This document shows positions 1-50,910 of a stretch of DNA of 50,910 nucleotides, piece by piece. Made by a program: the position numbers and the translations under genes. Source of the DNA: Escherichia phage vB_EcoS-95. Every line of letters starts with the position of its first letter. Positions within the stretch are counted from its first letter, which is position 1. The notes beneath the pieces were generated by a model that saw only the letters and a program-made list of their open reading frames with translations, searched no databases and was not told where the DNA came from. The stretch is from the sequence record NC_048132.1. One strand, written 5' to 3'.

Positions 1-302
1 TCTTTGCTTTGATAGTAACGCAGTGTTTCCGCTACGTCTTGCGCCAGCCCGTCAACCGTTAACGAGTCATGCAGCAAGATCAGGTAATTTGTCTTCTGGA
101 CTACCGCGCCGCCAGTGGTAATTGCGCGAATGCTTGTATCGCTAATCACTTCTGTGATCACGGCAGCCTGCAAAGGTTGAGTGAGAAAGAAAATAGTTGC
201 ACCTGGGCGAATCAATGTTAATTGCTCGCGCCATTTTGTGTCGTAACCAGTTACATAACCTTGAGCGTCCATAGACGCTTGGCCTTGTCTGTAAATCGCC
301 AT
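1..302 (-). CDS. 5' fragment of an ORF running off the window start; probable N-terminus of the tail-fibre gene if the genome is circular
   Basis: ATG at 302-300 preceded by AGGAGG; 100 codons open to position 3 ([28 protein letters not shown]...RYYQSK); not in ORF track because no stop in window. Confidence 0.4.
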
Positions 303-320
303 TTGTAAAATCCTCCTAAA

Positions 321-339
321 TAGCACTTTTTGCTAATGA
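321..339 (+). promoter_or_regulatory. Variant copy of the 19-bp box (TAGCACTTTTTGCTAATGAC); its reverse complement abuts the RBS of the minus ORF at 302
   Basis: Sequence match to the multi-copy box; TGCTAT on the minus strand lies just upstream of AGGAGG. Confidence 0.4.
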
Positions 340-365
340 CAATGCAGATAATAGCATTTTCAGGT

Positions 366-393
366 GCAAAAAAAAACCCCGCATAAGCGGGGC
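366..393 (-). terminator. Rho-independent terminator downstream of the primase gene
   Basis: Hairpin CCCCGC-ATAA-GCGGGG (377-392) followed on the minus strand by a T9 run. Confidence 0.6.
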
Positions 394-408
394 AATACTA
401 GCGGAGTT

Positions 409-1338
409 TTATAGCAGTGATTCAGGCTTGTAGATTTTTCTTTCTACGCCCTGTTTAAAATTATCGTTAACAGGCATCATTATGTCAAGACCTCTTTCCT
501 CTGCTGCGATTATCACATCACGATCATCTTTCCGGCAGACTACGCGCATTCTTCTTTCTCCTTTATATCTATGCGCAACCATTTCAAGATTTGAAGGAGT
601 AAAGCAGGCCCACACCTCTTGACCAGTTGACAAATGAACATGCTGGGAATCAACCCAATCAAGGCACAAATAGATCGTCTTATCTGTGCTACCTGTTTTA
701 ACAACAGACCCGCGCGTGTAGTCGCGAGCTAAAAACCAATCCTTTCCATCCTCATCAATGAAAAGCACGTTACACATTTCATCATCCAGCCCGTCATCAT
801 GCACCAGGTGACAAGGTAGCGCGTGAATGTATCGACCATCCTTGACGCCGCAATCATAATGACAACCTTCCGGCGGATATATCCCCTCATAAACGCTTAA
901 AGGTGTGCGATCGAATTTTAATGTTTTTGCCATCACTTTTTCGCAGCATTCATGACTTGCCTGTTTCCCGAACGAGTAACCAGAAGAACGCGAAGCGCGT
1001 TTGTTTGCTCTGATCCTGTAATCCTGCGGCACTTTTCCGAGGAAGCGGCCCAAAATGTTGATGGCCTCGCTGTAAGGTTCGCCAGTTAATTTCATTAACC
1101 AACCGATCCCCGTGTCGTTACCGCACACGTTGCAGATCGCGCCGCCGTCTCCCTCTTCATTTAGCTTATCAGTCCATCTAAAACGATCCTTACCGCCGCA
1201 GTGTGGGCAAGGCTGATGCTTTTTGTTGAAAACATCGCTATGCAGTCCGCAAATGCTTTGTAGTGCTTCACGCCATAACCCCTTCATATATGGCAAAACA
1301 TCTTCTTTCTGATAGGTCATAAAGTTTTCAGTATTCAT
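409..1338 (-). CDS. DNA primase (zinc-ribbon type)
   Basis: CPHCGGKDRFRW...CNVCG zinc-ribbon typical of phage/plasmid primases; acidic DxD-rich C-terminal half; start moved to MNTENF (RBS GAGGT) from track start 1365. Confidence 0.5.
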   Translation of the reverse strand: MNTENFMTYQKEDVLPYMKGLWREALQSICGLHSDVFNKKHQPCPHCGGKDRFRWTDKLNEEGDGGAICNVCGNDTGIGWLMKLTGEPYSEAINILGRFLGKVPQDYRIRANKRASRSSGYSFGKQASHECCEKVMAKTLKFDRTPLSVYEGIYPPEGCHYDCGVKDGRYIHALPCHLVHDDGLDDEMCNVLFIDEDGKDWFLARDYTRGSVVKTGSTDKTIYLCLDWVDSQHVHLSTGQEVWACFTPSNLEMVAHRYKGERRMRVVCRKDDRDVIIAAEERGLDIMMPVNDNFKQGVERKIYKPESLL

Positions 1339-1392
1339 AGCAACCTCAATAAAAAAGCCCAGCAAATATTATCATTTCGCTGGGCCTTATCA

Positions 1393-1869
1393 TTAGCTAT
1401 TCGTGCTGTTATCACCTTTGTAGAATCTTCCGCCTGGTTCGTAGTCTGAATTTTTGACTACGCGCAACATTTCGTATTTGTCGCAACGGGTAGTAAGAGG
1501 CTTGCCGTTAGAATCAAACCGCAGATCTGGACGACAAAACGAGGCGCGGTATCCTTTGCATCCATTATATTTGTAGTCGTTATGCACCTTTTGTGCTCCA
1601 GCGGCTGAAATCATACCACGCTTTCGCCATTGGTTAACTACTTGCTGAGATACGCGTAGACGTCGAGCCATAGCAGGGACACCGCCGTAATACTCGATCA
1701 GAATGTCAAGGCGAGATTTCAGGCTTGCTTTTACCTCATCTCGCAGGATAAGAAATCCGGTTCGGTGTTTTCGTGGCTTTTTGTCTTTACCTCGTCGCGT
1801 TCCGTTGTTACCGTTAATAGTGCGCTTGTCGATCTCACCCGTAGACACTGCAATTCGTGCATCTTTCAT
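1393..1869 (-). CDS. HTH DNA-binding protein (Cro/YdaS-like motif), candidate regulator
   Basis: GGVPAMARRLRVSQQVVNQWRKRGMIS resembles Cro/CI-type helix-turn-helix; basic N-terminus; divergent from the helicase gene. Confidence 0.4.
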   Translation of the reverse strand: MKDARIAVSTGEIDKRTINGNNGTRRGKDKKPRKHRTGFLILRDEVKASLKSRLDILIEYYGGVPAMARRLRVSQQVVNQWRKRGMISAAGAQKVHNDYKYNGCKGYRASFCRPDLRFDSNGKPLTTRCDKYEMLRVVKNSDYEPGGRFYKGDNSTNS

Positions 1870-1881
1870 CTAGTCACCTCA

Positions 1882-1924
1882 TAGCATTTTTTGTTAAAAC
1901 AGTTTATTGTAATGAGTCTATTAT
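1882..1924 (+). promoter_or_regulatory. Box promoter (TAGCATTTTTTGTTAAAAC + -10-like TATTAT at 1919-1924) upstream of helicase
   Basis: Box and -10-like hexamer at the family-typical spacing; the reverse complement of the box abuts the RBS of the divergent HTH gene. Confidence 0.5.
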
Positions 1925-1956
1925 ATACTCCAAATGGCATTTTTTAAAGGTTTAAG

Positions 1957-3954
1957 ATGATTCCAAATATCGAAAAACAAATATCAGCGTTAGGCGAGGC
2001 AGTAATAAAAAGCATCCAAGAGCGATTCACGGTTGGCAATATAGTGCCTTATCCTTATCAGTGCGTTGCGTATGCCGAGATCGCAAAGCGCATGAAAAAC
2101 TATGAGCATCCTTTCTTTGTTAAGGCTTCTGTGTCGGCTGGCAAAACATTGATGTTTGCGATGGTTGCTGCGCAATGCCGCAAAATGGGATTGAAAATGA
2201 TGGTCCTTGCTCGCCAAGCTGAAATTGTTGATCAGGATTCGGAAGAGATCAGCAATCTTGGCGTGCCAAACTCAATCTATTGCGCCGGACTGAAAACAAA
2301 AAGCGCATACTTTCCGATCGTAGTCGGTTCTGAGGGCACTGTAGTAAACGGATTGTTTAAGTCGTTAGGTGATTATGTTCCGCACGTTATCGGTATTGAT
2401 GAATGTCACCAGGTGGATTGGGAGGATCTCGCCGACGCGATAGAAAATAATGAATCTTACCAGCAGATGACCACTAAGAAGGATTTGCCTGTACTGATTG
2501 GAGAAGAACAGCAATTTGATTCCAATGGCGATCCAGTGTTCGGAACAGGGCGCACACAGTACACCGTAATAATCATGGAAATGATGCGCAGGTGTCGCGA
2601 GGCATACGGGCACGAATTGCGAATATTCGGTATGACTGGATCTGAATTTCGCGGCGTGGTTCCAATACTGGTTGAAGATAAGAACAAAAAGGGATTCTGG
2701 CGTGAGCAGGTGACTAACATAGACACAAACTACTTAATCAAATTCGGTTCTGTAGTACCAACAAATTTCGGCGACGTAGGCGACCTGGGGTATGACCTTT
2801 CAGAGTTCGAAGCCAGTAGCGAGGATGGCGTTTCAGACTTTGACGCTAAAACATTGCGCAAGATGGAAGAAAAGATCCATCAAGACGCAACAATGACACA
2901 GAAAATCATGGCTAAAGTCCATGAGATATGCAAAGACAGGAACGGAGTTTTAGTTACATGCGCAGGAGAAAGACACTGCAAGGAGGCCGCCGCCGCACTG
3001 CCGCCAGGCGTTGAATACAGGATCATAACTGGCAAAACTGGAGATAATCAGCGTAAAGAGTGGCTGAGGGAGGCATACGAGGGGAAAGTAAAATACATCT
3101 TCCAGGTACAGGCGCTTACCACTGGCGTTAACGTTCCGTTTTGGGATACTTCGGTAATACTGAGAAAGATAGGATCTCTAACATTGCTCATCCAGCTTTT
3201 GGGGCGCGGTATGCGACTGCTTAAGCAATGGCACATTGAGCAGGGATTCAAGAAAAAAGATCATCTTGTATTGGATTTTGCAGGTACTATGGATGAGTTA
3301 GGTGATTTGTATTTCGATCCAATCCTTGAGCAAGCGCAATTCCAAAAGAGATTTACAAACGGGAAAGAGCCTAAGACTTGTCCGATATGTGGAACGCTAA
3401 ACAGCTTTTACGCTCGCCGATGTATGCACGTAGACGATAGCGGGAAGAGATGCGAGCATTTTTGGACTTACAGAATTTGCGAGGACCAGGTAGATCCGAG
3501 AACGAAAAAGATAATCAAGCGCGGTTGCGGAACAAAAAACGACGTAGTTGCGAGAGTATGCCGTTGTTGCGATATTTCTCTTGTCGATCCTAACGAGAAG
3601 TTAAGCGGCAAGCACTACACCAAAAACGATTGGTGCAACGTTAAATCTTTCCGCGTTGATATGACGAAAAACCAAAAAGGAATTGTTTTTTGCTATGAGC
3701 TTGAGGCCAACGGCGACACGTTCAAGGCATACGAAAGATTTTTCCCTGAGTCAGAAAGCAACATTTGCCGGACGATATGGAGAAAAATAGCATTGCAGCA
3801 CATACCGGATCGTAAGATTGCTGGTATGGTGGCGAGCTATAGAAATGCGCGTAAAATAATGTCATACGCTCATCACATCATGCCGCCTGTACGCGTAACG
3901 CATCGCAAAAACGGCAAAGGTGAGGATAACATTGCAAAACGGGAGTTTGTTTAA
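1957..3954 (+). CDS. SF2 DExH-box helicase with C-terminal Cys-rich zinc-ribbon region
   Basis: Walker A SAGKTLMFAM, DECH motif (GIDECHQV), Cys clusters CPICG...C..C near the C-terminus; 665 aa. Confidence 0.7.
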   Translation: MIPNIEKQISALGEAVIKSIQERFTVGNIVPYPYQCVAYAEIAKRMKNYEHPFFVKASVSAGKTLMFAMVAAQCRKMGLKMMVLARQAEIVDQDSEEISNLGVPNSIYCAGLKTKSAYFPIVVGSEGTVVNGLFKSLGDYVPHVIGIDECHQVDWEDLADAIENNESYQQMTTKKDLPVLIGEEQQFDSNGDPVFGTGRTQYTVIIMEMMRRCREAYGHELRIFGMTGSEFRGVVPILVEDKNKKGFWREQVTNIDTNYLIKFGSVVPTNFGDVGDLGYDLSEFEASSEDGVSDFDAKTLRKMEEKIHQDATMTQKIMAKVHEICKDRNGVLVTCAGERHCKEAAAALPPGVEYRIITGKTGDNQRKEWLREAYEGKVKYIFQVQALTTGVNVPFWDTSVILRKIGSLTLLIQLLGRGMRLLKQWHIEQGFKKKDHLVLDFAGTMDELGDLYFDPILEQAQFQKRFTNGKEPKTCPICGTLNSFYARRCMHVDDSGKRCEHFWTYRICEDQVDPRTKKIIKRGCGTKNDVVARVCRCCDISLVDPNEKLSGKHYTKNDWCNVKSFRVDMTKNQKGIVFCYELEANGDTFKAYERFFPESESNICRTIWRKIALQHIPDRKIAGMVASYRNARKIMSYAHHIMPPVRVTHRKNGKGEDNIAKREFV

Positions 3955-4373
3955 TGGCTATAACTGATAAAGGAGATTATCTTGAGTTTTACGAAAGAGA
4001 TCCAACCGACACGAGAAAGGAAGTTAATCACCAGATAGATAGCTTTCAGTGGTTGACTTATGCTCATCCTTATTTGCTAGCGTGGCATACGGTAAACGAG
4101 AATGAGAAGTCGAAAGTAACGGCGATGATTGATCAGCAGTCCGGCTTGGTTAAGGGGGTAAGCGATTTCATCATCCTGATTGGTTCAAACGGAAAATACC
4201 CCTTTGCAGCGATTGAGATCAAACGAGTTAATAAATCAGGCAAGGGGAAAGCATCACCAGTCAGCGATGAACAAAAGGCTTTTTTGCGTCGCGTTCGCAG
4301 TTTAGGAGGATTCGCTGCGGTCGCCTACGGATTTAATCAGTTTAAGTTAGCTATTGAATACATGCTTAAATAG
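3954..4373 (+). CDS. VRR-NUC domain nuclease
   Basis: GVSDFIILIG...AIEIKRVNKSGKG...QKAFL pattern typical of VRR-NUC (PD-(D/E)XK) nucleases; start overlaps helicase stop. Confidence 0.55.
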   Translation: MAITDKGDYLEFYERDPTDTRKEVNHQIDSFQWLTYAHPYLLAWHTVNENEKSKVTAMIDQQSGLVKGVSDFIILIGSNGKYPFAAIEIKRVNKSGKGKASPVSDEQKAFLRRVRSLGGFAAVAYGFNQFKLAIEYMLK

Positions 4374-4413
4374 CACTTTTTGTTAAAACTGGCGCGATGG
4401 ATTGCGCCATAAT
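4371..4413 (+). promoter_or_regulatory. Box promoter (box 4371-4389 overlapping stop TAG; hairpin GGCGCGATGGATTGCGCC; -10-like CATAAT 4408-4413)
   Basis: Exact 19-mer TAGCACTTTTTGTTAAAAC; fixed 18-bp gap to -10-like hexamer. Confidence 0.6.
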
Positions 4414-4452
4414 TCAATAACACGAGATGGCTTTTAATAGCGGAGAAATGAA

Positions 4453-5178
4453 ATGGCTAAAGATATTTTAGATAAAGACACTCATGACGCATTCGTTAGC
4501 TTTGAGCAGTTGGAGAGAGAAACATTTATAGGTAATGCTCTTGCAACTGGAGGCCATTACCAGGCAGTAAAGCCAAATCAATATTATAAGGTAAGCGGCA
4601 ACCGATACGCTGGAAGCACCACGCCGGACGTTGTGCGCGATATGTGGAGCACTCCTCAAGAGATCGTGGAGTGGATGGAATCAGAATTTGGTGAATACGA
4701 TCTCGACGCAGCAGCAAGCCAGGAAAACGCAGTTTGCGAGAAGTTCTATAGCAAGGAAACAAACTGCTTAAAGCGTTGGTGGGGTAGCAACAAGCACGTA
4801 TGGCTTAACCCGCCGTACAGCAACCCAACTCCATTTATCAAGAAAGCAATTGAGCAAATGGAGCACAACAACCAAATTGATGTTTTGTTGCCAGCCGACA
4901 ACTCTACAGCATGGTTTTATGAAGCGCAGAAAAACGCGGCTGAAATCATCTGGATCACTGGCGAGGTTTACGAAGATGGTGGAGTAGAATACTCCCGCAC
5001 CGGAAGAATCGCCTTTGTGTCTGGATTGACTGGCGAGCCTGTGCAGGGCAACAACAAAGGAAGCGTGATTTTTGTCATGCGCAAACTTAAAGAAGGCGAG
5101 GAGCAGAAAACGCGATACGTTAAGATCAGCGATATTTGCCCTTCTGTAACAGAACGTCGCGCACGCAAACGGAGCTAA
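4453..5178 (+). CDS. dam: DNA N6-adenine methyltransferase (phage Dam family)
   Basis: NPPY catalytic motif (HVWLNPPYSNPTPF) characteristic of phage Dam-type methyltransferases; 241 aa. Confidence 0.7.
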   Translation: MAKDILDKDTHDAFVSFEQLERETFIGNALATGGHYQAVKPNQYYKVSGNRYAGSTTPDVVRDMWSTPQEIVEWMESEFGEYDLDAAASQENAVCEKFYSKETNCLKRWWGSNKHVWLNPPYSNPTPFIKKAIEQMEHNNQIDVLLPADNSTAWFYEAQKNAAEIIWITGEVYEDGGVEYSRTGRIAFVSGLTGEPVQGNNKGSVIFVMRKLKEGEEQKTRYVKISDICPSVTERRARKRS

Positions 5179-5182
5179 CACG

Positions 5183-5440
5183 ATGAAAAAAGAGAGAAGC
5201 GTTTATTTAAATGAAACTGGCGAATGGTTGTTATTTCGCGCTATGGTGTGCGATGCACTTGATAAAAACCCTAACGTGAAAAAGATGATTGATTGCGATC
5301 CGTGGGAATTTTCAAGCGCATTAGATATGAGCTTTGAGGAGACAAGAAAACTACCGCTTGAAAAATGGCACGAACAAATAAGAAATGACATGCAAGAGTT
5401 TGTCGATTCGTGGAATTTTCAGAACGGAATGATCCACTAA
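5183..5440 (+). CDS. Hypothetical protein
   Basis: 85-aa ORF with RBS; stop TAA directly followed by the box. Confidence 0.4.
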   Translation: MKKERSVYLNETGEWLLFRAMVCDALDKNPNVKKMIDCDPWEFSSALDMSFEETRKLPLEKWHEQIRNDMQEFVDSWNFQNGMIH

Positions 5441-5483
5441 TAGCATTTTTTGTTAAAACGCCCGGCATTTTGTCGGGCATAAT
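5441..5483 (+). promoter_or_regulatory. Box promoter (TAGCATTTTTTGTTAAAAC, hairpin GCCCGGCATTTTGTCGGGC, CATAAT 5478-5483, leader CATAGAAACGAA)
   Basis: Box + hairpin + -10-like hexamer at family spacing. Confidence 0.6.
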
Positions 5484-5509
5484 TATTTCATAGAAACGAA
5501 CGTGAGGAA

Positions 5510-5695
5510 ATGAAAATGGTAGTATATAGCAAGAAAGCATTTGACCAGGCGCAACAAACCGCACGCGAGGCGGTAAAAGGTGGAACGAAAAACAATATGC
5601 AGCTTGATTGGGGCGCTGCAATGATTCTACTTCGCGTTGCATATGGTCACTACCCATTAGAATTTGCGGAGGCATATTATAAGCATGAAGGTTGA
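5510..5695 (+). CDS. Hypothetical protein
   Basis: 61-aa ORF, RBS GAGGAAATG-proximal. Confidence 0.35.
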   Translation: MKMVVYSKKAFDQAQQTAREAVKGGTKNNMQLDWGAAMILLRVAYGHYPLEFAEAYYKHEG

Positions 5696-5927
5696 ACAAG
5701 GAAGAGATGCGGTATGGAATCACGCTAAAGAATGCGGAATAGCCGACGATATAAAGAAGATAGCGCAATACTTTGATATTGCAGATGTGAGCATAATTAG
5801 CGGTGATAAGATGACTTTCCTCAAGGAAAGGCCGCGAAAAATGGTAAGAGTTCCAGCAGTTCCAACAAAAATTGATTTCAAAGAGGCAATGGCTAAAATC
5901 CGAGAGCCTCGCAAATATTATAAATGA
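5685..5927 (+). CDS. Hypothetical protein
   Basis: ORF track 5664-5927 trimmed to internal ATG (MKVEQGRD). Confidence 0.3.
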   Translation: MKVEQGRDAVWNHAKECGIADDIKKIAQYFDIADVSIISGDKMTFLKERPRKMVRVPAVPTKIDFKEAMAKIREPRKYYK

Positions 5928-5931
5928 GGAT

Positions 5932-5992
5932 AGTTATCATGTGGCGCTTGTTTGTTCTACCGTTACCAGTTATCATCGCTGTTACAGTTATG
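5932..5992 (+). repeat. Direct repeats AGTTATCAT (x2) plus AGTTATG upstream of the HTH-phosphoesterase gene; candidate operator
   Basis: AGTTATCAT at about 5932 and 5968, AGTTATG at about 5986, in non-coding leader. Confidence 0.3.
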
Positions 5993-6021
5993 TACCATAT
6001 AGTAATGAGATAGGTAGCAGA

Positions 6022-7137
6022 ATGAAAAATGTAAAAATTACAGATGAGCAATTCAAGATCGAACGGGCGGCAGGTAAGACATATAAACAGATCGCTCAAG
6101 AGTACGGAATGAATGTGAGAAGCGTCGAACGTCGCGCGGCGCGCCTTGCAAAACAAGGACAGCTATCAACCATCGGAGCGCCTGGTTTTGGTGTTCATGG
6201 TGAGTCAGTAATGACTGACAAAGAAGGCAACATAATCCTCAAGTGGACCAAAACCAGCAAGGATAAAGAGCAACTAGAAGCATTAATGCGCGCAGCAATG
6301 GAGGCGTTTAGCGAGGAAGTGCCGCGATTAGATTCAGTTCCATTGCAGGAGCGTGACTATAATGAAACGCTTTCATTGTATCCGATCTTTGACATGCACT
6401 TAGGCGCTATGGCCCATAAGCACGAATGCGGCGAAAATTGGGATACTGCGACGGCGGAGCGCGTTATGAATAACTTTATTGACTATGCTTTGATGTGCGC
6501 ACCGGACAGCGAAAAGGCTGTTATCCTGATTGGTGGCGACATGCTTCATAGCGATGGCCTTGAGGCTGTGACACCTGCAAGCGGTCACGTACTTGATCAA
6601 GATAGCCGATATGCAAAATTGGTTTACGTTGCAATCCGTGCAATGCGTCGCGCAATTAACAAAATGCTGTTAAAGCATAAGCATGTTGAGGTCCAGATCG
6701 TAGAGGGCAATCACGACCAATCAGGAATGATTTGGCTACGCGCAGCAATGGCGGCAGCATATGAGAACGAGCCGCGCGTTTACGTTGATGTTTCTCCTCG
6801 CGTTGTTCACCACACGCAATACGGAAAAACTTTCCTTGCGTACCATCACGGGCACACAGTGCGCAAACCTGAGACTTTGCTAATGATGTGCGCGTCAGAT
6901 TGGCGGGAGGACTTCGGAAACTCAAAAACGATGTATGCGCACGTAGGGCACTGGCATCACCAGACCGTGACGGAAACGTCGCTTGGCATCGTTGAGGTGC
7001 ATAGCACCCTGGCGGCAAAAGACGCATACGCCGCGCGCGGTGGATGGAGATCTCGACGCCGTGCAGCGGTTATCATTTACGACAAAGAGCATGGAGAAGT
7101 TGGGCGATTTGTTCACTATCCAGAAATGATGAATTGA
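6022..7137 (+). CDS. HTH domain fused to calcineurin-like metallophosphoesterase
   Basis: N-terminal HTH (KTYKQIAQEYGMNVRSVERRAARLAKQG); DMH, GGDMLHSD, GNHD, HHGH, GHWHH metallophosphatase signature motifs; start at internal ATG (track start 5872 is TTG). Confidence 0.5.
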   Translation: MKNVKITDEQFKIERAAGKTYKQIAQEYGMNVRSVERRAARLAKQGQLSTIGAPGFGVHGESVMTDKEGNIILKWTKTSKDKEQLEALMRAAMEAFSEEVPRLDSVPLQERDYNETLSLYPIFDMHLGAMAHKHECGENWDTATAERVMNNFIDYALMCAPDSEKAVILIGGDMLHSDGLEAVTPASGHVLDQDSRYAKLVYVAIRAMRRAINKMLLKHKHVEVQIVEGNHDQSGMIWLRAAMAAAYENEPRVYVDVSPRVVHHTQYGKTFLAYHHGHTVRKPETLLMMCASDWREDFGNSKTMYAHVGHWHHQTVTETSLGIVEVHSTLAAKDAYAARGGWRSRRRAAVIIYDKEHGEVGRFVHYPEMMN

Positions 7138-7185
7138 TGAATTTTTATTTAAATCAATGACAAATTAAATCAAAAACTTGCAAAG

Positions 7186-7216
7186 GGGCGGCGTTTGTCG
7201 CCTCTTTTTTTGTTTG
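7186..7216 (+). terminator. Weak rho-independent terminator after the phosphoesterase gene
   Basis: Short GC stem (GGCG..CGCC) followed by TCTTTTTTTGTTTGATTTTTT. Confidence 0.35.
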
Positions 7217-7244
7217 ATTTTTTACCATGTAAGTTTATCATTCG

Positions 7245-7258
7245 GTCAATATATTGAC
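7245..7258. promoter_or_regulatory. Perfect 14-bp palindrome GTCAATATATTGAC upstream of the lysis cassette; candidate operator
   Basis: Self-complementary sequence 24 bp upstream of holin ATG. Confidence 0.4.
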
Positions 7259-7281
7259 TTTAATTAATATGGAGAATAAGA

Positions 7282-7497
7282 ATGAAAGATTTTATTAACG
7301 CAGCTACCGCCGGATCTGGCGGTTCATCTATCGCAAGCGCCGCGACAGGGCAGTTAACCATTGCTATTGCCAGCTTTGTTTTAATGGCTGCATTCGGTGC
7401 ATGGGGCGCTTACCTTCGCTGGCGTGATAGTAAAAAATTCCACGAGGCGATCGAAAATGGTGATATTCAAAAAGCTATTGAAATCAGGGGCAAGTAA
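7282..7497 (+). CDS. Holin (single TMD, 71 aa)
   Basis: Small protein with one hydrophobic helix and charged C-terminus, immediately upstream of endolysin. Confidence 0.55.
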
Positions 7498-7988
7498 TGA
7501 GCATAAAGAACAAGGTAGCGGCTGCGGCATTTGGCGTTGCGGTTGCCTTGACTTCTCCACTTCTTGAAGAGATCGAAGGGGTAAGATACAAGCCATACAA
7601 AGATATTGCGGGAATATGGACGGTTTGCGCAGGAATCACCGGACCAGATGTTATCCTGGGGAAAACGTACACTAAAAAAGAGTGTGATGCTTTGTTGGCT
7701 AAACATATCCAGGTTGCTAAAAAAGAAGTTGACAAGCAGGTTAAGGTTGACATTCCTGATAGTATGCGTGCAGCAATGTACTCATTCACTTATAATGCAG
7801 GTGTGGGAGCTTTCAGAAATTCAACAATGCTGAAACTCATCAACCAGGGGAAATTAAAAGATGCTTGCGATCAGCTTTATCGTTGGACGTATTACCATAA
7901 CCCCAAAACAGGAAGGCGCGAGAAGTCTAAAGGCTTACTTAACAGGCGCAAGGTCGAATACAAATATTGCACAATGGATCTGAAATGA
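7497..7988 (+). CDS. Endolysin (phage lysozyme, GH24-like)
   Basis: [23 protein letters not shown] catalytic-region motif of phage lysozymes; 163 aa. Confidence 0.7.
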
Positions 7989-8380
7989 TGAAGAAATTTT
8001 TACTTACACCAATCGCAATGGCGGTGATCTTGTCTGGATGTTCAAGCGTTACGCCACTGACCGGATTAATCGGCAGTAAGCCGGAAATAACAGCACAGGC
8101 TGGCGCTGAGAACGTGAAGCAGACAGTTGGCATTACAGCAAAGCAGGACGAAAGCACAAAACAGAAAACCACAATAAAGGAATCTGCGGTTGACAAGGTG
8201 GACACGTCCAGCAAGAAGGATTTCACAACATCAACCATTCAGGCCAATACCATCAAGGCAGAAAAAATTCAGGTCGTGCAGGGTAATAACGGCAGATGGT
8301 ACGATCCAATAATCATATGCGTGGTTGTGTTCATTGTGCTGATTTTTCTTTACTGGAGGGAAAAGAAAAAGGAGGCTTAA
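7985..8380 (+). CDS. Unimolecular spanin (u-spanin, T1 gp11-like)
   Basis: N-terminal lipoprotein signal with lipobox LSGC plus C-terminal TMD ([16 protein letters not shown]); start ATGATG overlaps endolysin stop. Confidence 0.6.
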
Positions 8381-8400
8381 TGCCTCCTTTATTTTTATGC
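8361..8400. terminator. Bidirectional rho-independent terminator between the lysis cassette and the convergent minus-strand block
   Basis: Hairpin AGGAGGC-TTAAT-GCCTCCT flanked by A/T runs on both sides. Confidence 0.55.
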
Positions 8401-8619
8401 GTCGGGCCACATATGAGTTTCGTTTGTTGGCTTGTTCGATTCGTCGTACTGCCTTACTTCAATGCTGCAAGTGTCGCCGTACAGTTCTGCAATCTTGCGC
8501 TCATTTTCAACCGCCGATTGCTCACTCCATCCAAAATCCCTGTCGTAAATTGTCGGGATTTCAGCAGAAGATCCGTTGTCATGATTATATACGCGAACTA
8601 CTAAAAACTTTCTGGACAT
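8395..8619 (-). CDS. Hypothetical protein
   Basis: 74-aa ORF; preceded by box promoter and conserved leader. Confidence 0.4.
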   Translation of the reverse strand: MSRKFLVVRVYNHDNGSSAEIPTIYDRDFGWSEQSAVENERKIAELYGDTCSIEVRQYDESNKPTNETHMWPDA

Positions 8620-8655
8620 AATTTTACCTTTTGGTTGTTTCGTTTCGATGAAACA

Positions 8656-8698
8656 AATATACCCGACACTAGGCCGGGCGTTTTAACAAAAAATGCTA
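8656..8698 (-). promoter_or_regulatory. Box promoter (minus strand; -10-like TATATT; leader CATCGAAACGAA)
   Basis: Reverse complement of box at 8680-8698, hairpin GCCCGGCCTAGTGTCGGG, hexamer at family spacing. Confidence 0.55.
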
Positions 8699-8816
8699 TT
8701 CCATACGCTTTACCGTAACCAGTAATACACCATCACCATTGCATAAAACATGTTCAGTGGTGCTAAAAGCGCGCATATCTGAATAAAGTAGCGTAAGTAA
8801 AGCATGAATAAAATCC

Positions 8817-9212
8817 TCATGTGATATTGAATTTACGGCGCAGTGCTTCAAGATCTTGTCTATTAGCTTTTGCCTGGAACAATTCATCATCGCCCATCTC
8901 CCCTATTCTAGCCATATCCCTGATCCAGTCGTTGCGCATACCATCCAGGCTATACAATTCGAATCCGAAAGGCCGCTTTGACGATCCTTTGGACCAGTAT
9001 TTTCCGCAGACCCCATCTATATAGCCAGCCGTCATCATTCTTGCGCAAAATTCCTTAGATGCAAGGCTGGCGAACATTCGCGGCGTAAGTCCGGCGGCCC
9101 GTGCGAGCCGCTCGCATTCTCTATGCTGATAGATAAATTTGGCTATGTGCTGCCTGTTAAACCAGTCGTATGACTCACACCATTTATACAGATCAAGCAA
9201 AAACATAATCAT
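8817..9212 (-). CDS. Hypothetical protein
   Basis: 131-aa ORF overlapping helicase stop (coupled). Confidence 0.4.
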   Translation of the reverse strand: MIMFLLDLYKWCESYDWFNRQHIAKFIYQHRECERLARAAGLTPRMFASLASKEFCARMMTAGYIDGVCGKYWSKGSSKRPFGFELYSLDGMRNDWIRDMARIGEMGDDELFQAKANRQDLEALRRKFNIT

Positions 9213-10789
9213 CCCAGCAGTATTGGATTGACAAAAATAACACCATTAATAACACAAACATAATTTCTTTCTTCCAGCATTGGCAGCAAGTGCCCTTCTA
9301 TCCTCTTCATTACGCCAGCTTGACCAACGAAAGGTTTTACCTTTCTCGCTGATTCGTACAGGGCGCGAATATTCAGAATCCCTTTATTAGCCTTGCCGTG
9401 TCTAGTGATCAATTCAATCAATTTGCCCATTTCAGCATCATCACCAGCATAACCAGAAGCATTGGCGGCGCTAATGTATGTTTTGCTCAATTCCTGAAAC
9501 ATGATCAGCGCCTCTTGCATTGTTTCCACGTCGATCTCTTTCGACTTCTGCGGGTATCCGGCAGGATTAAACCAGTTGCGGATAACATGCAGGACGGAAG
9601 CAAGCCTGATCACCTGTTTATCCATTTTACCCAGCGCACCGCGTAACATTGTATGAGAATACTTTCCGCCGTCTGCAAGATGCGGTTCCATATCCTGGCG
9701 AGCAATGTTTAGCACTCGCATAGCTGAACGGCTTATTTTCAGCGATATATTTGATTCGCTCATGATGTTATGCACCAATTGATAATATTGGGCCTTCAAT
9801 TCAGAATCAACCGCCTCATAGGTAGAATCACCATTTTCATCAATGAATGAGCGACGGCCTAAGAATGATTCCTCGCGGACCAACAAAAAGCGCTCACTCA
9901 CACCGATACCGCGCGATCCAGCGTCCATGATTCCGCTTATCGTTTCATCCTGGGCTATAACGCTCATACATCCAAGCGCGCGAAAACTCATGTTATTGTC
10001 AGCATTAGCACGGGCAATTGATACGTGACCATTATCCCACGCCTTAAGCACTAGCTCACTGTTAGTCTTCCTTTCGCTATTTGCATAGGTCAAGCCTAAC
10101 AGGCTGTTAATACTTGTTGCTTCGTCAGATATTACGGCAAAGTTACCTTGCTTGTTGTTGATTTTCGCCAAGCCTTCTGGAGTGGTATCTGAAACAGGGA
10201 AAGTTATATCACACATCTTTTCCAGCTTCTCCTCCAGATCCTCTTTTTCCTGGTATAGAGATTCCATATCAGCGCCTGATCTTTCGCTTTTCATCTCCTT
10301 TGCAAGACCTGCCAACTTTGCCTGTATTTTCTTTCTTTCCTTGCGGCGTTGCTCGTTGATCTTCTCAACTTCCGCAATCATCGGAGCAATAGCCATACTG
10401 TTGATCGCAGATTTACCAGTTGACGGCGGCTGGCTTGTAACGACGTAAAGCGCAGTCGGCTGATCGGTTCCGTGATAGTCAACTGTAAAGCGTCCAAGCA
10501 TAGCGGCAGAAATGCAGCCGATAAAGTGCATGTAAGCCGATGATTCAGGGAATTGAACTGATCGCGCAATGCTGCGTGATAGCTTGCCGACAACATCAAT
10601 ATCATTACCAAGAGAAATTACGGGGTAGCGATCGTGACCGCTATTTACATCCTTCACGTCGCCCCAAAAGCTGGACGACTGGCGATAGCCGTTAGCCTGA
10701 ATTGATACGCGAACTGGCGAAAGGTTCTGGCTTTCAGCCATAGCGATTATTTGCTGTGGAGTTAATTTGTTCGTTTCTAATGAAAACAT
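9209..10789 (-). CDS. SF3-type helicase / replication ATPase (P4-alpha or D5-like)
   Basis: Walker A SQPPSTGKS (SF3 GPPxTGKS pattern), Walker B-like FAVISDE; 526 aa. Confidence 0.5.
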   Translation of the reverse strand: MFSLETNKLTPQQIIAMAESQNLSPVRVSIQANGYRQSSSFWGDVKDVNSGHDRYPVISLGNDIDVVGKLSRSIARSVQFPESSAYMHFIGCISAAMLGRFTVDYHGTDQPTALYVVTSQPPSTGKSAINSMAIAPMIAEVEKINEQRRKERKKIQAKLAGLAKEMKSERSGADMESLYQEKEDLEEKLEKMCDITFPVSDTTPEGLAKINNKQGNFAVISDEATSINSLLGLTYANSERKTNSELVLKAWDNGHVSIARANADNNMSFRALGCMSVIAQDETISGIMDAGSRGIGVSERFLLVREESFLGRRSFIDENGDSTYEAVDSELKAQYYQLVHNIMSESNISLKISRSAMRVLNIARQDMEPHLADGGKYSHTMLRGALGKMDKQVIRLASVLHVIRNWFNPAGYPQKSKEIDVETMQEALIMFQELSKTYISAANASGYAGDDAEMGKLIELITRHGKANKGILNIRALYESARKVKPFVGQAGVMKRIEGHLLPMLEERNYVCVINGVIFVNPILLG

Positions 10790-10817
10790 TCGTTAGCTTC
10801 TCCTTTGTGGGCCGTAA

Positions 10818-10860
10818 ATTTTAACGGCCCAATACTACCCCGTTTTGTCAAAAAGTGCTA
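10818..10860 (-). promoter_or_regulatory. Box promoter variant (TAGCACTTTTTGACAAAAC) upstream of SF3 helicase
   Basis: Box overlaps stop TAG of the upstream gene; hairpin GGGCCGTTAAAATTTACGGCCC; -10-like TAAAAT. Confidence 0.5.
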
Positions 10861-11079
10861 TTTGATCCGCTCTATTGCAACCAGAAGTCGATCAGGCTGG
10901 CGGTCGCTGTAGCATTCTCCTGTAATCCCATCCTTAAACGCAAAGTAAAGCGCCTTATGATATGAAAAACCAATCAGCCAACCTACCGCCGTTTTTTTGA
11001 TGGGCCTGACTATATCGCCAGGCTTGAAAGTCTTTGTGGTAGAATGCGTTACTTTGTAACGGTTTTCACTGTTTATCAC
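10858..11079 (-). CDS. Hypothetical protein
   Basis: 73-aa ORF. Confidence 0.35.
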   Translation of the reverse strand: MINSENRYKVTHSTTKTFKPGDIVRPIKKTAVGWLIGFSYHKALYFAFKDGITGECYSDRQPDRLLVAIERIK

Positions 11080-11462
11080 AGATATTTGCCCTCAAACAGA
11101 TAACAGCCGCCAGCAGAGAATCCGACCTCTTCACGGTACAGGTTCCAGCGGTCGCCGCACTCATCAAAAACATAACCAGCAACGCTTCCAAGCGGTCGCC
11201 CTTTCTCGATCTGGTATCGCTTTCCCTGCTTAAAGTGCTTTTTGCACGGCATGTTATGATCTACAAACGTGCAAAGAACGGTTTTTGTGTTAATGGCGCG
11301 GTAATCATCTCGGTTTGCTGGAAGCCAGCGGCTACCCTTAACAAGCGTCTTAACCTGGAACTCTTCCACCTCGATCACATCATCACTTCCTGCAATCTTC
11401 TGATAAACCGTTTTAAAACGGCCTTTCATCAATACGTTGGTTTCATTACAGATAACATTCAT
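11076..11462 (-). CDS. Hypothetical protein
   Basis: 128-aa ORF with RBS AAGGAG. Confidence 0.4.
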   Translation of the reverse strand: MNVICNETNVLMKGRFKTVYQKIAGSDDVIEVEEFQVKTLVKGSRWLPANRDDYRAINTKTVLCTFVDHNMPCKKHFKQGKRYQIEKGRPLGSVAGYVFDECGDRWNLYREEVGFSAGGCYLFEGKYL

Positions 11463-11491
11463 GATCAGATCTCCTTTGTTTGTTCGATGTG

Positions 11492-11534
11492 ATTATGCCA
11501 GGTTTTTACACCTGGCTTTTAACAAAAAGTGCTA
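11492..11534 (-). promoter_or_regulatory. Box promoter (minus; hairpin GCCAGGTGTAAAAACCTGGC; CATAAT; leader CACATCGAACAAAC)
   Basis: Box overlaps stop TAG of the methyltransferase-like gene. Confidence 0.55.
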
Positions 11535-12242
11535 TTTTGAGTTTGACTCAAAGACGGCGCGAGCAAATCCGCGCGGAGTGAGTGAGCGGATCATCTTTGT
11601 GCGCGATGACTTACCGCCAGTTTTGGCCCAGCCTGGATTATCTTTGTCTTCCTCTTTCGGCAGGATTAAAGCGCGCGGAGGAATAACAAAGCCGTTGCCA
11701 GTCCAGAGGCACGTTTTCTTAAAATAGCGATCCCGCGCCGGAATAATATCAGGGAAGTCGGGATGTTTATCATCTTCCGGCAGATAGCCAGCGTAATCGC
11801 ACGGATGGAACGTATAATCAGGCTTTCGCCATAACGTTGACAACTTGCCAACCGGATTTTCGATCATGTAAGGAACACCGAAATAATCAGCTATATCAGC
11901 CGCGATTCTGCAAGTGTCGGCGGCCTCATCCTGGAACGATGGATTCTCAAGGCGTTTTTTGGCCCAATGGCGAGATCCGCTATTTGCAAGGTCGGTGCAC
12001 GGCGGAAATGCCATAATAAAGTCAGGAATGCCCCATTCCTCCCAGCGCGCGCGGTGGTAAAATCTTTCATCAATCCAGACGTTAACGTATTCGATATTCT
12101 CATGCTGTATGCGCACTGACTGGTAATCACCGTGATCGCCACCGTCAGCATTAAAGCAAATGCACTTATAGCCATTATCAGCCCAATCTTTAACGGCTTT
12201 ACCAGATCCATCAAATAGTGAGAATATTAAACCTTTATACAT
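11532..12242 (-). CDS. Compact DNA C5-cytosine methyltransferase-like protein (atypical PCT catalytic motif)
   Basis: Motif I LFDGSG, motif IV FPPCTDLANSGS (PCT instead of PCQ), motif VI ENPVG, C-terminal RSLTPRGFARAVF (motif X-like); about 236 aa with no obvious target-recognition domain. Confidence 0.45.
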   Translation of the reverse strand: MYKGLIFSLFDGSGKAVKDWADNGYKCICFNADGGDHGDYQSVRIQHENIEYVNVWIDERFYHRARWEEWGIPDFIMAFPPCTDLANSGSRHWAKKRLENPSFQDEAADTCRIAADIADYFGVPYMIENPVGKLSTLWRKPDYTFHPCDYAGYLPEDDKHPDFPDIIPARDRYFKKTCLWTGNGFVIPPRALILPKEEDKDNPGWAKTGGKSSRTKMIRSLTPRGFARAVFESNSK

Positions 12243-12252
12243 CGTCATTACC

Positions 12253-12477
12253 TCAAAACGGAAAACAGCGCGCACAACCAGGATCGAAATCGCATCCACA
12301 ATCATTAACAATCATAGTGGGATCTGCAAATATTGCGCTTGATTCAAGATACATATCCATATCACCTAAAGCCTCATCAAGAGTCTTAATTTTATATGCC
12401 ACTTCAAGCGCCGCCTCTTTATTTAGTCCGGCATCTTCTGCCATTTGAAGGCGCTCAAAAAAACCGTCTTGACTCAT
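12253..12477 (-). CDS. Hypothetical Cys-rich protein
   Basis: 74-aa ORF, C-terminal CGCDFDPGCARC. Confidence 0.35.
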   Translation of the reverse strand: MSQDGFFERLQMAEDAGLNKEAALEVAYKIKTLDEALGDMDMYLESSAIFADPTMIVNDCGCDFDPGCARCFPF

Positions 12478-12590
12478 CGCATAATCCCCTTAATAACAGC
12501 CAAGATAATAGCCAGACCAGCAGCAGTAACCAAAAATCCAACCGCGCCAATAATCGAATAAAAAAAGAAATCAATAGCTTTATCTATCAT
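12474..12590 (-). CDS. Small hydrophobic membrane protein (38 aa), not in ORF track
   Basis: ATG preceded by GAGGTG; MIDKAIDFFFYSIIGAVGFLVTAAGLAIILAVIKGIMR; stop TGA overlaps the next ATG (ATGA). Confidence 0.35.
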   Translation of the reverse strand: MIDKAIDFFFYSIIGAVGFLVTAAGLAIILAVIKGIMR

Positions 12591-12632
12591 TTTTCACCTC
12601 GTTTAAAAGGCGGCAAAACGCCGCCAGATTAA

Positions 12633-12860
12633 TTAAAGAGCGCGCCAACTTTGAATATAGAAAGCGTTTTCTTCCAGTAATTCTTTTACCTGATCTTTAT
12701 TGTATTTGCGCACCTTGCCGCCTGGATGGATACCAATAAGATAGCCGCCTTTGCCCTCGGTGATAGTGATTTGGCTAATTCCGCAGGACTTATCAAGTTT
12801 TACAGCCACGCGGTGATGAGCGTCAATAGTTGCCATAATGTTTAAAACTTTTGCTTTCAT
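12633..12860 (-). CDS. Hypothetical protein
   Basis: 75-aa ORF followed by hairpin GGCGGCGTTTTGCCGCC. Confidence 0.4.
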   Translation of the reverse strand: MKAKVLNIMATIDAHHRVAVKLDKSCGISQITITEGKGGYLIGIHPGGKVRKYNKDQVKELLEENAFYIQSWRAL

Positions 12861-12968
12861 TTAAATATCCTCAATTGAAATATGAATGACGTGGCGCTCT
12901 TTTTCCGTCGCCGCCGTAATGGTCATTTGCAACCGCCACCATCCAGGCGTTTTTGAAAATAAATAGCC

Positions 12969-13181
12969 TCATTTCTTATTTTTCAGCTTAAATTTATGAC
13001 CTGGAACACCAGCGCCAATATAGCCATCGTTGTATTCCATCAAATAAAGGTGAAGACCATTATCTGAAATTACATGAGGATCTTCTTTGAGATTTCCCAT
13101 TAGTGGATATTCTTTTCCGCGCGTAAATCTCCAAGTTGAGTTATAAGTTTCTACGCATTTAAGTTTTAATTGCTTTGCCAT
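12969..13181 (-). CDS. Hypothetical protein
   Basis: 70-aa ORF. Confidence 0.35.
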   Translation of the reverse strand: MAKQLKLKCVETYNSTWRFTRGKEYPLMGNLKEDPHVISDNGLHLYLMEYNDGYIGAGVPGHKFKLKNKK

Positions 13182-13462
13182 TATGCGATCCCAGTTACGT
13201 TAAAACTTACAGCCTTTGTTGCGCTAAATACATAAGCATCAACAGCGCCGCCAAATACACGAATTTTACCCTGGCCGTACTGCGCATTCATATTTCGCCA
13301 AACCGTTCTATTAGAGCAGAATGCGCTACCAGTCTTAATGAGCGTATCCATCTCTTTTCTTAGATCGCGATAGTCCATCCAGAATCTAAATGCACGCTGT
13401 TTAATTCGCGCCGCCTTGATTTTTTCTCTTGCGCTATTGAAATCATTCTTTTCGTATGCCAT
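13181..13462 (-). CDS. Hypothetical protein
   Basis: 93-aa ORF, start overlaps upstream stop. Confidence 0.35.
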   Translation of the reverse strand: MAYEKNDFNSAREKIKAARIKQRAFRFWMDYRDLRKEMDTLIKTGSAFCSNRTVWRNMNAQYGQGKIRVFGGAVDAYVFSATKAVSFNVTGIA

Positions 13463-13659
13463 TAAATGATCTCCATGTATGTTTCAAAGCCATTTAACTT
13501 GAACAGGCCGTTTTCACATTTGCGCACGTTCCAAGTTAGACCTGAGTGGTACGCCTCCATATCATCAAGGTCAATGGTGATTTCAGCGCCTTTCTTAAAC
13601 AAACCTTTTTCGTGAGACTTGTCGCGCTTAACAACTTTAACATCAACCTGATTTTCCAT
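13462..13659 (-). CDS. Hypothetical protein
   Basis: Trimmed to MENQVDVKV (RBS GAGGAT) from track 13462-13710. Confidence 0.4.
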   Translation of the reverse strand: MENQVDVKVVKRDKSHEKGLFKKGAEITIDLDDMEAYHSGLTWNVRKCENGLFKLNGFETYMEII

Positions 13660-13690
13660 CTTTAAATCCTCGCTTGTTGTCGATGGGTGT

Positions 13691-13733
13691 AATATACCAT
13701 TCAGGCGCACATCGTTTTTAACAAAAAGTGCTA
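13691..13733 (-). promoter_or_regulatory. Box promoter (minus; -10-like TATATT; leader CATCGACAACAA)
   Basis: Box overlaps stop TAG of upstream gene; fixed spacing to hexamer. Confidence 0.55.
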
Positions 13734-14021
13734 TTCAACAACTTTTCCAGTTAAAGAGATAAGTTGCCTTGTAATCTTGTGGCGGCGATACTTACGCGCA
13801 ACAACAGGAAGGCTTTCACCGCTTTGATGACCAAAACAGATCGGCAATTCACCTTCAAGGGAGCGGAAGCCACCAAATTCAAGATCCCGCACTGGCTTAG
13901 CGCGCCAGGCTTCAATAAATCCGCGCTCGTCACGAGTGATATAGCGGTATATGTTCGGGAGGGGCAATTGTATCCCCTCAAAATCCACGGTATCGGTATA
14001 GCTATAAAACTTAGAACTCAT
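13731..14021 (-). CDS. Hypothetical protein
   Basis: Trimmed to MSSKFYSY (RBS GGAG) from track 13731-14072. Confidence 0.4.
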   Translation of the reverse strand: MSSKFYSYTDTVDFEGIQLPLPNIYRYITRDERGFIEAWRAKPVRDLEFGGFRSLEGELPICFGHQSGESLPVVARKYRRHKITRQLISLTGKVVE

Positions 14022-14163
14022 AGTCAACAACTCCAAACTCATTGACGATTTGCGCCTTATAGAAGCCACCATTTTTCGCCAGGTTGTAACAAGCGGCTAC
14101 GGTTTCAAATTCGCGCGATTCCGGCTGGCTGTTTTCGTGTTCCCAGGTAATCAGAGTAACCAT
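14011..14163 (-). CDS. Small hypothetical protein (50 aa), not in ORF track
   Basis: ATG preceded by GCGAGGA; MVTLITWEHENSQPESREFETVAACYNLAKNGGFYKAQIVNEFGVVDYEF; overlaps next start. Confidence 0.35.
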   Translation of the reverse strand: MVTLITWEHENSQPESREFETVAACYNLAKNGGFYKAQIVNEFGVVDYEF

Positions 14164-14196
14164 TTTCAAATCCTCGCATTCGTTGTCGATGCGTGT

Positions 14197-14239
14197 AATG
14201 TACAGGAATGCGAGGATTGAGTTTTAACAAAAAGTGCCA
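14197..14239 (-). promoter_or_regulatory. Box promoter (minus; variant TGGCAC; -10-like TACATT; leader CATCGACAACGAA inside a 12-bp inverted repeat that includes the RBS)
   Basis: ATCCTCGCATTC ... GAATGCGAGGAT inverted repeat spans hexamer, leader and RBS. Confidence 0.55.
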
Positions 14240-14240
14240 T

Positions 14241-14504
14241 TTAGTCCAGGAATTCGATTTCACGCTCTCCAGTTAACGGATCCACAAGCCAGAATCCGAG
14301 CGGTTCGCCGTGAACACCTTCATAGAATCCAAGCGCCGCCAGATCTTCACCTTTAACAAATACCAGGTTTCCGCTACGGCTTACGTGAGACACGTTAACG
14401 ATAACCGGAAATGTGCGATCCTTAAATGCAGGCCGCAGGGCGTAACATCCGTTGTTTAGCAAACGTGCTTTGCGCTTAACTGGAATAGGTGCATTAATTT
14501 TCAT
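14241..14504 (-). CDS. Hypothetical protein
   Basis: 87-aa ORF. Confidence 0.4.
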   Translation of the reverse strand: MKINAPIPVKRKARLLNNGCYALRPAFKDRTFPVIVNVSHVSRSGNLVFVKGEDLAALGFYEGVHGEPLGFWLVDPLTGEREIEFLD

Positions 14505-14516
14505 GGTTATTACTCC

Positions 14517-14729
14517 TTATCGTAAAGATTTAAAGACGTATAGTTTACTGCGGTAACTATATATCCGCATTGTTATTTCTCGCAGTGCAATATATTCCTT
14601 CCTGTTTTCCGGCAGACTGGCGAGCAATAGCAGGCAGTATTTATAAGCGCGGTCAAGATTCCTTTCCGTGCCCCTGCAATATCCCTTGTTGCGCCTGGAG
14701 CGGTACAGCCATAACAATTTCTTGAACAT
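14517..14729 (-). CDS. Hypothetical protein
   Basis: Trimmed to internal ATG (MFKKLLW) that follows upstream stop. Confidence 0.3.
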   Translation of the reverse strand: MFKKLLWLYRSRRNKGYCRGTERNLDRAYKYCLLLLASLPENRKEYIALREITMRIYSYRSKLYVFKSLR

Positions 14730-14730
14730 T

Positions 14731-14940
14731 TCAGATACGCCCATACAGATCACAGACTTCGTTGATAAAATTGCTTTTCGCCCCTTTGTTGTCACGCTCA
14801 AGAATTGCGCGGCATTCAAACTTATGATTATGCACGATGACTACAACCATGTTTTCAGGCATTGAGCGGTTATAGCGTTGCGCATCACTGATTGAAACAT
14901 CCATACCCATCTCATGTGCTTTCTTGATCACATCCAACAT
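14731..14940 (-). CDS. Hypothetical protein, paralog of 14928-15194
   Basis: MLDVIKK start with RBS AGGAG; shares GxxSNFINEVC motif with upstream neighbour. Confidence 0.4.
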   Translation of the reverse strand: MLDVIKKAHEMGMDVSISDAQRYNRSMPENMVVVIVHNHKFECRAILERDNKGAKSNFINEVCDLYGRI

Positions 14941-15194
14941 TTTTTCTTCTCCTGCAATAAGCAAACATCATTGATAAAATCAGCACGGCCCTTAATGTTG
15001 CTGATGTGGAACGTCTTTTCAGCGTACAGGCCATCACCTTCAATCACGATCATTACGCGAGTCGGTTTATTCACGGGCGCACACGAAAAGAGTGGGCGCA
15101 CCGGAAGAAATTTAGTCATCACATCCAGGTTGGCCCTGGCGGCCCTGCAAAACGCCTCCGCCAGATCCAAATCATTTTCGGTAATCACCGCCAT
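14928..15194 (-). CDS. Hypothetical protein, paralog of 14731-14940
   Basis: RBS GAGGAG; GRADFINDVC motif shared with downstream neighbour. Confidence 0.4.
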   Translation of the reverse strand: MAVITENDLDLAEAFCRAARANLDVMTKFLPVRPLFSCAPVNKPTRVMIVIEGDGLYAEKTFHISNIKGRADFINDVCLLQEKKKCWM

Positions 15195-15466
15195 TACTTC
15201 TTGATCTCCTCACTGATAAATTTCAGCACCTGACGCAAGAAAACCTCGTTGTTGATAGTCGCTGGCAATTCTTCTTTCACTTCTTGCGGCAGATAGATAT
15301 TGCCGTGCCAGGTCAAGCAATCGTAGTTGATACGATAAGAGCAAAGCCACTCGCAATCGTTATCTGCTTCCCAAATGCAGAGTTGCAGAACATCGCCAAA
15401 ATCTTCAACAGTCAGATCCAGACCGTGACGCTTGGCGAAATTGAAAGTGGTTTTGCTGATGTTCAT
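15194..15466 (-). CDS. Hypothetical protein (first gene of the leftward block)
   Basis: 90-aa ORF with RBS AGGAG. Confidence 0.45.
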   Translation of the reverse strand: MNISKTTFNFAKRHGLDLTVEDFGDVLQLCIWEADNDCEWLCSYRINYDCLTWHGNIYLPQEVKEELPATINNEVFLRQVLKFISEEIKK

Positions 15467-15500
15467 TGCTATCTCCTGAGCGGTTCGTTTCGATGTGTGT

Positions 15501-15543
15501 AATGTACCCGATCAGACGGCCTGAGTTTTAACAAAAAGTGCTA
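15501..15543 (-). promoter_or_regulatory. Box promoter (minus; -10-like TACATT; leader CATCGAAACGAA)
   Basis: Exact reverse-complement box at 15525-15543. Confidence 0.55.
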
Positions 15544-15544
15544 T

Positions 15545-16099
15545 TTGACGGTTAGCGCCAGGATTGCGATCGAAATAATCAAAAGTAATCATTCGTAATC
15601 AAATCACGTCAAAATGATGATTGCCTTTGCAAATTTGATGAGAAAAGCAATCACGTTTAATCATTGGTTGCAGGGGAGATAGTGAAACCCTCCCCTCTCG
15701 CCTCACTTTTCCGCCTGGCTGTCAGTGGTTGTTGTCTTTTGTTCACCCCTGTTACCGATTTCAGGCGGCGTGTTTCCGCGCGGTTTTCCGGTGTAGCGAA
15801 AACGGAAAAAACAAAGAAAATCCTCTATAATACATTGAAAATAAAGATTATTTATTTATATATATCTATAATGTTTTCTTTTTGTTCTCACTGTTACAGT
15901 GCTTTTTGTTGGTTATGGTGTGGTTGTGTGTGGGCATATATGGATAGTTGCGCGCGCGGCGGATTGCATATGTATATATACTTTTTCCGGCGGATTGCGT
16001 TAACAGCGTGAACAGAAAAATAACAGCCGCGAAATCAATAACTTGCGCATGATTTTGTAGTTTTTCGATATTGGTAACGTTTTGAATACAACAAAAACA
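15545..16099. promoter_or_regulatory. AT-rich non-coding strand-switch region with AATCA-type short repeats, inverted repeats and a duplicated GGCGGATTGC element; candidate origin and control region
   Basis: No convincing ORF; TAATCA repeats 15570-15660; GGCGGATTGC twice about 32 bp apart flanking ATATGTATATATAC; T/G-rich tract TTATTTATTTAT...GTTGGTTATGGTGTGG. Confidence 0.4.
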
Positions 16100-16127
16100 T
16101 TGACACGCACCAAATAGCTTTTATAAT
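16100..16127 (+). promoter_or_regulatory. Near-consensus sigma70 promoter (TTGACA-16 bp-TATAAT) for rightward early transcription
   Basis: TTGACA at 16100-16105 and TATAAT at 16122-16127. Confidence 0.6.
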
Positions 16128-16158
16128 GCGCAAACAGTCAACAACTGGAGGAAAGGAA

Positions 16159-16623
16159 ATGGAACAGAAAACCACTAAGGACTATTGCGATTGGCTTCGC
16201 GAGCTTGGTCGCCGCCTGGCTAGTGGCGATATTGAAGAGTATAAAATGTCACTAATTGACCTGGCCGGAATGTTAAGCGGTGATGACTGCTACAAGATCA
16301 CGCGCAGTTCATCCTACAGCCGGACCATTATCAACCGCGTTCCAGAAGTAAGGGCCGCAGGTCGGGTAAGCATCAAGGTAGAGGAAACGGAAGATGATAA
16401 ATTTTACGTTTTCCGCATGGTCCGCGAATCGAAAAGGAAAATCATCACACCCGAAGAATTGCCAGCCATCAAGGCAAGGGCGATCAAAAAGTTTGCCGAT
16501 CGCTTACTGGCAGCAATCCCGAACATCGTGGACATGGAAGGGGATAAACTGGCTGGAGCTTGTGAGGGCGTAAGCCGCTACCAGGATATGATCCGCGAAA
16601 TCATCAAAGAGGAGGAGCAATAA
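16159..16623 (+). CDS. Hypothetical early protein (first gene downstream of the consensus promoter)
   Basis: Start at MEQKTTKDY with RBS GGAGG; 154 aa. Confidence 0.5.
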   Translation: MEQKTTKDYCDWLRELGRRLASGDIEEYKMSLIDLAGMLSGDDCYKITRSSSYSRTIINRVPEVRAAGRVSIKVEETEDDKFYVFRMVRESKRKIITPEELPAIKARAIKKFADRLLAAIPNIVDMEGDKLAGACEGVSRYQDMIREIIKEEEQ

Positions 16624-16883
16624 TGAAAAAGGCATTAATCGGCGTTTTGGCGGCAATGACACTCCTGACCGGATGCGAAAAGGCATCAGAATCAACGGTT
16701 GTCGTAGGCGTTGAGTCAGATTTCAAAGTCGGCCGCCTGTTCACTGTTGACGGATGCACAGCATACAGATTCTATGATAACGGTCGCGCGATCTATTACA
16801 CCAGTTGCAAAGGCGCAACGGATAGCACATACAACAGCGGAAAGAACGTAATGCACCAGCAAGTCACAACAGATATTAAATAG
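16623..16883 (+). CDS. Putative lipoprotein
   Basis: Signal peptide with lipobox LLTGC; 86 aa. Confidence 0.5.
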   Translation: MKKALIGVLAAMTLLTGCEKASESTVVVGVESDFKVGRLFTVDGCTAYRFYDNGRAIYYTSCKGATDSTYNSGKNVMHQQVTTDIK

Positions 16884-16923
16884 CACTTTTTGTTAAAACG
16901 CCAGGCGCAAAGCCTGGCATAAT
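16881..16923 (+). promoter_or_regulatory. Box promoter (hairpin GCCAGGCGCAAAGCCTGGC; CATAAT; leader CATCGAAACGAG)
   Basis: Exact box overlapping stop TAG. Confidence 0.6.
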
Positions 16924-16955
16924 AGCCTCATCGAAACGAGATTGAGTAAACAAAA

Positions 16956-17141
16956 ATGGCACGTCGCATCACCAAAGACCTTAAAGTCCTGAACAAAGAA
17001 AACGTAGTTAAAATCCTGGTTATCTGGGGCTACAACGAAGAAACAGCAAAGCAGAAGGTAGAGGCGGGTTATGACCTGGCTGTAAAAGCAATGCCAAACG
17101 ACGACGCCAAAGGCATTGCAAACTATGTAGCTTTCTTTTAA
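16956..17141 (+). CDS. Hypothetical protein
   Basis: 61-aa ORF. Confidence 0.4.
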   Translation: MARRITKDLKVLNKENVVKILVIWGYNEETAKQKVEAGYDLAVKAMPNDDAKGIANYVAFF

Positions 17142-17156
17142 TTAGCAGGTGAATAA

Positions 17157-17342
17157 ATGAAAACGAAATTAGTCCATAAATCAGAAATCAAGATCGGCGA
17201 TACTGTGATTCACAACGGAGAGCTTAGAACGGTTGGCAAAGAGTCAATAAGCCACGATGAATTTATGGGGATCTTGTTGTTCGGCGACTCTTATCGTCTT
17301 GGTTACAAGATGGTTGAGCTTGTGGAAGAAGTGAAATTCTAA
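17157..17342 (+). CDS. Hypothetical protein
   Basis: 61-aa ORF. Confidence 0.4.
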   Translation: MKTKLVHKSEIKIGDTVIHNGELRTVGKESISHDEFMGILLFGDSYRLGYKMVELVEEVKF

Positions 17343-17343
17343 A

Positions 17344-17386
17344 TAGCACTTTTTGTTAAAACTCAAAAACGATAACCAGGCATAAT
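17344..17386 (+). promoter_or_regulatory. Box promoter (CATAAT at 17381-17386)
   Basis: Exact box one base after stop TAA. Confidence 0.6.
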
Positions 17387-17441
17387 AAATCACATAGGGC
17401 GGCACGGCGTCGCCCAGTTAAACCAATCAGGAGAAAGCACC

Positions 17442-18335
17442 ATGTTAAAACTTGCTGACATTAAATTCCCGATCACCTTCGAATCTCGCGGCATTGGTCA
17501 TTACATTTTTACCGATGAAAAAACATGCCATAAGGTTGATATGAATAGCGACAAACTAAGCCCATCAACAATGGAGATTGAACACTTTATTGATGCACAC
17601 AATACGCACTACAACGCCCTTAAAGACTATGGCTATGCAATGCCAGGCTACACATGTTTGCACTACAAGCCATATAAGGGCCAGGTGTTACCAGTTCGCT
17701 CACCGGAACGCGCAGAGATTCCGATGGTCAATATGAAAACCTGCGACTACAAAAAGCTGTGGTGCTTAAGTGTGGATAATATCAAGTATCCGATCACGTT
17801 CCACACGACTGGTAAGTCAACGATTCGCTACACATCGCGCGACAATGGCGTTTATAGCGATGGTACGAAATCAGAGTTGAAAGTTGATTTCTTTGTCAAC
17901 GGTCACAACAAATTCAATCCGCACAACGAAGAGGATAAAGTGTACTACGTGGAAGACATTACAAAACACTTGTTTGGAGAAACTCCATTCGGCGGCGGAA
18001 AGACGTCAATTCAAAAAATCATTGGCGAGGAGATCCACAAAGCGGTCGCCGAAATGAAAGCGCCTGGAGGCTGGCGTATTGATAAGAGCGCCTTTGCAAA
18101 TCAAGAAATCGTAACGCAGGGCGCGATTGAAGATATGCCAGTTGCAGCCACGCTAAAAGGAGTCAGGCTTGATGACGGCACCTGGTATGAATTAACGGCT
18201 ACACCAAAGACGATCGAAATTCATGATGATGTTGTTATTCTCCTACTCCACTACGGCGGCACTAAAAACCGGACTGTTGCGGGTGAGATCAGCATCAAGC
18301 GCGGAACGATGGTTAAGTGGAAGGTGAAGATTTGA
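17442..18335 (+). CDS. Hypothetical protein with internal tandem duplication
   Basis: DIKFPITFESRGIGHYIFTDEK repeated as NIKYPITFHTTGKSTIRYTSRD; 297 aa. Confidence 0.5.
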   Translation: MLKLADIKFPITFESRGIGHYIFTDEKTCHKVDMNSDKLSPSTMEIEHFIDAHNTHYNALKDYGYAMPGYTCLHYKPYKGQVLPVRSPERAEIPMVNMKTCDYKKLWCLSVDNIKYPITFHTTGKSTIRYTSRDNGVYSDGTKSELKVDFFVNGHNKFNPHNEEDKVYYVEDITKHLFGETPFGGGKTSIQKIIGEEIHKAVAEMKAPGGWRIDKSAFANQEIVTQGAIEDMPVAATLKGVRLDDGTWYELTATPKTIEIHDDVVILLLHYGGTKNRTVAGEISIKRGTMVKWKVKI

Positions 18336-18561
18336 GTTTGCTCACTGCGGCGCACGTCGCCGCATGGATCGGATTGTTTGCCTACCTGTTTAGCTTTTAT
18401 TGAGGTGAGAGATGACTACCTGGATTTTGCTGATTCTTATGATTGATGGCGGCGTTGACCATATCGAAATGAATAGCCAGCAATCTTGCATTGAGGCACG
18501 AGAGCAGATCAAGAACAACAACAGGTTTTATGTGTACACTCACACGCTATGTATTAAGAAA

Positions 18562-18603
18562 TAGCACTTTTTGTTAAAACTCAAATTTGGGGCCAGGTAT
18601 AAT
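18562..18603 (+). promoter_or_regulatory. Box promoter (hairpin GGGGCCAGG..GGCCC with TATAAT)
   Basis: Exact box overlapping stop of a small upstream ORF. Confidence 0.55.
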
Positions 18604-18633
18604 GGCCCTGCTTTCAACGAAGGAGATAAAACG

Positions 18634-18852
18634 ATGTACATTAAAAAGAAGATGAAATGCATTTCCGTTAACTATGCTTGCTCTGGCATGTTCAAGCCTG
18701 GCGAAATCTATACGGCGCAAAAACTGAAATCATCAACCGGATCTTTTTACGTGAGCAATAGTAAGGGGCATCGCATGTTCCTGAACGGCGGCGAAGGCAC
18801 TAAGGTTATGGCACACGCTATGGTAATGGCTGAATTTGAGGAGGTGAAATAA
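18634..18852 (+). CDS. Hypothetical protein, paralog of 18852-19097
   Basis: Start at MYIKKK (RBS AAGGAG); shared C-terminal motif FLNGGEGT...AEFEEV. Confidence 0.45.
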   Translation: MYIKKKMKCISVNYACSGMFKPGEIYTAQKLKSSTGSFYVSNSKGHRMFLNGGEGTKVMAHAMVMAEFEEVK

Positions 18853-19097
18853 TGATCATTGAAAACAACTTTCTTTGCGTTAAGAGCAATCGACCATTCT
18901 TCACGCCTGGCAAGGTGTACCAGGGCAAGAAGGACACAAGAGATGGTCACTCTTATCATGTTCACTGCAACAACGGATACAAGTTTTACCTTAACGGCGA
19001 GAATGGAACTGAGATCGTTGCGTTTGAAAACGTAGTTGCCGAGTTTGAGCAGGTTACAGACGCGGAATTTGAGGAAGTGAAAGATGAAAACAAATAA
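18852..19097 (+). CDS. Hypothetical protein, paralog of 18634-18852
   Basis: YLNGENGTEIVAFENVVAEFEQV; start overlaps upstream stop (ATGA). Confidence 0.45.
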   Translation: MIIENNFLCVKSNRPFFTPGKVYQGKKDTRDGHSYHVHCNNGYKFYLNGENGTEIVAFENVVAEFEQVTDAEFEEVKDENK

Positions 19098-19305
19098 GCG
19101 CGTCAAGTACAGGTTTACTGATAACCACGGCGACGCGATTGATGTATACAAGTTCGGCGATCGCGTGTTTATTGATGGCACGTTTGAAGGTGGGCGTAGG
19201 CCGGATTTTAGGTCGATACTTACCGTTGACCAAGTGCGCAAGCTGGCAGATAAGTTAAATGATCTGGCAGATGAAATAGAATACAAGCAAATACATTTTA
19301 ATTGA
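19084..19305 (+). CDS. Hypothetical protein
   Basis: 73-aa ORF. Confidence 0.35.
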   Translation: MKTNKRVKYRFTDNHGDAIDVYKFGDRVFIDGTFEGGRRPDFRSILTVDQVRKLADKLNDLADEIEYKQIHFN

Positions 19306-19316
19306 TAGGTTTGATA

Positions 19317-20027
19317 ATGAAAAAATACACTTTCGAACTGTGGGGCAAGAAGTACGAATTAATCACCAGCAAGCCGATTGTTATCGTTGACCTGGACGGC
19401 ACACTATCGGACGGATCGCATCGTTTGCACTTGCTGCCAACTGAAAACTTGCACCTTACGGAATCTTGGCGCGAGTTTAACAGGTCCGCCGCCGGAGATT
19501 CACCTATTAAAAGCACGATCGCGGTTATTAACGGTTTGTGGGTGTCTGGATTTGCCATCGTCATCTTGACCGGACGCAGCGACGAGGTTCGCTATGAAAC
19601 CTGCAAATGGTTGAATGAGAACGGCGTGAAGTTTGACGAAATCATCATGCGCCGCCAGGAGGACAACCGAAAGGATACGGTTATTAAAGAAGAAGCCTTG
19701 CGCGCTATTGGCCTGGACAACATTGTTTGCGCCTTTGACGATTCGCCGAACGTGGTTAAGCACTTCCGCAGCTTGGGGATCACAACCTATCAGGTCACGG
19801 AATACGACAAGCCACACGCTCACATACAATCTCACGGCGTGGAATCAATCAAGATAACGAAGCGCGCCCGATTCGTTGGCAGCAAAGATAGCCTTGTCAA
19901 TGCCAGCTTTACCAGAGGAATAGCATATGACGTTGTTTCTTATCATGACAAGAGTTTTATAGTTCATGATGATTCTGGATGCGCATGGTCATTCAATCAT
20001 AGTGACGGCGATTTTGTTAATGCGTAA
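19317..20027 (+). CDS. HAD-superfamily phosphatase (nucleotidase or polynucleotide 3'-phosphatase-like)
   Basis: HAD motif I VIVDLDGTLSDG; later FDDSP motif; start at MKKYTFELW. Confidence 0.5.
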   Translation: MKKYTFELWGKKYELITSKPIVIVDLDGTLSDGSHRLHLLPTENLHLTESWREFNRSAAGDSPIKSTIAVINGLWVSGFAIVILTGRSDEVRYETCKWLNENGVKFDEIIMRRQEDNRKDTVIKEEALRAIGLDNIVCAFDDSPNVVKHFRSLGITTYQVTEYDKPHAHIQSHGVESIKITKRARFVGSKDSLVNASFTRGIAYDVVSYHDKSFIVHDDSGCAWSFNHSDGDFVNA

Positions 20028-20070
20028 TAGCACTTTTTGTTAAAACATCTCAACGGGCTTGCGGTATAGT
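20028..20070 (+). promoter_or_regulatory. Box promoter (hairpin GGGCTTGCGGTATAGTAAGCCC; -10-like TATAGT; leader CATCAACAACAAACGAGGA)
   Basis: Exact box directly after stop TAA. Confidence 0.6.
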
Positions 20071-20101
20071 AAGCCCATCAACAACAAACGAGGATTAAAT
20101 C

Positions 20102-20365
20102 ATGGCTAACAAGATCGAATTTTTTAAAGCGGTAGACATTATTGATGGCGCGCCTAGCTTCTTTGCGATCCATTCTATTGACGGCAAGGATATTGGGTAC
20201 AACGTTATCCGTCGAGATGGAATATCAAAACTTAGTGACCTGGTAGGCCATATTGTGTCAATCGGGAAATGCGCATGGCCCGATTCGCCACGAGAGCCGC
20301 GCCGCCGCGACATGATTAATCCTGAATTGCTTTACACGCTGGTAGTAGAGGGAGAAAATAAATGA
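20102..20365 (+). CDS. Hypothetical protein
   Basis: 87-aa ORF. Confidence 0.4.
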   Translation: MANKIEFFKAVDIIDGAPSFFAIHSIDGKDIGYNVIRRDGISKLSDLVGHIVSIGKCAWPDSPREPRRRDMINPELLYTLVVEGENK

Positions 20366-20547
20366 TTTGGTTACTTGCTTTTTTGGTTGTTTTTCTTTAC
20401 ATTTCAGGCTTGTTTACGTTCCGCGCGTTGGTGAAATATTCTGACGCGACAGACAAAGACGATAAAATCGTTCTCGCTTTCTGGTTTGTTTGGGTGTGGT
20501 TAGCAATTTACGAGATCATCAGAGACAAACAGAAATTTGAGTGGTGA
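20362..20547 (+). CDS. Small membrane protein (two predicted TMDs)
   Basis: MIWLLAFLVVFLYISGLFTF ... LAFWFVWVWLAIY hydrophobic segments. Confidence 0.4.
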   Translation: MIWLLAFLVVFLYISGLFTFRALVKYSDATDKDDKIVLAFWFVWVWLAIYEIIRDKQKFEW

Positions 20548-20604
20548 TTCTTGCTATGGCGCATTCATGCAGTGCGCCATGTTGAGAAAACCTAAAGGGG
20601 GGAA

Positions 20605-20748
20605 ATGATGCGTAACTTTGAAAAAATCATTACCAAAAAGAAGCGTCGCGGGTACGATGAGCATGTGGAGTTTGTGAACAAGCAGCGCAAGAAGCGCCAT
20701 AGACGCGAAATGCTGCATAATATCAACTCACGCTATGGAGGAAACTAA
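20605..20748 (+). CDS. Small basic protein (47 aa), not in ORF track
   Basis: ATG preceded by GGGGGGAA; Lys/Arg-rich (KKKRRGY...KQRKKRHRRE). Confidence 0.3.
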   Translation: MMRNFEKIITKKKRRGYDEHVEFVNKQRKKRHRREMLHNINSRYGGN

Positions 20749-20940
20749 ATGCAATTGCCACCATTTAACGAAAAAAGCGAAGAGATTGCCAAAACTGCAT
20801 GTCACCTTCGAGAGCTTGCCGACATGATAGAGCGCGGTCAGGTTATGATTGTCAATATGACGATTAAAAGCGAGAATAGAAATTTCAAGGTTTTAAGCGA
20901 GACAACAGAAATTACTGTGTTGAAAGCAATGGGAGAATAA
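20749..20940 (+). CDS. Hypothetical protein
   Basis: 63-aa ORF with RBS GGAGG. Confidence 0.4.
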   Translation: MQLPPFNEKSEEIAKTACHLRELADMIERGQVMIVNMTIKSENRNFKVLSETTEITVLKAMGE

Positions 20941-20942
20941 TC

Positions 20943-21533
20943 ATGAAACGAGACATTATTATCCTTAATGGGCCGCCTGGCTGTGGAAAGGACACTATTG
21001 CAGCTTACCTAACGGGCCATCGTTACCCAGCGGTTAAGGCGTCATTCAAACAGCCGATGTTCGATATTGCGTTTTCCATGCTGGGCGTGTACCGATACGA
21101 TGAATTTATGGACCTGTACAACGACCGAGAACAAAAAGAAAAGCCTCAAGTTATTTTGGGCGGCAAGTCACCTCGACAATTCATGATCTGGATTAGCGAG
21201 GATGTAATGAAGCCAGTTTTTGGAGATCACTATTTCGGGCGTCGAATGGTTGAAGAGATTCACGAGATGTACCGAGATTTGGCGGTTGTGATCAGTGATG
21301 GCGGATTCCCCGAAGAAATCAAGCCGCTGGTTAAGGCAGGGCATGAAGTGCATATTTGCAGATTGCATCGCGACGGCTTCACGTTTGCTGGCGATTCGAG
21401 AGACTACATTGACCTGAGCGGTTATCACTATCGAATCCATCACTATGATTTCCACTTGCAGGACGGCAAGCCAGATCTGGCTGTAAACGAGATCGTCAAT
21501 ACGGTCAAATGGAAGCACACACAGATTAAATAG
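20943..21533 (+). CDS. P-loop kinase, deoxynucleoside monophosphate kinase-like
   Basis: N-terminal Walker A ILNGPPGCGKDT resembling phage dNMP kinases; 196 aa. Confidence 0.45.
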   Translation: MKRDIIILNGPPGCGKDTIAAYLTGHRYPAVKASFKQPMFDIAFSMLGVYRYDEFMDLYNDREQKEKPQVILGGKSPRQFMIWISEDVMKPVFGDHYFGRRMVEEIHEMYRDLAVVISDGGFPEEIKPLVKAGHEVHICRLHRDGFTFAGDSRDYIDLSGYHYRIHHYDFHLQDGKPDLAVNEIVNTVKWKHTQIK

Positions 21534-21573
21534 CACGAATTGCTAAACGCGGGGTTATCGGCCCCGCTATAAT
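21531..21573 (+). promoter_or_regulatory. Box promoter variant (TAGCACGAATTGCTAAAC; hairpin CGGGGTTATCGGCCCCG; TATAAT)
   Basis: Box overlaps stop TAG; leader CACATCAACAATCAAGAGG. Confidence 0.5.
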
Positions 21574-21603
21574 GCTCACATCAACAATCAAGAGGAAATC
21601 ACA

Positions 21604-21984
21604 ATGGTTAACATTCGAAAAATTCGCGTCGGCACTAAATTCTTAGTTACTTACGCAATTCCAGATAGCGGAATGAAGAAGGGCCAGATTGTTAAGGTTG
21701 ATAGCAAAAGATTCGGAATCCCTGGTATCAATGGCTATCTAATCAATAGAGATCTTGGATTCGACGGCTTCGCTATCCGTGCGCTTGAGGGTATTGTTGC
21801 CACTCTTAAACGAATCACTAATCATCGCGGCTGCCCAATCAAGACGATTAAAGCGCCAATAAATTACGGCAAACTGGATAATCGTCGAATCCGCCGCCTG
21901 GCGCGTAACGCGTTAAAATTCCGTGGCGTAGGCGATGATTTCTACTATGGATACAAGAGGATTGCGCGCAATGCTGGGAAATAA
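21604..21984 (+). CDS. Hypothetical protein
   Basis: 126-aa basic ORF. Confidence 0.4.
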   Translation: MVNIRKIRVGTKFLVTYAIPDSGMKKGQIVKVDSKRFGIPGINGYLINRDLGFDGFAIRALEGIVATLKRITNHRGCPIKTIKAPINYGKLDNRRIRRLARNALKFRGVGDDFYYGYKRIARNAGK

Positions 21985-22083
21985 CAATAACGCAACGAAT
22001 CCTAAGCCACCTTTTGATTTTCATTACGCAATGATTGCGGTATTATCAATGCTACTTTTTCTTTATAGCATGAGGGCGCTACT

Positions 22084-22332
22084 ATGGTTTTTAACGCATT
22101 GAAACGACTGTTTAAGCCGGAATACCGGATCGTATTTTGCCGCGACTGTTCTACTTATCATGTGCAGCGACGCAGCTTAGGCGGAAATTGGCACTATGTT
22201 ACAGACGACTTTTTCGGCATCATTGCCACTGAGTTTAAGTATTACAGTGATGCTTATATGTACGTGAAGAAGCGCCACCGCTTACGCAAGTGTCGTTTTT
22301 CCGTGCCGATTCACGTTAATGATTGTTACTGA
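22084..22332 (+). CDS. Hypothetical protein
   Basis: 82-aa ORF. Confidence 0.35.
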   Translation: MVFNALKRLFKPEYRIVFCRDCSTYHVQRRSLGGNWHYVTDDFFGIIATEFKYYSDAYMYVKKRHRLRKCRFSVPIHVNDCY

Positions 22333-22339
22333 GGTGAAA

Positions 22340-22522
22340 ATGAAAACTGGTATTATTATTCTTTTCCTGATCCTTTTCGGTAGCCATTTAACCATTAACT
22401 ATGAGGGCATTATGGCCTTTTGGGGCAACTTGATGATTTTTGCCGCTGGTTCAATTACTGGCTACTCTGACGGGAAAAAGGACGGCGTTCGCAAGATGCT
22501 GATGGGACTTAAACAAAAATAA
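22340..22522 (+). CDS. Small membrane protein
   Basis: MKTGIIILFLILFGSHL hydrophobic N-terminus; trimmed from track 22319. Confidence 0.35.
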   Translation: MKTGIIILFLILFGSHLTINYEGIMAFWGNLMIFAAGSITGYSDGKKDGVRKMLMGLKQK

Positions 22523-22533
22523 GGGGATCTGAA

Positions 22534-22824
22534 ATGGCAAACAAAACTTACCGCAAACTACTGGTTAACGCTTTTGAAAACATCGCGCAGTCTAACAAGT
22601 GGAACGACTCTAAACACTCGCCAGTCACAATGAAGCGCGTCGGATTCAAAAATGCTCGTTCATGGGCGCGAGCTTTCGCAGCTTGCTATATGCCGGATGG
22701 TGGACTAGGAGCGATGAACGATTTTTTGATCAACATGATAGAGGAAGCTGCGCGAGAGGATCGACCGCTGACACAGCGAGATTTTGACGACTTCGCGCGC
22801 GATGAGCTTTACTATCTGAGCTAA
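22534..22824 (+). CDS. Hypothetical protein
   Basis: 96-aa ORF; stop followed by box. Confidence 0.4.
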   Translation: MANKTYRKLLVNAFENIAQSNKWNDSKHSPVTMKRVGFKNARSWARAFAACYMPDGGLGAMNDFLINMIEEAAREDRPLTQRDFDDFARDELYYLS

Positions 22825-22867
22825 TAGCACTTTTTGTTAAAACTTCCGCAAGGGCATTTGATAAAGT
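22825..22867 (+). promoter_or_regulatory. Box promoter (hairpin GGGCATTTGATAAAGTGCCC)
   Basis: Exact box immediately after stop TAA. Confidence 0.55.
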
Positions 22868-22899
22868 GCCCTTATTGAAGCGAAACAGAGGAAAGCGCA

Positions 22900-23112
22900 A
22901 TGAAAATCAAAATCACCAAAATCGACACCATCAACGGCGACGGATCAATCACTCTTGAGCAATGCGGTTTGGTTGTTGGTGATGTGCTGGAAGTTGATGG
23001 ACATTTCAGCGACGGATCTTATTGTGTTATTGCGCCGCGTAACAGCGAGTTTATCAAGGCTGGCGACAATATTAGTGTTAACCATGACGAATGCGAGGTA
23101 GTAGAAGAATGA
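22900..23112 (+). CDS. Hypothetical acidic protein
   Basis: 70-aa ORF, RBS GAGGAAAG. Confidence 0.4.
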   Translation: MKIKITKIDTINGDGSITLEQCGLVVGDVLEVDGHFSDGSYCVIAPRNSEFIKAGDNISVNHDECEVVEE

Positions 23113-23372
23113 TCACGATTAACCTGTCAGAGCAGCAAGCGCGCATTATGTTGTCGGCCTTCGGTTGGCGAGACAATGACGGTTTACAGGCCACAGTTAA
23201 AATTTATGAGCCAGTGGCGCGTGAAGTTTTCAGCCAGCTAGAACACGCATTTGATCCTGCTGGGACTGAGCAAGCGGAAACTGCCGCATGGTTCGGAGAG
23301 AACGGATACAGAGATCAGCAAGTCGAAAACTGGAAGCGCATAAACGAGACTATGGAGGAATCAGGTTTATGA
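23109..23372 (+). CDS. Hypothetical protein
   Basis: Trimmed to MITINLSEQ. Confidence 0.35.
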   Translation: MITINLSEQQARIMLSAFGWRDNDGLQATVKIYEPVAREVFSQLEHAFDPAGTEQAETAAWFGENGYRDQQVENWKRINETMEESGL

Positions 23373-23683
23373 TTTACATTCACTACTACCAAATAGGAAC
23401 TAACGAGAACAAAAAAGAGCATCGTTTCATCCACGATGATCTGGACAAGGCAAAGGCCCAGCAACAGGTTTTAGGCGGCGTCATTCAGGCTTTTGAGCCT
23501 GTAGAAGATATTGAGTACCGCGAGCATTTAAAAGATGTTGTTATTGATGAGATCTCTTGCTTGATTGATGATATGACAAATCACGGCCCTGGTTCCCCGT
23601 GGGAAGACGCAGGATCTGTAACGTGGGACAAGGCCAAAATTAAGACGCTAAACAACTTTCGAGAGATTCTCGACGGTTTTTAA
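23369..23683 (+). CDS. Hypothetical protein
   Basis: Start MIYIHYYQ with RBS GGAGG, ATGA overlap with upstream stop. Confidence 0.4.
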   Translation: MIYIHYYQIGTNENKKEHRFIHDDLDKAKAQQQVLGGVIQAFEPVEDIEYREHLKDVVIDEISCLIDDMTNHGPGSPWEDAGSVTWDKAKIKTLNNFREILDGF

Positions 23684-23753
23684 TTAAAAACGCATAGCCG
23701 TTAGAGCGCCTCAATCGCATTCTAACGAGCTATTTTTCTGGTAAGGTGATTTA

Positions 23754-23882
23754 ATGGATGAGTACAAACAACCTTCGCAGTGGTGCAAAGAGAAGCAAGA
23801 AGAGGCACTGGAGCGCGGAGATGTGGAAGAAGCTATGAACTATTTCAAACTTGCGGAAGAATGGAAGGGGAGAGGATACTGA
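23754..23882 (+). CDS. Small hypothetical protein (42 aa), not in ORF track
   Basis: MDEYKQPSQWCKEKQEEALERGDVEEAMNYFKLAEEWKGRGY; stop overlaps next ATG. Confidence 0.3.
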   Translation: MDEYKQPSQWCKEKQEEALERGDVEEAMNYFKLAEEWKGRGY

Positions 23883-24112
23883 TGTTCGGCATGAATGAGG
23901 CGCAATTCAACGCAGCTAAACGCCAGGCTAAAAAGTGCGGCGAGGCGATGAAAGCGGATGTGGAAAAGCGCGGGAAGTATGTTGATGAAGTAATGAAGGG
24001 CATCATTGCAGAACACTACCAGCCAATCGCGCCAATGTTGACGATCACTCAATTCATTTGGCTATGTGGTTACTTGCGTGGACGTTGGGGGAACGCTTTC
24101 GACAGGGAATGA
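23882..24112 (+). CDS. Hypothetical protein
   Basis: Trimmed to MFGMNEAQF with RBS GGAGAGGA. Confidence 0.4.
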   Translation: MFGMNEAQFNAAKRQAKKCGEAMKADVEKRGKYVDEVMKGIIAEHYQPIAPMLTITQFIWLCGYLRGRWGNAFDRE

Positions 24113-24274
24113 TTGACAACTCTTTCCTGATTGGTTAGCATGGAGTCGTTTACATAAGAGCGGCTTAGTCCGAACGCGTGACGCGATAGTCACACAACAA
24201 CGGCGATATGCAGGAGGTTTTTGCAATGCAAAATAATCCGTAAGACGTATCGCCTTTTTTAATGGAGATTCAAA

Positions 24275-24508
24275 ATGATCAAATACAAATTAACCGTTTC
24301 TTTCCGTGATACCGTTATTCATCCTTTCTACAATAGCTTTGTTAACAGCTTTACAGTAGAAGTTACAGAGGATCAGCTAGACGGTGACGAAACTTGCATT
24401 TCTATTGGAAATGTTGCTTACCCGATTCACAACATTACCAGCATTAAGCGTGAGGTTGTCGCTGATGAATTACAAAGTGAAGATGACGATCCGGCGAATG
24501 GGGCGTAA
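24275..24508 (+). CDS. Hypothetical acidic protein
   Basis: 77-aa ORF with RBS GGAG. Confidence 0.4.
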   Translation: MIKYKLTVSFRDTVIHPFYNSFVNSFTVEVTEDQLDGDETCISIGNVAYPIHNITSIKREVVADELQSEDDDPANGA

Positions 24509-24646
24509 TTGCCAATCATGCAAACAGGAATATGAATGCGTAGTTGATGCTCTTGATGAACTGGAAGCAGTAGCAAAAGCAAAAGAGCAATCGGGCGCTA
24601 ATCCTGAAACACATCAATTTTCAATTAACCTTGTGAGGGCTTTACA

Positions 24647-24871
24647 ATGATCGCATCATCTTTCTGCATTGGTTTTATCATGGCTATCATTATCTTTTCC
24701 GTTGTCATGCGCTTTGCTTATAAGTTCGTTATTAATAAAGGTTGGTACGCTTCTGCAATCTGGAGCGAAAAACAAAAGAAATGGCTTGTACGTGGTCAAT
24801 ACCTGATGATCGGTAGCAAGATCCTAAATTCCATTCGAGCCAAAGATGGGAAAGTAAAATATACAGCTTAA
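24647..24871 (+). CDS. Small membrane protein
   Basis: IASSFCIGFIMAIIIFSVVM TMD; 74 aa. Confidence 0.4.
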   Translation: MIASSFCIGFIMAIIIFSVVMRFAYKFVINKGWYASAIWSEKQKKWLVRGQYLMIGSKILNSIRAKDGKVKYTA

Positions 24872-24877
24872 AAATCA

Positions 24878-24899
24878 CCCGCCGCACGGCGGGTTTTTT
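24878..24899 (+). terminator. Rho-independent terminator at the end of the early region
   Basis: Hairpin CCCGCCG-CA-CGGCGGG followed by TTTTTT. Confidence 0.6.
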
Positions 24900-24912
24900 A
24901 TTGCCCGTTGTC

Positions 24913-24921
24913 TGGTATAAT
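24913..24921 (+). promoter_or_regulatory. Extended -10 promoter candidate (TGGTATAAT) for the packaging/structural operon
   Basis: TGnTATAAT match 29 bp upstream of TerS ATG; no clear -35. Confidence 0.4.
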
Positions 24922-24949
24922 CAGGCATCTAACAAAAGGAGGATTAACA

Positions 24950-25477
24950 ATGGCTAAAAATGTTGAGCCTGCTGTAAAGGCATTAAATTTCAAAGAGTTA
25001 TACAATAAAACTTATGGCGATATTGTTACGCTGAACAACCGCCACAAGTACACGCCGGAACAGGTTTTTGATATGGCGATCCGCTATTTCACGTGGGCAG
25101 AAGAGAATCACATCCAGGCGGCTGAAACTGCTTCCTTTCAGGGTGACGTGTACGAGAGCAGAGTTTACAAGCCTCGCGTTTTCACGGTAAACGGATTCAG
25201 CTTGTATCTCGGCGTGACTGAGGCTGCCGTAAGCAAATGGCGTAAAGAGCCTGGATTCTGCGATGTGATGGAGTTTGTTGATAAAGTAATTTACGAGCAA
25301 AAATTCCAGCTTGCGGCAAATAACATGATTAACGCTGGATTTATCGGTAAAGAGATCGGAGTAGAGAAGCCAGCAACAGTGAGCGTTGAAGCGAGCGCGG
25401 CAGCTAATGCAAGCATTGACGCAGTAACTGCCGATGAGGTGAAAGAGGCTGTGATTGATATTCTGGAGCAACTTTAA
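24950..25477 (+). CDS. Terminase small subunit
   Basis: Position upstream of TerL; HTH-like FTVNGFSLYLGVTEAAVSKW; start at MAKNVEP with RBS AAGGAGG. Confidence 0.6.
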   Translation: MAKNVEPAVKALNFKELYNKTYGDIVTLNNRHKYTPEQVFDMAIRYFTWAEENHIQAAETASFQGDVYESRVYKPRVFTVNGFSLYLGVTEAAVSKWRKEPGFCDVMEFVDKVIYEQKFQLAANNMINAGFIGKEIGVEKPATVSVEASAAANASIDAVTADEVKEAVIDILEQL

Positions 25478-27045
25478 TGATCATATGGGAAGATTTGACG
25501 GCGGCGCAAAAGCGAGCCATTAAAGAAATCAGTGAGCATTCATTCGAAAAGATGATCAGAATCTGGTTCCAATTATTGCAGGGGCAAAAATTCCAGAGCA
25601 ACTGGCATTTTAGCTTATTGTGCAGTGAGGTAGAGAAGATCATCAATGGAGAGTCGCAGAATGTTATTTTCAACATTACGCCAGGTAGCGGTAAGACTGA
25701 GATTTTCTCAATCCACATGTCACCCTACGCGTCATTGAAAAGCCGGAAGGTGAGAAATCTTAACCTTTCGTTTAGTGATGGACTTGTCCAGCAAAACAGC
25801 AACCGGATAAAGGAGATTATTGGTTCTCCTGAGTGGCAAGAGCTATGGCCTGGAAAACTGGCAAAGGCGAGCGCTAAAGATCTGATAGTCACCGAAGGCG
25901 GCAAGGTTAAATTGCAGGTTAACTCACGTTCTATTGGCGGCCAGGTAACAGGTTTGCGTGGCGGCTATATGGATGATGGTTTTACTGGTATGCTGGTTCT
26001 TGACGATCCAGACAAGCCGGATGATATGCTTTCTAAGGTCAAGCGTGAGGCTATCCACATGCGGCTAAAAAACACAGTGCGATCGCGTCGAATGAAAGAC
26101 ACCACGCCGATTGTTATGGTGCAACAGCGACTACACGTTAATGATTCCACCTGGTTTATGCTTAATGGCGGGATGGGTGGTATTGAGTTTAAAGTTGTGA
26201 GCATTCCGGCGCTGGTTACGAAAGAATACCGCGAAACACTTCCTGATTGGTTGAAGCCTGAATTTGATCGTGATGTTCTGTCAAGTAAGCCAGTGATGAT
26301 AGATGGCGTTGCTCATTATTCATTTTGGCCTGCGAAGGAAAGCGCGGAGGAGTTGCTTGCATTGCGCAATGCAGATCCTTACACGTTCGCCAGCCAATAC
26401 CAACAGCAACCAATCGCGCTTGGCGGCAACGTGTTTAAAACAGAGTGGTTCCAGTATTACGGCAGCGGCGAAAAATGCGCACTACCAAAACCGGATCGCT
26501 TTGAATACACATTTATTACTGGAGATACCGCGCAGAAGGCCGGAGAGCTTAACGACTATTCAGTTTTTTGTTATTGGGGGATGTATAAGAATCGCGTTTA
26601 CTTCATTGATGGCATTCGCGGAAAGTGGGAAGCGCCGGATCTTGAATTAAATTTTATTGCCTTCGTTAACCAGTGCTGGAAGCGCAATAAGGAGTGTGGC
26701 AGCTTGCGACGTATCCACATTGAGGATAAGGCCAGCGGAACTGGTTTGATTCAGGGGGCCAAAAAGAAGATCCCGATTGATATAAATCCCGTTCAGCGAA
26801 GCAACGACAAGGTAACGCGAGCAATGGACGCCGCGCCAGTGATGAGGGCCGGACGTGTGGCACTGCCAGAAAATCACCCCATGCTGCCTGAGATACTGGC
26901 AGAGGTTGCAGCATTCACTTTTGATGATTCTCATCCCCATGATGATATTGTCGATAATATAGTTGATGCTGTTAACGTAGAAATGAATTTGGCAGATGAT
27001 CCGGTAGCAAGGATGAAAAAGCTGGCAGGTCTACGCAATAAATAG
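25477..27045 (+). CDS. Terminase large subunit
   Basis: Walker A-like ITPGSGKTE, Walker B MLVLDDPD; 522 aa between TerS and portal. Confidence 0.75.
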   Translation: MIIWEDLTAAQKRAIKEISEHSFEKMIRIWFQLLQGQKFQSNWHFSLLCSEVEKIINGESQNVIFNITPGSGKTEIFSIHMSPYASLKSRKVRNLNLSFSDGLVQQNSNRIKEIIGSPEWQELWPGKLAKASAKDLIVTEGGKVKLQVNSRSIGGQVTGLRGGYMDDGFTGMLVLDDPDKPDDMLSKVKREAIHMRLKNTVRSRRMKDTTPIVMVQQRLHVNDSTWFMLNGGMGGIEFKVVSIPALVTKEYRETLPDWLKPEFDRDVLSSKPVMIDGVAHYSFWPAKESAEELLALRNADPYTFASQYQQQPIALGGNVFKTEWFQYYGSGEKCALPKPDRFEYTFITGDTAQKAGELNDYSVFCYWGMYKNRVYFIDGIRGKWEAPDLELNFIAFVNQCWKRNKECGSLRRIHIEDKASGTGLIQGAKKKIPIDINPVQRSNDKVTRAMDAAPVMRAGRVALPENHPMLPEILAEVAAFTFDDSHPHDDIVDNIVDAVNVEMNLADDPVARMKKLAGLRNK

Positions 27046-27060
27046 CACTAATTGCTAAAA
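27043..27060 (+). promoter_or_regulatory. Box variant (TAGCACTAATTGCTAAAA) overlapping TerL stop
   Basis: Sequence match to box; followed by TATATAAT and a terminator hairpin rather than the usual spacer hairpin. Confidence 0.4.
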
Positions 27061-27074
27061 AGTTATATAATCAA

Positions 27075-27100
27075 GGCTGGATTTTTCCAGCCTTTTTTAT
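27075..27100 (+). terminator. Rho-independent terminator-like hairpin between TerL and portal
   Basis: GGCTGG-ATTTTT-CCAGCC followed by TTTTTTATT. Confidence 0.5.
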
Positions 27101-27115
27101 TATGGAGATTTGACG

Positions 27116-28408
27116 ATGAGTGAAAAAACAAGGCTAGTTAAGGCCGATGGATACAACGAGATTTTCAAGGGCAGCAATGGCAATGGGCGTGTGGAGTTGC
27201 CTTTCTTTATGCAAGGGTTCGAATACACCACGCACGCTGATTTTTACATTCGCGACGGCCTAGCAAAACGAATCATCGACGTTGTTCCAGAAGAAATGGT
27301 GACGCCTGGATTTAATATTGACGGCGTGGAAGATGAGGAAAGTTTTAGATCTTTGTGGGATGAGAAGCGACTAAACGATAAAATCATTGATGCGCTTTGC
27401 TGGTCGCGTCTTTTTGGTGGCGCGGCAATTGTGGCAATCGTTCAGGATGGCAGGGCGTTAAAGTCACCTGTAGCGCCTGGTGCAATCCTTGAAGATGTTC
27501 GCGTTTACGATCGCTTTCAGGTTCGCGTAGAAAAGCGCGAAACTAATCCACGCAAGGTGCGATATGGTGAGCCATTAATTTACACCATTTCACCTGGTGC
27601 GGACTTGCCAGAATATCAGGTTCACTATTCGCGAGTCTGTATTATCGACGGTGAGCGGCTACCAAATCAGCGACGTCAGTCAAATGATGGTTGGGGTGAG
27701 TCAATCCTGAATAAGCGATTGGTTGAGGCTATTTGTGATTATAACTACTGCGAAAACTTAGCAACTCAATTGTTGCGACGTAAGCAACAGGCAGTATGGA
27801 AAGCTAAAGGACTTGCCGATCTTTGTGATGATGATGATGGTGTTAACGCCGCGCGTTTGCGCCTTGCTCAAGTTGATGATGAGGGTGGCGTAGGCCGCGC
27901 GATCGGCATTGATGCGGAAGATGAGGAATATGATGTTTTAAATTCTGATATTTCCGGCGTAGATTCATTCCTGGAAAAGAAGATGGATCGCATTGTATCT
28001 CTTTCCGGCATCCATGAAATCATCCTCAAAAACAAGAACGTTGGCGGTGTTAGCGCGAGCCAAAACACGGCGCTTGAAACCTTCTACAAGCTGATCGATC
28101 GAAAGCGAAAGGAAGAATACAAACCAATCCTTGAATTTCTGATCCCGTTCCTGATTCAAGAGGAAGAATGGAGTATTCACTTTGCGCCGTTAAGCGTTCC
28201 CAGCGAAAAGGACCAGGCCGAGATCTTGAACAAGAATATTGATTCTTTGAGCAAGGCTATTGACGGTCAATTCATGGATACAGAGGAGGCGCGCGACACA
28301 TTGCGAGCCATTGCGCCTAACGTTAAACTAAAGGACGGCAATAACATTAAATTACCTGAGCAGGACGTAGAGCCGGAGCCAGGAACAACCGAGGGTAGCA
28401 ATCAATGA
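27116..28408 (+). CDS. Portal protein
   Basis: About 430 aa directly after terminase; ATG start with RBS GGAG (track start 27110 is TTG). Confidence 0.6.
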   Translation: MSEKTRLVKADGYNEIFKGSNGNGRVELPFFMQGFEYTTHADFYIRDGLAKRIIDVVPEEMVTPGFNIDGVEDEESFRSLWDEKRLNDKIIDALCWSRLFGGAAIVAIVQDGRALKSPVAPGAILEDVRVYDRFQVRVEKRETNPRKVRYGEPLIYTISPGADLPEYQVHYSRVCIIDGERLPNQRRQSNDGWGESILNKRLVEAICDYNYCENLATQLLRRKQQAVWKAKGLADLCDDDDGVNAARLRLAQVDDEGGVGRAIGIDAEDEEYDVLNSDISGVDSFLEKKMDRIVSLSGIHEIILKNKNVGGVSASQNTALETFYKLIDRKRKEEYKPILEFLIPFLIQEEEWSIHFAPLSVPSEKDQAEILNKNIDSLSKAIDGQFMDTEEARDTLRAIAPNVKLKDGNNIKLPEQDVEPEPGTTEGSNQ

Positions 28409-29160
28409 TAGTGAAAGGCGTCGTTAAACAATGGCGCTTTCCTGAAGCAAGCGAGCGGCAATTGCGCCGCTCAATTCAGGAGGCGATAAGGGATCTTGTT
28501 GTGCTGATGCGCAGCAAAACAAAGGAAATGAAATTTGACGCGGACACCGAAGAAATCAACGCCGCAGAGGATGAGATTAGTAGCTTCGCGTTAAAGCTAA
28601 TAGCTGGCATCGCCGCATCACTTCCGGTTATCGGCCTTGCTGTTTATAAATTCAACGCAAAGCAATTTATTAACGTAGCGAAATCAACGGGAGGCAAGTC
28701 AAATTCCGCCGTTATCATCCTTATGGCTATTGGGGCCAATGCGAATGAGAGTTGGTATAGGACGCTATACGGTCAATGGCATGACATGACGATCGCATCT
28801 CTTCAAAAACTATTTGGAAACATTGTGTCTGACTGGTCAACCAATATCAGATCGGCAAACTTTCGCGGAATGAGAGATAGTCAGGTTAATGAATTGGCTG
28901 GTAAGAGGTTCGCAGTTTATAGCTCTTGGGGTAAGACCAGGGCGGAAAACATCATAGGCGCTTGGAATAGTAGACTCATGCGGCAGCGTCTGTATGATGC
29001 AAAAGTAACTCATTATTTTTGGCATGGTATGCTTGATGACAGAGAACGATTGCAGCATGTACAATGGGAGGGTAAGCGCATTGCGCTAGATTCTGAACAT
29101 GATTTTCCTGGTGAGCCTTTCGGTTGTCGTTGTTGGGCCATACCAGATTGGAACAGTTAA
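28405..29160 (+). CDS. Head morphogenesis / minor head protein
   Basis: Position after portal, overlapping start; 251 aa. Confidence 0.4.
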   Translation: MIVKGVVKQWRFPEASERQLRRSIQEAIRDLVVLMRSKTKEMKFDADTEEINAAEDEISSFALKLIAGIAASLPVIGLAVYKFNAKQFINVAKSTGGKSNSAVIILMAIGANANESWYRTLYGQWHDMTIASLQKLFGNIVSDWSTNIRSANFRGMRDSQVNELAGKRFAVYSSWGKTRAENIIGAWNSRLMRQRLYDAKVTHYFWHGMLDDRERLQHVQWEGKRIALDSEHDFPGEPFGCRCWAIPDWNS

Positions 29161-29170
29161 GAGGTGTTAA

Positions 29171-30286
29171 ATGAAGGCAAAACAAAGATTTGATAGCGCC
29201 AAAGTAAAGGCGCACTTTGATGATAACGGGTTTTTAGTTGATCGCCCTATCGTGGCGCGAATTGGTTTACAAGTCTATCAGACTCCTTTCGGTGAGCGCA
29301 GAGAATTTCGTCCTGCGTCCGAAGTATTCAAGGCCGACTCACTCGCCACCTTCGCAGGGAAGCCAGTCACGGTTGGTCACGTTACGGTAACTCCAGAAAA
29401 CGCCGAAAAGGTTGTGGTTGGTTCTTGTGCTGGTGCTGGTGTGCCGAACGGGATCGGCGTAGAGGTTCCGTTAAGCATTTACTCAAAACGAGCAATCGAA
29501 AGCGCGAAGAAGCGAGACACGGCGGAGATTTCAGTTGGTTATACATCGGTTGATATTGATAAACCAGGCTGGGGCAATAATAAAACTGGTGAGTACGTTT
29601 TCGATGAGGATGTTAGCGAAGACTGGAAACCTGATTCTCCTGATTGGGTTAAGTTTGATGCAATCCAGACTGAAATCAAGGTAAACCACATCGCGTTAGT
29701 TTTCCGAGGTCGAGCTGGCATTGCAAAATTAAACCTTGATAGCCAGCAAGATTTTCCGTATAGTGACGATGTTATTAACAACAAAGAGGATCAAATCATG
29801 ACTGTAAAAATTAAACTGGATGGCGCTGTAGAGTTTGACGTGCCAAAAGCAGTTGCGGATCACATTGAATCACTGAAAGCTGATGCCAAAGCACAGAAAG
29901 AAAAGGCGGACGGCCTGGAAGCTGAGCGAGATGCACTGCAAACCAAAGTAGATGGCATTCAGGATCAGATTGATGCCGCAGTCAAGAAAGCCAAAGAAGA
30001 TGCCGCGCAACATGCTCAATTAGTAGCAGACGCTAAAGAGTTAGGCATCAAGTGCGACGGCCTGGATGCGAAAGCAATCAAGGTTGCATACATCAAAGAA
30101 GTTATGGGCAATGACGTTTCCGATAAAACTGATGCCTATATCGAAACAGCTTTCGACATCGCCAAAAACTCTGATAAAATGGCGGCACAGCGTAAGAGCA
30201 TTAAAGGTGACTCTTTCGCTAATGAAAAACAGGATGACGCAGGTTCTAAGCTGAATCCTAACGCTCGTTTTGAGAAACTGAAATAA
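29171..30286 (+). CDS. Putative scaffolding / prohead core protein
   Basis: Position between portal and capsid genes; coiled-coil-like charged region (KADGLEAERDALQTKVDGIQDQIDAAVKKAKEDAAQHA). Confidence 0.35.
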   Translation: MKAKQRFDSAKVKAHFDDNGFLVDRPIVARIGLQVYQTPFGERREFRPASEVFKADSLATFAGKPVTVGHVTVTPENAEKVVVGSCAGAGVPNGIGVEVPLSIYSKRAIESAKKRDTAEISVGYTSVDIDKPGWGNNKTGEYVFDEDVSEDWKPDSPDWVKFDAIQTEIKVNHIALVFRGRAGIAKLNLDSQQDFPYSDDVINNKEDQIMTVKIKLDGAVEFDVPKAVADHIESLKADAKAQKEKADGLEAERDALQTKVDGIQDQIDAAVKKAKEDAAQHAQLVADAKELGIKCDGLDAKAIKVAYIKEVMGNDVSDKTDAYIETAFDIAKNSDKMAAQRKSIKGDSFANEKQDDAGSKLNPNARFEKLK

Positions 30287-30298
30287 GGAGTAATTAAA

Positions 30299-30778
30299 AT
30301 GGCTAAAATTGGAGCAAGTTATTTTGACACTATGGCGATCGCACTACCTGGCATGGTTGCCGACACTTCTAAATACAACATTGACGGCGCTTGCGTCGTT
30401 AGTGAAGGTGGGGAAATTCTTGTTGGTACTGCCGTGCAGGTTGTCGCAGTGCAAGCGGTTGAAGGTCATAAACTTATTAAGCGCATGGAAGCAGAAAAAT
30501 ATCCTTACGGTGTGGCAATTCGCTCTCACTGGCAAACTGTTAACTCTCAAGGACAGATGGTTTATGAAGAAGGAAGCGCAATCAACGTAATGACATCTGG
30601 AAGAGTTTGGATTCGTTCAAAGTCCAGCGCAGCACCAGTCTTCGGCACTGCCGTTAAACTTGATGTTGATGGTCATGAAAAATCAGACGGCGCAATCACT
30701 ACTAACTGGACATACGCTGGCGGATTTGTCAAATATAAAGATATTAATCTTGTAGAAGTTCAGTTGCAGCAACTGTAA
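30299..30778 (+). CDS. Capsid decoration-like protein (paralog A)
   Basis: Shares N-terminal domain with 30839-31852 (YNIDGACV...GRVW...AGGFVK...EVQ). Confidence 0.4.
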   Translation: MAKIGASYFDTMAIALPGMVADTSKYNIDGACVVSEGGEILVGTAVQVVAVQAVEGHKLIKRMEAEKYPYGVAIRSHWQTVNSQGQMVYEEGSAINVMTSGRVWIRSKSSAAPVFGTAVKLDVDGHEKSDGAITTNWTYAGGFVKYKDINLVEVQLQQL

Positions 30779-30794
30779 TTAGAGTTTAATATTG

Positions 30795-30824
30795 GGACCA
30801 TCCAAAAGGATGGTCCTTTTTTTT
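30795..30824 (+). terminator. Rho-independent terminator
   Basis: GGACCATCC-AAAA-GGATGGTCC followed by T8. Confidence 0.6.
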
Positions 30825-30838
30825 ATGGAGAAATTATT

Positions 30839-31852
30839 ATGGCTTATGAAAATTTAATGATGCACTATGCATGTCCTGGCAATCTCTCTGATACTTCAAC
30901 ATATAACATTGATGGCGCTTGTGTTGCTCAAGGTGATATTAAGTTTGGATCAGCGGTTCGGGTTGTCGGAATAGTGGATGGAATGAGGGTTGTGACGGCG
31001 CTTTCTGATGGTGAAACTCCTTACGGCATCGCTTTTCGTTCCCAATATGAGCACCTGAGCGGTAAAATTCTCGACGGAGAGGTGTGTAACGTCGTTTCTC
31101 ACGGTCGGGTGTGGGCGCTTACTTCTCTTAGTGAAGCCCCGAAATCATTCTCAAAACTAAGAATCGGTGTTGGAGGAGTAGTAACTGGCGTAGATGATTA
31201 TGTTGGTTGGACCTTTGCTGGTGGCTTTGTTAAGCACGAAGACGGTCACATTATTGAGGTTCAGGTGAAGCAAAATGCTCTAATCGTTCCACCCCCTCCG
31301 CCTCCTGTGGTGCTGGTAGAGTCTGCAACAATTAACACTGACAAGGAGAGTCCGCAGCCAAACAATGCTCCTGTAAAATGCAGTATCACAGTAGAGCCTG
31401 GCAACGCCACCGATAAAACTGGTGTTTGGTCTGTTGATGCTGTAAACATTGCGACTATTGATGCCGATACAGGTATTCTAACTCCTGTTGGTAGTGATGC
31501 ATTCGGTAGTGTAAACGTAAATTGGACTGCTAACGATGGAAGCAAGACTAAGGCCACGATTGTTTATCAATTCGAAAAAGCTGTTGTTAGCGTCGCTAGT
31601 GCAACCGTAAGCCTTGAGAAAAATTCTGCAATTGTTGGTGAAGCCGTTCAGGCGAGCGTTGTCGTTGCTCCAGAAGGTGCTACAAATAAATCCGGTTCTT
31701 GGTCTTTGTCAAGTGGTGATTTTGCATCTGTAGATCCTGGTACTGGACTAGTAACTACTATCGCCGCTGGCGAGGTTGATGTTATCTGGACCGCTGCTGA
31801 TGGTTCTGGCGTTAAAGGTCAGCAAAGACTAACCATCACCGATCCTGAATAA
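30839..31852 (+). CDS. Capsid decoration-like protein (paralog B) with Pro linker and two Ig-like (Big_2-type) domains
   Basis: N-terminal paralogy to 30299-30778; PPPPPPVV linker; two repeats of Ig-like pattern (ATID..TG.LT..G.......V.WTA.DGS). Confidence 0.45.
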   Translation: MAYENLMMHYACPGNLSDTSTYNIDGACVAQGDIKFGSAVRVVGIVDGMRVVTALSDGETPYGIAFRSQYEHLSGKILDGEVCNVVSHGRVWALTSLSEAPKSFSKLRIGVGGVVTGVDDYVGWTFAGGFVKHEDGHIIEVQVKQNALIVPPPPPPVVLVESATINTDKESPQPNNAPVKCSITVEPGNATDKTGVWSVDAVNIATIDADTGILTPVGSDAFGSVNVNWTANDGSKTKATIVYQFEKAVVSVASATVSLEKNSAIVGEAVQASVVVAPEGATNKSGSWSLSSGDFASVDPGTGLVTTIAAGEVDVIWTAADGSGVKGQQRLTITDPE

Positions 31853-31869
31853 CATAAAAACGCTTTGAC

Positions 31870-31892
31870 GCTTTAACAAAAAGTGCTATCAT
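31870..31892 (+). promoter_or_regulatory. Reverse-orientation box giving an extended -10 (TGCTATCAT) with upstream TTGACG, ahead of the major capsid gene
   Basis: TTGACG-16 bp-TATCAT with TG at -15/-14; sequence is the reverse complement of the early box. Confidence 0.45.
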
Positions 31893-31933
31893 CTAGGCCG
31901 TTACATTTAACGGCCTTTTATGGAGGAAACAAA

Positions 31934-32905
31934 ATGGCTAAAAAATATGATGAATTAGATGCTACTATTGTAGCAAATCATTTGCAGATTCAGGGTGTTA
32001 AGTCCGACGCTTCTGATATGGGTATTTGGACCGCTCAAGAGCTACACAAGATCCGCTCTAACGCATACGAGAAAGAGTATCCGGCAGGTTCCGCGCTTCG
32101 CGTATTCCCTGTAACAAACGAGCTTTCTGATACTGACAAGACTTTCGAATATCAGACTTTTGATAAGGTTGGCTACGCGAAAATTATCGCCGACTACACC
32201 GATGATCTGCCGACTGTGGACGCGTTGATGACTTCTGAGTTTGGCAAAGTGTTCCGCCTGGGTAACGCTTATCTGATCTCCATTGATGAGATTAAAGCAG
32301 GTCAGCGAACTGGCAAGAGCCTGTCAACTCGCAAGGCTAACGCTGCGCAAAATGCACATGATCAGTTGATTAACTTCCTGGTGTTCAAGGGTTCCAAGCC
32401 TCACAAGATCGTTTCCGTTTTCGATCATCCTAACCTTACGAAAATTGTTTCTAAAGGCTGGATGAGCAAGGATGGAAACACCAAGTTCCCTGATGTGGCA
32501 AGCGATGAACTGGAGGCTGCAATCGAGACTATCGAGGAAGTAACTAAAGGTCAGCACCGCGCGACTAACATCCTGATCCCGCCGTCCATGCGCAAAGTCC
32601 TGACGGTTCGAATGGAAAATACCACTGAAAGTTATCTGGAATACTTCCAGAAGCAAAACGGCGGTATCACTATCGACTCTATCGCAGAGCTTGAGGATAT
32701 TGACGGCAAAGGTACGAAAGGTTGCTTGGTTTACGAAAAAGATCCAATGAACATGAGCATTGAGATTCCAGAAGCGTTTAACATGCTTCCGGCGCAGCCA
32801 AAAGACCTTCACTTCAAGGTTCCTTGCACTTCCAAGTGTACTGGCCTTACGATTTACCGTCCGTTTACGATGGTGCTTATTACTGGCTTGAAAAAGGCTG
32901 TGTAA
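31934..32905 (+). CDS. Major capsid protein
   Basis: 323-aa ORF in capsid position with strong RBS GGAGGAAACAAAATG; followed by a strong terminator. Confidence 0.6.
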   Translation: MAKKYDELDATIVANHLQIQGVKSDASDMGIWTAQELHKIRSNAYEKEYPAGSALRVFPVTNELSDTDKTFEYQTFDKVGYAKIIADYTDDLPTVDALMTSEFGKVFRLGNAYLISIDEIKAGQRTGKSLSTRKANAAQNAHDQLINFLVFKGSKPHKIVSVFDHPNLTKIVSKGWMSKDGNTKFPDVASDELEAAIETIEEVTKGQHRATNILIPPSMRKVLTVRMENTTESYLEYFQKQNGGITIDSIAELEDIDGKGTKGCLVYEKDPMNMSIEIPEAFNMLPAQPKDLHFKVPCTSKCTGLTIYRPFTMVLITGLKKAV

Positions 32906-32916
32906 TTAGATAACAT

Positions 32917-32947
32917 GGGGAGCCTTAATGGTTCCCCTTTTTTTATT
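32917..32947 (+). terminator. Rho-independent terminator after the major capsid gene
   Basis: GGGGA..TCCCC hairpin followed by T-run. Confidence 0.55.
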
Positions 32948-32962
32948 TATGGAGCACACAAA

Positions 32963-33229
32963 ATGAGCAAAAATTTAAAACTTAAAGTAACTGGCGTTTG
33001 CATGATTGTTATGGACGGCAAGCGTTATCATCCTGGTGATGAAATTGAAATTGAATCCGATCGCATTAATGACTCCGCAATTGAATACCTGATCGCTCGC
33101 GGAGATGTGGAAGTTAAAGACAATTCCGAAATTAACGAGCAAATCAAGGAGAAAGCTGAGAAGAAGCGCAAAAAAGATCCTACCGAGGGTAAGAGCCGCA
33201 AAGAACTAGAGGATGGCGGCGAATATTAA
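32963..33229 (+). CDS. Hypothetical structural protein
   Basis: 88-aa ORF, start at MSKNLKLK. Confidence 0.35.
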
Positions 33230-33275
33230 TAATTGGGGCGCTTATGCGCCCCTTGTCACATCTGGAGAAAACAAA

Positions 33276-33695
33276 ATGGTAGATGAATTTTACACAGAAG
33301 CTGAAATCGTTCAGCAAATCGTAAAGTTAGCGCCGCCAATGCAACAAGTTGATCCCGATTTAATTGTGGCATGGATTGAGCTTGCTAAAGAGTTTGTTTG
33401 CAAAAAGCGGTTTAAAAACTCATACCCGAAAGCGGTTGCGCTTTACACTCTTCACCTTATGACCTTAGACGGGGCAATGAAACAGGAAGGTGAAAGCGTA
33501 GAAAGCTATTCCCGCCGCGTTGCCTCGTTCACTCTGACTGGTGAGTTTAGTCAGACGTTTGATCGAATTTCTTCCGATACAAGCGGAAAGCAGATCCGAC
33601 AAACGCCGTGGGGCAAAATGTACGAAGTGTTAAACCGTAAGCACGGTGGCGGCTTTGGCCTTGTGACTGGATTGCGCCGGAGATGCTGCCGATGA
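33276..33695 (+). CDS. Putative head-tail connector protein
   Basis: Position after capsid genes; start at MVDEFYTE (RBS GGAG). Confidence 0.35.
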
Positions 33696-34063
33696 ACTAC
33701 AATGAGATTGCAAGAATGGCTACGGCTGGGATTAACTTTTTCAGCGACGCTAACGGTATGTTTAAGTGCATCACGCAGCAGGGCGGAGTTGAGATTATCG
33801 GCGGAGAGGAAGTTACCAAGCCGGAGATTTCAGTGATGATAAAGGGGCTTGTTAGATCCCCGAGAGCTAGAGAGGTTGACGGTGAAACAATCAGAGTGAC
33901 CGACAAGCTGGGGATATTCACCAATGAAACTGAGATCAAAAATGGTTATCAGATTGAAATTGATGGCGAACGTTATGTTGTCGTTGAGGCAAGACCAGTC
34001 AGGCAGACTAACATCACGGCAGCTTATCGTCCGGTATTAAGGAGGATTGCTGTGCATGGCTGA
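33683..34063 (+). CDS. Putative head closure / adaptor protein
   Basis: Position; 126 aa; overlapping start. Confidence 0.3.
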
Positions 34064-34499
34064 TAATTATAAGGTTAGGGAATTTCACGGTGATATAAGC
34101 AGGTGGATTGATTCAGTAAGCAGCGGCCTTGTTGATTGCGTTGAAATGTTCGCGACAAACGTCCACGAGGATCTTGTAAAGCGCTCGCCAGTTGATACGG
34201 GCCGATATAAAGCTAACTGGCAGATAACAGCAAACAAGCCGCCGCTATATGCGCTCAACCAATACGATCTCGATGGTAGTAAAACCATTGCAGAAGGCAA
34301 GCGAGCAATATATGCAATCATGCGTGGCGGTGGCGCTGTGCGATCAATCTATTTTTCAAACATGCTCATTTACGCCAACGCGCTTGAATACGGTCATTCA
34401 AAACAAGCGCCGTCCGGCGTACTTGGAATCGTGGCGGTAAAGCTGCGATCTTATATGGCTAAGGCAATAAAGGATTCGAGGGCAAAAAATGCACTATGA
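34047..34499 (+). CDS. Neck / tail completion protein (HK97 gp10-like)
   Basis: VDTGRYKANWQI motif typical of HK97 gp10 family; 150 aa. Confidence 0.45.
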   Translation: MLCMADNYKVREFHGDISRWIDSVSSGLVDCVEMFATNVHEDLVKRSPVDTGRYKANWQITANKPPLYALNQYDLDGSKTIAEGKRAIYAIMRGGGAVRSIYFSNMLIYANALEYGHSKQAPSGVLGIVAVKLRSYMAKAIKDSRAKNAL

Positions 34500-34890
34500 T
34501 TTAATGTTGGCGGCAAGAAAGGCGCTGGCGGCTGAATATGAATCACGATTTAAGATAGCCTATGAAAACGTTGATTTTGTGCCGCCTGGAGATGGTTCTA
34601 TGTGGTTAAAATTTAACTACATGGAAGCGGACACGGATCGCATATCTCTTGATAGAAAATGTGTTTCTTACATCGGTTTGGTTCAGGTTGGAATTGTCAT
34701 TCCTCCTGGCGGTGGCACTGATAAAGCGCGTTTGCTGGCTAAAGAGATTGCGAGATTTTTCTATGATGGTAGAATGTTTGAAACTGGCTATATTAGCGAG
34801 GGAGCAAACGTCCACGCATTACTAAAAAGTGAAACAGGTTGGTTCTTGCCGATCCGTTTCAGTGTTAGGCTTGATACAAAGGAGGAATAA
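34489..34890 (+). CDS. Putative tail terminator protein
   Basis: Position immediately upstream of major tail gene; 133 aa. Confidence 0.3.
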   Translation: MHYDLMLAARKALAAEYESRFKIAYENVDFVPPGDGSMWLKFNYMEADTDRISLDRKCVSYIGLVQVGIVIPPGGGTDKARLLAKEIARFFYDGRMFETGYISEGANVHALLKSETGWFLPIRFSVRLDTKEE

Positions 34891-34892
34891 TC

Positions 34893-35555
34893 ATGCACTT
34901 GCCTAATGGTTCTCAAATTTTCATCGGCGTTAATATGGGTGATCCAATTCAAGCTACTGATATTTCAAACGCTAAAGATCCGGTTTTTACTGTTAGTAAT
35001 TCACAGCAGGTCAAAAAAGGTGCTTATGTTCTGATTGAAACGTCTTCCTGGGGTAAACTGGTTAGTCGTGTGTTGCGGGTAAAAGAAGTATCTGATAACG
35101 CAAGCGTAACTCTTGAAGGTGTAGACACAACCGATCAAAACGTATTTCCGGCTGGTTCTAATGCAGCAACTTTCCGAGAGGTGAAATCTTGGGTAGAGGT
35201 TCCTTGCGTACAGGATCTTGCGCAGGACGGCGGCGAGCAACAGTATTACACTTATCAGTGTTTGGCTGATGACCAGGAGCAGCAGTTACCGACTTACAAG
35301 AGCGCAGTTTCTCTTACCTACACTTTCGCGCATGAATATGATAACCCGATTTATCCGATCTTGCGCAAGGCTGAGGAATCCGGCGACGTAACCGCTTTGC
35401 GTATGTACGTTCCGAAAGCTAAAGAGATGCGTTGCTGGGCTGGCGTATTGTCTTTTAATGACATTCCGCAAACCACTATGAACGAAATGGAAACTGTTTC
35501 CCTTTCCGTATCTCTGAAAGGTCGATTTACGTTCTTACCTTCCGACGTTAAGTAA
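34893..35555 (+). CDS. Major tail protein
   Basis: 220-aa ORF upstream of the G/GT chaperone and tape measure (lambda V position); RBS AGGAGG. Confidence 0.5.
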   Translation: MHLPNGSQIFIGVNMGDPIQATDISNAKDPVFTVSNSQQVKKGAYVLIETSSWGKLVSRVLRVKEVSDNASVTLEGVDTTDQNVFPAGSNAATFREVKSWVEVPCVQDLAQDGGEQQYYTYQCLADDQEQQLPTYKSAVSLTYTFAHEYDNPIYPILRKAEESGDVTALRMYVPKAKEMRCWAGVLSFNDIPQTTMNEMETVSLSVSLKGRFTFLPSDVK

Positions 35556-35560
35556 AACAA

Positions 35561-35581
35561 GGGGCGTTGCGCCCCTTTTTT
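35561..35581 (+). terminator. Rho-independent terminator after the major tail gene
   Basis: GGGGC-GTTGC-GCCCC followed by TTTTTT. Confidence 0.6.
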
Positions 35582-35620
35582 CATTCCTGTAAAATCAATC
35601 TATCAAATAAATCAATTCCA

Positions 35621-35639
35621 CTTTTAACAAAAAGTGCTA
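35621..35639 (+). promoter_or_regulatory. Reverse-orientation box giving TGCTATAAG extended -10-like element directly abutting the RBS of the tail chaperone gene
   Basis: Reverse complement of the box; AAGGAG RBS starts 1 nt after the box. Confidence 0.45.
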
Positions 35640-35654
35640 TAAGGAGATCTTGAG

Positions 35655-35972
35655 ATGGCAAAGATGAAACTAACGTTAGGCCCACTGCCTGATTTTAAGC
35701 TGCCTGTTTCTTTCGTGCTTCCAAATGGTGATGAGCAAGTTATTGTTTTTACCGTGCGCCACAAGAAGGCAAGCGAGATTCACGAACGATACACGGCAGA
35801 AAAGCCGATGAGTGACGTAGAAATGATCACCTTCCTTGCTTCCGGTTGGGATCTGGAAGATGAATTTAACGAGGAAAACGTTGCTAAATTGCTGGATTAT
35901 TACCCTTCTGCGTCATTATCGCTGACTGGTCATTATATGAAAGCACTTGCGGGGCAGCGGGTAAAAAACTAA
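35655..35972 (+). CDS. Tail assembly chaperone (lambda gpG analogue)
   Basis: 105-aa ORF between major tail and tape measure; ends in slippery heptamer. Confidence 0.65.
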   Translation: MAKMKLTLGPLPDFKLPVSFVLPNGDEQVIVFTVRHKKASEIHERYTAEKPMSDVEMITFLASGWDLEDEFNEENVAKLLDYYPSASLSLTGHYMKALAGQRVKN

Positions 35973-36289
35973 AGCGGGCGGTTTACCTGTTTTACCTCAA
36001 GCCGCCAACTGACGCACAATTAGAGGCCGTCGGCCTATCCCGTTCAGACTACGAAGGGGAGGAGCCGCCGGAGGTAATTTTTGATGAATCAATGTTTCAA
36101 TCTTGGGATCTGTTTTGCGCCATGCAGACGCAATGGAGATCGACTAGCGGCAGCGTGTATGGGTTCGACTATAACGTTTTGCCCATGCTTTTTGACATTT
36201 ACAAGATTGATGATCGTGAGATGGCGCTAAATGATTTGCGCATCATGGAACAAAAGGCGCTAGAAATGATTCATTCAAACAAAACATAA
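35655..36289 (+). CDS. Tail assembly chaperone frameshift fusion (lambda gpGT analogue)
   Basis: -1 frame after 35969 reads KKLKRAVYLFYLKPPTDAQLEAVGLSRSDYEGEEPPEVIFDESMFQSWDLFCAMQTQWRS... without stops to 36289. Confidence 0.55.
35963..35969 (+). other. Programmed -1 ribosomal frameshift slippery heptamer A_AAA_AAC
   Basis: Canonical XXXYYYZ heptamer 1 codon before the G stop; -1 frame is open from here through ORF 36092-36289. Confidence 0.65.
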
Positions 36290-36310
36290 GCGCCGCGAGG
36301 CGCTTTTTTA
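36290..36310 (+). terminator. Rho-independent terminator-like hairpin before the tape measure gene
   Basis: GCGCC-GCGA-GGCGC followed by TTTTTT. Confidence 0.5.
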
Positions 36311-36328
36311 ATATCTGGAGGTTTTAAA

Positions 36329-39010
36329 ATGGCTGAAAAATACGCTGGCCTAACGCTAGGCGTTGACGTGTCGCAGGTCAACAATGCTGTTAAATCATTG
36401 CAGCAATTCAAGAAGGCAAACGACGACGCAAAAAAAAGCGTTAATGAATTTGTTGATTCTGAGGTTGTGGCCCGACAGCAAGCAAAACAGCTTGCCGAAG
36501 AACTGGCGCGCCAGAAAGCAGAATTTAAGAAAATCCAGGAGTCAATTGATCCCACCGCATCAAAGATGGATAAGCTGAGAAAGGCAGCGACACAGCTTGA
36601 TGCGCTATGGAAAAAGGGCGTTGTTCCTGATCAGACTTTTTTTGAGCTTGGGGCAATTCTTGAGATGCAGCAAAACAAGCTGATCGCAACAAAAAAAGCG
36701 ATGACAGAGGAAGGCCGCGCGGCGCTTGAGGAATCAAAGAACAAGGCGCGAGCAGCGGAAGAGGCTAAAAAATTCGTCCAGGCTTTGCGTGAGCAGGAAG
36801 AAGCAGCAGGAAAAAGCAAGTCTGAATTGCTGGAAATGAAAGCGGCACAGCTTGGAGTTAGCCAGGAGGCAGCACCTTACATCGCAAGACTGAAAGAGCA
36901 GGAAAAGCAGATCCAAAAACTTGGGATTTCTACAGGCCAATACAAACAAGCAATGCAGCAATTGCCAATGCAGATCACAGACGTGGTGACTTCACTTGCT
37001 TCTGGTATGCCCGTTTGGTTGGTCGCAGTCCAGCAGGGTGGACAGATCAAGGATTCTTTTGGTGGTGCATCCAATGCTTTAAAAGCGTTGCTATCTTTCC
37101 TGAATCCGGTAAACGTGGCGTTTGGTTTGCTTTCCGGCACGCTGGCAATTGCTGCATATAATGCCCACAAAGCACAGACAGAGCTTGAGGCAATTAAAAA
37201 AACCGTTCAGGAAACAACTGGCTTGAGTGGTGAGTTTGCCGAAAAGATTGCTATAGGAATCCAGGAGCTTTCCGACAAGACAGGCGAAAGCGCCGAAGAT
37301 CTGGCAAAGGCTTACATAACAACGAAAGACGGCGCGAGCGAGGCGATTAAAAAACTGGTTGACGTTGGAATGACTTATGATGACGCAAAAAAGAAAGTCA
37401 ACGAGTACAAGGGCGCGTCTAGCTTTGTCAGCTTGAATAACGAAATTGCAAACCACAAAAACAAAGTCCTTGAGTTGGGCGAGTCGTGGTATGAAGTTTT
37501 GAAAGCTAAGCGTGATTACGCTTCCCCGTCCGGCGGCCTGTTAGGTAAAGAGCTTGGCTATGTTAATCCTATGCTTAAGTTTGCACTTAACACTTATGAA
37601 GACATTGGAAAGGTCGTAAAAGATGCGAATAAGGACATGGCGGAGCGAGCGGAGCGAATCGACAAAGAAAACCTGTCATTAAACAGAGTGAGAGCGGCGC
37701 AAGAGGCTTTAAACAAAGCCATTGAGGATCAGAAGGGCGTGGCGCGTTCGGCTGATGAAGAACTGAAAAAGCGCGCGGCTGAAAACGTGGAGTTCAGACG
37801 CAAAGAGCTTGAGGAGATCAAGAAGCAGGAGCAGAAAAAGAAAGAGGCTAAAGGGGGAATAGTTCGCGGCCCTACTGAGCAGCTTGATAAAGAGTTGTAC
37901 GTTTTAAAAGCGCAACTGGAAACTCTTAAAGAGCATCGCACTGTTAACGATGTTATTTCTCGCCAGCGTAAATCTTTATGGAGCATCGAAAAGCAGATCG
38001 AGATCCTGGAGAATGCGCAGAGCAAGCGTAAATTGACCGGAGCGGAACAGGCGCTACTAAACGAGCAAAAAGCCGTTCTTGAAAGGGCAAGACAAAAAGC
38101 GGAGCTAGGGGATCAGATTGTTTTGCAGGAGCGCAAAAACAAGCTGGAGCAAGATAGTCTTAAGTTTATCCGTGAAACGGAGGCGGCTATTGATGCGATT
38201 GGCCTTAAGCAACTTGGATACACTGAAAAGCAGATCGAGCGTGAGCTAGAGTTACGCAAGCTGCGCACCGACTACGAGGCGCAAGGCGGAAGCGTTAGCG
38301 ACGAAGTTTTTCAGCAAATGGAGACGAAACTTAAGCTGTATTACCAGGCACAAGACGAGGCGCAAGGCAACTGGTTAGCCGGAGCAAAGAACGCATGGGA
38401 GCTATTCGCGGAAGATGCAAACAATGCCTATGGCAATGTTCAGCAGATTGCAAGCGAGGCGTTAAACGGCCTTACAAACCAATTAGCGAATTTTATCGCT
38501 ACTGGCAAGGCAAACTTTAAAGACTTCTCGACTGCTATCATCAAAATGATTATTCAGATGATCACGAAAATGGTTGTCTTTAATGCGTTATCTGGCCTGA
38601 TGGGTGGTCAAACCTGGACGATGGGGAGCTTGCTTAAGAATATTGGCGGATTTGCTGGCGGTGGATACACTGGCGACGGCGGGAAGTATGAGCCAGCCGG
38701 AATTGTTCATAAGGGTGAATTTGTCATGACGAAGGAGGCAACGCAGCGTATCGGAGTAGGCAACTTGTACCGCATGATGCGAGGCTATGCTAACGGCGGC
38801 GTTGTTGGTGGTTCCGGCTATACTGGCGGTGGCACTGTCACTGGTGGAGCACCTCAATTTAACATCGGTGGGATTGATGTTAGCATCAATAACGGCAATG
38901 ATCCGAAGGGTATCGAAACTGGTGTTAAGATGATCTTTACTGATATGATTAGACGTTCCTGTATGCAGGGCGGGGAGGTTTACGAATTTGTTATGAGCAA
39001 GCGAGGTTGA
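36329..39010 (+). CDS. Tail tape measure protein
   Basis: 893 aa, coiled-coil-rich, Gly-rich C-terminal region; position after G/GT. Confidence 0.8.
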   Translation: MAEKYAGLTLGVDVSQVNNAVKSLQQFKKANDDAKKSVNEFVDSEVVARQQAKQLAEELARQKAEFKKIQESIDPTASKMDKLRKAATQLDALWKKGVVPDQTFFELGAILEMQQNKLIATKKAMTEEGRAALEESKNKARAAEEAKKFVQALREQEEAAGKSKSELLEMKAAQLGVSQEAAPYIARLKEQEKQIQKLGISTGQYKQAMQQLPMQITDVVTSLASGMPVWLVAVQQGGQIKDSFGGASNALKALLSFLNPVNVAFGLLSGTLAIAAYNAHKAQTELEAIKKTVQETTGLSGEFAEKIAIGIQELSDKTGESAEDLAKAYITTKDGASEAIKKLVDVGMTYDDAKKKVNEYKGASSFVSLNNEIANHKNKVLELGESWYEVLKAKRDYASPSGGLLGKELGYVNPMLKFALNTYEDIGKVVKDANKDMAERAERIDKENLSLNRVRAAQEALNKAIEDQKGVARSADEELKKRAAENVEFRRKELEEIKKQEQKKKEAKGGIVRGPTEQLDKELYVLKAQLETLKEHRTVNDVISRQRKSLWSIEKQIEILENAQSKRKLTGAEQALLNEQKAVLERARQKAELGDQIVLQERKNKLEQDSLKFIRETEAAIDAIGLKQLGYTEKQIERELELRKLRTDYEAQGGSVSDEVFQQMETKLKLYYQAQDEAQGNWLAGAKNAWELFAEDANNAYGNVQQIASEALNGLTNQLANFIATGKANFKDFSTAIIKMIIQMITKMVVFNALSGLMGGQTWTMGSLLKNIGGFAGGGYTGDGGKYEPAGIVHKGEFVMTKEATQRIGVGNLYRMMRGYANGGVVGGSGYTGGGTVTGGAPQFNIGGIDVSINNGNDPKGIETGVKMIFTDMIRRSCMQGGEVYEFVMSKRG

Positions 39011-39363
39011 TAATGAAGCTGGATCAGTTTAAGTGGTGTACGCAGGTTCAGAACGGCGGCGGGGCAATGACGTCATCGAATAACGATCGAGAGATTGCAT
39101 TCGGTAACGGATACACACAGGTAGCATCTGGAGGTTTTAACACAATCCGGCGAGAGTTTAGCATTGTTTACGCTGGGCTTGATTACAGAGATGTTGTCAA
39201 GTTCCTGAATGAGCACAGGCTAAAGCCTTTCTTGTGGATCATGCCTGATGGAAGCCCTGGATTGTTCAGGGTGAAAAGCGGCAGCGTCGGCCTTACTCCA
39301 CTGTCGCCAACCGTTCAGGAAGTAAAAGCCACTTTTACGGAGCAATTTACATCAATGCAATAA
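39007..39363 (+). CDS. Minor tail protein (lambda gpM analogue)
   Basis: 118 aa immediately after tape measure with ATGA overlap. Confidence 0.55.
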   Translation: MIMKLDQFKWCTQVQNGGGAMTSSNNDREIAFGNGYTQVASGGFNTIRREFSIVYAGLDYRDVVKFLNEHRLKPFLWIMPDGSPGLFRVKSGSVGLTPLSPTVQEVKATFTEQFTSMQ

Positions 39364-39368
39364 TTTAA

Positions 39369-39392
39369 AGCCGCCTTTGTGCGGCTTTTTTC
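39369..39392 (+). terminator. Rho-independent terminator followed by TGTTACAAT extended -10-like element
   Basis: AGCCGC-CTTTGT-GCGGCT followed by TTTTTT; TGTTACAAT about 5 bp downstream. Confidence 0.5.
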
Positions 39393-39425
39393 TTGATGTT
39401 ACAATGAGCAAAAAGGAGGTAGAAA

Positions 39426-40187
39426 ATGGCTAATAAAGAATCAGGTAGAGTTGAATTTGAGAACTGCCTACAAAGTTTATACCCAGGCGAAATTATAACG
39501 CTCGTAGAGATTGATGGGACGAAGTTCGGAGCAAATATTTACCGATTTCACAATGAGAACATCTCTTATACTGCCGAAGAATTAATGCAAGCGCAGCAAA
39601 CCGGAATCTTGCCGCCGAAAGATATTATTTTTCAGGGTGAGGTTTACGGAGCGCGGCCTTTCGGTGTGAGCGGGATTAACTTCACAAGTAACGGCAGGGC
39701 AGATAAGCCTCAACTTATAGTGTCAAACCTTGACAGCAGGGTTAGCGCCATGATCAGAAATTACAATGGCATGATGCAAGCAAAGGTGACTTTCTGGATT
39801 ACGGCAAAGGAATTTATAGGAGAAGGCGGAGCAATCAAAGATGGCGCTTACAGAAAATTGGTTTATTACATTGAGCGCCCAAGCCAGTATAATAGAGAGG
39901 TGGCGAAATTTGATCTGACGTCGCCTTACGATATGGATGGATTGATGATCCCGCCGCGCATCACTCAAAGCGTTTGCTATTGGGCGCAAAGGGGGTGGTA
40001 CAGGAGCGGAAAGGGTTGCTCTTATAACGGATCGGCAATGTTCGATAAAGACAATAAGCCAGTAACAGAACCATCACAAGACTATTGCGCAGGAACTGTA
40101 ACGGCTTGCAAATTGAGATTCGGTCAGCAAAACGAGTTGGATTTCGGCGGTTGCGCGGTGGCGTCACTGCTACGGAGGAATCAATAA
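39426..40187 (+). CDS. Minor tail protein (lambda gpL analogue)
   Basis: 253 aa; C-terminal Cys cluster (CYWAQRGWYRSGKGCSYNG...C..C) as in gpL; gene order M-L-K-I-J. Confidence 0.6.
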   Translation: MANKESGRVEFENCLQSLYPGEIITLVEIDGTKFGANIYRFHNENISYTAEELMQAQQTGILPPKDIIFQGEVYGARPFGVSGINFTSNGRADKPQLIVSNLDSRVSAMIRNYNGMMQAKVTFWITAKEFIGEGGAIKDGAYRKLVYYIERPSQYNREVAKFDLTSPYDMDGLMIPPRITQSVCYWAQRGWYRSGKGCSYNGSAMFDKDNKPVTEPSQDYCAGTVTACKLRFGQQNELDFGGCAVASLLRRNQ

Positions 40188-40918
40188 TGATTAGTGCAAA
40201 AATTAAACTTGAAATAATGCAGCACGTTAAAGAGGAATACCCTAAAGAGGCTTGCGGTGTCATAACTCAAAAGTCACGGGTACAGAAATATCACCGCATA
40301 ACCAACGTGCATGACGATCCAGAAAATCATTTTGAAATGGACGCCGTAGAATACGCTGAATCGCTCGACAAAGGCGAATTAATCGCGGTGGTGCATTCCC
40401 ATTGCGGGGATGGTGCTAGTACGATACCGAGCGCGCACGACTCATGTATGTGCGATGAAATGGGTGTATCGTGGATTATAGTTTCATGGCCCGAAGGTGA
40501 TATGAGAATTGTCGAGCCGCAGGAGAGGCCGCTTATCGGTCGCCCGTGGTCGCTGGGGTCGTTCGATTGCTGGGGTCTTATCATGGCGTGGCATAAACAG
40601 CACGGAGTAGTATTGAATGACTTCCGAAAGCCTTACGAGTGGTGGAAGTCAGAATATGGTGAAAATCTTTACCAGGATAATTATTTGAAAGAGGGATTTG
40701 TTGAAACTAACGAGCCTCCAAAACCTGGTGATATGGTGATTATGCAGCTATCATCGCCAGTCTGGAATCATGCTGGGATTTATTTGGGTAACAATCAGCT
40801 ATTACATCATGCGTTTGGAAAGCTATCTCGCATTGACTTGTATTCTGGATGGTATCAGGAGCACACTGTAAAAATTTGCCGACATAAGGATCTGAAATAT
40901 GACATTGAAAGTAATTAA
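40187..40918 (+). CDS. Tail assembly protein (lambda gpK analogue; JAMM/MPN + NlpC/P60)
   Basis: JAMM-like HSHCGDGASTIPSAHD and NlpC/P60-like CWGLIM...H motifs; start at ATG overlapping gpL stop. Confidence 0.65.
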   Translation: MISAKIKLEIMQHVKEEYPKEACGVITQKSRVQKYHRITNVHDDPENHFEMDAVEYAESLDKGELIAVVHSHCGDGASTIPSAHDSCMCDEMGVSWIIVSWPEGDMRIVEPQERPLIGRPWSLGSFDCWGLIMAWHKQHGVVLNDFRKPYEWWKSEYGENLYQDNYLKEGFVETNEPPKPGDMVIMQLSSPVWNHAGIYLGNNQLLHHAFGKLSRIDLYSGWYQEHTVKICRHKDLKYDIESN

Positions 40919-41495
40919 GCTATCTGGTTCCCTGGGGCGTAGATTTGGCGTCTTTCACAAAATGGCGGTTGACTCATACCCCGAAGCAATACGCGCGTTA
41001 TCTTCCCAAGTTGAAGGGTTCAAGGACTACATGCAAAGCGAAGTAGGATCGCGAATGAAGTATGCTGTATTCGTTGATGGAAAAAACGTTGGTCAGCATG
41101 ATGAAAAATCATGGAAGTGCGCGCGAGAGGTTCGAATAGTTCCTGTTCCAACTGGTTCTAAGTCCGGCGGCCTGTTCAATGTTGTTTTTGGTGCTGTAAT
41201 TATGGCTACTGCTTTCATTACTGGCGGTGCAAGCCTGGCGGCTATGGGCGCTTTTGCATCTTCCGCATTTATGATGGGTGGTGCTATCGCGCTTGGCGGT
41301 GTCATGCAAATGATCTCGCCGCAGCAGGGTGGAATGAAACTGCAAAGCCAATCAGCAGAAAACAAGCCTTCTTACGCTTTCGGCGGCGCAGTAAATACCA
41401 CGGCGGCAGGTTATCCGGTTCCTTTGCCATATGGATATAGGACAGTAGGCGGCGCGATCTGGTCGGCTGGCAGCTACGCAGAAGATAAAGCATAA
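40899..41495 (+). CDS. Tail assembly protein (lambda gpI analogue)
   Basis: 198 aa between K and J analogues; Gly/Ala-rich hydrophobic C-terminal half. Confidence 0.5.
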   Translation: MTLKVIKLSGSLGRRFGVFHKMAVDSYPEAIRALSSQVEGFKDYMQSEVGSRMKYAVFVDGKNVGQHDEKSWKCAREVRIVPVPTGSKSGGLFNVVFGAVIMATAFITGGASLAAMGAFASSAFMMGGAIALGGVMQMISPQQGGMKLQSQSAENKPSYAFGGAVNTTAAGYPVPLPYGYRTVGGAIWSAGSYAEDKA

Positions 41496-41502
41496 AAAAA
41501 TA

Positions 41503-41525
41503 CCCGCCTTGCGCGGGTTTTTTTG
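41503..41525 (+). terminator. Rho-independent terminator before the J-like gene
   Basis: CCCGC-CTTGC-GCGGG followed by T8; TATAAT at about 41532. Confidence 0.55.
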
Positions 41526-41573
41526 TGCCTTTATAATGTGCAAACCAAGAAACAGCACAAAAGGTTAAAAGTC

Positions 41574-44500
41574 ATGGCTAAATATATGATAAGTGGCAGT
41601 AAAGGGGGCGGTCAAAAGCCCTACGTGCCAAAAGAGATGGAAGATAACCTGATCTCGATAAATAAGATTAAAGTTTTGCTTGCTGTATCTGATGGCGAGT
41701 GCGATCCAAATTTCACGTTGCGCGATCTTTATCTTGATGATGTTCCGGTTATTGCCAGCGATGGCACTGTTAACTACGAGGGAGTTACGGCTGAATATCG
41801 ACCAGGTACGCAGACGCAAGATTACATCCAGGGGTTTACTGACACATCAAGCGAGGTGACAGTTTCGCGAGATATTACAGCAGACAATCCTTATGTTATA
41901 TCTGTGACAAACAAAAATCTTTCTGCAATCAGAATCAAGATTCTGATGCCAGTTGGCATGAAGCAGGAGGATAACGGCGATCTTGTTGGCGTAAGGGTTC
42001 AATATGCCGTAGATATGGCTGTTGATGGCGGTTCTTATAACGAGGTTATGAGAGATGTAATTGACGGCAAGACGAGATCAGGATATGACCGCAGCAGAAG
42101 GATTGATCTTCCTAAGTTTGATGAGCGCGTTTTAATCAGGGTCAAGCGACTTACTCCAGACAGCACATCTTCAAAGGTGACTGATAAAATCAAACTGCAA
42201 AGTTACGCTGAGGTTGTGGATGCAAAATTCCGTTATCCTCTGACTGGCCTTGTATTCGTAGAATTTGACAGCGAATTGTTTCCTACGCAAATCCCTAACA
42301 TTTCTATAAAAAAGAAATGGAAGATTATTAATGTGCCAAGCAACTATGATCCAATATCTAGAGAATATCACGGGTCATGGGATGGGACTTTTAAAAAAGC
42401 GTGGTCAAATAATCCTGCTTGGGTTCTTTATGATCTGGTAACGAATCAGCGTTACGGGCTTGACCAGCGAGAGCTAGGAATACAGATCGACAAGTGGAGC
42501 TTATACGAGGCAGGCGTTTACTGCGATCAGAAAGTTCCAGACGGTAAGGGCGGTACAGAGCCTCGATACCTATGCGATGTGGTGATTCAGAATCAAGTTG
42601 AGGCTTATCAGCTAATACGTGACATTTGCTCAATCTTTCGCGGAATGAGCTTTTGGAATGGTGAGAGCTTATCAATCGTGATTGATAAGCCGCGCGATCC
42701 ATCATACGTGTTTACTAATGAAAACGTCATAAACGGTGATTTTCAGTACACAACCGCAAGCGAAAAAAGCATGTACACGCAGTGTAACGTGACGTTTGAC
42801 GACGAACAAAACATGTATCAGCAGGACGTAGAGGGGGTTTTTGACACTGAGGCGGCATTGCGATTTGGATACAATCCAACAAGCATTACAGCGATCGGGT
42901 GTACACGCAGGAGCGAAGCGAATCGTCGCGGTCGGTGGGTTTTGAAAACAAACCTTAGAAGCACTACTGTAAACTTTGCTACCGGACTAGAGGGGATGAT
43001 TCCATCAATAGGTGATGTGATTGCTATCGCTGATAATTTTCAGAGCAGCAACCTAACGTTAAACCTATCGGGCCGAGTGATGGAAGTTTCAGGATTGCAG
43101 GTTTTCGTTCCGTTTAAGGTTGATGCTCGTCCTGGTGATTTTATTATCATCAACAAGCCGGACGGCAAGCCAGTTAAGCGCACGATCTCAAAGGTTAGCG
43201 CAGACGGAAAAACCATTGAGTTAAATATTGGATTTGGTTTTGATGTTAAGCCTGACACTGTTTTTGCGATTGACCGTACTGACCTTGCGTTGCAGCAATA
43301 CGTTGTGACAACTATCAGCAAGGGTGATGACGAAAACGAGTTTACCTATTCAATCACGGCTGTGGAGTACGATCCGAACAAATACGACGAGATTGATTAT
43401 GGCGTAAACATTGATGACAGGCCTACTTCAATTGTTCAGCCTGACGTGATGGCAGTGCCGGAGAATGTTCAGATCTCATCTTATTCTCGCGTCGTGCAGG
43501 GTGTTAGCGTTGAAACTATGGTTGTTTCATGGGATAAGGTTCCTTACGCATCGCTTTATGAAATGCAGTGGCGAAAAGGTGATGGCAACTGGCTGAATAC
43601 GCCGCAGACAGCTAACAAAGAGATAGAGGTAGAAGGGATTTACTCAGGGAACTATCAAGTAAGGGTTAGATCTGTTTCTGCAAGTGGGAACACCTCCCCG
43701 TGGTCAAAGATTGCAACCGCCACCCTGACAGGTAAAGTTGGCGAGCCAGGAGCGCCGATTAATCTTACAGCTTCTGATAATGAAGTTTTTGGCATTCGTG
43801 TTAAATGGGGTATGCCGGAAGGATCAGGCGATACGGCTTACATTGAGCTTCACCAATCGCCAGACGGAACGGTTGAAAACTCAAGCCTGCTTACGCTGAT
43901 TCCATATCCTCAATATGAGTATTGGCATAGCACGTTACCAGCGGGTCAAGTTGTATGGTATAGAATCCGTAGCGTTGACAGGATCGGTAATGTTTCCGGC
44001 TGGACTGACTTTGTTCGCGGCATGGCGTCAGATGATGTTGAATCTGTTTTAGGCGACATTCTGGACAAGATTTTTGATACCGAAGCGGGTCAAGAAATCA
44101 AAGAGAACGCCATAGACAGTGCCAACAAAATCAAAGACCAGGCGCAATCAATCATCCAGAACGCATTGGCAAACGATGCTGATGTGAAATGGACGAGAGT
44201 ACAAAACGGAAAGCGCAAGGCTGAATATGGTCACGCTCTTGAGCTTATCGCCAACGAAACGGAGGCGCGAGTAACTCAAATCGAAGAGTTAAAGGCTTCA
44301 ATTGATGACGATATAGTTTCAAGTATCAAAACCGTTCAGGAAGCGATTGCCAACGAATCAGAGACGCGAGCTACTCAAGTTCAGCAGCTTGATTCTAAAT
44401 TTACGAAGGAAATAGACGGCGTAAAACGAGATACGGCTGCAAGCATTGGCGAGGTAAGGCAAACCATTACCAATGAATCAGAAGCGCGTGCGCAAGCTGT

Positions 44501-45152
44501 TCAGCAGCTTGACGCTAAGTTTACGAAAGAGATAAACGACCTTGACGAAGTGATCAAAACCGAAGTCGAGGCTAACATCTCAGAAGTTAAACAGGCGATC
44601 GCTAATGAGACAGAGGCAAGGGTTCAGGCCGACCAGTCTTTAACAGCTAAATTCGGAGACGTTGAGTCAGCACTAGCCGAAAAACTTGATTCGTGGGCTA
44701 ACGTTGATTCTGTTGGCGCTAAGTACGCTATGAAATTGGGCCTTACTTACAAGGGGCAGAAGTACAGCGCAGGAATGATCATGCAGTTGTCGCAATCTTC
44801 TCAAGGCCTGATCTCGCAAATCTTGTTCGATGCTAACAGGTTCGCGATCATGACTAGCTCTACTGGCGGTACGTTTACATTGCCGTTTGTGGTAGAAAAT
44901 AACCAGGTGTTTATCAACAGTTTGTTGGTGAAAAACGGGTCCATTACTAACGCAATGATTGGTAACGTGATTCAGTCAAATAACTTTGTTCAGAATCAGC
45001 AAGGATGGAGGCTTGATAAAAATGGTAACTTTGAGAACTACGGAACTAGAGCGGGAGAAGGAGCTACAAAATTCACTAACGAAGGATTGAAGGTGAAAGA
45101 TGCAAATGGACGATTGAGAGTTGAGATAGGGAGAATAACCGGAAGTTGGTAA
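41574..45152 (+). CDS. Tail tip / host specificity protein (lambda gpJ analogue)
   Basis: About 1190 aa after M-L-K-I; fibronectin-III-like central region; coiled-coil repeats near the C-terminus. Confidence 0.7.
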   Translation: MAKYMISGSKGGGQKPYVPKEMEDNLISINKIKVLLAVSDGECDPNFTLRDLYLDDVPVIASDGTVNYEGVTAEYRPGTQTQDYIQGFTDTSSEVTVSRDITADNPYVISVTNKNLSAIRIKILMPVGMKQEDNGDLVGVRVQYAVDMAVDGGSYNEVMRDVIDGKTRSGYDRSRRIDLPKFDERVLIRVKRLTPDSTSSKVTDKIKLQSYAEVVDAKFRYPLTGLVFVEFDSELFPTQIPNISIKKKWKIINVPSNYDPISREYHGSWDGTFKKAWSNNPAWVLYDLVTNQRYGLDQRELGIQIDKWSLYEAGVYCDQKVPDGKGGTEPRYLCDVVIQNQVEAYQLIRDICSIFRGMSFWNGESLSIVIDKPRDPSYVFTNENVINGDFQYTTASEKSMYTQCNVTFDDEQNMYQQDVEGVFDTEAALRFGYNPTSITAIGCTRRSEANRRGRWVLKTNLRSTTVNFATGLEGMIPSIGDVIAIADNFQSSNLTLNLSGRVMEVSGLQVFVPFKVDARPGDFIIINKPDGKPVKRTISKVSADGKTIELNIGFGFDVKPDTVFAIDRTDLALQQYVVTTISKGDDENEFTYSITAVEYDPNKYDEIDYGVNIDDRPTSIVQPDVMAVPENVQISSYSRVVQGVSVETMVVSWDKVPYASLYEMQWRKGDGNWLNTPQTANKEIEVEGIYSGNYQVRVRSVSASGNTSPWSKIATATLTGKVGEPGAPINLTASDNEVFGIRVKWGMPEGSGDTAYIELHQSPDGTVENSSLLTLIPYPQYEYWHSTLPAGQVVWYRIRSVDRIGNVSGWTDFVRGMASDDVESVLGDILDKIFDTEAGQEIKENAIDSANKIKDQAQSIIQNALANDADVKWTRVQNGKRKAEYGHALELIANETEARVTQIEELKASIDDDIVSSIKTVQEAIANESETRATQVQQLDSKFTKEIDGVKRDTAASIGEVRQTITNESEARAQAVQQLDAKFTKEINDLDEVIKTEVEANISEVKQAIANETEARVQADQSLTAKFGDVESALAEKLDSWANVDSVGAKYAMKLGLTYKGQKYSAGMIMQLSQSSQGLISQILFDANRFAIMTSSTGGTFTLPFVVENNQVFINSLLVKNGSITNAMIGNVIQSNNFVQNQQGWRLDKNGNFENYGTRAGEGATKFTNEGLKVKDANGRLRVEIGRITGSW

Positions 45153-45181
45153 AAAAAGGGGGCATAGCCCCCTTTAATTTT
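45151..45181. terminator. Bidirectional rho-independent terminator between convergent J and the minus-strand operon
   Basis: GGGGG-CATAG-CCCCC flanked by A7 upstream and TTTAATTTT downstream. Confidence 0.65.
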
Positions 45182-45794
45182 AATCATAGTGCGATGAATT
45201 TATAACCAAAACAGATGAAGCCGTGTAAATACCAACAGGACCAGAAGTTTGCGCAACCTGCCTAGATAAAGAATATACCCCGTTGCCATACGCGGCAGCT
45301 TGAGACTCAAATATCATGAATCCACCTAAAGACGGATTACGCACAGAGTTTAAAGCTGTTAGTGACGGCATGATGGCGCAAGGGTATCCCAAGTTAACGT
45401 CAAAAGTGATCCCGCTTACAGATACAAGTTTTGCATCTAAAGGCTTCATCTTTCCATGATAAACCATCTCACCATTAGCATTATAAAAAGCTATTCCGTG
45501 ACTACCAGGAGGAGTAACCATATTGCTAAAAGCATAAACAAATACCTCACCTTGATTGTCGGACTTTTCTATCTTTATTGCGTGCTTCCCACCATTATTA
45601 AATTGAGTAAATGCTATGTATGATTTTGATGTTAACCTTACAAAAAAGAAGCACGGTCTATTTATTGGTATAGAAGTATTAAAAACGGTTCCTGTTTTTG
45701 CTGATATTTTACCTTTATCTATAAGGTTAACAGGAGTGAAATCTGGACTTAACCACAATGATCCGTCTGGTTTTTTTATGCTCATCCCGTACAT
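45180..45794 (-). CDS. Hypothetical protein (possible receptor-binding or exclusion-related)
   Basis: 204 aa; start overlaps upstream stop; last gene of the Cor-like operon. Confidence 0.35.
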   Translation of the reverse strand: MYGMSIKKPDGSLWLSPDFTPVNLIDKGKISAKTGTVFNTSIPINRPCFFFVRLTSKSYIAFTQFNNGGKHAIKIEKSDNQGEVFVYAFSNMVTPPGSHGIAFYNANGEMVYHGKMKPLDAKLVSVSGITFDVNLGYPCAIMPSLTALNSVRNPSLGGFMIFESQAAAYGNGVYSLSRQVAQTSGPVGIYTASSVLVINSSHYD

Positions 45795-45796
45795 TA

Positions 45797-46075
45797 TTAC
45801 CCCCAAAAAGTATATATATATCTTGAGTCAGATCCAGAAAGTCCGCTCCATGTAACGGTATCACCACTTACACCTAAACTTGGAGCGCCAGGATCTCCTC
45901 CGCGCCACGAATTCATTCCAACATATATTGCTTTCAACGACTTACCTGGCGGCCTGTTTGAGTAGGTCTTACTGCCAGATGATTGAGTAAATTTATCCAA
46001 GAAAAAAACTGGAGTTAAAAGGCCAGTAACATTTCTACCTTGCTCATCATATATTGCATACCCATATTCAGCCAT
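45797..46075 (-). CDS. Hypothetical protein
   Basis: 92 aa; RBS GAGGTG; Gly/Ser-rich C-terminus. Confidence 0.35.
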   Translation of the reverse strand: MAEYGYAIYDEQGRNVTGLLTPVFFLDKFTQSSGSKTYSNRPPGKSLKAIYVGMNSWRGGDPGAPSLGVSGDTVTWSGLSGSDSRYIYTFWG

Positions 46076-46343
46076 TTTTGCACCTCAAATCAATGAATTT
46101 TCTTTCATCTTGCCAACGGTTGATAAATTTAACTTCTTTATTGTCAACGCTCAACCTGTATTGCTTTTGGCTGAATCTGTTTTCGCGGACCGCATTAATT
46201 TTAACTTCATGGAATCCGTTAACAGGGAATGTTTTAACGTTAAATTTTGCCGTGCAATCGATCTCCTTGAAGTTGCCAGTAGGCGAAGAAGAACATCCGG
46301 TCAGAGCGGCTACGGTGGCGATAACTGCGATTAATTTTTTCAT
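46068..46343 (-). CDS. Cor-like superinfection-exclusion lipoprotein candidate
   Basis: Signal peptide with lipobox LTGC (MKKLIAVIATVAALTGCSS); small size; location next to tail genes as for cor in T1/phi80-type phages. Confidence 0.4.
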   Translation of the reverse strand: MKKLIAVIATVAALTGCSSSPTGNFKEIDCTAKFNVKTFPVNGFHEVKINAVRENRFSQKQYRLSVDNKEVKFINRWQDERKFIDLRCKNG

Positions 46344-46374
46344 CTTCAATACCCCTTAGTTGTTGTTGGCTGTA

Positions 46375-46415
46375 ACTATACACGATCCGGCAAGCCGAGT
46401 TTAGCAAAAAGTGCT
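46375..46415 (-). promoter_or_regulatory. Box promoter variant (TAGCACTTTTTGCTAAAC) for the Cor-like operon
   Basis: Reverse complement of box at 46398-46415; -10-like TATAGT downstream. Confidence 0.5.
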
Positions 46416-46419
46416 ACTT

Positions 46420-46786
46420 GTTATTTTTTGTTTTTCGGTGTTATCGGATTTAAGGCGGCGTAAATTTAGCGCAAATTTTAGCCAACATAAGAACAATAAA
46501 TAATCAATAAAATAGGTATATACATATAAAATCAATAGTTTATTTATTTATGTATGTGTATTTGTTTTTTCTTGTTATCTGTGTTTCTTGTGGTTTTGGT
46601 TGTTTGTGGTGATTTTTCTTTCTGAGTATCTGTATGTGCCATCATTCATGTGTATGTATATAATCCGGCGTACCTTAGAGAACAAGGGAACAAGAAAAAT
46701 AACACATATTAATCATTAACTTACGCGTCAAATTTGTTTTATTGCCATCTGAGAACGTTTAGAAAACAGAAAAAACAAAACAACTA
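46420..46786. promoter_or_regulatory. Second AT-rich, T/G-skewed non-coding region, paralogous to 15840-15930
   Basis: TTATTTATTTATGTATGTGTATTTGTTTTTTCTTGTTATCTGTGTTTCTTGTGGTTTTGGTTGTTTGTGGTG resembles the tract in the 15.8-kb region; AATCA repeats; no ORF. Confidence 0.4.
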
Positions 46787-46814
46787 TTGACTAAATCAAC
46801 CAAATGGCTACAAT
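46787..46814 (+). promoter_or_regulatory. Sigma70-like promoter (TTGACT-16 bp-TACAAT) for the recombination operon
   Basis: Hexamers at 46787-46792 and 46809-46814, about 30 bp upstream of exonuclease ATG. Confidence 0.55.
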
Positions 46815-46844
46815 GCACACACAAAGCAACCAGGAGCATTAAAG

Positions 46845-47900
46845 ATGAGTGATTTTAACGCCTACACTAGCGAAGAAATGAGCAATGAGCTTTATCATGA
46901 TCCTAACGCGTGGACGGCTGAATACGTCAGCGGTTCCAGCCTGGCGGAGATTTACAGCACTTGCCCGGCGTACTGGAAGTACAAACCTCGCCAGGAAACT
47001 AAGGCACTTGTTTTCGGTACGCAGTCGCATACCAATTTTGAAAGCAATGAGTTATTCGAAAAAACATATCGCCGCGCACCGTCGCAGGATGATTTTAAAG
47101 ATCTGATCACAAGTCAAACGGCGTTGGCCTCAAAGCTGAAATCTTTTGGCCTGAAAGGTACAACGGGTAAGCAATACCCCGAATTGCTGGAAATGCTGTA
47201 CAAGTGCGGTGAGGATCTCAATGTATGGTGGCTTATCGAAATGATGGCAGAATGCCAGGCAGCAGCGGACGGCGTGCAGCTAATCGACGCGAAAGATTAT
47301 GATGCCTGTGTAGCGATGCGGCGCGTACTTGAGGCAATACCTGAGCATAATGCTTGCATGAATAGCCCAACCGCGCAGCGTGAAATGTCAATATTCGGGA
47401 TCATCAATGGCGTAAAAGTTAAAGTGCGCCTTGATCACGTTGACGTAAACAAGGATGTAAAGGCCACAATCATTAACGGTTACGACGAAAAAGGCCGACC
47501 GATTTATGAAGAAGTCATCTATCCAGAAGCTGTGATTATCACTGACTATAAAACAACGGTTAGCGCAAATCCGGTTGACTTCCAGCGCCTGGCTTACAAT
47601 CACGGCTATTATCTCAAAATGGCTTTGCAGCATGATTTATTTAAAAAGGCGTATCCAGACGAGGAAAGGCCAGTAATTGTGAGATTGCTTGCTCAAGAGA
47701 AGAAAGAGCCTTACTTGCCGCTCGCATTCCGCATGAACATTGAGCAATTGAAGATCGGTCGCATCCAGTACATGAGCGTGATCAACAAGTTCAACGTTTG
47801 CCAACAGTTAGATGAATGGCCTTCGTATGCAAACGGGCAACCAGAAATTGATCTTGATACTCCTGATTGGGTGCGCGCTCAATTCAGGCAGTATCTATGA
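46845..47900 (+). CDS. Recombination exonuclease (PD-(D/E)XK, RecE/lambda-Exo-like)
   Basis: IITDYKTT and YxxxQ nuclease motifs; located upstream of ERF. Confidence 0.5.
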   Translation: MSDFNAYTSEEMSNELYHDPNAWTAEYVSGSSLAEIYSTCPAYWKYKPRQETKALVFGTQSHTNFESNELFEKTYRRAPSQDDFKDLITSQTALASKLKSFGLKGTTGKQYPELLEMLYKCGEDLNVWWLIEMMAECQAAADGVQLIDAKDYDACVAMRRVLEAIPEHNACMNSPTAQREMSIFGIINGVKVKVRLDHVDVNKDVKATIINGYDEKGRPIYEEVIYPEAVIITDYKTTVSANPVDFQRLAYNHGYYLKMALQHDLFKKAYPDEERPVIVRLLAQEKKEPYLPLAFRMNIEQLKIGRIQYMSVINKFNVCQQLDEWPSYANGQPEIDLDTPDWVRAQFRQYL

Positions 47901-47973
47901 CAAACTAAACAAATAGCTAAACTTTTATAATGGTTGGTGATATAATTCGCCAACCAGATAACATGAGAATTAG

Positions 47974-48630
<657 letters not shown>

Positions 48631-48635
48631 TAAAC

Positions 48636-48656
48636 GGGGCGCTTGCGCCCCTTTTG
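48636..48656 (+). terminator. Rho-independent terminator-like hairpin after erf
   Basis: GGGGCGC-TT-GCGCCCC followed by TTTTGT. Confidence 0.5.
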
Positions 48657-48673
48657 TCATAGGAGAAAACAAA

Positions 48674-49126
48674 ATGCACGTTATTACAGGTGAGATCAGA
48701 AAAGAGCCAAAAGTAAAGCAAATGCCTAACGGCAGCACGCTATATGTTGTTGAGCTTTCCGAGCGATACAAAGACCGAGATGGAAATTGGCAGTATACAA
48801 ACTATGTGTTTTTCTTTAACGCGAAAACAGACGGCCTGAATGGTTGGTATGCTGAGGCTTTCCAGGTAGGCAAGGTTATTTCTGTTTCCTGCGATACCTT
48901 GCGAGTTGAAACGCGAGAATACAACGGAAAGATTTACAGCACCGTGCAGCCTGGCGGATTTGCAAACCTGCTATTTAGCCAGCGCGGAGAAAGCCAGCAA
49001 CAATATCAGCAGCGAACGCAAGGAGGCTGTGGGCAACCACAACAGCAACAGCAACAAAATACTCAACAGCAGCCACAGCAAAGCAATCAGCCGCCGATTG
49101 ACTTTGACGATGATATACCATTCTAA
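48674..49126 (+). CDS. ssb: Single-stranded DNA-binding protein
   Basis: OB-fold-sized N-terminus, Gln/Pro-rich linker and acidic tail DFDDDIPF. Confidence 0.75.
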   Translation: MHVITGEIRKEPKVKQMPNGSTLYVVELSERYKDRDGNWQYTNYVFFFNAKTDGLNGWYAEAFQVGKVISVSCDTLRVETREYNGKIYSTVQPGGFANLLFSQRGESQQQYQQRTQGGCGQPQQQQQQNTQQQPQQSNQPPIDFDDDIPF

Positions 49127-49163
49127 TGACAAAAAGCCCCGCATATGCGGGGCATTTTTATTT
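49127..49163. terminator. Bidirectional rho-independent terminator between ssb and the convergent tail-fibre gene
   Basis: GCCCCGCA-TA-TGCGGGGC flanked by A5 and TTTTTATTT. Confidence 0.65.
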
Positions 49164-50910
49164 GAGATCAACAAGTTTTGCAACCATCGACTTTAATTCG
49201 TCAACCTCTCGCTCAAGATTATCTATTCTTTCCTTGTTTTCAACGTCACGCGCCCTAAGAGCCTTGATTGCAGCAAGGCCATCAAGAAGCATAGGTGTTT
49301 GATCAAGATGCCAGAATCCTCCAACGTCCTTTGTGTATTCCTTGTCGATCGCCCTTATTTGCTGGGAAATAACGCCGCGACGAGTTGCACCAGCATTTTT
49401 CTTTGTTGTATGCTCCTCTTTAAACTTAAATAGTTTAAACTCCATTCTGTTGATGTTATCAAGCGCACACTCGACATTCATATCACCCATCACGTCCTTT
49501 AATCGCTCGTCAGACACGGCGCTTGTTGTCAGTTGCACCCATCCACTCCATGATGAGTCGTTTGTCTGTATTCTTGAGAATATCCTGTTTGACGTATCAT
49601 AAAACCTTTGCTGATACCACTTATTTCTAGTACCAACATTGTTTGCCCTTCCGGCTGATAATCCTTGCGAGCACTGAGTGAAAAGAGAGCCGTATACATT
49701 CCCGCTTTGAGGCGTTCCTGTTCCAGTGCCACCCCAATTTCGCCACCCTTGATGCGCTTCATTCATGTTTGCTGCCGTGTAACCAGGGACCGATGTTCCA
49801 CCTATAGCAAGCCCACCCTCATATGAAACATATCTTCTCTCCGTTGTATTTGGTCTTTCAATAACAATCGTCCTTCGATCTGTGTTATCACTTTCTTTTG
49901 CGAAAAATATGTTTAACTCATTCCCTCTGTTGTTTTCTGCATAAATACGTCTACCTATATATGTTTCGTCAACAGATGTAGAATTAAGAACTACAGAAGG
50001 CCATCCCGTTCTAATTGACAATCCTGAAAATGTAGGTGAGTGTTGTGCATTAAGGCCGATATTGTTTCGTATTCCGTTTGCGTCTTTAGCTCCTGTTCCA
50101 CCCTTATTTACTGGCAAGGCTATATCAGAATTAGAGGCTGAATCCCACATCCCCCAATCGCCATTATTTTTTACGAAAATTCGCTTTGTTCCATCAGCAC
50201 TTGAAACGACAGTCTCACCGGATGCATCAGACCCCTGCACCAATCTATCTACGCTTAAGTTTTTTCTTGCTTCACCTTTATCTGCAAGATCGTTAAGGTT
50301 GTTGTTTTTGTTAAGCATATTTTCCGGATTTATGCTATCTGCATATTCTTTCGCCTTATCTTCAGAAGCCTTAGCGGCATTTTTTGATGTCAGGGCGTCA
50401 GAAGCAGATCTGGCAGCTTCGCTCTTGCTTGCATTGGCTGCATTCTCTGAATTTTTGGCATTTGTCTCCGACGTCTTTGCTGCATTCTGAGAAGCGAGCG
50501 CAGCTTCCTGAGATGCTTTAGCGGCATCCTTGCTTGCATTTGCTGCGTCTTCTGAATTTTTTGCTTTAGTTTCTGAATTCTTTGCGGCGTTCTGAGATGT
50601 TAGCGCAGCAGACGCTGAATTTGCCGCCTCTATCATGCTTGAGTTAGCCGCCGTTTCAGATGCTTTAGCATTAGTCTCTGACTCTTTTGCTGCAATCTTG
50701 CTCGCGTTTGCTGCGTTTTCTGACTGTTTAGCATTAGTCTCTGACGCTTTCGCTTCGTTCTTTGAATTAAGCGCATCGGACGCAGATCTTGCTGCGGCAT
50801 CCTTACTTTGACTCGCAGACTCTGCGTTTTCTTCCACCTGTTTAGCTAAATCCTGATAATGCCTCCAATCAAACGTCTTAAGGAATTCGAGCGCCTCCCC
50901 AATCTCTGAT
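49158..50910 (-). CDS. Tail fibre protein with C-terminal intramolecular chaperone domain (5'-truncated at window end)
   Basis: Ser/Ala/Asn/Lys repeats (ASETNAKNSENAANASK) like T5 pb1-type fibres; C-terminal ERLKDV...peptidase S74-like chaperone; reading frame stays open to 50910. Confidence 0.65.
   Translation of the reverse strand, partial: SEIGEALEFLKTFDWRHYQDLAKQVEENAESASQSKDAAARSASDALNSKNEAKASETNAKQSENAANASKIAAKESETNAKASETAANSSMIEAANSASAALTSQNAAKNSETKAKNSEDAANASKDAAKASQEAALASQNAAKTSETNAKNSENAANASKSEAARSASDALTSKNAAKASEDKAKEYADSINPENMLNKNNNLNDLADKGEARKNLSVDRLVQGSDASGETVVSSADGTKRIFVKNNGDWGMWDSASNSDIALPVNKGGTGAKDANGIRNNIGLNAQHSPTFSGLSIRTGWPSVVLNSTSVDETYIGRRIYAENNRGNELNIFFAKESDNTDRRTIVIERPNTTERRYVSYEGGLAIGGTSVPGYTAANMNEAHQGWRNWGGTGTGTPQSGNVYGSLFTQCSQGLSAGRANNVGTRNKWYQQRFYDTSNRIFSRIQTNDSSWSGWVQLTTSAVSDERLKDVMGDMNVECALDNINRMEFKLFKFKEEHTTKKNAGATRRGVISQQIRAIDKEYTKDVGGFWHLDQTPMLLDGLAAIKALRARDVENKERIDNLEREVDELKSMVAKLVDLK

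Follow-up and report, generated by a model that had tools for sequence, protein, structure and literature searches.

A helix-turn-helix metallophosphoesterase of T1-like phages: candidate DNA phosphodiesterase, weak candidate for the 21-nt repeat-binding factor

Is a phage protein that joins an N-terminal helix-turn-helix (HTH) to a complete metallophosphoesterase (MPE) core a regulator directed to repeated DNA boxes, or an enzyme of DNA metabolism? The question is raised by a locus of Escherichia phage vB_EcoS-95 (NC_048132.1), whose 50,910-nt sequence is the window analysed here. A preliminary description, made without database searches, had regarded the fusion as unusual, had taken two AGTTATCAT direct repeats ahead of the gene as its possible operator, and had put the protein forward as a candidate for the factor binding a 19-bp box or as a DNA-targeted phosphatase or nuclease. 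The window derives from a T1-like coliphage (Drexlerviridae, Tempevirinae, Warwickvirus), with phage tonijn as the reference relative. The 1.8 kb around the MPE gene are 96-97% identical to those of approximately 50 T1-like coliphages, tonijn being one of them, and the MPE protein is 99.7% identical to that of tonijn (gp32, YP_009901254). Public records name the gene 'DNA repair exonuclease' or 'putative phosphoesterase'. The coordinates of the features discussed below are collected in Table 1.

Table 1 Features of the MPE gene and its surroundings, in window coordinates.
Feature	Position	Strand	Remarks
Nearest upstream box copy, ATAGCATTTTTTGTTAAAAC	5437..5484	+	Followed by GC hairpin 5460-5478, then CATAAT
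Small ORF, 61 aa	5510..5695	+	First gene of the unit; phrog_2180 (E 7.4e-14); hypothetical in tonijn
Small ORF, 80 aa	5685..5927	+	phrog_2817 (E 2.2e-34); tonijn gp31
AGTTATCAT, copy 1	5932..5940	+	Spacer behind the Shine-Dalgarno sequence, and first base (A) of the micropeptide ATG
Small ORF, hydrophobic 24-aa peptide MWRLFVLPLPVIIAVTVMYHIVMR	5940..6014	+	Shine-Dalgarno GAGGA 5926-5930
AGTTATCAT, copy 2	5968..5976	+	Within CC[A GTT ATC AT]C, codons P-V-I-I of the micropeptide ORF
HTH-MPE gene	6022..7137	+	371 aa; ATG 6022, stop 7135-7137
Tri-helical HTH domain	6034..6162	+	aa 5-47; recognition helix approximately aa 31-47
Linker module	6163..6357	+	aa 48-112; beta-hairpin 58-78 with invariant W75, helix 82-99
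MPE core, motifs I-V	6358..7116	+	aa 113-365; includes conserved loop VTPASGHVLDQDSRYAKL
Intrinsic terminator-like hairpin and T-run	7182..7217	+	End of the unit; the holin gene follows at 7282

The open frame around the MPE gene spans 5872-7137, and the RefSeq record of tonijn starts the gene at a GTG equivalent to 5941, giving a product of 398 aa. This longer reading was rejected: most relatives have an in-frame stop upstream of the shorter form, and the synonymous fraction of this frame within the leader is low. Across 81 related loci, most of those outside the closest group carry the stop at most 30 nt upstream of the equivalent of ATG 6022. Homologs in the protein database are nearly all 370-380 aa long, and precisely the limits 6022-7137 are given in at least one GenBank record (ON716453). 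The homolog lengths, the upstream stops and this annotation therefore bear out the limits given in the preliminary description: the ORF is genuine, and the comparison identifies ATG 6022 as its correct start. The GTG start assigned by RefSeq in the closest relatives is probably wrong and over-extended.

The sequence immediately upstream, previously read as the leader of the MPE gene, appears itself to be coding. It contains a small ORF for a hydrophobic 24-aa peptide; some phage records list an alternative form of 29 aa, which begins at ATG 5924, as a hypothetical protein. The micropeptide stop lies 7 nt before the MPE start, and translational coupling between the two genes is possible. A comparable hydrophobic ORF of 21-27 aa occupies the same place in nearly all Drexlerviridae loci compared, despite nucleotide divergence, with counterparts such as MWRLLLLPLPVMMAISIVYVVIMR and MRYISVILLPPVIAWVIMYAVVMN, and MKLYFAVVLTPLISFSVMYFIIM in T1. 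When 17 distinct sequences of the MWR/MLR type are compared, synonymous changes account for 38% of codon differences in the micropeptide frame, as against 17% and 6% in the two alternative frames, and the variable columns in the micropeptide frame number 11, 8 and 18 at the first, second and third codon positions, the third being highest. This pattern indicates a conserved membrane micropeptide gene directly upstream of the MPE gene, one that is missing from many annotations.

The AGTTATCAT pair has to be read against this background. The repeats are present, exactly twice in the window, as had been noted; what does not stand is that they exceed chance, lie in a non-coding leader or are conserved. 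At the second copy the proline codon is CCA in this genome and CCC or CCT in every relative compared, including phages that are 97% identical overall, so this copy is seen only here, through a single synonymous change. Exact direct repeats of at least 9 nt within 60 nt number 23 in the window, as against 10 ± 3 in Markov-1 random sequence, and among these the AGTTATCAT pair is unremarkable. We thus regard the pair as a coincidence inside the micropeptide gene and not as a regulatory element. The suggestion that it forms the gene's own operator falls away, since the pair sits at chance level within a conserved 24-codon ORF and its second copy is absent from the relatives compared; that operator would be an artefact of taking a small coding ORF for a leader.

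The MPE protein itself begins with the HTH, to which a linker module and the catalytic core are joined. In the AF2 model, the N-terminal helices span residues 8-16, 21-27 and 32-44, with a pLDDT of 78-85 for the block. Pfam Sigma70_r4_2 matches the protein below threshold (E 0.0017; 18.4 bits versus 25.7), and a profile built from close relatives gives a weak match to the LuxR-type DNA-binding domain of DosR (E 0.44). Pfam HTH matches were found repeatedly in 40 distant family members (Sigma70_r4_2 1.5e-9, GerE 2.4e-8, HTH_28 5e-6). These matches in relatives, together with the fairly confident predicted helices, argue that the fusion of an HTH to a complete MPE is real, in agreement with the preliminary description, and DNA binding by the HTH is predicted. 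The N-terminal 45 residues appear to share the helix-turn-helix pattern of LuxR/GerE and of sigma-70 region 4; in those proteins, however, the domain accompanies a receiver or sigma core, whereas the MPE protein joins it to an enzyme. Few parts of the protein are less conserved than the HTH. Some family members do not have it, so DNA tethering is presumably not essential for catalysis. The linker module is kept across the family, also in those members without the HTH.

All five calcineurin-like motifs listed in the preliminary description were found in the core: D124-M-H126, G172-D173-M-L-H176, G229-N-H-D232, H275-H-G-H278 and G309-H-W-H-H313. They conform to the superfamily patterns DxH, GDxx(D/H), GNH(D/E), H and GHxH. 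The metal ligands correspond to D124, H126, D173, N230, H231, H276, H310 and H312, and these positions are invariant in alignments with 30 close relatives and with 40 relatives at 30-55% identity (30-92% identity overall). The core also contains a conserved loop that is specific to the family (aa 183-200). Structure prediction, suggested earlier as a check, returned the MPE fold: the AF2 model (mean pLDDT 74.7) has a well predicted alpha/beta core at residues 114-364, with the four-layer alpha/beta sandwich of the calcineurin-like superfamily. The best 10 Foldseek matches were all archaeal Mre11 proteins (E 1e-7 to 4e-6), with GpdQ and Rv0805 next in rank; the nearest solved folds are MJ0936, SbcD and Mre11.

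Sequence profiles place the protein less readily. Pfam Metallophos (PF00149) scores 16.8 bits, below the gathering score of 21.5 (E 0.0099), and matches 10 of 40 relatives at E ≤ 0.01. An NCBIfam search of the protein gave no meaningful match, and a PDB sequence search with the protein and the family profile yielded nothing significant, the best matches being CD109 (E 1.8) and the DosR HTH (E 0.44). By comparison, PHROG 704, 'DNA repair exonuclease', is matched at E 4.6e-148, with residues 5-370 aligned to profile positions 3-389 of 390. On these scores the MPE protein appears to represent a divergent subfamily for which neither Pfam nor NCBIfam has a dedicated model.

Membership of the same superfamily might suggest a Ser/Thr protein phosphatase resembling lambda-PP/NinI, and one Jerseyvirus record does name its homolog 'serine/threonine protein phosphatase'. 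The signature of PPP enzymes is GDxHG...GDxVDRG...GNHE. In the MPE protein, motif I reads FDMHLG and motif II reads GGDMLHSDG without the DRG arginine; the PPP signature is absent, and a protein phosphatase is extremely improbable.

Mre11/SbcD share with the MPE protein the calcineurin-like fold and the five motifs, including GDxxH, which is motif II of Mre11, and GNHD; they also provide the best Foldseek matches, while sequence identity is 12-18%. The architectures differ. In Mre11/SbcD a capping domain follows the nuclease, whereas the MPE protein has none, its core ending at approximately residue 365 of 371. Conversely, Mre11 is without the N-terminal HTH and hairpin module. The activity characteristic of Mre11/SbcD is Mn2+-dependent, combining a 3'-5' exonuclease with an ssDNA endonuclease. 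Mre11/SbcD also have a Rad50/SbcC partner encoded with them; the annotation of the complete T1 genome lists no such gene, nor does that of the 18 kb surrounding the gene in tonijn, and none was found flanking the MPE gene in six other phage groups inspected. T1 encodes its own RecE-like exonuclease, Erf and SSB, so that, with no Rad50/SbcC partner, a role in recombination is not obviously needed. The B subunits of family B and D DNA polymerases (PolD DP1; Pol delta, alpha and epsilon) are a further point of comparison. The MPE protein is without an OB-fold domain, no cognate catalytic polymerase subunit is annotated in T1, and the eukaryotic B subunits are inactive whereas the MPE protein keeps all catalytic residues.

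A functional precedent is provided by Gp48 of mycobacteriophage A10ZJ24, a cluster A phage-encoded MPE with the five motifs that has phosphodiesterase activity and is reported to disrupt host genomic DNA (PMC12287305). Gp48 differs from the MPE protein in that no HTH is described, motif I lies near residue 10 (D10G mutant), and the protein is dispensable on one host (PMC12287305); as far as shown here, the two are homologous at the level of the superfamily only.

The joining of HTH and MPE had been considered unusual, but it proves to be the norm in PHROG 704. An exhaustive HMMER search returned 4600 clusters (50% identity) at E ≤ 0.001; among the 150 clusters listed most are 370-420 aa long, and most listed members therefore carry an N-terminal extension. 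By tblastn, the MPE protein was found in 2046 of 50,697 phage records, approximately 4% of sequenced phage genomes, including Drexlerviridae, Dhillonvirus, Jerseyvirus, Gorganvirus, Schitoviridae, Vibrio, Campylobacter and roseobacter phages. The homologs are annotated variously, for example as 'DNA repair exonuclease', 'phosphoesterase', 'oxidoreductase' or 'winged helix-turn-helix protein', and the re-annotation of TLS names the equivalent gp66 'proof-reading exonuclease' (PMC11447400). A 2026 pangenome analysis reported the gene as persistent, with an exonuclease-holin-endolysin-spanin module in 508 of 522 Drexlerviridae (PMC13164509). Within this group the PHROG 704 proteins (tonijn gp32, T1 QEG04383, TLS gp66) belong to the same family and represent the same gene in the same position, directly upstream of the holin-endolysin-spanin cassette. 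There is no substantive difference between them and the protein studied here; only the RefSeq GTG start of the close relatives sets these apart, and all the names are predictions. In the literature searched we found no experimental work, biochemical or genetic, on the PHROG 704 family; a phage Tn-seq preprint and a Dhillonvirus anti-Tmn paper do not bear on the MPE gene. Judged by these searches, HTH-MPE is the standard architecture of PHROG 704, and the gene is a core, already annotated gene of Drexlerviridae.

In the window, the MPE gene follows the box copy at 5437, the two small ORFs and the 24-aa peptide ORF, and is itself followed by the terminator at 7182. The stop TGA 5925-5927 of the 80-aa ORF overlaps ATG 5924. 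The wider order in T1-like phages is helicase, VRR-NUC, Dam, small ORFs and MPE. Gene context differs between phage families: in the temperate phage mEp554 (cI, integrase) the MPE gene lies between an O-type replication initiator and a 'DNA helicase' gene, in Dhillonvirus between the lysis genes and TerS, and in Jerseyvirus in a small island with an HNH gene; in a Schitoviridae Vibrio phage its neighbours encode a phosphatase and a dATP/dGTP pyrophosphohydrolase.

These neighbourhoods bear on whether the MPE protein could act with the lysis cassette, either by hydrolysing a phosphodiester of the membrane or envelope, in the manner of LpxH, or as a lambda Q-like late/lysis regulator placed before S-R-Rz. 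The persistent MPE-holin-endolysin-spanin order of Drexlerviridae (PMC13164509) would be in keeping with such a role, as would the adjoining lysis genes in Dhillonvirus and a Vibrio phage and the conserved membrane micropeptide gene directly upstream. However, a terminator separates the MPE gene from the holin gene, in mEp554 the gene belongs to the replication module, well away from the lysis genes, and no lysis genes are found among the neighbours in Jerseyvirus and Schitoviridae phages. In addition, the MPE protein has no membrane segment, and both the HTH and the Mre11-like top matches indicate DNA. We consider a link to lysis highly improbable.

The phosphatase and pyrophosphohydrolase neighbours in the Schitoviridae Vibrio phage could instead be taken to indicate hydrolysis of a small-molecule phosphodiester, such as a cyclic or linear nucleotide signal, by a counter-defence or nucleotide-metabolism enzyme. 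The motif set also suits class III cyclic-nucleotide phosphodiesterases, and genes for polynucleotide kinase and dNMP kinase lie directly downstream in many Drexlerviridae, as described in the KanT1 paper (PMC13164509). An enzyme of this kind would have no obvious use for a conserved HTH of the DNA-binding type, and Foldseek ranks Mre11 above such enzymes. PADLOC gave no match for the MPE gene. Furthermore, the gene is found in 508 of 522 genomes and its core keeps 84-92% identity among relatives with 75-85% identity overall, whereas counter-defence genes are typically fast-evolving. A small-molecule substrate is thus unlikely.

There remains the box. The 19-bp box of the preliminary description, ATAGCACTTTTTGTTAAAAC, was searched with up to three mismatches and occurs in 16 copies in the window, all with two mismatches or fewer and each oriented with the downstream gene. 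By sequence it corresponds to the published 21-nt repeat of TLS and T1. In TLS this repeat, aaATAGCACnnnTTGnTAAAA, is located approximately 76 nt upstream of start codons, and its function was posed as an open question (PMC11447400). T1 has 9 copies. Where copies were inspected with their flanks (two repeat families), a short hairpin or spacer lies between the box and a downstream CATAAT or close variant. The copy nearest to the MPE gene probably lies at the head of the transcription unit in which this gene comes last.

A copy at the head of the unit invites the reading that the HTH is a sequence-specific regulator, binding the 21-nt box and/or the AGTTATCAT 'operator' with the MPE domain acting there. 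The HTH is real, and the function and binding factor of the box are an acknowledged open question (PMC11447400). Were the HTH-MPE protein to recognise the 21-nt repeat of T1-like phages, a nuclease or phosphodiesterase would be placed at promoter-proximal sites genome-wide, and the question posed in the TLS paper would be answered. The distribution of the box speaks against this. A degenerate box pattern is present in every Drexlerviridae locus fetched, but the box is absent from approximately 35 loci of temperate-type phages, whose MPE proteins are 64-67% identical. Phage mEp554, with a 66% identical protein, has none within the first 50 kb of its 53.8-kb genome at up to three mismatches, and the box is likewise missing from the loci of Dhillonvirus, Jerseyvirus, Gorganvirus, Vibrio and Schitoviridae phages that encode the MPE protein. 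TLS-like phages have an identical 20-mer box, whereas their recognition helix is only 47% identical to that of the window, compared with 84-87% for the MPE core. The AGTTATCAT pair lends no help, being at chance level, coding and not conserved.

As a separate observation, the MPE gene of the temperate relatives is preceded by a TATACA[A/T]4TGT.AAC motif; its resemblance to the box is AT-rich and needs indels, and it is an unproven lead.

Another HTH protein of the window offers an alternative. The phrog_2856 regulator, encoded on the minus strand at 1393-1869, occurs in 848 phage records; the 25 of these that were sampled are all genomes of 43-52 kb, mostly named T1-like phages, so its distribution seems confined to T1-like genomes. 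Within the limits of this 25-record sample, it appears to fit the distribution of the box better than the MPE protein does. The box follows Drexlerviridae rather than the MPE family, and it is unchanged where the recognition helix has diverged. The proposal that the MPE protein is the box-binding factor is therefore not upheld: it is a weak candidate, recognition of the 21-nt repeat being very improbable and a regulator acting at the box or the AGTTATCAT pair scarcely less so.

We favour the view that the MPE protein is an HTH-tethered, metal-dependent DNA phosphodiesterase or nuclease acting in phage DNA metabolism, to which we assign a probability of roughly 0.55. The ORF, its start, the motifs, the fold, the family, the distribution and the gene context are established, while DNA as the substrate, the metal dependence and the biological role are what we infer. 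This was among the options of the preliminary description and is the most reasonable reading, with small-molecule phosphodiesterase, protein phosphatase and lysis-linked roles being less likely. The enzyme would be a phosphodiesterase with a binuclear metal site, probably Mn2+, its catalytic core grouping with the Mre11/SbcD-like enzymes of the calcineurin-like superfamily. The HTH would tether the enzyme to DNA, and may replace the capping domain and the Rad50/SbcC partner used by Mre11/SbcD, both of which are absent here. Thus held, the core may cut DNA phosphodiester bonds, as an exonuclease or as a single-strand endonuclease at ends or structured DNA, and could serve in processing replication or recombination intermediates or in host DNA breakdown. 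The MPE gene would be the last in a middle, DNA-metabolism transcription unit, and this position suggests a role in phage DNA transactions. More specifically, that the protein is the nuclease degrading the host chromosome during T1 infection strikes us as unlikely.

Hundreds of T1-like genomes already carry this gene under the same functional prediction, and the finding itself matters little. Besides the RefSeq start and the overlooked micropeptide gene, its interest lies in two questions left open in the TLS paper, namely host DNA degradation by T1-like phages and the identity of the 21-nt repeat binder (PMC11447400). The MPE protein is a candidate for the former and a poor candidate for the latter. 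As the family is widespread and belongs to the core of Drexlerviridae, it would make a reasonable target for biochemistry.

The window contains 16 sites of ATAGCACTTTTTGTTAAAAC, the 21-nt Drexlerviridae repeat (hereafter the box) already described in the TLS paper (PMC11447400), and the orientation of the repeat is always that of the downstream gene. Where copies were read together with their flanks, the 3' side was found to carry a short GC hairpin or a spacer, followed by CATAAT or a close variant. The distance from the TTGTTA within the repeat to CATAAT is 22 nt in the one copy measured, which exceeds standard sigma-70 promoter spacing. A box-containing intergenic region separates a helicase gene from the HTH regulator gene that faces it, which belongs to family phrog_2856. 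This regulator yielded 848 phage matches, apparently in T1-like genomes only (25 sampled). Given this distribution, the phrog_2856 regulator is, on phyletic grounds, a better candidate for binding of the 21-nt repeat than the HTH-metallophosphoesterase (MPE).

Repeats and genes in the window and in related phage loci
Feature	Locus	Position	Strand	Remarks
HTH 'transcriptional regulator', phrog_2856	window	1393-1869	-	158 aa
21-nt repeat	window	1881, 4370, 5440, 16880, 17343, 18561, 20027, 22824	+	
21-nt repeat	window	8680, 10842, 11516, 13715, 14221, 15525, 31870, 35621	-	
Hydrophobic micropeptide gene	window	5940-6014 (alternative start 5924)	+	24 aa; 29 aa if begun at 5924
TTAAATCAA, two copies	window	7149-7173		16 nt apart; between MPE stop codon and terminator
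Four degenerate direct repeats, ~81 nt each	window	50424-50777, near window end		spacing 105, 105 and 63 nt; 65-80% identity
HNH/homing endonuclease gene	L082 (T1)	6207-6689		directly 3' of MPE gene
HNH/homing endonuclease gene	L085	6171-6671		directly 3' of MPE gene
HNH/homing endonuclease gene	L087	6028-6537		directly 3' of MPE gene
TATACAAAATG(G/T)A-like motif, examples	L090 (mEp554)	6466, 9913, 17943, 22591, 38177, 38204		
TATACAAAATG(G/T)A-like motif, examples	L038-L075	just 5' of gene		

A T1-like query also matched approximately 20 records that carry a Campylobacter jejuni phage label. Two of these, MG065649 and MG065670 ('Campylobacter phage A143/A121'), are genomes of 48-50 kb with an 80% identical regulator, and the Campylobacter host label may therefore well be wrong for these records.

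The HTH-MPE proteins of temperate E. coli phages are 64-67% identical to that of the window, and in one such phage, mEp554, the gene is flanked by the O gene on one side and, on the other, by a gene annotated as 'DNA helicase'. The Drexlerviridae box was not found in the temperate E. coli phages encoding HTH-MPE, which instead bear a motif resembling TATACAAAATG(G/T)A; in mEp554 this motif matches 11 times, where 1.8 matches would be expected. One of the copies directly precedes the ribosome-binding site of the HTH-MPE gene, and TGTGATC...GATCACA palindromes adjoin several of the copies.

For the closest relatives, RefSeq and GenBank entries place the start of the MPE gene at an upstream GTG (window 5941), giving 398 aa. 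Comparison of related loci indicates that this start is an over-extension that swallows the small-ORF region, since most relatives have an in-frame stop just 5' of the ATG at window 6022. In nearly all of the Drexlerviridae loci compared, the MPE gene and the ORF before it flank a conserved micropeptide gene, left unannotated in many records, including RefSeq tonijn (a close relative of the window). Its stop codon lies 7 nt before the MPE start in the window, and in relatives the micropeptide gene overlaps the MPE Shine-Dalgarno sequence, an arrangement that suggests translational coupling of the two genes.

Downstream of the MPE gene, the TTAAATCAA pair is one of 23 local 9-mer repeats in the window, and is probably due to chance. 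An HNH or homing endonuclease gene immediately follows the MPE gene in T1, a Jerseyvirus and a Vibrio phage, a position consistent with homing beside a highly conserved gene. As judged from alignment with close relatives, the MPE gene is itself a domain-level mosaic: two related proteins (P0070 and P0077) are 74-81% identical to the window protein over the HTH region and 62-63% over the MPE core, a contrast suggesting that the N-terminal module and the catalytic core have been brought together by recombination.

Follow-up and report, generated by a model that had tools for sequence, protein, structure and literature searches.

The segment at 7182-8390 of Escherichia phage vB_EcoS-95 (NC_048132.1) is very probably a self-contained lysis transcription unit of a T1-like (Warwickvirus) coliphage, with a promoter of its own, without a box, and with a palindrome that is probably not an operator. 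The window, by which we mean the whole stretch of 50,910 nucleotides that was analysed, is a T1-like siphophage genome (Drexlerviridae, Tempevirinae, Warwickvirus) with 97-98% nucleotide identity to the phages tonijn, EC167 and vB_Eco_Sip. The gene identities, the architecture, the terminators and the conservation patterns of the lysis unit are clear (Table 1). The cassette is the standard three-gene lysis module of T1-like coliphages, already known and annotated in near-identical phages; as an instance of the T1 paradigm with annotated relatives at 97-98% identity, it has little importance beyond correct annotation. The unit is of interest as a box-less one whose promoter/start-site block is conserved across Tempevirinae and T1, which gives concrete sites to mutate, and these sites speak to the question of when late and lysis transcription occurs in T1-like phages.

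Table 1. Coordinates of the features in and around the lysis unit (positions in the window)
Feature	Position	Strand	Basis
Intrinsic terminator of the upstream exonuclease/phosphoesterase unit	7182-7207	+	Terminator scan; stem AAAGGGGCGGCG/TCGCCTCTTT, then T-run
Weak -35-like hexamer TTGATT	7214-7219	+	Promoter scan, 9/12; 16 bp upstream of the -10
Predicted -10 TATCAT of the lysis promoter	7236-7241	+	Conservation
Perfect 14-bp palindrome GTCAATATATTGAC	7245-7258	.	0 mismatches; ~-3 to +11 of the predicted promoter
Predicted transcription start A, preceded by C	7248	+	7 nt after the -10
TTGACT, conserved TTGAC(A/T) hexamer	7254-7259	+	Forms the right arm of the palindrome
Holin Shine-Dalgarno (SD) GGAG	7271-7274	+	Sequence reading; 7 nt before the ATG
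T1-type lysis cassette (holin, SAR endolysin, u-spanin)	7282-8380	+	Homology
Holin, 71 aa, T1 gp13 homologue	7282-7497	+	phrog_2877 holin, E = 2.7e-32, full length
SAR endolysin, 163 aa, phage lysozyme/GH24	7497-7988	+	PF00959, E = 1.1e-38
u-spanin, 131 aa, T1 gp11 homologue	7985-8380	+	phrog_1804 Rz-like spanin, E = 8e-48
Bidirectional intrinsic terminator	8368-8390	.	Terminator scan, both strands; contains the spanin stop codon

The three genes of the lysis cassette

The three ORFs and their lengths were found as the initial annotation had described them, and the holin-endolysin-spanin order that it had likened to T1 was confirmed by homology to T1 gp13, gp12 and gp11, by the PHROG lysis families, by the P21 SAR-endolysin structures and by the records of near-identical Warwickvirus phages, which annotate holin, endolysin and u-spanin at this locus. 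In pairwise alignment the holin is 55% identical to T1 gp13 across 71/71 aa. Its N-terminus is rich in Gly, Ser and Ala and weakly hydrophobic at residues 5-23; next comes a strongly hydrophobic segment, the only one in the hydropathy profile (residues ~20-45), and the C-terminus is charged. T1 gp13 carries the annotation 'pinholin class 2' in the T1 record, and the features that would place the holin among the pinholins are this homology and a SAR endolysin as the adjacent gene. Pinholins (class II holins) are expected to have two transmembrane domains (TMDs), of which the first is SAR-like and can leave the membrane. For this type of holin, one TMD is given in T1 records and two are given for the holin of TLS (PMC11447400). 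A dual-start holin/antiholin motif was rejected for this phage, as no in-frame start precedes 7282 and the following Met comes only at residue 35, where no SD was seen.

The start of the endolysin gene overlaps the stop of the holin gene (TAATG), and its product is, judged by sequence, a SAR endolysin of the P21 R21 type, for which Sec export and release upon depolarisation are predicted. It is 65% identical to T1 gp12 (pairwise, over nearly its full length) and matches the P21 R21 structures 3HDE and 3HDF with E ~1e-47 (1.2e-47 for 3HDE); the alignment with R21 begins at residue 2, so that the N-terminal Ala/Gly-rich segment is included. Residues 6-23 are weakly hydrophobic (Kyte-Doolittle 1.9) and align with the SAR domain of R21, as is proper to a Gly/Ala-rich signal-anchor-release (SAR) segment, which takes the place of a cleavable signal peptide. 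In addition, the catalytic triad E27-x8-D36-x5-T42 is present and follows the rule E-x8-D/C-x5-T.

The spanin gene is the last of the cassette, and its start overlaps the endolysin stop (ATGA). A single-gene (unimolecular) spanin as in T1 had been proposed, and this assignment holds: the protein is 47% identical to T1 gp11 over 126 of 131 aa (E = 6e-39), which lies within the clustering rule of the u-spanin family (identity to a family member of 40% or more across 40% or more of the length; PMC6139136). Its lipobox is LSGC, likewise the lipobox of T1 gp11 (PMC6139136), with an acylatable Cys19 and Ser, not Asp, at +2, which accords with sorting to the outer membrane. The C-terminal TMD (~105-124, maximum Kyte-Doolittle 3.6) is followed by the short basic tail REKKKEA. 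Cys occurs only at positions 19 (lipid anchor) and 112 (within the TMD), and none is periplasmic. LSGC, Ser at +2 and the C-terminal TMD are common to 39 unique family members, and periplasmic Cys is absent in 38/39 unique spanin relatives. Single-sequence AlphaFold2 (overall pLDDT 56) modelled a helix at 108-130 (pLDDT 70-86) and was uninformative on the periplasmic domain, residues 21-90 having pLDDT 41-53 and no assigned secondary structure; a short helix and then at least four beta strands are predicted for this domain in the u-spanin family (PMC6139136). An Rz1-like o-spanin embedded in the spanin gene was rejected, since the sole internal ORF (8190-8312, 40 aa) has no lipobox, and an NCBIfam search gave no curated family above cut-off for holin or spanin. 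T1 gp11 is the prototype u-spanin and complements lambda RzRz1, and the family occurs in pinholin/SAR-endolysin cassettes (PMC6139136); complementation of the lambda Rz/Rz1 defect has been shown for T1 gp11 only, for whose function the T1 record gives PMID 30135120 as the source.

By homology to experimentally tested systems, we infer the order in which lysis would proceed. One mRNA from the lysis promoter would carry the three translationally coupled genes. The SAR endolysin would be exported by Sec and stay inactive, tethered in the inner membrane, until the small holin (of the T1 gp13 type, a pinholin in T1) had accumulated and triggered, depolarising the membrane and thereby releasing and activating the endolysin. 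After degradation of the peptidoglycan, the u-spanin, presumably anchored in the outer membrane by the lipid on Cys19 and in the inner membrane by its C-terminal TMD, would disrupt the outer membrane, most likely via fusion with the inner membrane.

Terminators, predicted promoter and absence of the box

Two strong terminators flank the cassette. The RNA of the upstream one folds with -16.6 kcal/mol (z = -4.8, 11 pairs), a stability reached by none of 200 shuffles, and this terminator is annotated in vB_Eco_Sip and kept in every relative. The bidirectional terminator downstream, which also serves the convergent gene 8619-8395, folds with -16.8 and -14.2 kcal/mol (z = -4.8 and -4.3) and is annotated in vB_Eco_Sip, T1 and TLS.

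Directly after the upstream terminator, the conserved positions suggest a host sigma-70-type promoter without a box, which would use the predicted -10 and start at about A7248. Within the spacer, conservation peaks at a TAnnAT at the equivalent site in every genus, T1 included (TAAAAT); this hexamer reads TATTAT in PeterMerian and mar001J1. An A stands exactly 7 nt past TAnnAT in 31/33 unique upstream regions across genera, and TC is found at -2/-1 of the predicted start in 18 of these. From these patterns we infer the lysis promoter and a transcription start site (TSS) at ~7248. The -35-like hexamer reads TTAATT in 6/7 Warwickvirus sequences (the window has G at 7216 versus A in 6/7 relatives), so this -35 is not conserved, and it is probably unimportant. 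No TSS or transcriptome data for Drexlerviridae, Tempevirinae included, were found in the literature searched.

In a box promoter of T1-like phages (the marbox-like 21-nt direct repeat), ATAGCACnnnTTGnTAAAA points the way of transcription and a -10 hexamer follows after ~20 nt. The region 7138-7281 contains no such arrangement, with no match at up to 3 mismatches and no marbox core at up to 1. Furthermore, both ATAGCACTTTTTGTTAAAA (up to 3 mismatches) and the marbox core (up to 1 mismatch) are absent between 5458 and 8681, which bears out the earlier statement that no box precedes the holin. The region upstream of the TLS holin is also without a box (Table S1, PMC11447400); with the box absent before both holins, the lysis unit falls outside the box set. 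The best local resemblance, a degenerate box TCTTTTTTTGTTTGA under the T-run of the terminator (11/15 to the marbox core), was rejected as it has neither the GCA nor the AAA recognition element. As an observation on the box itself, it is an exact match to the E. coli MarA/SoxS/Rob marbox consensus and has class II geometry.

Alternatively, the cassette might have no relevant promoter of its own and be transcribed from the box promoter that precedes the exonuclease gene (5443-5457), by read-through of the upstream terminator, in which case it would belong to the box regulon after all. This box promoter is the nearest on the same strand, has the -10 CATAAT 20 nt after the box, and is separated from the cassette by one terminator alone. 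The lysis promoter scores just 9/12 with its unconserved -35, and a promoter scan of 6800-8800 returned 4 candidates versus 4.0 in shuffles. However, the intervening terminator is the strong one described above, kept in every relative, and the -10/start-site block is kept directly after it across genera, which would be unexpected if the spacer were functionless. T1 keeps this block even with extra genes separating the exonuclease gene from the holin. We consider read-through an unlikely explanation and favour a lysis promoter within the unit.

The palindrome and the TTGAC(A/T) hexamer

The palindrome is perfect over 14 bp and lies before the holin as the initial annotation had claimed; the holin ATG at 7282 follows after 23 intervening nt and thus begins 24 bp past it. 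Its occurrence is at chance level: perfect palindromes of at least 14 bp number 6 in the genome versus 4.2 +/- 2.0 expected from 300 dinucleotide shuffles, and 26% of the shuffles reach 6. Within the 74-nt spacer (77% A+T) the probability of a palindrome of at least 14 bp is 0.014, which fails correction because a reader scans dozens of intergenic regions. A search of the window for a second copy or for pairs of half-sites gave none beyond chance, even with 3 mismatches or a variable spacer. An exact 14-mer scan of IMG/VR had at least 120 unrelated contigs among the matches listed and was uninformative on conservation. A role as an RNA hairpin or attenuator was rejected, as the minimum-energy fold bypasses the palindrome (z = -0.8 to -1.0).

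The palindrome could be an operator at which a dimeric DNA-binding protein gates lysis transcription apart from the box regulon, the candidate binders being the phage's own Cro/YdaS-like HTH protein (encoded on the minus strand at 1393-1869) or host proteins, IHF for one. Its overlap with the predicted start site is the classic position for a repressor, and a different palindrome, CAATTAATTG, is found at the same place in Hanrivervirus, where in pSf-1 it is extended to AACAATTAATTGTT and is perfect over 14 bp. With a local chance of ~0.01 each for Warwickvirus and Hanrivervirus, different palindromes at the same place in two genera may point to some symmetric recognition. In addition, AATCAATTAATTG in JakobBernoulli is compatible with the IHF core, which we take to be WATCAANNNNTTR. 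Nevertheless, the dyad symmetry is not maintained. PeterMerian and mar001J1 (Warwickvirus) carry GTTAATATATTGAC, an uncompensated C->T in the palindrome, and are viable phages; in Hanrivervirus the outer arm positions vary on one side only; and no palindrome is found in four other genera with the same cassette, Changchunvirus, Tlsvirus and T1 having none at this position. Together with the chance-level frequency and the single site, these patterns make the gating of lysis by such a protein very unlikely, and the palindrome is probably not an operator. Thus, of the earlier proposal that the lysis genes are controlled by a regulator other than that of the box regulon, the absence of the box stands, but the palindrome, with its chance frequency, single copy and uncompensated breakage in relatives, is a poor candidate for the operator, which leaves the proposal tentative.

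Most likely, the 14-bp palindrome is a by-product of adjoining conserved elements. Its left arm covers the family-wide predicted start site, and the two adjacent, separately conserved elements that would generate it are the start-site context (G)TCA and TTGAC(A/T). The latter is present in 27/33 unique upstream regions, and 22 nt lie between it and the holin ATG in 20/27 (range 21-25). A hexamer with such constant spacing to the start of the holin gene is an unexplained feature worth keeping. The element near the start site (the palindrome in Warwickvirus and Hanrivervirus; the family-wide TTGAC(A/T) 22 nt before the holin ATG) might be a dedicated cis-regulatory site that sets the timing or amount of holin and is recognised by some factor of phage or host origin, with no dependence on the marbox-like box promoters, which on this reading drive most other transcription units. 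We regard such a site as quite unlikely; if it existed, T1-like phages would time lysis via a separate control circuit.

Two further functions for the hexamer were considered. TTGACT could be the -35 of a second promoter, with the -10 AAGAAT at an 18-bp spacer overlapping the holin ATG, and the palindrome would then be irrelevant; since this -10 overlaps the ATG, transcription would begin within the holin gene and the mRNA would code for endolysin and spanin but not for holin. The promoter scan flagged this site (9/12), TTGAC(A/T) is a near-perfect -35 held exactly 22 nt from the ATG in 20/27 unique sequences despite diverged intervening sequence, and with an 18-bp spacer the hexamer reads nAnnAT in all genera having the 22-nt gap. 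However, the A and T of this apparent -10 are also supplied by the A-rich spacer between SD and AUG and by the ATG itself, the 24-25 nt gaps of the Tlsvirus type give poor -10 hexamers, and a transcript without holin would meet no known need, so that a second promoter is highly improbable. Equally improbable is a role in the RNA, in which TTGAC(A/T)TTT would be a translational enhancer or protein-binding site in the 34-nt holin leader and tune holin synthesis. Its distance is fixed to the SD and ATG and not to the promoter (+7 to +15 from the predicted +1), and UUGACUUUAA in the window resembles the epsilon enhancer of T7 gene 10, presumably UUAACUUUAA. This resemblance is lost in the genera having TTGACA, the leader has no significant structure (z as given above for the hairpin), and Rfam matched nothing in the whole window at gathering score, with only far-sub-threshold, terminator-driven matches in 7000-8800.

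Comparison with known lysis systems

The layout of the cassette, annotated as holin, endolysin and u-spanin, is identical in the Warwickvirus and Hanrivervirus relatives tonijn, EC167, vB_Eco_Sip, PeterMerian, JakobBernoulli and pSf-1, with 95-98% (Warwickvirus) or ~71% (Hanrivervirus) nucleotide identity over the cassette. In P21, the R21 endolysin is a close homologue (3HDE/3HDF) that shares the N-terminal SAR segment and the E-D-T triad. P21, with the S21 pinholin and R21, has a two-component Rz/Rz1 spanin, differing from the u-spanin of the window, and its late genes are under Q antitermination.

The T1 cassette reportedly consists of a pinholin, a SAR endolysin and the prototype unimolecular spanin (Summer 2007; Kongari 2018). 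T1 gp13-gp12-gp11 have the same gene order and overlapping junctions (71/162/133 aa versus 71/163/131 aa here), and, as here, a terminator precedes the cassette, a bidirectional terminator follows it, and a conserved -10 and start-site block lies upstream. In T1, two additional genes, an HNH endonuclease and ORF14, separate the exonuclease gene from the holin. Unlike the window, T1 has no TTGAC hexamer 22 nt before the ATG, and the one T1 sequence that resembles a palindrome, TCAAAT-AA-ATTTGA, precedes the -10 and does not cover the start site.

TLS gp67-69 resemble the window in encoding a pinholin-type holin, a SAR endolysin and a u-spanin between the terminators T66 and T69/T70 (PMC11447400). 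Neither a 21-nt direct repeat nor a sigma-70 promoter is listed upstream of the TLS holin (PMC11447400), and this holin has a possible dual start (M1/M7) that is absent in the holin of the window. The authors of the TLS study likewise report an inverted repeat upstream of the holin (PMC11447400); this repeat, TTTAATTAAA, lies between TTGACA and the SD and not over the start site, unlike the palindrome of the window.

The lysis cassette and its products

A megablast search with positions 7100-8450 as the query returned 79 phage records at a query coverage of 80% or more. In all, 59 records showed 95-99% identity, and the top matches were Escherichia phages EC167, tonijn, vB_Eco-B1.2 and vB_Eco_Sip. 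Because of these matches and the classification of vB_Eco_Sip and PeterMerian (Drexlerviridae; Tempevirinae; Warwickvirus), the window is, as judged from its sequence, the genome of a T1-like siphophage. About 20 unannotated 'Campylobacter phage' records in GenBank (MG065638-MG065687; stated host C. jejuni) also carry a T1-like lysis cassette (DNA ~70% identical, spanin 86% identical); these look like coliphage contaminants or host misassignment.

The holin matched phrog_2877 from end to end (E = 2.7e-32) and was 55% identical to T1 gp13; its hydropathy profile comprised a Gly/Ser/Ala-rich N-terminus, a single strong hydrophobic segment at residues 20-45 and a charged C-terminus. The endolysin was a Pfam phage lysozyme (E = 1e-38), 65% identical to T1 gp12, with an N-terminal Ala/Gly-rich segment and the triad E27-x8-D36-x5-T42. 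Its alignment to the homologous SAR endolysin of phage P21, solved in inactive and active forms (3HDE, E = 1e-47; 3HDF, E = 1e-45), began at residue 2. The spanin matched phrog_1804 (E = 8e-48) and shared 47% identity with T1 gp11 across 126 of its 131 residues. Its N-terminal lipobox (LSGC, Cys19) is followed by Ser at +2, and near the C-terminus lies a TMD (~105-124) with a basic tail behind it. Periplasmic Cys is absent, and no ORF with a lipobox was found embedded in its gene. Among 39 unique spanins from 47 related loci, LSGC occurred in nearly all (IVAC in three Tlsvirus-like sequences), Ser at +2 and the C-terminal TMD in all 39, and a strongly conserved 28-residue periplasmic motif was held in common; periplasmic Cys was absent in 38. 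A single-sequence AlphaFold2 model (pLDDT 56) bore out only the helices at the two ends, giving no information on the periplasmic region.

T1 gp11 is the prototype u-spanin (unimolecular spanin) and complements lambda RzRz1; spanin families were defined by at least 40% identity across at least 40% of length, and members of the T1 family have no periplasmic Cys and occur in pinholin/SAR-endolysin cassettes (Kongari et al., PMC6139136). Near-identical relatives' records label the three genes holin, endolysin and lipoprotein, Rz-like spanin or u-spanin, and the current T1 GenBank record labels their counterparts "pinholin class 2", "SAR endolysin" and "u-spanin". The initial annotation had recognized the T1 paradigm in the holin-endolysin-spanin order and the single-gene spanin; the T1 gp13/gp12/gp11, phrog_2877, phrog_1804, Pfam and P21 matches bear this out, and by homology this gene-level reading is right and already known. 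Both gene junctions overlap (TAATG, holin/endolysin; ATGA, endolysin/spanin), which suggests that the three genes are translationally coupled. By homology to experimentally tested systems, the SAR endolysin would be exported and then tethered in the inner membrane until triggering of the holin depolarises the membrane and so releases and activates the endolysin. Degradation of the murein would then free the spanin, anchored in both membranes, to disrupt the outer membrane, with membrane fusion as the probable means.

Features of the lysis region and exemplary marbox-matching copies
Feature	Position	Strand	Details
Terminator after upstream exonuclease gene	7182-7207	+	-16.6 kcal/mol, z = -4.8
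Weak predicted -35, TTGATT	7214-7219	+	promoter scan
Predicted -10 block, TATCAT, and A	7236-7241 and A7248	+	spacer comparison
TTGAC(A/T) hexamer	7254-7259	+	spacer comparison
GGAG before holin	7271-7274	+	read from sequence
Holin ORF	7282-7497	+	71 aa
Endolysin ORF	7497-7988	+	163 aa
Spanin ORF	7985-8380	+	131 aa
Bidirectional terminator containing spanin stop codon	8368-8390	both	-16.8 and -14.2 kcal/mol
Exact marbox-matching copy	4373-4387	+	consensus scan
Exact marbox-matching copy	16883-16897	+	consensus scan
Exact marbox-matching copy	11518-11532	-	consensus scan

Transcription of the lysis unit

We compared 33 unique spacer sequences, from the upstream terminator to the holin ATG, drawn from GenBank relatives (T1, TLS, Hanrivervirus, Changchunvirus, Warwickvirus) and IMG/VR contigs. 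Two blocks were conserved across genera and the remainder had diverged. The first was TAnnAT, in most cases following GGT; in 31 of 33 sequences an A stood exactly 7 nt downstream of the hexamer, and in 18 TC came immediately before this A. This block resembles a sigma-70 -10 hexamer with its start site, both predicted; the weak -35 hexamer is TTAATT in six of seven Warwickvirus sequences. Expression of the cassette by read-through from a promoter at 5443, which carries the 21-nt direct repeat (box) of T1-like phages, is possible, but a strong, conserved terminator followed by the conserved -10/start-site block argues for a predicted promoter of the cassette's own.

As initially annotated, no box copy (≤3 mismatches) was present in the interval from the exonuclease gene to the holin; the nearest copies lie at 5440 (+) and 8681 (-). 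In TLS, terminators T66 and T69/T70 surround the lysis genes, and neither a promoter nor a 21-nt direct repeat is given upstream of the holin (PMC11447400, Table S1); a box-less lysis unit is therefore a family trait.

The exonuclease/phosphoesterase gene directly before the lysis unit (5872-7137, +; relatives' annotated start equivalent to 6022) gave a weak N-terminal HTH signal (Sigma70_r4_2 / HTH_23, E ~2e-3 to 6e-3, below cut-off) preceding its phrog_704 nuclease domain. The 44 nt from its stop to the terminator (7138-7181) contain two TTAAATCAA copies, at 7149 and 7165. In seven Warwickvirus sequences the only position at which this stretch varied was 7184, A or G, where the terminator stem begins, and the spacer after the terminator was more variable; other genera keep a AAATCATCA-like motif at the equivalent position.

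The second block, TTGAC(A/T), was present in 27 of the 33 upstream regions; in 20 of these, 22 nt separate it from the holin ATG, and the sequence in between is divergent. It is fixed relative to the SD/ATG (22 nt) and not to the promoter, falling at +7 to +15 from the predicted +1. A second promoter could use the hexamer as its -35, with a -10 overlapping the holin ATG (the scan flagged TTGACT-18-AAGAAT at 9/12); a leader RNA element and a protein half-site are also possible.

The palindrome upstream of the holin

The perfect palindrome GTCAATATATTGAC was confirmed at 7245-7258, with the holin ATG 24 bp past its last base as originally described, and covers approximately -3 to +11 of the predicted lysis promoter. 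That it is an operator, as its proposed regulatory role would imply, is in our judgment improbable. In favor of an operator, different perfect or near-perfect dyads occupy this one spot in two genera (Warwickvirus and Hanrivervirus), and a scan of ten window ORFs turned up one candidate dimeric regulator, a Cro/YdaS-like HTH protein. Its ORF (158 aa; 1393-1869, -) matches PF15943 (E = 1e-6) and PF14549 (E = 6e-4), each short of the gathering score, and from its location adjoining the helicase gene it probably corresponds to the T1 ST23 'transcriptional regulator'.

Against an operator, the window holds six perfect palindromes of at least 14 bp versus 4.2 ± 2.0 in shuffles; the chance of one within the 74-nt AT-rich spacer alone is 0.014, an unremarkable value once a whole genome has been scanned. 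The palindrome occurs once in the window, with no related site at ≤3 mismatches or with variable spacers. PeterMerian and mar001J1 carry GTTAATATATTGAC, in which a C-to-T change at the predicted -1 keeps a pyrimidine and breaks the dyad with no compensating change. In Hanrivervirus, CAATTAATTG takes its place with AA, AT or GT at the left outer positions and a fixed TT at the right, and variation is therefore one-sided. At the equivalent position there is no palindrome in Changchunvirus, Tlsvirus and others; T1 has only a dyad upstream of the -10, unlike the palindrome over the predicted start in the window. An RNA hairpin was not favored (z about -1), and Rfam gave no family match. Thus, the facts given in the initial annotation all proved correct and the cassette part of its interpretation stands, whereas the palindrome as a lysis regulator is not supported by the five tests (frequency, copy number, conservation within the genus, conservation between genera, and RNA). 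In the simplest account, the left arm, (G)TCA, would be conserved start-site context and the right arm the conserved TTGAC hexamer; since TCA and TGA are reverse complements, side-by-side placement alone makes a partial dyad.

Perfect palindromes of at least 10 bp were depleted in the window (33 versus 60.4 ± 7.8 in dinucleotide shuffles; 300/300 shuffles had at least the window's count), which may reflect restriction-site avoidance.

The box repeat and the marbox consensus

The box ATAGCACTTTTTGTTAAAA has 19 copies in the window at ≤3 mismatches versus 0.03 expected. A separate 81-nt unit recurs in four tandem-like copies at 50424-50777, spaced 105/105/63 and 65-100% identical to the reference copy; they fall within ORF 49158-50837 of the minus strand, whose protein would thus have a repetitive segment.

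The box fits the marbox consensus of E. coli MarA/SoxS/Rob, 5'-GCAHWWWWTGYYAAA-3' (quoted in PMC6900184), without a mismatch in 17 copies; at ≤1 mismatch the window has 23 matches (six with one mismatch) versus 2.8 expected. Most marbox-like copies are oriented with transcription, ~20 nt upstream of CATAAT, TATAAT or TACATT. Many box promoters also have a conserved leader motif, (T/C)CATCGAAACGA(A), after the -10 and before the SD (for example, 16930-16945 and 5488-5500). The ten window ORFs scanned included no AraC-type protein. The marbox match suggests that most T1-like phage promoters may be driven by host Rob/MarA/SoxS or by a phage mimic; it bears on the "box regulon" of the initial annotation and lies outside the cassette finding. 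The TLS paper (PMC11447400) describes this repeat and suggests stoperators, enhancers or UP elements, not marboxes, as possible interpretations. At class II MarA/SoxS/Rob promoters, the marbox faces forward and overlaps the -35 (PMC6900184), and most boxes of the window have this same geometry.

What the first reader, a model, noticed from the sequence alone, without database searches (positions are those of the whole stretch)
8710..12590. Unannotated small hydrophobic ORFs translationally coupled to neighbours
A 38-aa membrane-like ORF (12590-12474, RBS GAGGTG, ATGA overlap with the next gene) and a 31-aa hydrophobic ORF (8805-8710, RBS GAGGA) fall below the ORF-track size cut-off but have good translation signals. 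Phage micro-proteins of this kind often target host membrane or division proteins.
Basis: seen in the sequence. Interest (0 to 1): 0.35.

Follow-up and report, generated by a model that had tools for sequence, protein, structure and literature searches.

The report
One real micro-gene, one frame shadow
In this T1-like coliphage the 38-codon ORF is a real, conserved gene for a single-helix membrane micro-protein that related phage records already annotate, with no function known, while the 31-codon ORF is only the wrong reading frame of a widely conserved 64-codon gene.

Summary
The window is a Warwickvirus (Drexlerviridae, T1-like) coliphage, 99% identical to phage NorthRox.

ORF 12590-12474 (38 aa) is confirmed. 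It has a GAGGTG Shine-Dalgarno and an ATGA stop/start overlap with the next gene. AlphaFold predicts one long hydrophobic helix (pLDDT 94). Its frame is the only one open in 18 of 18 related loci. dN/dS is 0.2-0.5. It is found in 103 phage genomes of the genera Warwickvirus and Hanrivervirus. It is already annotated as a hypothetical protein (pSf-1 gp23, atuna gp76), and a few records call it "TamB", which is wrong. Function is unknown. It is accessory: most Drexlerviridae have nothing in this slot, and a Klebsiella-phage clade carries a 40-aa membrane ORF there with no detectable homology.

ORF 8805-8710 (31 aa, or 36 aa from ATG 8820) exists but is not a gene. In Hanrivervirus-like and more distant relatives its frame carries stop codons. 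The overlapping 64-aa ORF 8696-8890 is intact in 691 phage genomes, down to 37% identity. Substitutions are mostly synonymous in the 64-aa frame and mostly non-synonymous in the 31/36-aa frame. The finding's own refutation condition is therefore met.

Overall the finding is ordinary: one known hypothetical micro-gene and one frame artefact. A by-product is that the 64-aa gene, which starts inside the upstream 131-aa gene, is missing from three RefSeq records.

The parts
12474..12590 (-). 38-aa gene for a single-pass membrane micro-protein, MIDKAIDFFFYSIIGAVGFLVTAAGLAIILAVIKGIMR. Real and conserved, but accessory.
   Evidence: ORF. Annotated in relatives. Present in 103 phage genomes. Only frame open in 18/18 loci. 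dN/dS 0.22-0.51. AF2 gives a helix over residues 2-37, pLDDT 94. Hydropathy 2.51.
12595..12600 (-). Shine-Dalgarno GAGGTG of the 38-aa gene. The GAGG core lies 6 nt before the ATG.
   Evidence: Read. The equivalent GAGGTG/GGTGA is kept in relatives.
12605..12625 (-). GC hairpin GGCGGC-GUUUU-GCCGCC plus UUUU, between the 75-aa gene and the 38-aa gene. Probably a weak terminator/attenuator or an mRNA-stabilising stem.
   Evidence: Fold gives centroid -12.8 kcal/mol, z = -2.6. The structure is kept with different stem sequences (GGGAGG, GGGCGG, GGCGGG) across genera. The strict terminator scan did not call it, because it has only 4 T.
12253..12477 (-). 74-aa Cys-rich gene (phrog_9323). Its ATG overlaps the stop of the 38-aa gene, and its SD (AAGGGG) is codons 34-35 of that gene.
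8696..8890 (-). 64-aa gene (phrog_9539). This is the conserved coding frame here. It starts in the +1 frame, 74 nt inside the 131-aa gene.
   Evidence: phrog_9539 E = 6.5e-25. tblastn finds it in 691 phage records at 80% coverage or more. Intact in all of L004-L012, L045 and L046. 22-24 synonymous against 11-13 non-synonymous changes. AF2 gives helix-helix-beta hairpin, pLDDT 70.
8710..8820 (-). 31-aa ORF (ATG 8805) or 36-aa ORF (ATG 8820). It is an off-frame shadow of the 64-aa gene, not a gene.
   Evidence: Stop codons in this frame in L007-L012. 5-7 synonymous against 26-30 non-synonymous changes. tblastn finds it in only 61 records, 56 of them at 80% identity or more.
8817..9212 (-). 131-aa gene (phrog_2794, called 'YdbL' in some records). 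Its C-terminal tail after DDELF overlaps the 64-aa gene and varies among relatives.
8681..8698 (-). One copy of the genome-wide repeat TAGCAYTTTTTGTTAAAA. Its TAG is the stop codon of the 64-aa gene.
   Evidence: The repeat family is described for TLS, T1 and Rtp in PMC11447400.

Best explanation
The window is a T1-like Warwickvirus coliphage, and both ORFs lie in leftward-transcribed units of DNA-metabolism genes.

(1) ORF 12590-12474 is a genuine gene.
- Shown: ribosomes can start at its own GAGGTG site just after a conserved GC hairpin. They would stop on an ATGA that is also the start of the 74-aa Cys-rich gene, whose Shine-Dalgarno is built into codons 34-35 of the small gene. The two are therefore arranged for translational coupling.
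- Shown: the product is one about 36-residue hydrophobic helix with short polar ends.
- Inferred: by the positive-inside rule it sits in the inner membrane with the N terminus out and the C terminus in.
- Inferred: it acts through helix-helix packing along a conserved small-residue stripe (G15, G18, A24-G25) with a membrane partner.
- Inferred: because the slot is empty in most Drexlerviridae and holds a membrane ORF with no detectable homology in a Klebsiella-phage clade, it is a host-specific accessory function. Examples would be superinfection exclusion or modulation of a host inner-membrane protein. It is not a core replication function.

(2) ORF 8805-8710 is not a gene. It is the -1 frame of a conserved 64-aa gene (8890-8696). 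That gene initiates at a conserved ATG formed by the GAT-GAx codons of the upstream 131-aa gene and ends on the TAG inside the intergenic 21-nt repeat.
For: Identity of the phage: 99% to NorthRox, with the same gene order.

38-aa gene:
- Signals read directly.
- Annotated in many relatives.
- 103 phage genomes at 49-100% aa identity.
- Sense frame open in 18/18 loci, against at most 10/18 for any other frame.
- dN/dS is 0.22 within Warwickvirus, 0.40 within Hanrivervirus and 0.51 between them.
- Invariant residues are K4, D7, F10, G15, G18, V21, A24, G25, L26, I28, I29 and K34.
- AF2 gives a single helix, pLDDT 94. Hydropathy is 2.51.
- The ATGA overlap is kept in both genera and in the non-homologous Klebsiella 40-aa ORF.
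- Synteny 75 aa - slot - 74 aa - methyltransferase - 128 aa holds in 23 of 24 loci; the methyltransferase and flanking genes differ in L036.

31-aa ORF rejected:
- Stops in its frame in L007-L012.
- Synonymous/non-synonymous counts are 5-7/26-30, against 22-24/11-13 for the 64-aa frame.
- 61 records against 691 by tblastn.
- In closely related phages the 64-aa product is 95% identical where the 36-aa one is 81% (tunus).
- phrog_9539 matches the 64-aa product.
Against: There are no expression data (Ribo-seq, proteomics) for any of these phages in the library searched.

Constraint on the 38-aa product is loose:
- dN/dS is higher than for the flanking genes in most comparisons: 0.03-0.12, except 0.39 for the 74-aa gene within Warwickvirus.
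- Warwickvirus and Hanrivervirus versions share only about 50% identity.
- Phage vB_Eco-B1.2 has a stop at codon 34.
- Metagenomic variants change the 'invariant' glycines: G15C and G25V.
- Part of the C-terminal conservation (K34, G/E35) may reflect the embedded Shine-Dalgarno rather than the protein.

Topology, partner and biological role are inference only. The start of the 64-aa gene at ATG 8890 is inferred from conservation of the ATG and an upstream GGAG. A frameshift fusion with the 131-aa protein is not excluded.
Confidence: 0.8

Rival explanations
1. The 38-aa ORF is translated, but only as a leader or coupling ORF. Its job would be to carry ribosomes past the hairpin to the 74-aa gene, and the peptide itself would have no function.
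For: - The ATGA overlap, with the downstream SD embedded in its last codons.
- Relaxed dN/dS of 0.2-0.5.
- Many relatives lack it, and there the 74-aa gene has its own strong SD directly after the hairpin.
- A natural truncation exists at codon 34.
Against: - A leader peptide has no need to be a membrane helix, yet hydrophobic helix character and 12 residues are invariant across two genera.
- A non-homologous ORF in the same slot of Klebsiella phages is also a single hydrophobic helix.
- Within Warwickvirus, changes are mostly synonymous.
Confidence: 0.12
2. The 38-aa product is a membrane-damaging peptide. It could resemble a type I toxin or act as a holin or antiholin. It would depolarise the host membrane or tune lysis timing rather than bind a specific partner.
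For: - Its size and single hydrophobic helix resemble such peptides (own knowledge).
- Glycine-rich helix face.
Against: - It lies about 4 kb from the lysis genes (endolysin 7497-7988, spanin 7967-8380, plus strand), on the other strand, inside a DNA-metabolism unit.
- No family hit.
- It is dispensable in most Drexlerviridae.
Confidence: 0.1
3. The 31/36-aa ORF is a real second product, overprinted on the 64-aa gene and specific to Warwickvirus.
For: - Good GAGGA site, and an ATGA overlap at 8820.
- The frame is open in all Warwickvirus genomes examined.
- It is annotated as a CDS in NorthRox and vB_Eco-B1.2.
Against: - Within Warwickvirus almost every substitution is non-synonymous in this frame: 0 synonymous against 5, and 1 against 7.
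- The frame is broken in the next genus.
- Hydropathy is below a membrane-helix threshold.
- An open frame over 36 codons among 96-99% identical genomes is expected by descent alone.
Confidence: 0.03
4. The 64-aa reading frame is expressed as a C-terminal extension of the 131-aa protein by a programmed +1 frameshift, not as a separate protein.
For: - The two frames overlap by 35 to about 120 nt in every lineage examined.
- The SD before ATG 8890 is weak in some genera.
Against: - The ATG is conserved at the same place in all lineages examined, with GGAG 8-9 nt upstream in Warwickvirus and Hanrivervirus.
- I noticed no slippery sequence when reading the overlap, but ran no systematic search.
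- The upstream frame has its own stop in every genome.
Confidence: 0.05

Closest known systems
Hypothetical protein family of Warwickvirus/Hanrivervirus phages (Shigella phage pSf-1 gp23, Escherichia phage atuna gp76, FritzSarasin bas04_0051)
   Same: Same gene. It is 49-100% identical, in the same slot between the 75-aa and 74-aa genes, with the same ATGA overlap.
   Different: Nothing differs. This is membership, and none of these records gives a function.
Small bacterial inner-membrane regulators (AcrZ, MgtS, KdpF, CydX) and phage T4 Ac
   Same: They are 30-50 residues with one transmembrane helix and act by binding a larger membrane protein (own knowledge). PMC13250531 says the T4 ac gene is assumed to interact with the AcrAB-TolC pump.
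   Different: There is no sequence similarity, and no partner is known here. The resemblance is architecture only.
Inner-membrane superinfection-exclusion proteins of phages (T4 Imm, HK97 gp15)
   Same: Small accessory membrane proteins that vary between related phages (own knowledge). Whether this gene is expressed early is not known.
   Different: Those proteins are larger. No homology was found, and no exclusion phenotype has been tested.
TamB (translocation and assembly module subunit B), the name given in SECphi27, vB_Eco_Sip and JLBYU07 records
   Same: At most a resemblance to a hydrophobic signal-anchor helix.
   Different: TamB has more than 1,200 residues and a DUF490 domain (own knowledge). 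This protein has 38 residues and no Pfam or NCBIfam hit. The name is an annotation error.
PHROG 9539 (64-aa protein) and overlapping-gene pairs in phages
   Same: The 64-aa product matches phrog_9539 over its whole length. It starts inside the preceding gene in another frame.
   Different: Its function is unknown. It has no Pfam hit above the curated cut-off and no significant fold match in the PDB.

Membership tests
Warwickvirus/Hanrivervirus 36-38-aa hypothetical membrane protein (pSf-1 gp23 family) | Sequence similarity over the full length | tested here: met
   tblastn finds 103 records at 80% coverage or more. Identity is 90-100% in Warwickvirus and 49-65% in Hanrivervirus. Alignment A3 has 12 invariant columns.
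Warwickvirus/Hanrivervirus 36-38-aa hypothetical membrane protein (pSf-1 gp23 family) | Syntenic position between the 75-aa gene plus hairpin and the 74-aa gene, with an ATGA overlap | tested here: met
TamB | Large protein (more than 1,000 aa) with a TamB/DUF490 C-terminal domain | tested here: not met
   38 aa, with no Pfam or NCBIfam hit.
Holin or antiholin | Encoded in the lysis cassette next to the endolysin | tested here: not met
   The endolysin and spanin are at 7497-8380 on the plus strand. The ORF is at 12474-12590 on the minus strand, in the methyltransferase unit.
Holin or antiholin | Membrane hole formation, or control of lysis timing | not testable with these tools
   Needs expression and lysis-curve experiments.
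Type I toxin | Small hydrophobic toxic peptide with an overlapping or adjacent antisense RNA antitoxin | tested here: inconclusive
   The hydrophobic peptide criterion is met. No Rfam RNA is found in 8000-13500. Toxicity and an antisense transcript were not testable.
PHROG 9539 (for ORF 8696-8890) | Profile match over the full length | tested here: met
   E = 6.5e-25, residues 5-64 matching profile positions 5-64 of 64.
Protein-coding gene (for ORF 8710-8805/8820) | Frame kept open, with an excess of synonymous change, in relatives | tested here: not met
   Stops in L007-L012. 5-7 synonymous against 26-30 non-synonymous changes.

The most novel reading that the evidence does not exclude
The slot just after the conserved hairpin has been filled independently. 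One 36-38-aa single-helix membrane ORF sits there in E. coli/Shigella phages, and a 40-aa one with no detectable homology sits there in Klebsiella phages. Each is ATGA-coupled to the same conserved 74-aa Cys-rich protein. The micro-protein might therefore be a host-specific membrane partner or anchor of that protein. Together they would form a two-part module, for example for superinfection exclusion or counter-defence, whose membrane half is swapped with the host.
Probability: 0.12. Interest if true: 0.5.

Novelty: already known. Interest (0 to 1): 0.15.

Why it matters
It matters little for biology as it stands. The 38-aa gene is already in public records as a hypothetical protein, and nothing here reveals what it does.

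The practical value is for annotation of Drexlerviridae:
- The 31-aa CDS carried by some records (NorthRox, vB_Eco-B1.2) should be replaced by the 64-aa gene.
- That 64-aa gene is conserved in about 690 phage genomes but missing from the three RefSeq records examined.
- The 'TamB' label on the 38-aa protein should be dropped.

If the micro-protein proved to be a host-specific membrane effector, it would be one small handle on an open question named in the TLS paper (PMC11447400): how T1-like phages take over the host.

Tried and rejected
- Family searches for the 38-aa protein (PHROGs, Pfam, NCBIfam, PADLOC) gave no hit.
A 42-aa version found only three near-identical clusters.
- Exhaustive HMMER against 1.84 billion representatives found only its own cluster.
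- hhalign of the Warwick/Hanriver family against the Klebsiella 40-aa family gave probability 3%, so homology is not supported.
- The 64-aa protein was modelled with AF2 (pLDDT 70). Foldseek against the PDB gave a best E of 1.4, so nothing usable. The protein database holds only three clusters for it.
- Rfam found nothing in 8000-13500.
- Simple sigma-70 promoter matches were no more frequent than in shuffles: 11 against 10.5.
- Five literature searches for functional or expression data on small proteins of T1-like phages found none. They returned only the TLS paper on the 21-nt repeat, plus unrelated holin and daunorubicin papers.
- The antisense 78-aa ORF 12396-12632 over the small gene was considered and rejected, because it is broken in Hanrivervirus loci and in L014.
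- The 39-aa TTG ORF in another frame of the same stretch was also rejected.
- The 55-aa hydrophobic ORF 45456-45623 is antisense to a 208-aa gene and was dismissed.


Full report
**What the window is.** The stretch 8300-13000 is 99.0% identical over its full length to Escherichia phage NorthRox. It is 97-99% identical to the 29 other best-matching coliphage records listed; those whose taxonomy I checked are genus Warwickvirus (Drexlerviridae, Tempevirinae), i.e. T1-like siphoviruses. All genes in 8395-13710 run on the minus strand. In transcription order they are:
- a 75-aa gene;
- the 38-aa ORF;
- a 74-aa Cys-rich gene;
- a Dcm-like methyltransferase;
- 128-aa and 73-aa genes;
- a 526-aa helicase;
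- a 131-aa gene ('YdbL' in some records);
- the disputed region 8696-8890;
- a 74-aa gene.

The lysis genes (endolysin 7497-7988, u-spanin 7967-8380) lie next door on the plus strand.

The sequence reads GAGGTG-AAAA-ATG at 12600-12588. The ORF ends ...ATG CGA TGA, where the ATGA is also the start of the 74-aa gene. An in-frame TGA two codons before the ATG fixes its length. The downstream gene's Shine-Dalgarno (AAGGGG here, AAGGAG in Hanrivervirus) is codons 34-35 of the small ORF.

Between the 75-aa gene and the ORF lies a GC hairpin, GGCGGC-GUUUU-GCCGCC-UUUU (12625-12605). Its centroid energy is -12.8 kcal/mol, z = -2.6. The hairpin is conserved as a structure with different stem sequences across genera, whether or not the small ORF follows it.

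In a census of the window, 205 ATG-ORFs have 25-60 codons. Only two combine a strongly hydrophobic 19-residue window, an SD-like motif and a start codon at their stop. The other one is antisense to a 208-aa gene.

**The 38-aa ORF is a real gene.**
- tblastn finds it in 103 phage genomes. Identity is 90-100% in Warwickvirus and about 49-65% in Hanrivervirus, which includes records labelled Campylobacter phage that are classified as Hanrivervirus.
- In 18 loci from both genera, its frame is the only one of six that is open in all 18. The others are open in at most 10. This removes the antisense 78-aa ORF and the 39-aa TTG ORF in another frame.
- Nei-Gojobori dN/dS is 0.22 within Warwickvirus, 0.40 within Hanrivervirus and 0.51 between them. 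The flanking genes mostly give 0.03-0.12; the exception is the 74-aa gene within Warwickvirus, at 0.39. This is purifying selection, but loose, as expected for a peptide that is mostly one membrane helix.
- Twelve residues are invariant: K4, D7, F10, G15, G18, V21, A24, G25, L26, I28, I29 and K34.
- AlphaFold gives one helix over residues 2-37 with pLDDT 94. The best 19-residue hydropathy is 2.51.
- Charges are D3, K4, D7 at the N end and K34, R38 at the C end. By the positive-inside rule this suggests N-out, C-in. That is inference.

**The 38-aa gene is already known, and it is accessory.** It is a CDS in NorthRox, FritzSarasin, MikeNSara, atuna (RefSeq gp76), BEK12B, pSf-1 (gp23), Fulano1 and JakobBernoulli. 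SECphi27 and two others call it 'translocation/assembly module TamB'. That name cannot be right for a 38-residue protein with no Pfam or NCBIfam hit.

Among 24 IMG/VR loci that share the 74-aa gene (23 also keep the 75-aa - slot - 74-aa - methyltransferase - 128-aa order, L036 differs), the slot content varies:
- Seven carry this ORF.
- Eleven have nothing: nine of them have the hairpin followed directly by the 74-aa gene's own SD, and in L017 and L032 the two genes abut without a hairpin.
- Six carry a different 40-aa hydrophobic ORF (MMNGVEKVIEILVAVFIFLGCLLVGGMVFMVFDEIWRTLL). In five of these it is again ATGA-coupled; in L031 the stop is lost and the ORF reads on. It occurs in Klebsiella phages RCIP0096 and P-K7R.

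Profile comparison gives no support for homology between the two families (probability 3%).

Some natural variants loosen the picture. vB_Eco-B1.2 has a stop at codon 34. Metagenomic clusters carry G15C or G25V.

**Function of the 38-aa protein.** No search gave a lead. PHROGs, Pfam, NCBIfam and PADLOC had no hit. The word-indexed protein search found three near-identical clusters. Exhaustive HMMER over 1.84 billion representatives found only its own cluster. The literature searches found nothing relevant.

My best reading is inferred from architecture and phyletic pattern only. It is a bitopic inner-membrane micro-protein made together with the 74-aa protein. It would act through helix-helix contact along its small-residue stripe with a membrane partner. 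The function would be host-specific and dispensable, such as superinfection exclusion or modulation of a host membrane protein.

I put about 0.85-0.9 on 'real translated gene', and roughly 0.35 on this mode of action. The main rival is a pure coupling or leader ORF. The conservation of membrane-helix character in two families without detectable homology argues against that rival.

**The 31-aa ORF: present but not a gene.** The ORF 8805-8710 and its GAGGA site exist. The same frame also opens at ATG 8820, which overlaps the TGA of the 131-aa gene. Comparative data reject it.
- In Hanrivervirus-like loci L007-L011 and in the more distant L012, this frame carries one or more stops. The overlapping frame 8890-8696 is intact and clearly homologous: MKNCLRQMLIDKILKFCAVSSISHDDF...GVLLVTVKRIE, and in L012 ...HTLCNQDGELILLVQRFK.
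- In the stretch shared by both ORFs but outside the 131-aa gene, changes relative to the window are 22-24 synonymous and 11-13 non-synonymous in the 64-aa frame. In the 31/36-aa frame they are 5-7 and 26-30.
- Within Warwickvirus the pattern is the same: 4 to 1 against 0 to 5, and 6 to 2 against 1 to 7.
- tblastn finds the 64-aa product in 691 phage records, all at 80% coverage or more and down to 37% identity. Hosts are Klebsiella, Escherichia, Shigella, Salmonella, Citrobacter, Enterobacter and Cronobacter.
- The 36-aa product is found in only 61 records, 56 of them at 80% identity or more. There it is less conserved than the 64-aa product (81% against 95% in phage tunus).
- The 64-aa product matches phrog_9539 over its full length, E = 6.5e-25.
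- The 31/36-aa peptide is also less hydrophobic than a membrane helix (1.86).

The finding's own 'would refute' clause is met.

**What is really at 8696-8890.** It is a 64-aa gene that starts in the +1 frame, 74 nt inside the 131-aa gene. Its ATG is created by the GAT-GAx codons of the conserved D-D/E-E-L-F motif. GGAG lies 8-9 nt upstream in Warwickvirus and Hanrivervirus.

The tail of the 131-aa protein after that motif varies from 6 to 43 residues among genera, while the 64-aa frame stays homologous. The overlap region shows fewer substitutions (12 in 68 nt) than the non-overlapping part (33-37 in 105 nt), consistent with double constraint.

The gene ends on the TAG inside a copy of the genome-wide repeat. 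AlphaFold on a shallow alignment gives helix-helix-beta hairpin at pLDDT 70, with no significant PDB match. Function is unknown.

Public annotation of this stretch is inconsistent:
- FritzSarasin has the 64-aa CDS.
- NorthRox and vB_Eco-B1.2 have the 31-aa CDS.
- RefSeq atuna, SECphi27 and Klebsiella phage Alina have neither.

A +1 frameshift fusion with the 131-aa protein is not excluded, but the conserved ATG makes it unlikely.

**Verdict.** One ORF is a real, already annotated micro-gene for a hypothetical membrane protein. The other is a reading-frame artefact of a conserved, often unannotated 64-aa gene. Nothing here lies outside known kinds of phage gene organisation, so interest is low. 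The mildly interesting residue is the recurrent occupation of one slot by single-helix ORFs with no detectable homology, each coupled to the same 74-aa protein.

Noticed in passing
window, about 17 sites, e.g. 8681-8698(-), 10843-10860(-), 11517-11534(-), 13716-13733(-), 1882-1899(+), 4371-4388(+): The 18-mer TAGCACTTTTTGTTAAAA occurs 13 times with no mismatch (16 if the Y/W/Y degenerate positions are counted) and 20 times with up to 3 mismatches, against 0.8 expected. In the minus-strand region I read (8.4-13.7 kb) the copies are co-oriented with the genes.

In the three copies I read:
- its TAG is the stop codon of the upstream gene;
- it is followed by a 6-bp GC hairpin;
- a TATAAT-like hexamer lies about 22 nt after TTGTTA.

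The repeat is already described for TLS, T1 and Rtp (aaATAGCACnnnTTGnTAAAA). Its function is listed there as an open question (PMC11447400).
   Followed up: partly
window 12871-12972 (-): A 33-aa ORF, MRLFIFKNAWMVAVANDHYGGDGKRAPRHSYFN, is ATGA-coupled to the 70-aa gene upstream and matches phrog_32259 (E = 1e-19). It is 63-100% identical across Drexlerviridae loci in which the neighbouring 75-aa gene is only 36-50% identical. It therefore looks like a better conserved micro-protein than the 38-aa one. RefSeq atuna and SECphi27 do not annotate it.
   Followed up: partly
window 8817-8890 (-), and L012, L045, L046: There is a conserved gene overlap. The 64-aa gene starts inside the 131-aa gene in every lineage examined, with an overlap of 35 to about 120 nt. 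The C-terminal tail of the 131-aa protein is variable in length and sequence, and looks like unconstrained read-on over the 64-aa frame.
   Followed up: partly
L028-L030, L033, L034 at about 1379-1501; L031 has the same ORF with its stop lost (IMG/VR loci; also Klebsiella phages RCIP0096 and P-K7R): A 40-aa hydrophobic ORF with no detectable homology (MMNGVEKVIEILVAVFIFLGCLLVGGMVFMVFDEIWRTLL) occupies the same slot. It is also ATGA-coupled to the homologue of the 74-aa gene.
   Followed up: partly
window 11532-12311 (-): The methyltransferase start is ambiguous. The mechanical ORF starts at TTG 12311 (259 aa, overlapping the 74-aa gene). NorthRox and FritzSarasin annotate 774 nt. RefSeq atuna and SECphi27 start at ATG 12242 (236 aa), which has a GAGGT site 7 nt upstream and no overlap.
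   Followed up: no
L003 (vB_Eco-B1.2), small-ORF homologue: There is a natural nonsense mutation (AAG to TAG) at codon 34 of the 38-aa gene. It removes the charged C-terminal tail and the ATGA coupling in an otherwise viable phage isolate.
   Followed up: no
window 12253-12477 (-): The 74-aa protein ends in a conserved four-cysteine motif, CGCDFDPGCARCFPF, which may bind a metal. It has no Pfam hit, and phrog_9323 has no known function.
   Followed up: no

What the first reader, a model, noticed from the sequence alone, without database searches (positions are those of the whole stretch)
14731..19097. Local gene duplications among small early genes
Three cases of recent duplication are visible: adjacent paralogs 14928-15194 and 14731-14940 (shared ...FINDVC/FINEVC motif), adjacent paralogs 18634-18852 and 18852-19097 (shared ...NGxxGTxxxAxxxVxAEFExV), and an internal tandem duplication in 17442-18335. 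Duplication and divergence of small early genes is a common route to host-takeover or anti-defence functions.
Basis: seen in the sequence. Interest (0 to 1): 0.4.

Follow-up and report, generated by a model that had tools for sequence, protein, structure and literature searches.

The report
Old small-gene paralogs, T1-like phage
In this T1-like coliphage, three sets of small accessory genes really are related by duplication, but the copies are ancient, their number differs between sister phages through recombination at short repeats, and their function is unknown, which is an ordinary feature of phage accessory regions.

Summary
The window is a near-complete Warwickvirus genome (Drexlerviridae, T1-like). 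Two of the three claimed duplications are solid.

- **B1/B2 (18634-18852, 18852-19097):** BLASTP E=3e-14, shuffle z=20.
- **C (17442-18335):** a profile built from single-domain relatives hits it twice, at residues 1-68 (E=9e-12) and 109-295 (E=4e-45).
- **A1/A2:** marginal on its own (E=0.003). A third variant, A3, sits in the same slot in Hanrivervirus and links both (hhalign E~2e-5 each). Two of three leave-one-out profile tests agree.

None of the duplications is recent. Amino-acid identity is 22-35% and third-codon identity 28-37%, about random.

- A third B paralog at 12969-13181(-).
- B2 is bounded by an 18-bp direct repeat and is precisely absent from most relatives.
- A1 is precisely absent from one relative.
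- The N-domain of C occurs 1, 2 or 3 times among homologues.
- A 2.7-kb block (C to Pnk) is missing in phage mar001J1, with the junction inside a known 21-bp promoter-like repeat.

All three families are confined to Drexlerviridae. None has a Pfam, PDB-sequence or significant PDB-fold match. B2 models as a small six-strand beta-barrel. Function is untested. A neighbouring small barrel protein is the homologue of Gp54(Bas11), the known CapRel trigger.

The parts
18634..18852 (+). B1: 72-aa member of the B family (phrog_9122/10169). It is the copy present in almost all Tempevirinae.
   Evidence: BLASTP against B2 gives E=3e-14. tblastn finds a B-family match to the B1 query in 99 phage records, of which 83 carry a B1-type copy at >=80% identity. 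PHROG hits.
18852..19097 (+). B2: 81-aa paralog of B1. It is an accessory copy, present at >=80% identity in 28 of the 96 records that match it.
   Evidence: The AlphaFold2 model has pLDDT 90: six beta strands plus a C-terminal acidic helix.
18832..18849 (+). Left copy of the 18-bp direct repeat GAATTTGAGGAGGTGAAA (encodes EFEEVK). It forms the 3' end of B1.
   Evidence: Phages with B1 only have a single copy exactly at this point.
19065..19082 (+). Right copy of the 18-bp repeat (GAATTTGAGGAAGTGAAA, 17/18 identical) near the 3' end of B2. The pair brackets the B2 insertion/deletion.
12969..13181 (-). g70: 70-aa third paralog of the B family, on the leftward arm.
   Evidence: hhalign of the B family against the g70 family: 94.9% probability, E=4.5e-8, 48 columns. 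It shares phrog_10169/3523 hits with B1/B2.
11076..11462 (-). g128 (phrog_2684): its C-terminal half may hold a distant B-like domain. Weak evidence.
   Evidence: hhalign 40% probability over 23 columns. A 127-aa NBD2 protein of similar length matches the B2 model in BFVD with E=3e-4, TM 0.66; that it is the g128 orthologue was not checked. An iterated HMM picks it up, with a risk of profile drift.
17442..18335 (+). C: 297-aa protein (phrog_7116) built as N-domain copy 1, linker, N-domain copy 2, linker, C-terminal beta domain.
17442..17645 (+). C N-domain copy 1 (residues 1-68).
   Evidence: HMM of short homologues, E=9.4e-12. The model shows beta-beta-beta-beta-alpha.
17766..17972 (+). C N-domain copy 2 (residues 109-177). 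It begins the part of C that is collinear with the single-domain homologues.
   Evidence: HMM positions 2-180 match residues 109-295, E=4e-45. Same secondary-structure pattern as copy 1.
14928..15194 (-). A1: 88-aa protein, probable ortholog of the Hanrivervirus A3 protein. It is 93-99% conserved across the 62 records that hold it at full length; a 63rd record (EC167) retains only residues 1-24.
14731..14940 (-). A2: 69-aa probable paralog of A1/A3. Its alleles are strongly diverged (68-99% identity).
15192..15211 (-). Junction motif GAGGAGATCAAGAAGTAATG: the end of the 90-aa gene, the ribosome-binding site and the A1 start.
   Evidence: Locus L005 joins this motif directly to the A2 start, so A1 is absent there.
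14938..14954 (-). Similar junction motif CAGGAGAAGAAAAAATG: the end of A1, the ribosome-binding site and the A2 start.
17341..17365 (+). Promoter-like direct repeat AAATAGCACTTTTTGTTAAAACTCA upstream of C. It is the left end of the 2.7-kb block missing in mar001J1.
18559..18583 (+). The same repeat upstream of B1, followed by TATAAT at 18598-18603. In Henu8 it is retained in front of B2.
20027..20046 (+). The same repeat core after Pnk. It is the right end of the block missing in mar001J1.
15522..15546 (-). The same repeat heading the leftward operon (90-aa gene, then A1, then A2).

Best explanation
The region is the accessory-gene part of a T1-like (Warwickvirus) genome. It is organised as short gene cassettes that run outward from a divergent control region, each headed by a copy of a conserved promoter-like repeat.

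Three protein families here have grown by old local duplication:
- The B family has three copies in this genome: B1, B2 and g70. They are small six-strand beta-barrels with an acidic AEFExV tail.
- The A family has two copies, A1 and A2. Hanrivervirus has a single A3 in the same slot.
- The N-terminal domain of protein C occurs 1, 2 or 3 times in different relatives.

The copies diverged to 22-35% identity long ago. Today's differences in copy number between near-identical phages arise by recombination at short repeats at cassette edges:
- an 18-bp EFEEVK-coding repeat brackets B2;
- similar ribosome-binding-site/start junctions bracket A1;
- the 21-bp promoter repeat brackets a 2.7-kb block.

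Shown: homology, copy-number polymorphism and the exact junctions.

Inferred: the genes are expressed from the repeat-associated promoters. Each copy is individually dispensable. The products act as small single-domain binders of host or host-defence proteins, with paralogs giving alternative specificities.
For: Identity of the genome.

Homology:
- B1/B2.
- g70.
- C N-domain copies: with matching secondary structure in the model.
- A family through A3. Reciprocal weak hits were the only sub-0.1 hits among 11,216 ORFs.

Age: third-codon identity 28-37%. The two-copy form of C is found in both Warwickvirus and Hanrivervirus; other subfamilies have one copy.

Polymorphism and junctions:
- B2 is absent in JLBYU26 and pSf-1, with exactly one 18-bp repeat left. 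Henu8 has B2 only, fused to the B1 promoter and ribosome-binding site.
- Counts: B2-type in 28 of 96 records, and 23-24 records with both copies.
- A1 is absent in L005.
- P0098 has three N-domains.
- The mar001J1 junction lies inside the promoter repeat.

Real genes: dN/dS is 0.1-0.5, there are ribosome-binding sites and -10 boxes, and the genes are annotated in dozens of records.

Restricted families: 54, 36 and 310 clusters among 5.8 billion proteins, essentially all on ~50-kb contigs. C has 43 representatives among 1.84 billion.

Context: the neighbouring small barrel protein Gp54(Bas11) is non-essential, has its own promoter and binds a host immunity protein.
Against: - A1/A2 homology rests on a bridge. 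One of the three leave-one-out tests failed: the A2+A3 profile finds A1 only at E~2.
- The direction of each event (loss or gain) was not resolved by a phylogeny.
- The near-identity of the 18-bp repeat (17/18) contrasts with saturated divergence of the gene bodies. B2 may therefore have been re-inserted laterally rather than retained since the duplication.
- There are no expression, essentiality or interaction data for any A, B or C protein.
- The 'small binder' function is inferred from size, fold and neighbourhood only. Fold searches gave no significant PDB match.
Confidence: 0.7

Rival explanations
1. B2 is not an in-situ duplicate of B1. It is a diverged homologue brought in from another Drexlerviridae phage and inserted next to the resident copy by recombination at the short shared EFEEVK-coding sequence.
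For: The 18-bp flanks are 17/18 identical while the gene bodies are saturated. B2 occurs alone in Henu8 and Jahat, in the slot and behind the promoter used elsewhere by B1. B2 alleles are 80-99% identical across two genera.
Against: In a neighbour-joining tree the B1 and B2 clades are sisters relative to the T1-type and 63-aa-type family members. This fits a duplication inside Tempevirinae. The B2-only state is simply derived from the tandem by a deletion between the two similar start regions. The two scenarios are not exclusive: an old duplication could be followed by lateral exchange.
Confidence: 0.3
2. The A1/A2 resemblance is chance or convergence between two unrelated small proteins, so only two of the three claimed duplications are real.
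For: Pairwise E=0.003 for a single comparison, and 17/2000 shuffles reach the score. hhalign A1-A2 gives 16% probability. The A2+A3 profile does not retrieve A1 significantly. All profiles have very low diversity (Neff about 1).
Against: A3 occupies exactly the same slot and matches A1 over 69 columns and A2 over 58 columns, at E~2e-5 each. The A1+A3 profile retrieves all seven A2 alleles as its next-best hits (E 0.002-0.018; next unrelated hit at E=1). The A1+A2 profile retrieves all A3 (E 4e-4 to 4e-3; next at 2.9). Four columns beyond the start methionine are invariant, in the FINxxC motif.
Confidence: 0.17
3. The paralogs are anti-defence proteins, or decoys for host immune sensors. Duplication and allelic diversification are driven by an arms race with bacterial immunity.
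For: Accessory status and presence/absence polymorphism. A2 alleles are far more diverged than the flanking genes (dS up to 0.9 against 0.02-0.24). The neighbouring small barrel protein Gp54(Bas11) is sensed by CapRel-SJ46, and its authors suggest it might inhibit another defence system.
Against: No A, B or C protein has been tested. dN/dS is 0.1-0.5, so there is no overall positive selection. By profile comparison none of the families is related to Gp54. No structural or sequence match to any known anti-defence protein was seen in the Pfam, PHROG or PDB searches.
Confidence: 0.2
4. Some of these ORFs are not functional genes: chance ORFs or decaying remnants.
For: They are small, have no Pfam domain, and A1 and A2 have no PHROG family. 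Some relatives carry truncated copies, such as the Fulano1 B1 with a 13-bp deletion.
Against: The reading frames are conserved across dozens of genomes. dN/dS is below 1. The genes have ribosome-binding sites and translationally coupled starts. The B2 model is confident.
Confidence: 0.03

Closest known systems
Gp54 of phage Bas11 / Gp19 of SECphi27 (PDB 9axb, 9erv; Zhang et al., Nature 2024, PMC11578894)
   Same: A small (about 66 aa), non-essential accessory protein of the same phage group, encoded on the same leftward arm; the Bas11 gene has its own promoter. The crystal structure is a six-strand beta-barrel with a long beta1-beta2 loop. The B2 model likewise has six strands and a long first loop. 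Its homologue lies in this window at 13517-13710(-).
   Different: No detectable sequence relation to the B, A or C families (hhalign probability 5% or less). Gp54 did not appear among the 50 PDB Foldseek hits listed for B2, out of 143 with E up to 10. The B family has a conserved AEFExV C-terminal strand and an acidic helix. No interaction with CapRel or any other protein has been tested for B.
PHROG families phrog_9122 / phrog_10169 (B) and phrog_7116 (C)
   Same: B1 and B2 both match phrog_9122 and phrog_10169. C matches the whole 173-position phrog_7116 profile with residues 108-296, plus a second stretch.
   Different: These families carry no functional annotation. The window's C has an extra N-domain copy relative to the family profile. 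A1 and A2 match no PHROG.
The 21-nt direct repeat aaATAGCACnnnTTGnTAAAA of phage TLS (German, Kropinski et al. 2024, PMC11447400)
   Same: The same sequence occurs at least 9 times in this window, co-oriented with the genes and in intergenic gaps.
   Different: The TLS paper left its role open (stoperator, enhancer or UP element). Here each copy is followed 18-19 nt later by a -10-like hexamer, and a 2.7-kb cassette deletion has its junction inside the repeat.
Modular (mosaic) evolution of phage accessory genes at short boundary sequences, and paralogous small-ORF families in phage early regions (general knowledge: lambdoid-phage module boundaries, morons, T4/T5 small early ORFs)
   Same: Cassette-wise presence/absence between close relatives, with junctions at short conserved sequences at gene boundaries. 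The families are diverged small paralogs of unknown function.
   Different: This comparison rests on my own knowledge, not on a test run here. The specific families and junction sequences are particular to Drexlerviridae.

Membership tests
Tandem gene duplicates (paralogs) | Statistically significant sequence similarity between the copies | tested here: met
   B1/B2 E=3e-14, z=20. C N1/N2 HMM E=9e-12 and hhalign E=2.5e-20.
Tandem gene duplicates (paralogs) | Significant similarity for the A1/A2 pair | tested here: inconclusive
   Direct comparison gives E=0.003 and 16% hhalign probability. Through A3, E~2e-5 for each link. Two of three leave-one-out profiles are positive.
Tandem gene duplicates (paralogs) | Adjacent, same strand, same transcription unit | tested here: met
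   The A1 stop overlaps the A2 start (14928-14940). The B1 stop overlaps the B2 start (TAATG at 18850-18854)..
Recent duplication | High nucleotide identity with unsaturated synonymous sites | tested here: not met
   Nucleotide identity is 41-51% and third-position identity 28-37%.
phrog_9122 / phrog_10169 (B family) | Profile match of both copies | tested here: met
   B1 E=9.8e-5 and 1.5e-3; B2 E=2.9e-10 and 5.3e-4.
phrog_7116 (C family) | Full-length profile match | tested here: met
   E=1.6e-77; residues 108-296 cover profile positions 1-173, plus a second stretch.
Gp54(Bas11) family (CapRel trigger) | Sequence or profile similarity to Gp54 | tested here: not met
   B, g70, g128, A and the C domains against the g64/Gp54 family give hhalign probability of 5% or less. 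Only the ORF at 13517-13710 matches 9axb (E=4e-17).
Gp54(Bas11) family (CapRel trigger) | Same six-strand barrel topology by structural superposition | not testable with these tools
   Coordinates could not be superposed here. 9axb is not among the 50 listed Foldseek hits, and the rest of the list was not shown.
SH3-like small beta-barrels | Significant structural match to SH3, Tudor or chromo barrels | tested here: inconclusive
   B2: best PDB E=1.2, with SH3-like domains (Pif1, PsaE, Sho1) among the weak hits. C: best E=0.28, to chromo/Tudor/NdhS barrels.
Early (sigma-70 driven) phage genes | A host-type promoter directly upstream | tested here: met
   A 12/12 consensus at 16100-16127 and a 10/12 match at 18574-18603. 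The overall count of promoter-like sites is not above the shuffle expectation, but the repeat plus -10 architecture is non-random (0 expected, 8 found).
Early (sigma-70 driven) phage genes | Transcription early in infection | not testable with these tools
   No transcriptome of a Tempevirinae phage was found.
Anti-defence proteins | Similarity to a known anti-defence family, or experimental inhibition of a defence system | not tested
   No anti-defence library was available. The Pfam, PHROG and PDB searches gave no such match.

The most novel reading that the evidence does not exclude
The B-family barrels (B1, B2, g70, perhaps g128) and the A-family proteins could be, like Gp54(Bas11), ligands of host immunity proteins. 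They would act as inhibitors of some defence systems and as triggers of others. Under this reading the phage lineage keeps diverged paralogs, and swaps them at short repeats, so that one copy can escape a sensor while another keeps the function. That would be a cassette-based immune-evasion repertoire in T1-like phages.
Probability: 0.12. Interest if true: 0.6.

Novelty: new member of a known kind. Interest (0 to 1): 0.27.

Why it matters
The finding is a worked example of how accessory regions of T1-like phages are built and remodelled. It documents old paralog families, a domain whose copy number varies, and exact recombination junctions at an 18-bp coding repeat, at ribosome-binding-site/start junctions, and at a family-wide 21-bp promoter-like repeat.

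These phages (SECphi27, the BASEL Bas phages) are used as models for bacterial immunity. Knowing that B1, B2 and g70 are one family, and that A1, A2 and A3 are probably another, tells experimenters which genes may be redundant. Single-gene knock-outs or escape screens could miss them for that reason.

It does not reveal a new kind of system.

Tried and rejected
- **Pnk C-terminal extension (residues 185-241) as a further B paralog.** It looked similar by eye and shares phrog_14592 with a B-like protein. hhalign gives only 4.6% probability, so I rejected it.
- **The conserved 'leader' upstream of B1 (MLKLKCGARYNGL...) as a remnant B-domain.** Rejected: it is the promoter-like repeat, a -10 box and a ribosome-binding site.
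- **B or C domains related to Gp54(Bas11).** Not supported.
- **Known-family and structure searches.** Pfam has no family for A, B or C. The PDB sequence search with the B profile found nothing below E=0.1. Foldseek against PDB found nothing significant for B2 or C. BFVD returned only uncharacterised siphophage proteins.
- **P0240 and P0243 (7-8 'repeats' matching the C N-domain).** These are unrelated repetitive sequences and were ignored.
- **P0244 as a fusion of the C N-domain with a B-like domain.** Only an 18-residue match, so it was given no weight.
- **Positive selection on A2.** dN/dS is 0.1-0.5, so there is no support.
- **Iterated wide HMM for the B superfamily.** It drifts, so only the hhalign-supported links were kept.
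- **Literature.** No expression timing or function was found for these genes.
- **Locus L009 (2019SD1).** It shows exact repeats and frameshifts in C. This looks like a poor-quality sequence, and it was not used.

Full report
**What the window is.** Bases 14000-20000 match 268 phage records. The best matches are 95-98% identical over 88-99% of the query, and all of them are Escherichia phages of the genus Warwickvirus (Drexlerviridae, Tempevirinae; T1-like). Examples are JLBYU26, tonijn, swan01 and SECphi27. At 50.9 kb the window is about one genome length. I use these labels:
- A1 = 14928-15194(-)
- A2 = 14731-14940(-)
- B1 = 18634-18852(+)
- B2 = 18852-19097(+)
- C = 17442-18335(+)

**Claim 2, B1/B2: confirmed.** BLASTP gives 48.5 bits, E=3e-14, 24/71 identical. 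The Smith-Waterman score is 115 against 23.4+/-4.5 for 2000 shuffles, z=20. Both proteins hit phrog_9122 and phrog_10169. The pair is not recent: aligned codons are 51% identical and third positions 37%.

A profile of the family finds only 54 clusters among 5.8 billion proteins, mostly on ~50-kb contigs. These fall into four subtypes: B1-type, B2-type, a 65-aa T1-type and a 63-aa type. In a neighbour-joining tree B1 and B2 are sister clades.

The AlphaFold2 model of B2 (36-sequence alignment) has mean pLDDT 90. It shows six strands (2-12, 22-28, 36-38, 44-46, 54-57, 60-68) and a C-terminal helix at 70-80. Foldseek finds no PDB match better than E=1.2, and the weak hits include SH3-like barrels. 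In BFVD it matches only uncharacterised proteins of T1-like and other siphophages.

**A third B paralog.** Profile-profile comparison of the B family with the family of the 70-aa ORF at 12969-13181(-) gives 94.9% probability, E=4.5e-8, over 48 columns. That ORF also shares phrog_10169 and phrog_3523 with B1/B2. Two more genes, 11076-11462(-) and 10858-11079(-), reach only about 40% probability over 23-27 columns. One BFVD structural hit to a 127-aa NBD2 protein (E=3e-4) is consistent with a B-like domain in the first of these, though I did not check that it is the g128 orthologue. I treat both as possible only. The C-terminal extension of Pnk is not supported (4.6%).

**How B copy number changes.** A DNA alignment of seven phages shows three states.
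- Phages with B1 only (JLBYU26, pSf-1) read ...GGTAATGGCT GAATTTGAGGAGGTGAAA GATGAAAACAAATAA.
- The window, swan01, L004 and Fulano1 have the same 18 bases twice, at 18832-18849 and 19065-19082, 17/18 identical. The B1 stop, the B2 start (TAATG) and the whole B2 body lie between the two copies. B2 is therefore an exact insertion/deletion bounded by an 18-bp direct repeat that encodes EFEEVK. This also explains why B2 ends AEFEQVTD-AEFEEVKDENK, with the family motif written twice.
- In Henu8, B1 is missing and B2 follows the B1 promoter and ribosome-binding site directly.

Across GenBank phages, B2-type genes at 80% identity or more are in 28 of the 96 records that match B2. Both copies are present in 23-24 records. 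B1-type alone is present in most records, and B2 alone in a few. Copies are therefore lost, gained or exchanged between close relatives, although the paralogs themselves are old. I could not decide whether the near-identical 18-bp flanks reflect a recent lateral re-insertion of B2 or conservation.

**Claim 3, internal duplication in C: confirmed and refined.** The direct comparison of residues 2-54 with 109-156 is modest (E=1e-4, z=6.3, 0/2000 shuffles). The stronger test uses other Drexlerviridae subfamilies, which carry a 171-188-aa homologue with one N-domain. An HMM built from eight of these hits C twice: residues 1-68 (HMM 1-67, E=9.4e-12) and residues 109-295 (HMM 2-180, E=4e-45). Profile-profile comparison of N1 with N2 gives 99.3%, E=2.5e-20. 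phrog_7116 behaves the same way.

The AlphaFold2 model (28 sequences, mean pLDDT 73) has three confident modules separated by low-confidence linkers at 85-106 and 178-222. The two N-modules share a beta-beta-beta(-beta)-alpha pattern: strands 11-15, 19-23, 29-32 and 39-42 with helix 46-60, against strands 118-121, 127-130 and 136-138 with helix 148-158. The third module is a beta-rich C-domain at 223-297.

The two-copy form is shared by Warwickvirus and Hanrivervirus. One metagenomic relative, P0098 (374 aa), has three N-domains, and two distant relatives, P0235 and P0236, also have two. The family is small: 43 representatives among 1.84 billion proteins. The model has no significant PDB match; the best is E=0.28, to chromo/Tudor/SH3-like barrels.

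**Claim 1, A1/A2: probably real, not proven.** The pair alone is marginal: 19.2 bits, E=0.003, 14/64 identical; z=3.9, with 17/2000 shuffles as good. In the phage collection A1 (63 records, 93-99% identical) and A2 (62 records, 68-99%) occur only in Warwickvirus and do not cross-hit.

Hanrivervirus and some metagenomic relatives carry, in exactly the same slot, a single 81-aa gene that I call A3 (MISEVDFELAEAQVRAKRMGL...AKFINESCDV). The slot lies between the conserved 90-aa gene and the 87-aa gene. The evidence that A3 links A1 and A2 is as follows.
- Among 11,216 ORFs from 89 loci, the only sub-0.1 hits of A1 and A2 besides themselves are A3 proteins, and the reverse also holds.
- hhalign gives A1-A3 77% (E=2.1e-5, 69 columns), A2-A3 80% (E=1.5e-5, 58 columns) and A1-A2 16%.
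- In leave-one-out tests, the A1+A3 profile retrieves all A2 alleles next (E=0.002-0.018, then a gap to E=1). The A1+A2 profile retrieves all A3 (E=4e-4 to 4e-3, then 2.9). The A2+A3 profile does not retrieve A1 significantly (E about 2).
- A joint profile finds only 36 clusters in 5.8 billion proteins, all of the three subtypes.

At the DNA level the 5' part of A1 still aligns with A3, so A1 looks like the A3 ortholog and A2 like the extra copy. One relative, L005, lacks A1 precisely. The junction lies where the end of the 90-aa gene (GAGGAGATCAAGAA..ATG) resembles the end of A1 (CAGGAGAAGAAAAAATG).

A2 alleles are much more diverged than their neighbours: dS up to 0.9, against 0.04-0.2 for A1 and 0.02-0.24 for the 90-aa gene. 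They are under purifying selection, with dN/dS 0.1-0.5. This points to old, exchanged alleles rather than to positive selection.

**Regulatory context.** A perfect sigma-70 consensus (TTGACA-16-TATAAT) lies at 16100-16127(+), at the head of the rightward genes. The sequence AAATAGCACTTTTTGTTAAAAC(TCA) occurs eight times with at most 3 mismatches, where 0 are expected by chance. There is one further copy at 20027-20046. Every copy is co-oriented with the local genes and is followed 18-19 nt later by CATAAT, TATAAT or TACATT. Copies head C (17341), B1 (18559) and the leftward operon that contains A1 and A2 (15546).

This repeat is already described for phage TLS, with its function left open (PMC11447400). 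It is found in 69 of the 88 fetched Drexlerviridae loci. In phage mar001J1 the 2.7 kb from just after the repeat upstream of C to the repeat after Pnk is missing, and the junction lies inside the repeat. The missing block holds C, a 50-aa gene, B1, B2, a 73-aa gene and Pnk.

**Function.** None of the A, B or C proteins has a Pfam family, a PDB sequence relative or a significant PDB fold match. The literature search found nothing on their expression or role.

The nearest experimental anchor is the 65-aa ORF at 13517-13710(-). It is the homologue of Gp54 of Bas11 (PDB 9axb/9erv; E=4e-17). Gp54 is a non-essential six-strand barrel protein with its own promoter. It binds and activates the CapRel-SJ46 immunity protein, and its authors suggest it may inhibit another defence system (PMC11578894). 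The B family has a similar size and strand count, but by profile comparison it is not related. I could not superpose the structures.

My working model is that A, B and C are individually dispensable small binders of host or defence proteins. That is an inference from size, fold, polymorphism and neighbourhood, not a result.

**Verdict.** The biology is ordinary for phage accessory regions. The added value is the exact anatomy: a third B paralog, the bridging A3, the variable number of N-domains in C, and three kinds of short-repeat junction that explain differences in copy number between sister phages.

Noticed in passing
window 13517-13710 (-): A 65-aa ORF that is the homologue of Gp54 of phage Bas11 (PDB 9axb/9erv, E=4e-17). 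Gp54 is the small six-strand beta-barrel protein that directly activates the CapRel-SJ46 defence protein (Zhang et al., Nature 2024). Residues D6, G24 and W43 are conserved. Position 7 is V and position 25 is A. In the paper, the single substitutions A7V and I25V each largely abolished activation by Gp54(Bas11), so this copy may not be a trigger.
   Followed up: partly
window 4368-4392, 11513-11537(-), 14218-14242(-), 15522-15546(-), 16878-16902, 17341-17365, 18559-18583, 20027-20046, 22822-22846: A promoter-like direct repeat, AAATAGCACTTTTTGTTAAAAC. Every copy is co-oriented with the downstream gene and is followed 18-19 nt later by a -10-like hexamer. It is the same element as the 21-nt repeat reported in phage TLS with unresolved function, and it is present in 69 of the 88 fetched Drexlerviridae loci. 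The invariant 20 bases go well beyond what a sigma-70 -35 box needs, which suggests a bound factor.
   Followed up: partly
window about 17363-20046, compared with L085 (mar001J1) 4010-4120: Phage mar001J1 lacks the whole block of C, the 50-aa gene, B1, B2, the 73-aa gene and Pnk. The deletion junction lies inside the promoter-like repeat, so the repeat also serves as a recombination site for cassette loss or gain.
   Followed up: yes
window 30299-30778 and 30839-31852 (+): Adjacent paralogs in the tail module: 38% identity over 147 aa, E=6e-26, both phrog_1989. The second copy carries additional Ig-like domains and matches major-tail-protein and Ig-domain PHROGs.
   Followed up: partly
window 19302-20027 (+), residues 185-241: The polynucleotide kinase/phosphatase has a 57-aa C-terminal extension. 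Only 4 of the 80 related IMG/VR loci match it over its full length. It weakly matches phrog_14592 and is not demonstrably related to the B family.
   Followed up: partly
window 16100-16127 (+): A perfect sigma-70 consensus promoter (TTGACA, 16 nt, TATAAT; 12/12) at the start of the rightward gene set. It faces the leftward operon across a gene-free region of about 650 bp (15467-16125).
   Followed up: no
window 14731-14940 (-) compared with relatives L001, L005 and L082-L085: A2 alleles differ by dS up to 0.9, while the flanking A1 and 90-aa genes differ by 0.24 or less. The variation is concentrated in two patches (residues 15-27 and 46-58) that occur in different combinations, as if the alleles were mosaics.
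   Followed up: partly
window 14517-14753 (-): A 78-aa ORF (MFKKLLWLYRSRRNKGY...) is present in the window, swan01 and L005 but absent from BEBK14 and from the phages that carry A3. It is another presence/absence cassette and has no PHROG family.
   Followed up: no
L009 (Shigella phage 2019SD1) 5248-6699: The C homologue there appears as a fragment plus a 380-aa ORF with two near-identical copies of residues 106-252, and neighbouring genes are frameshifted. This may be a very recent duplication or a sequencing/assembly problem.
   Followed up: no
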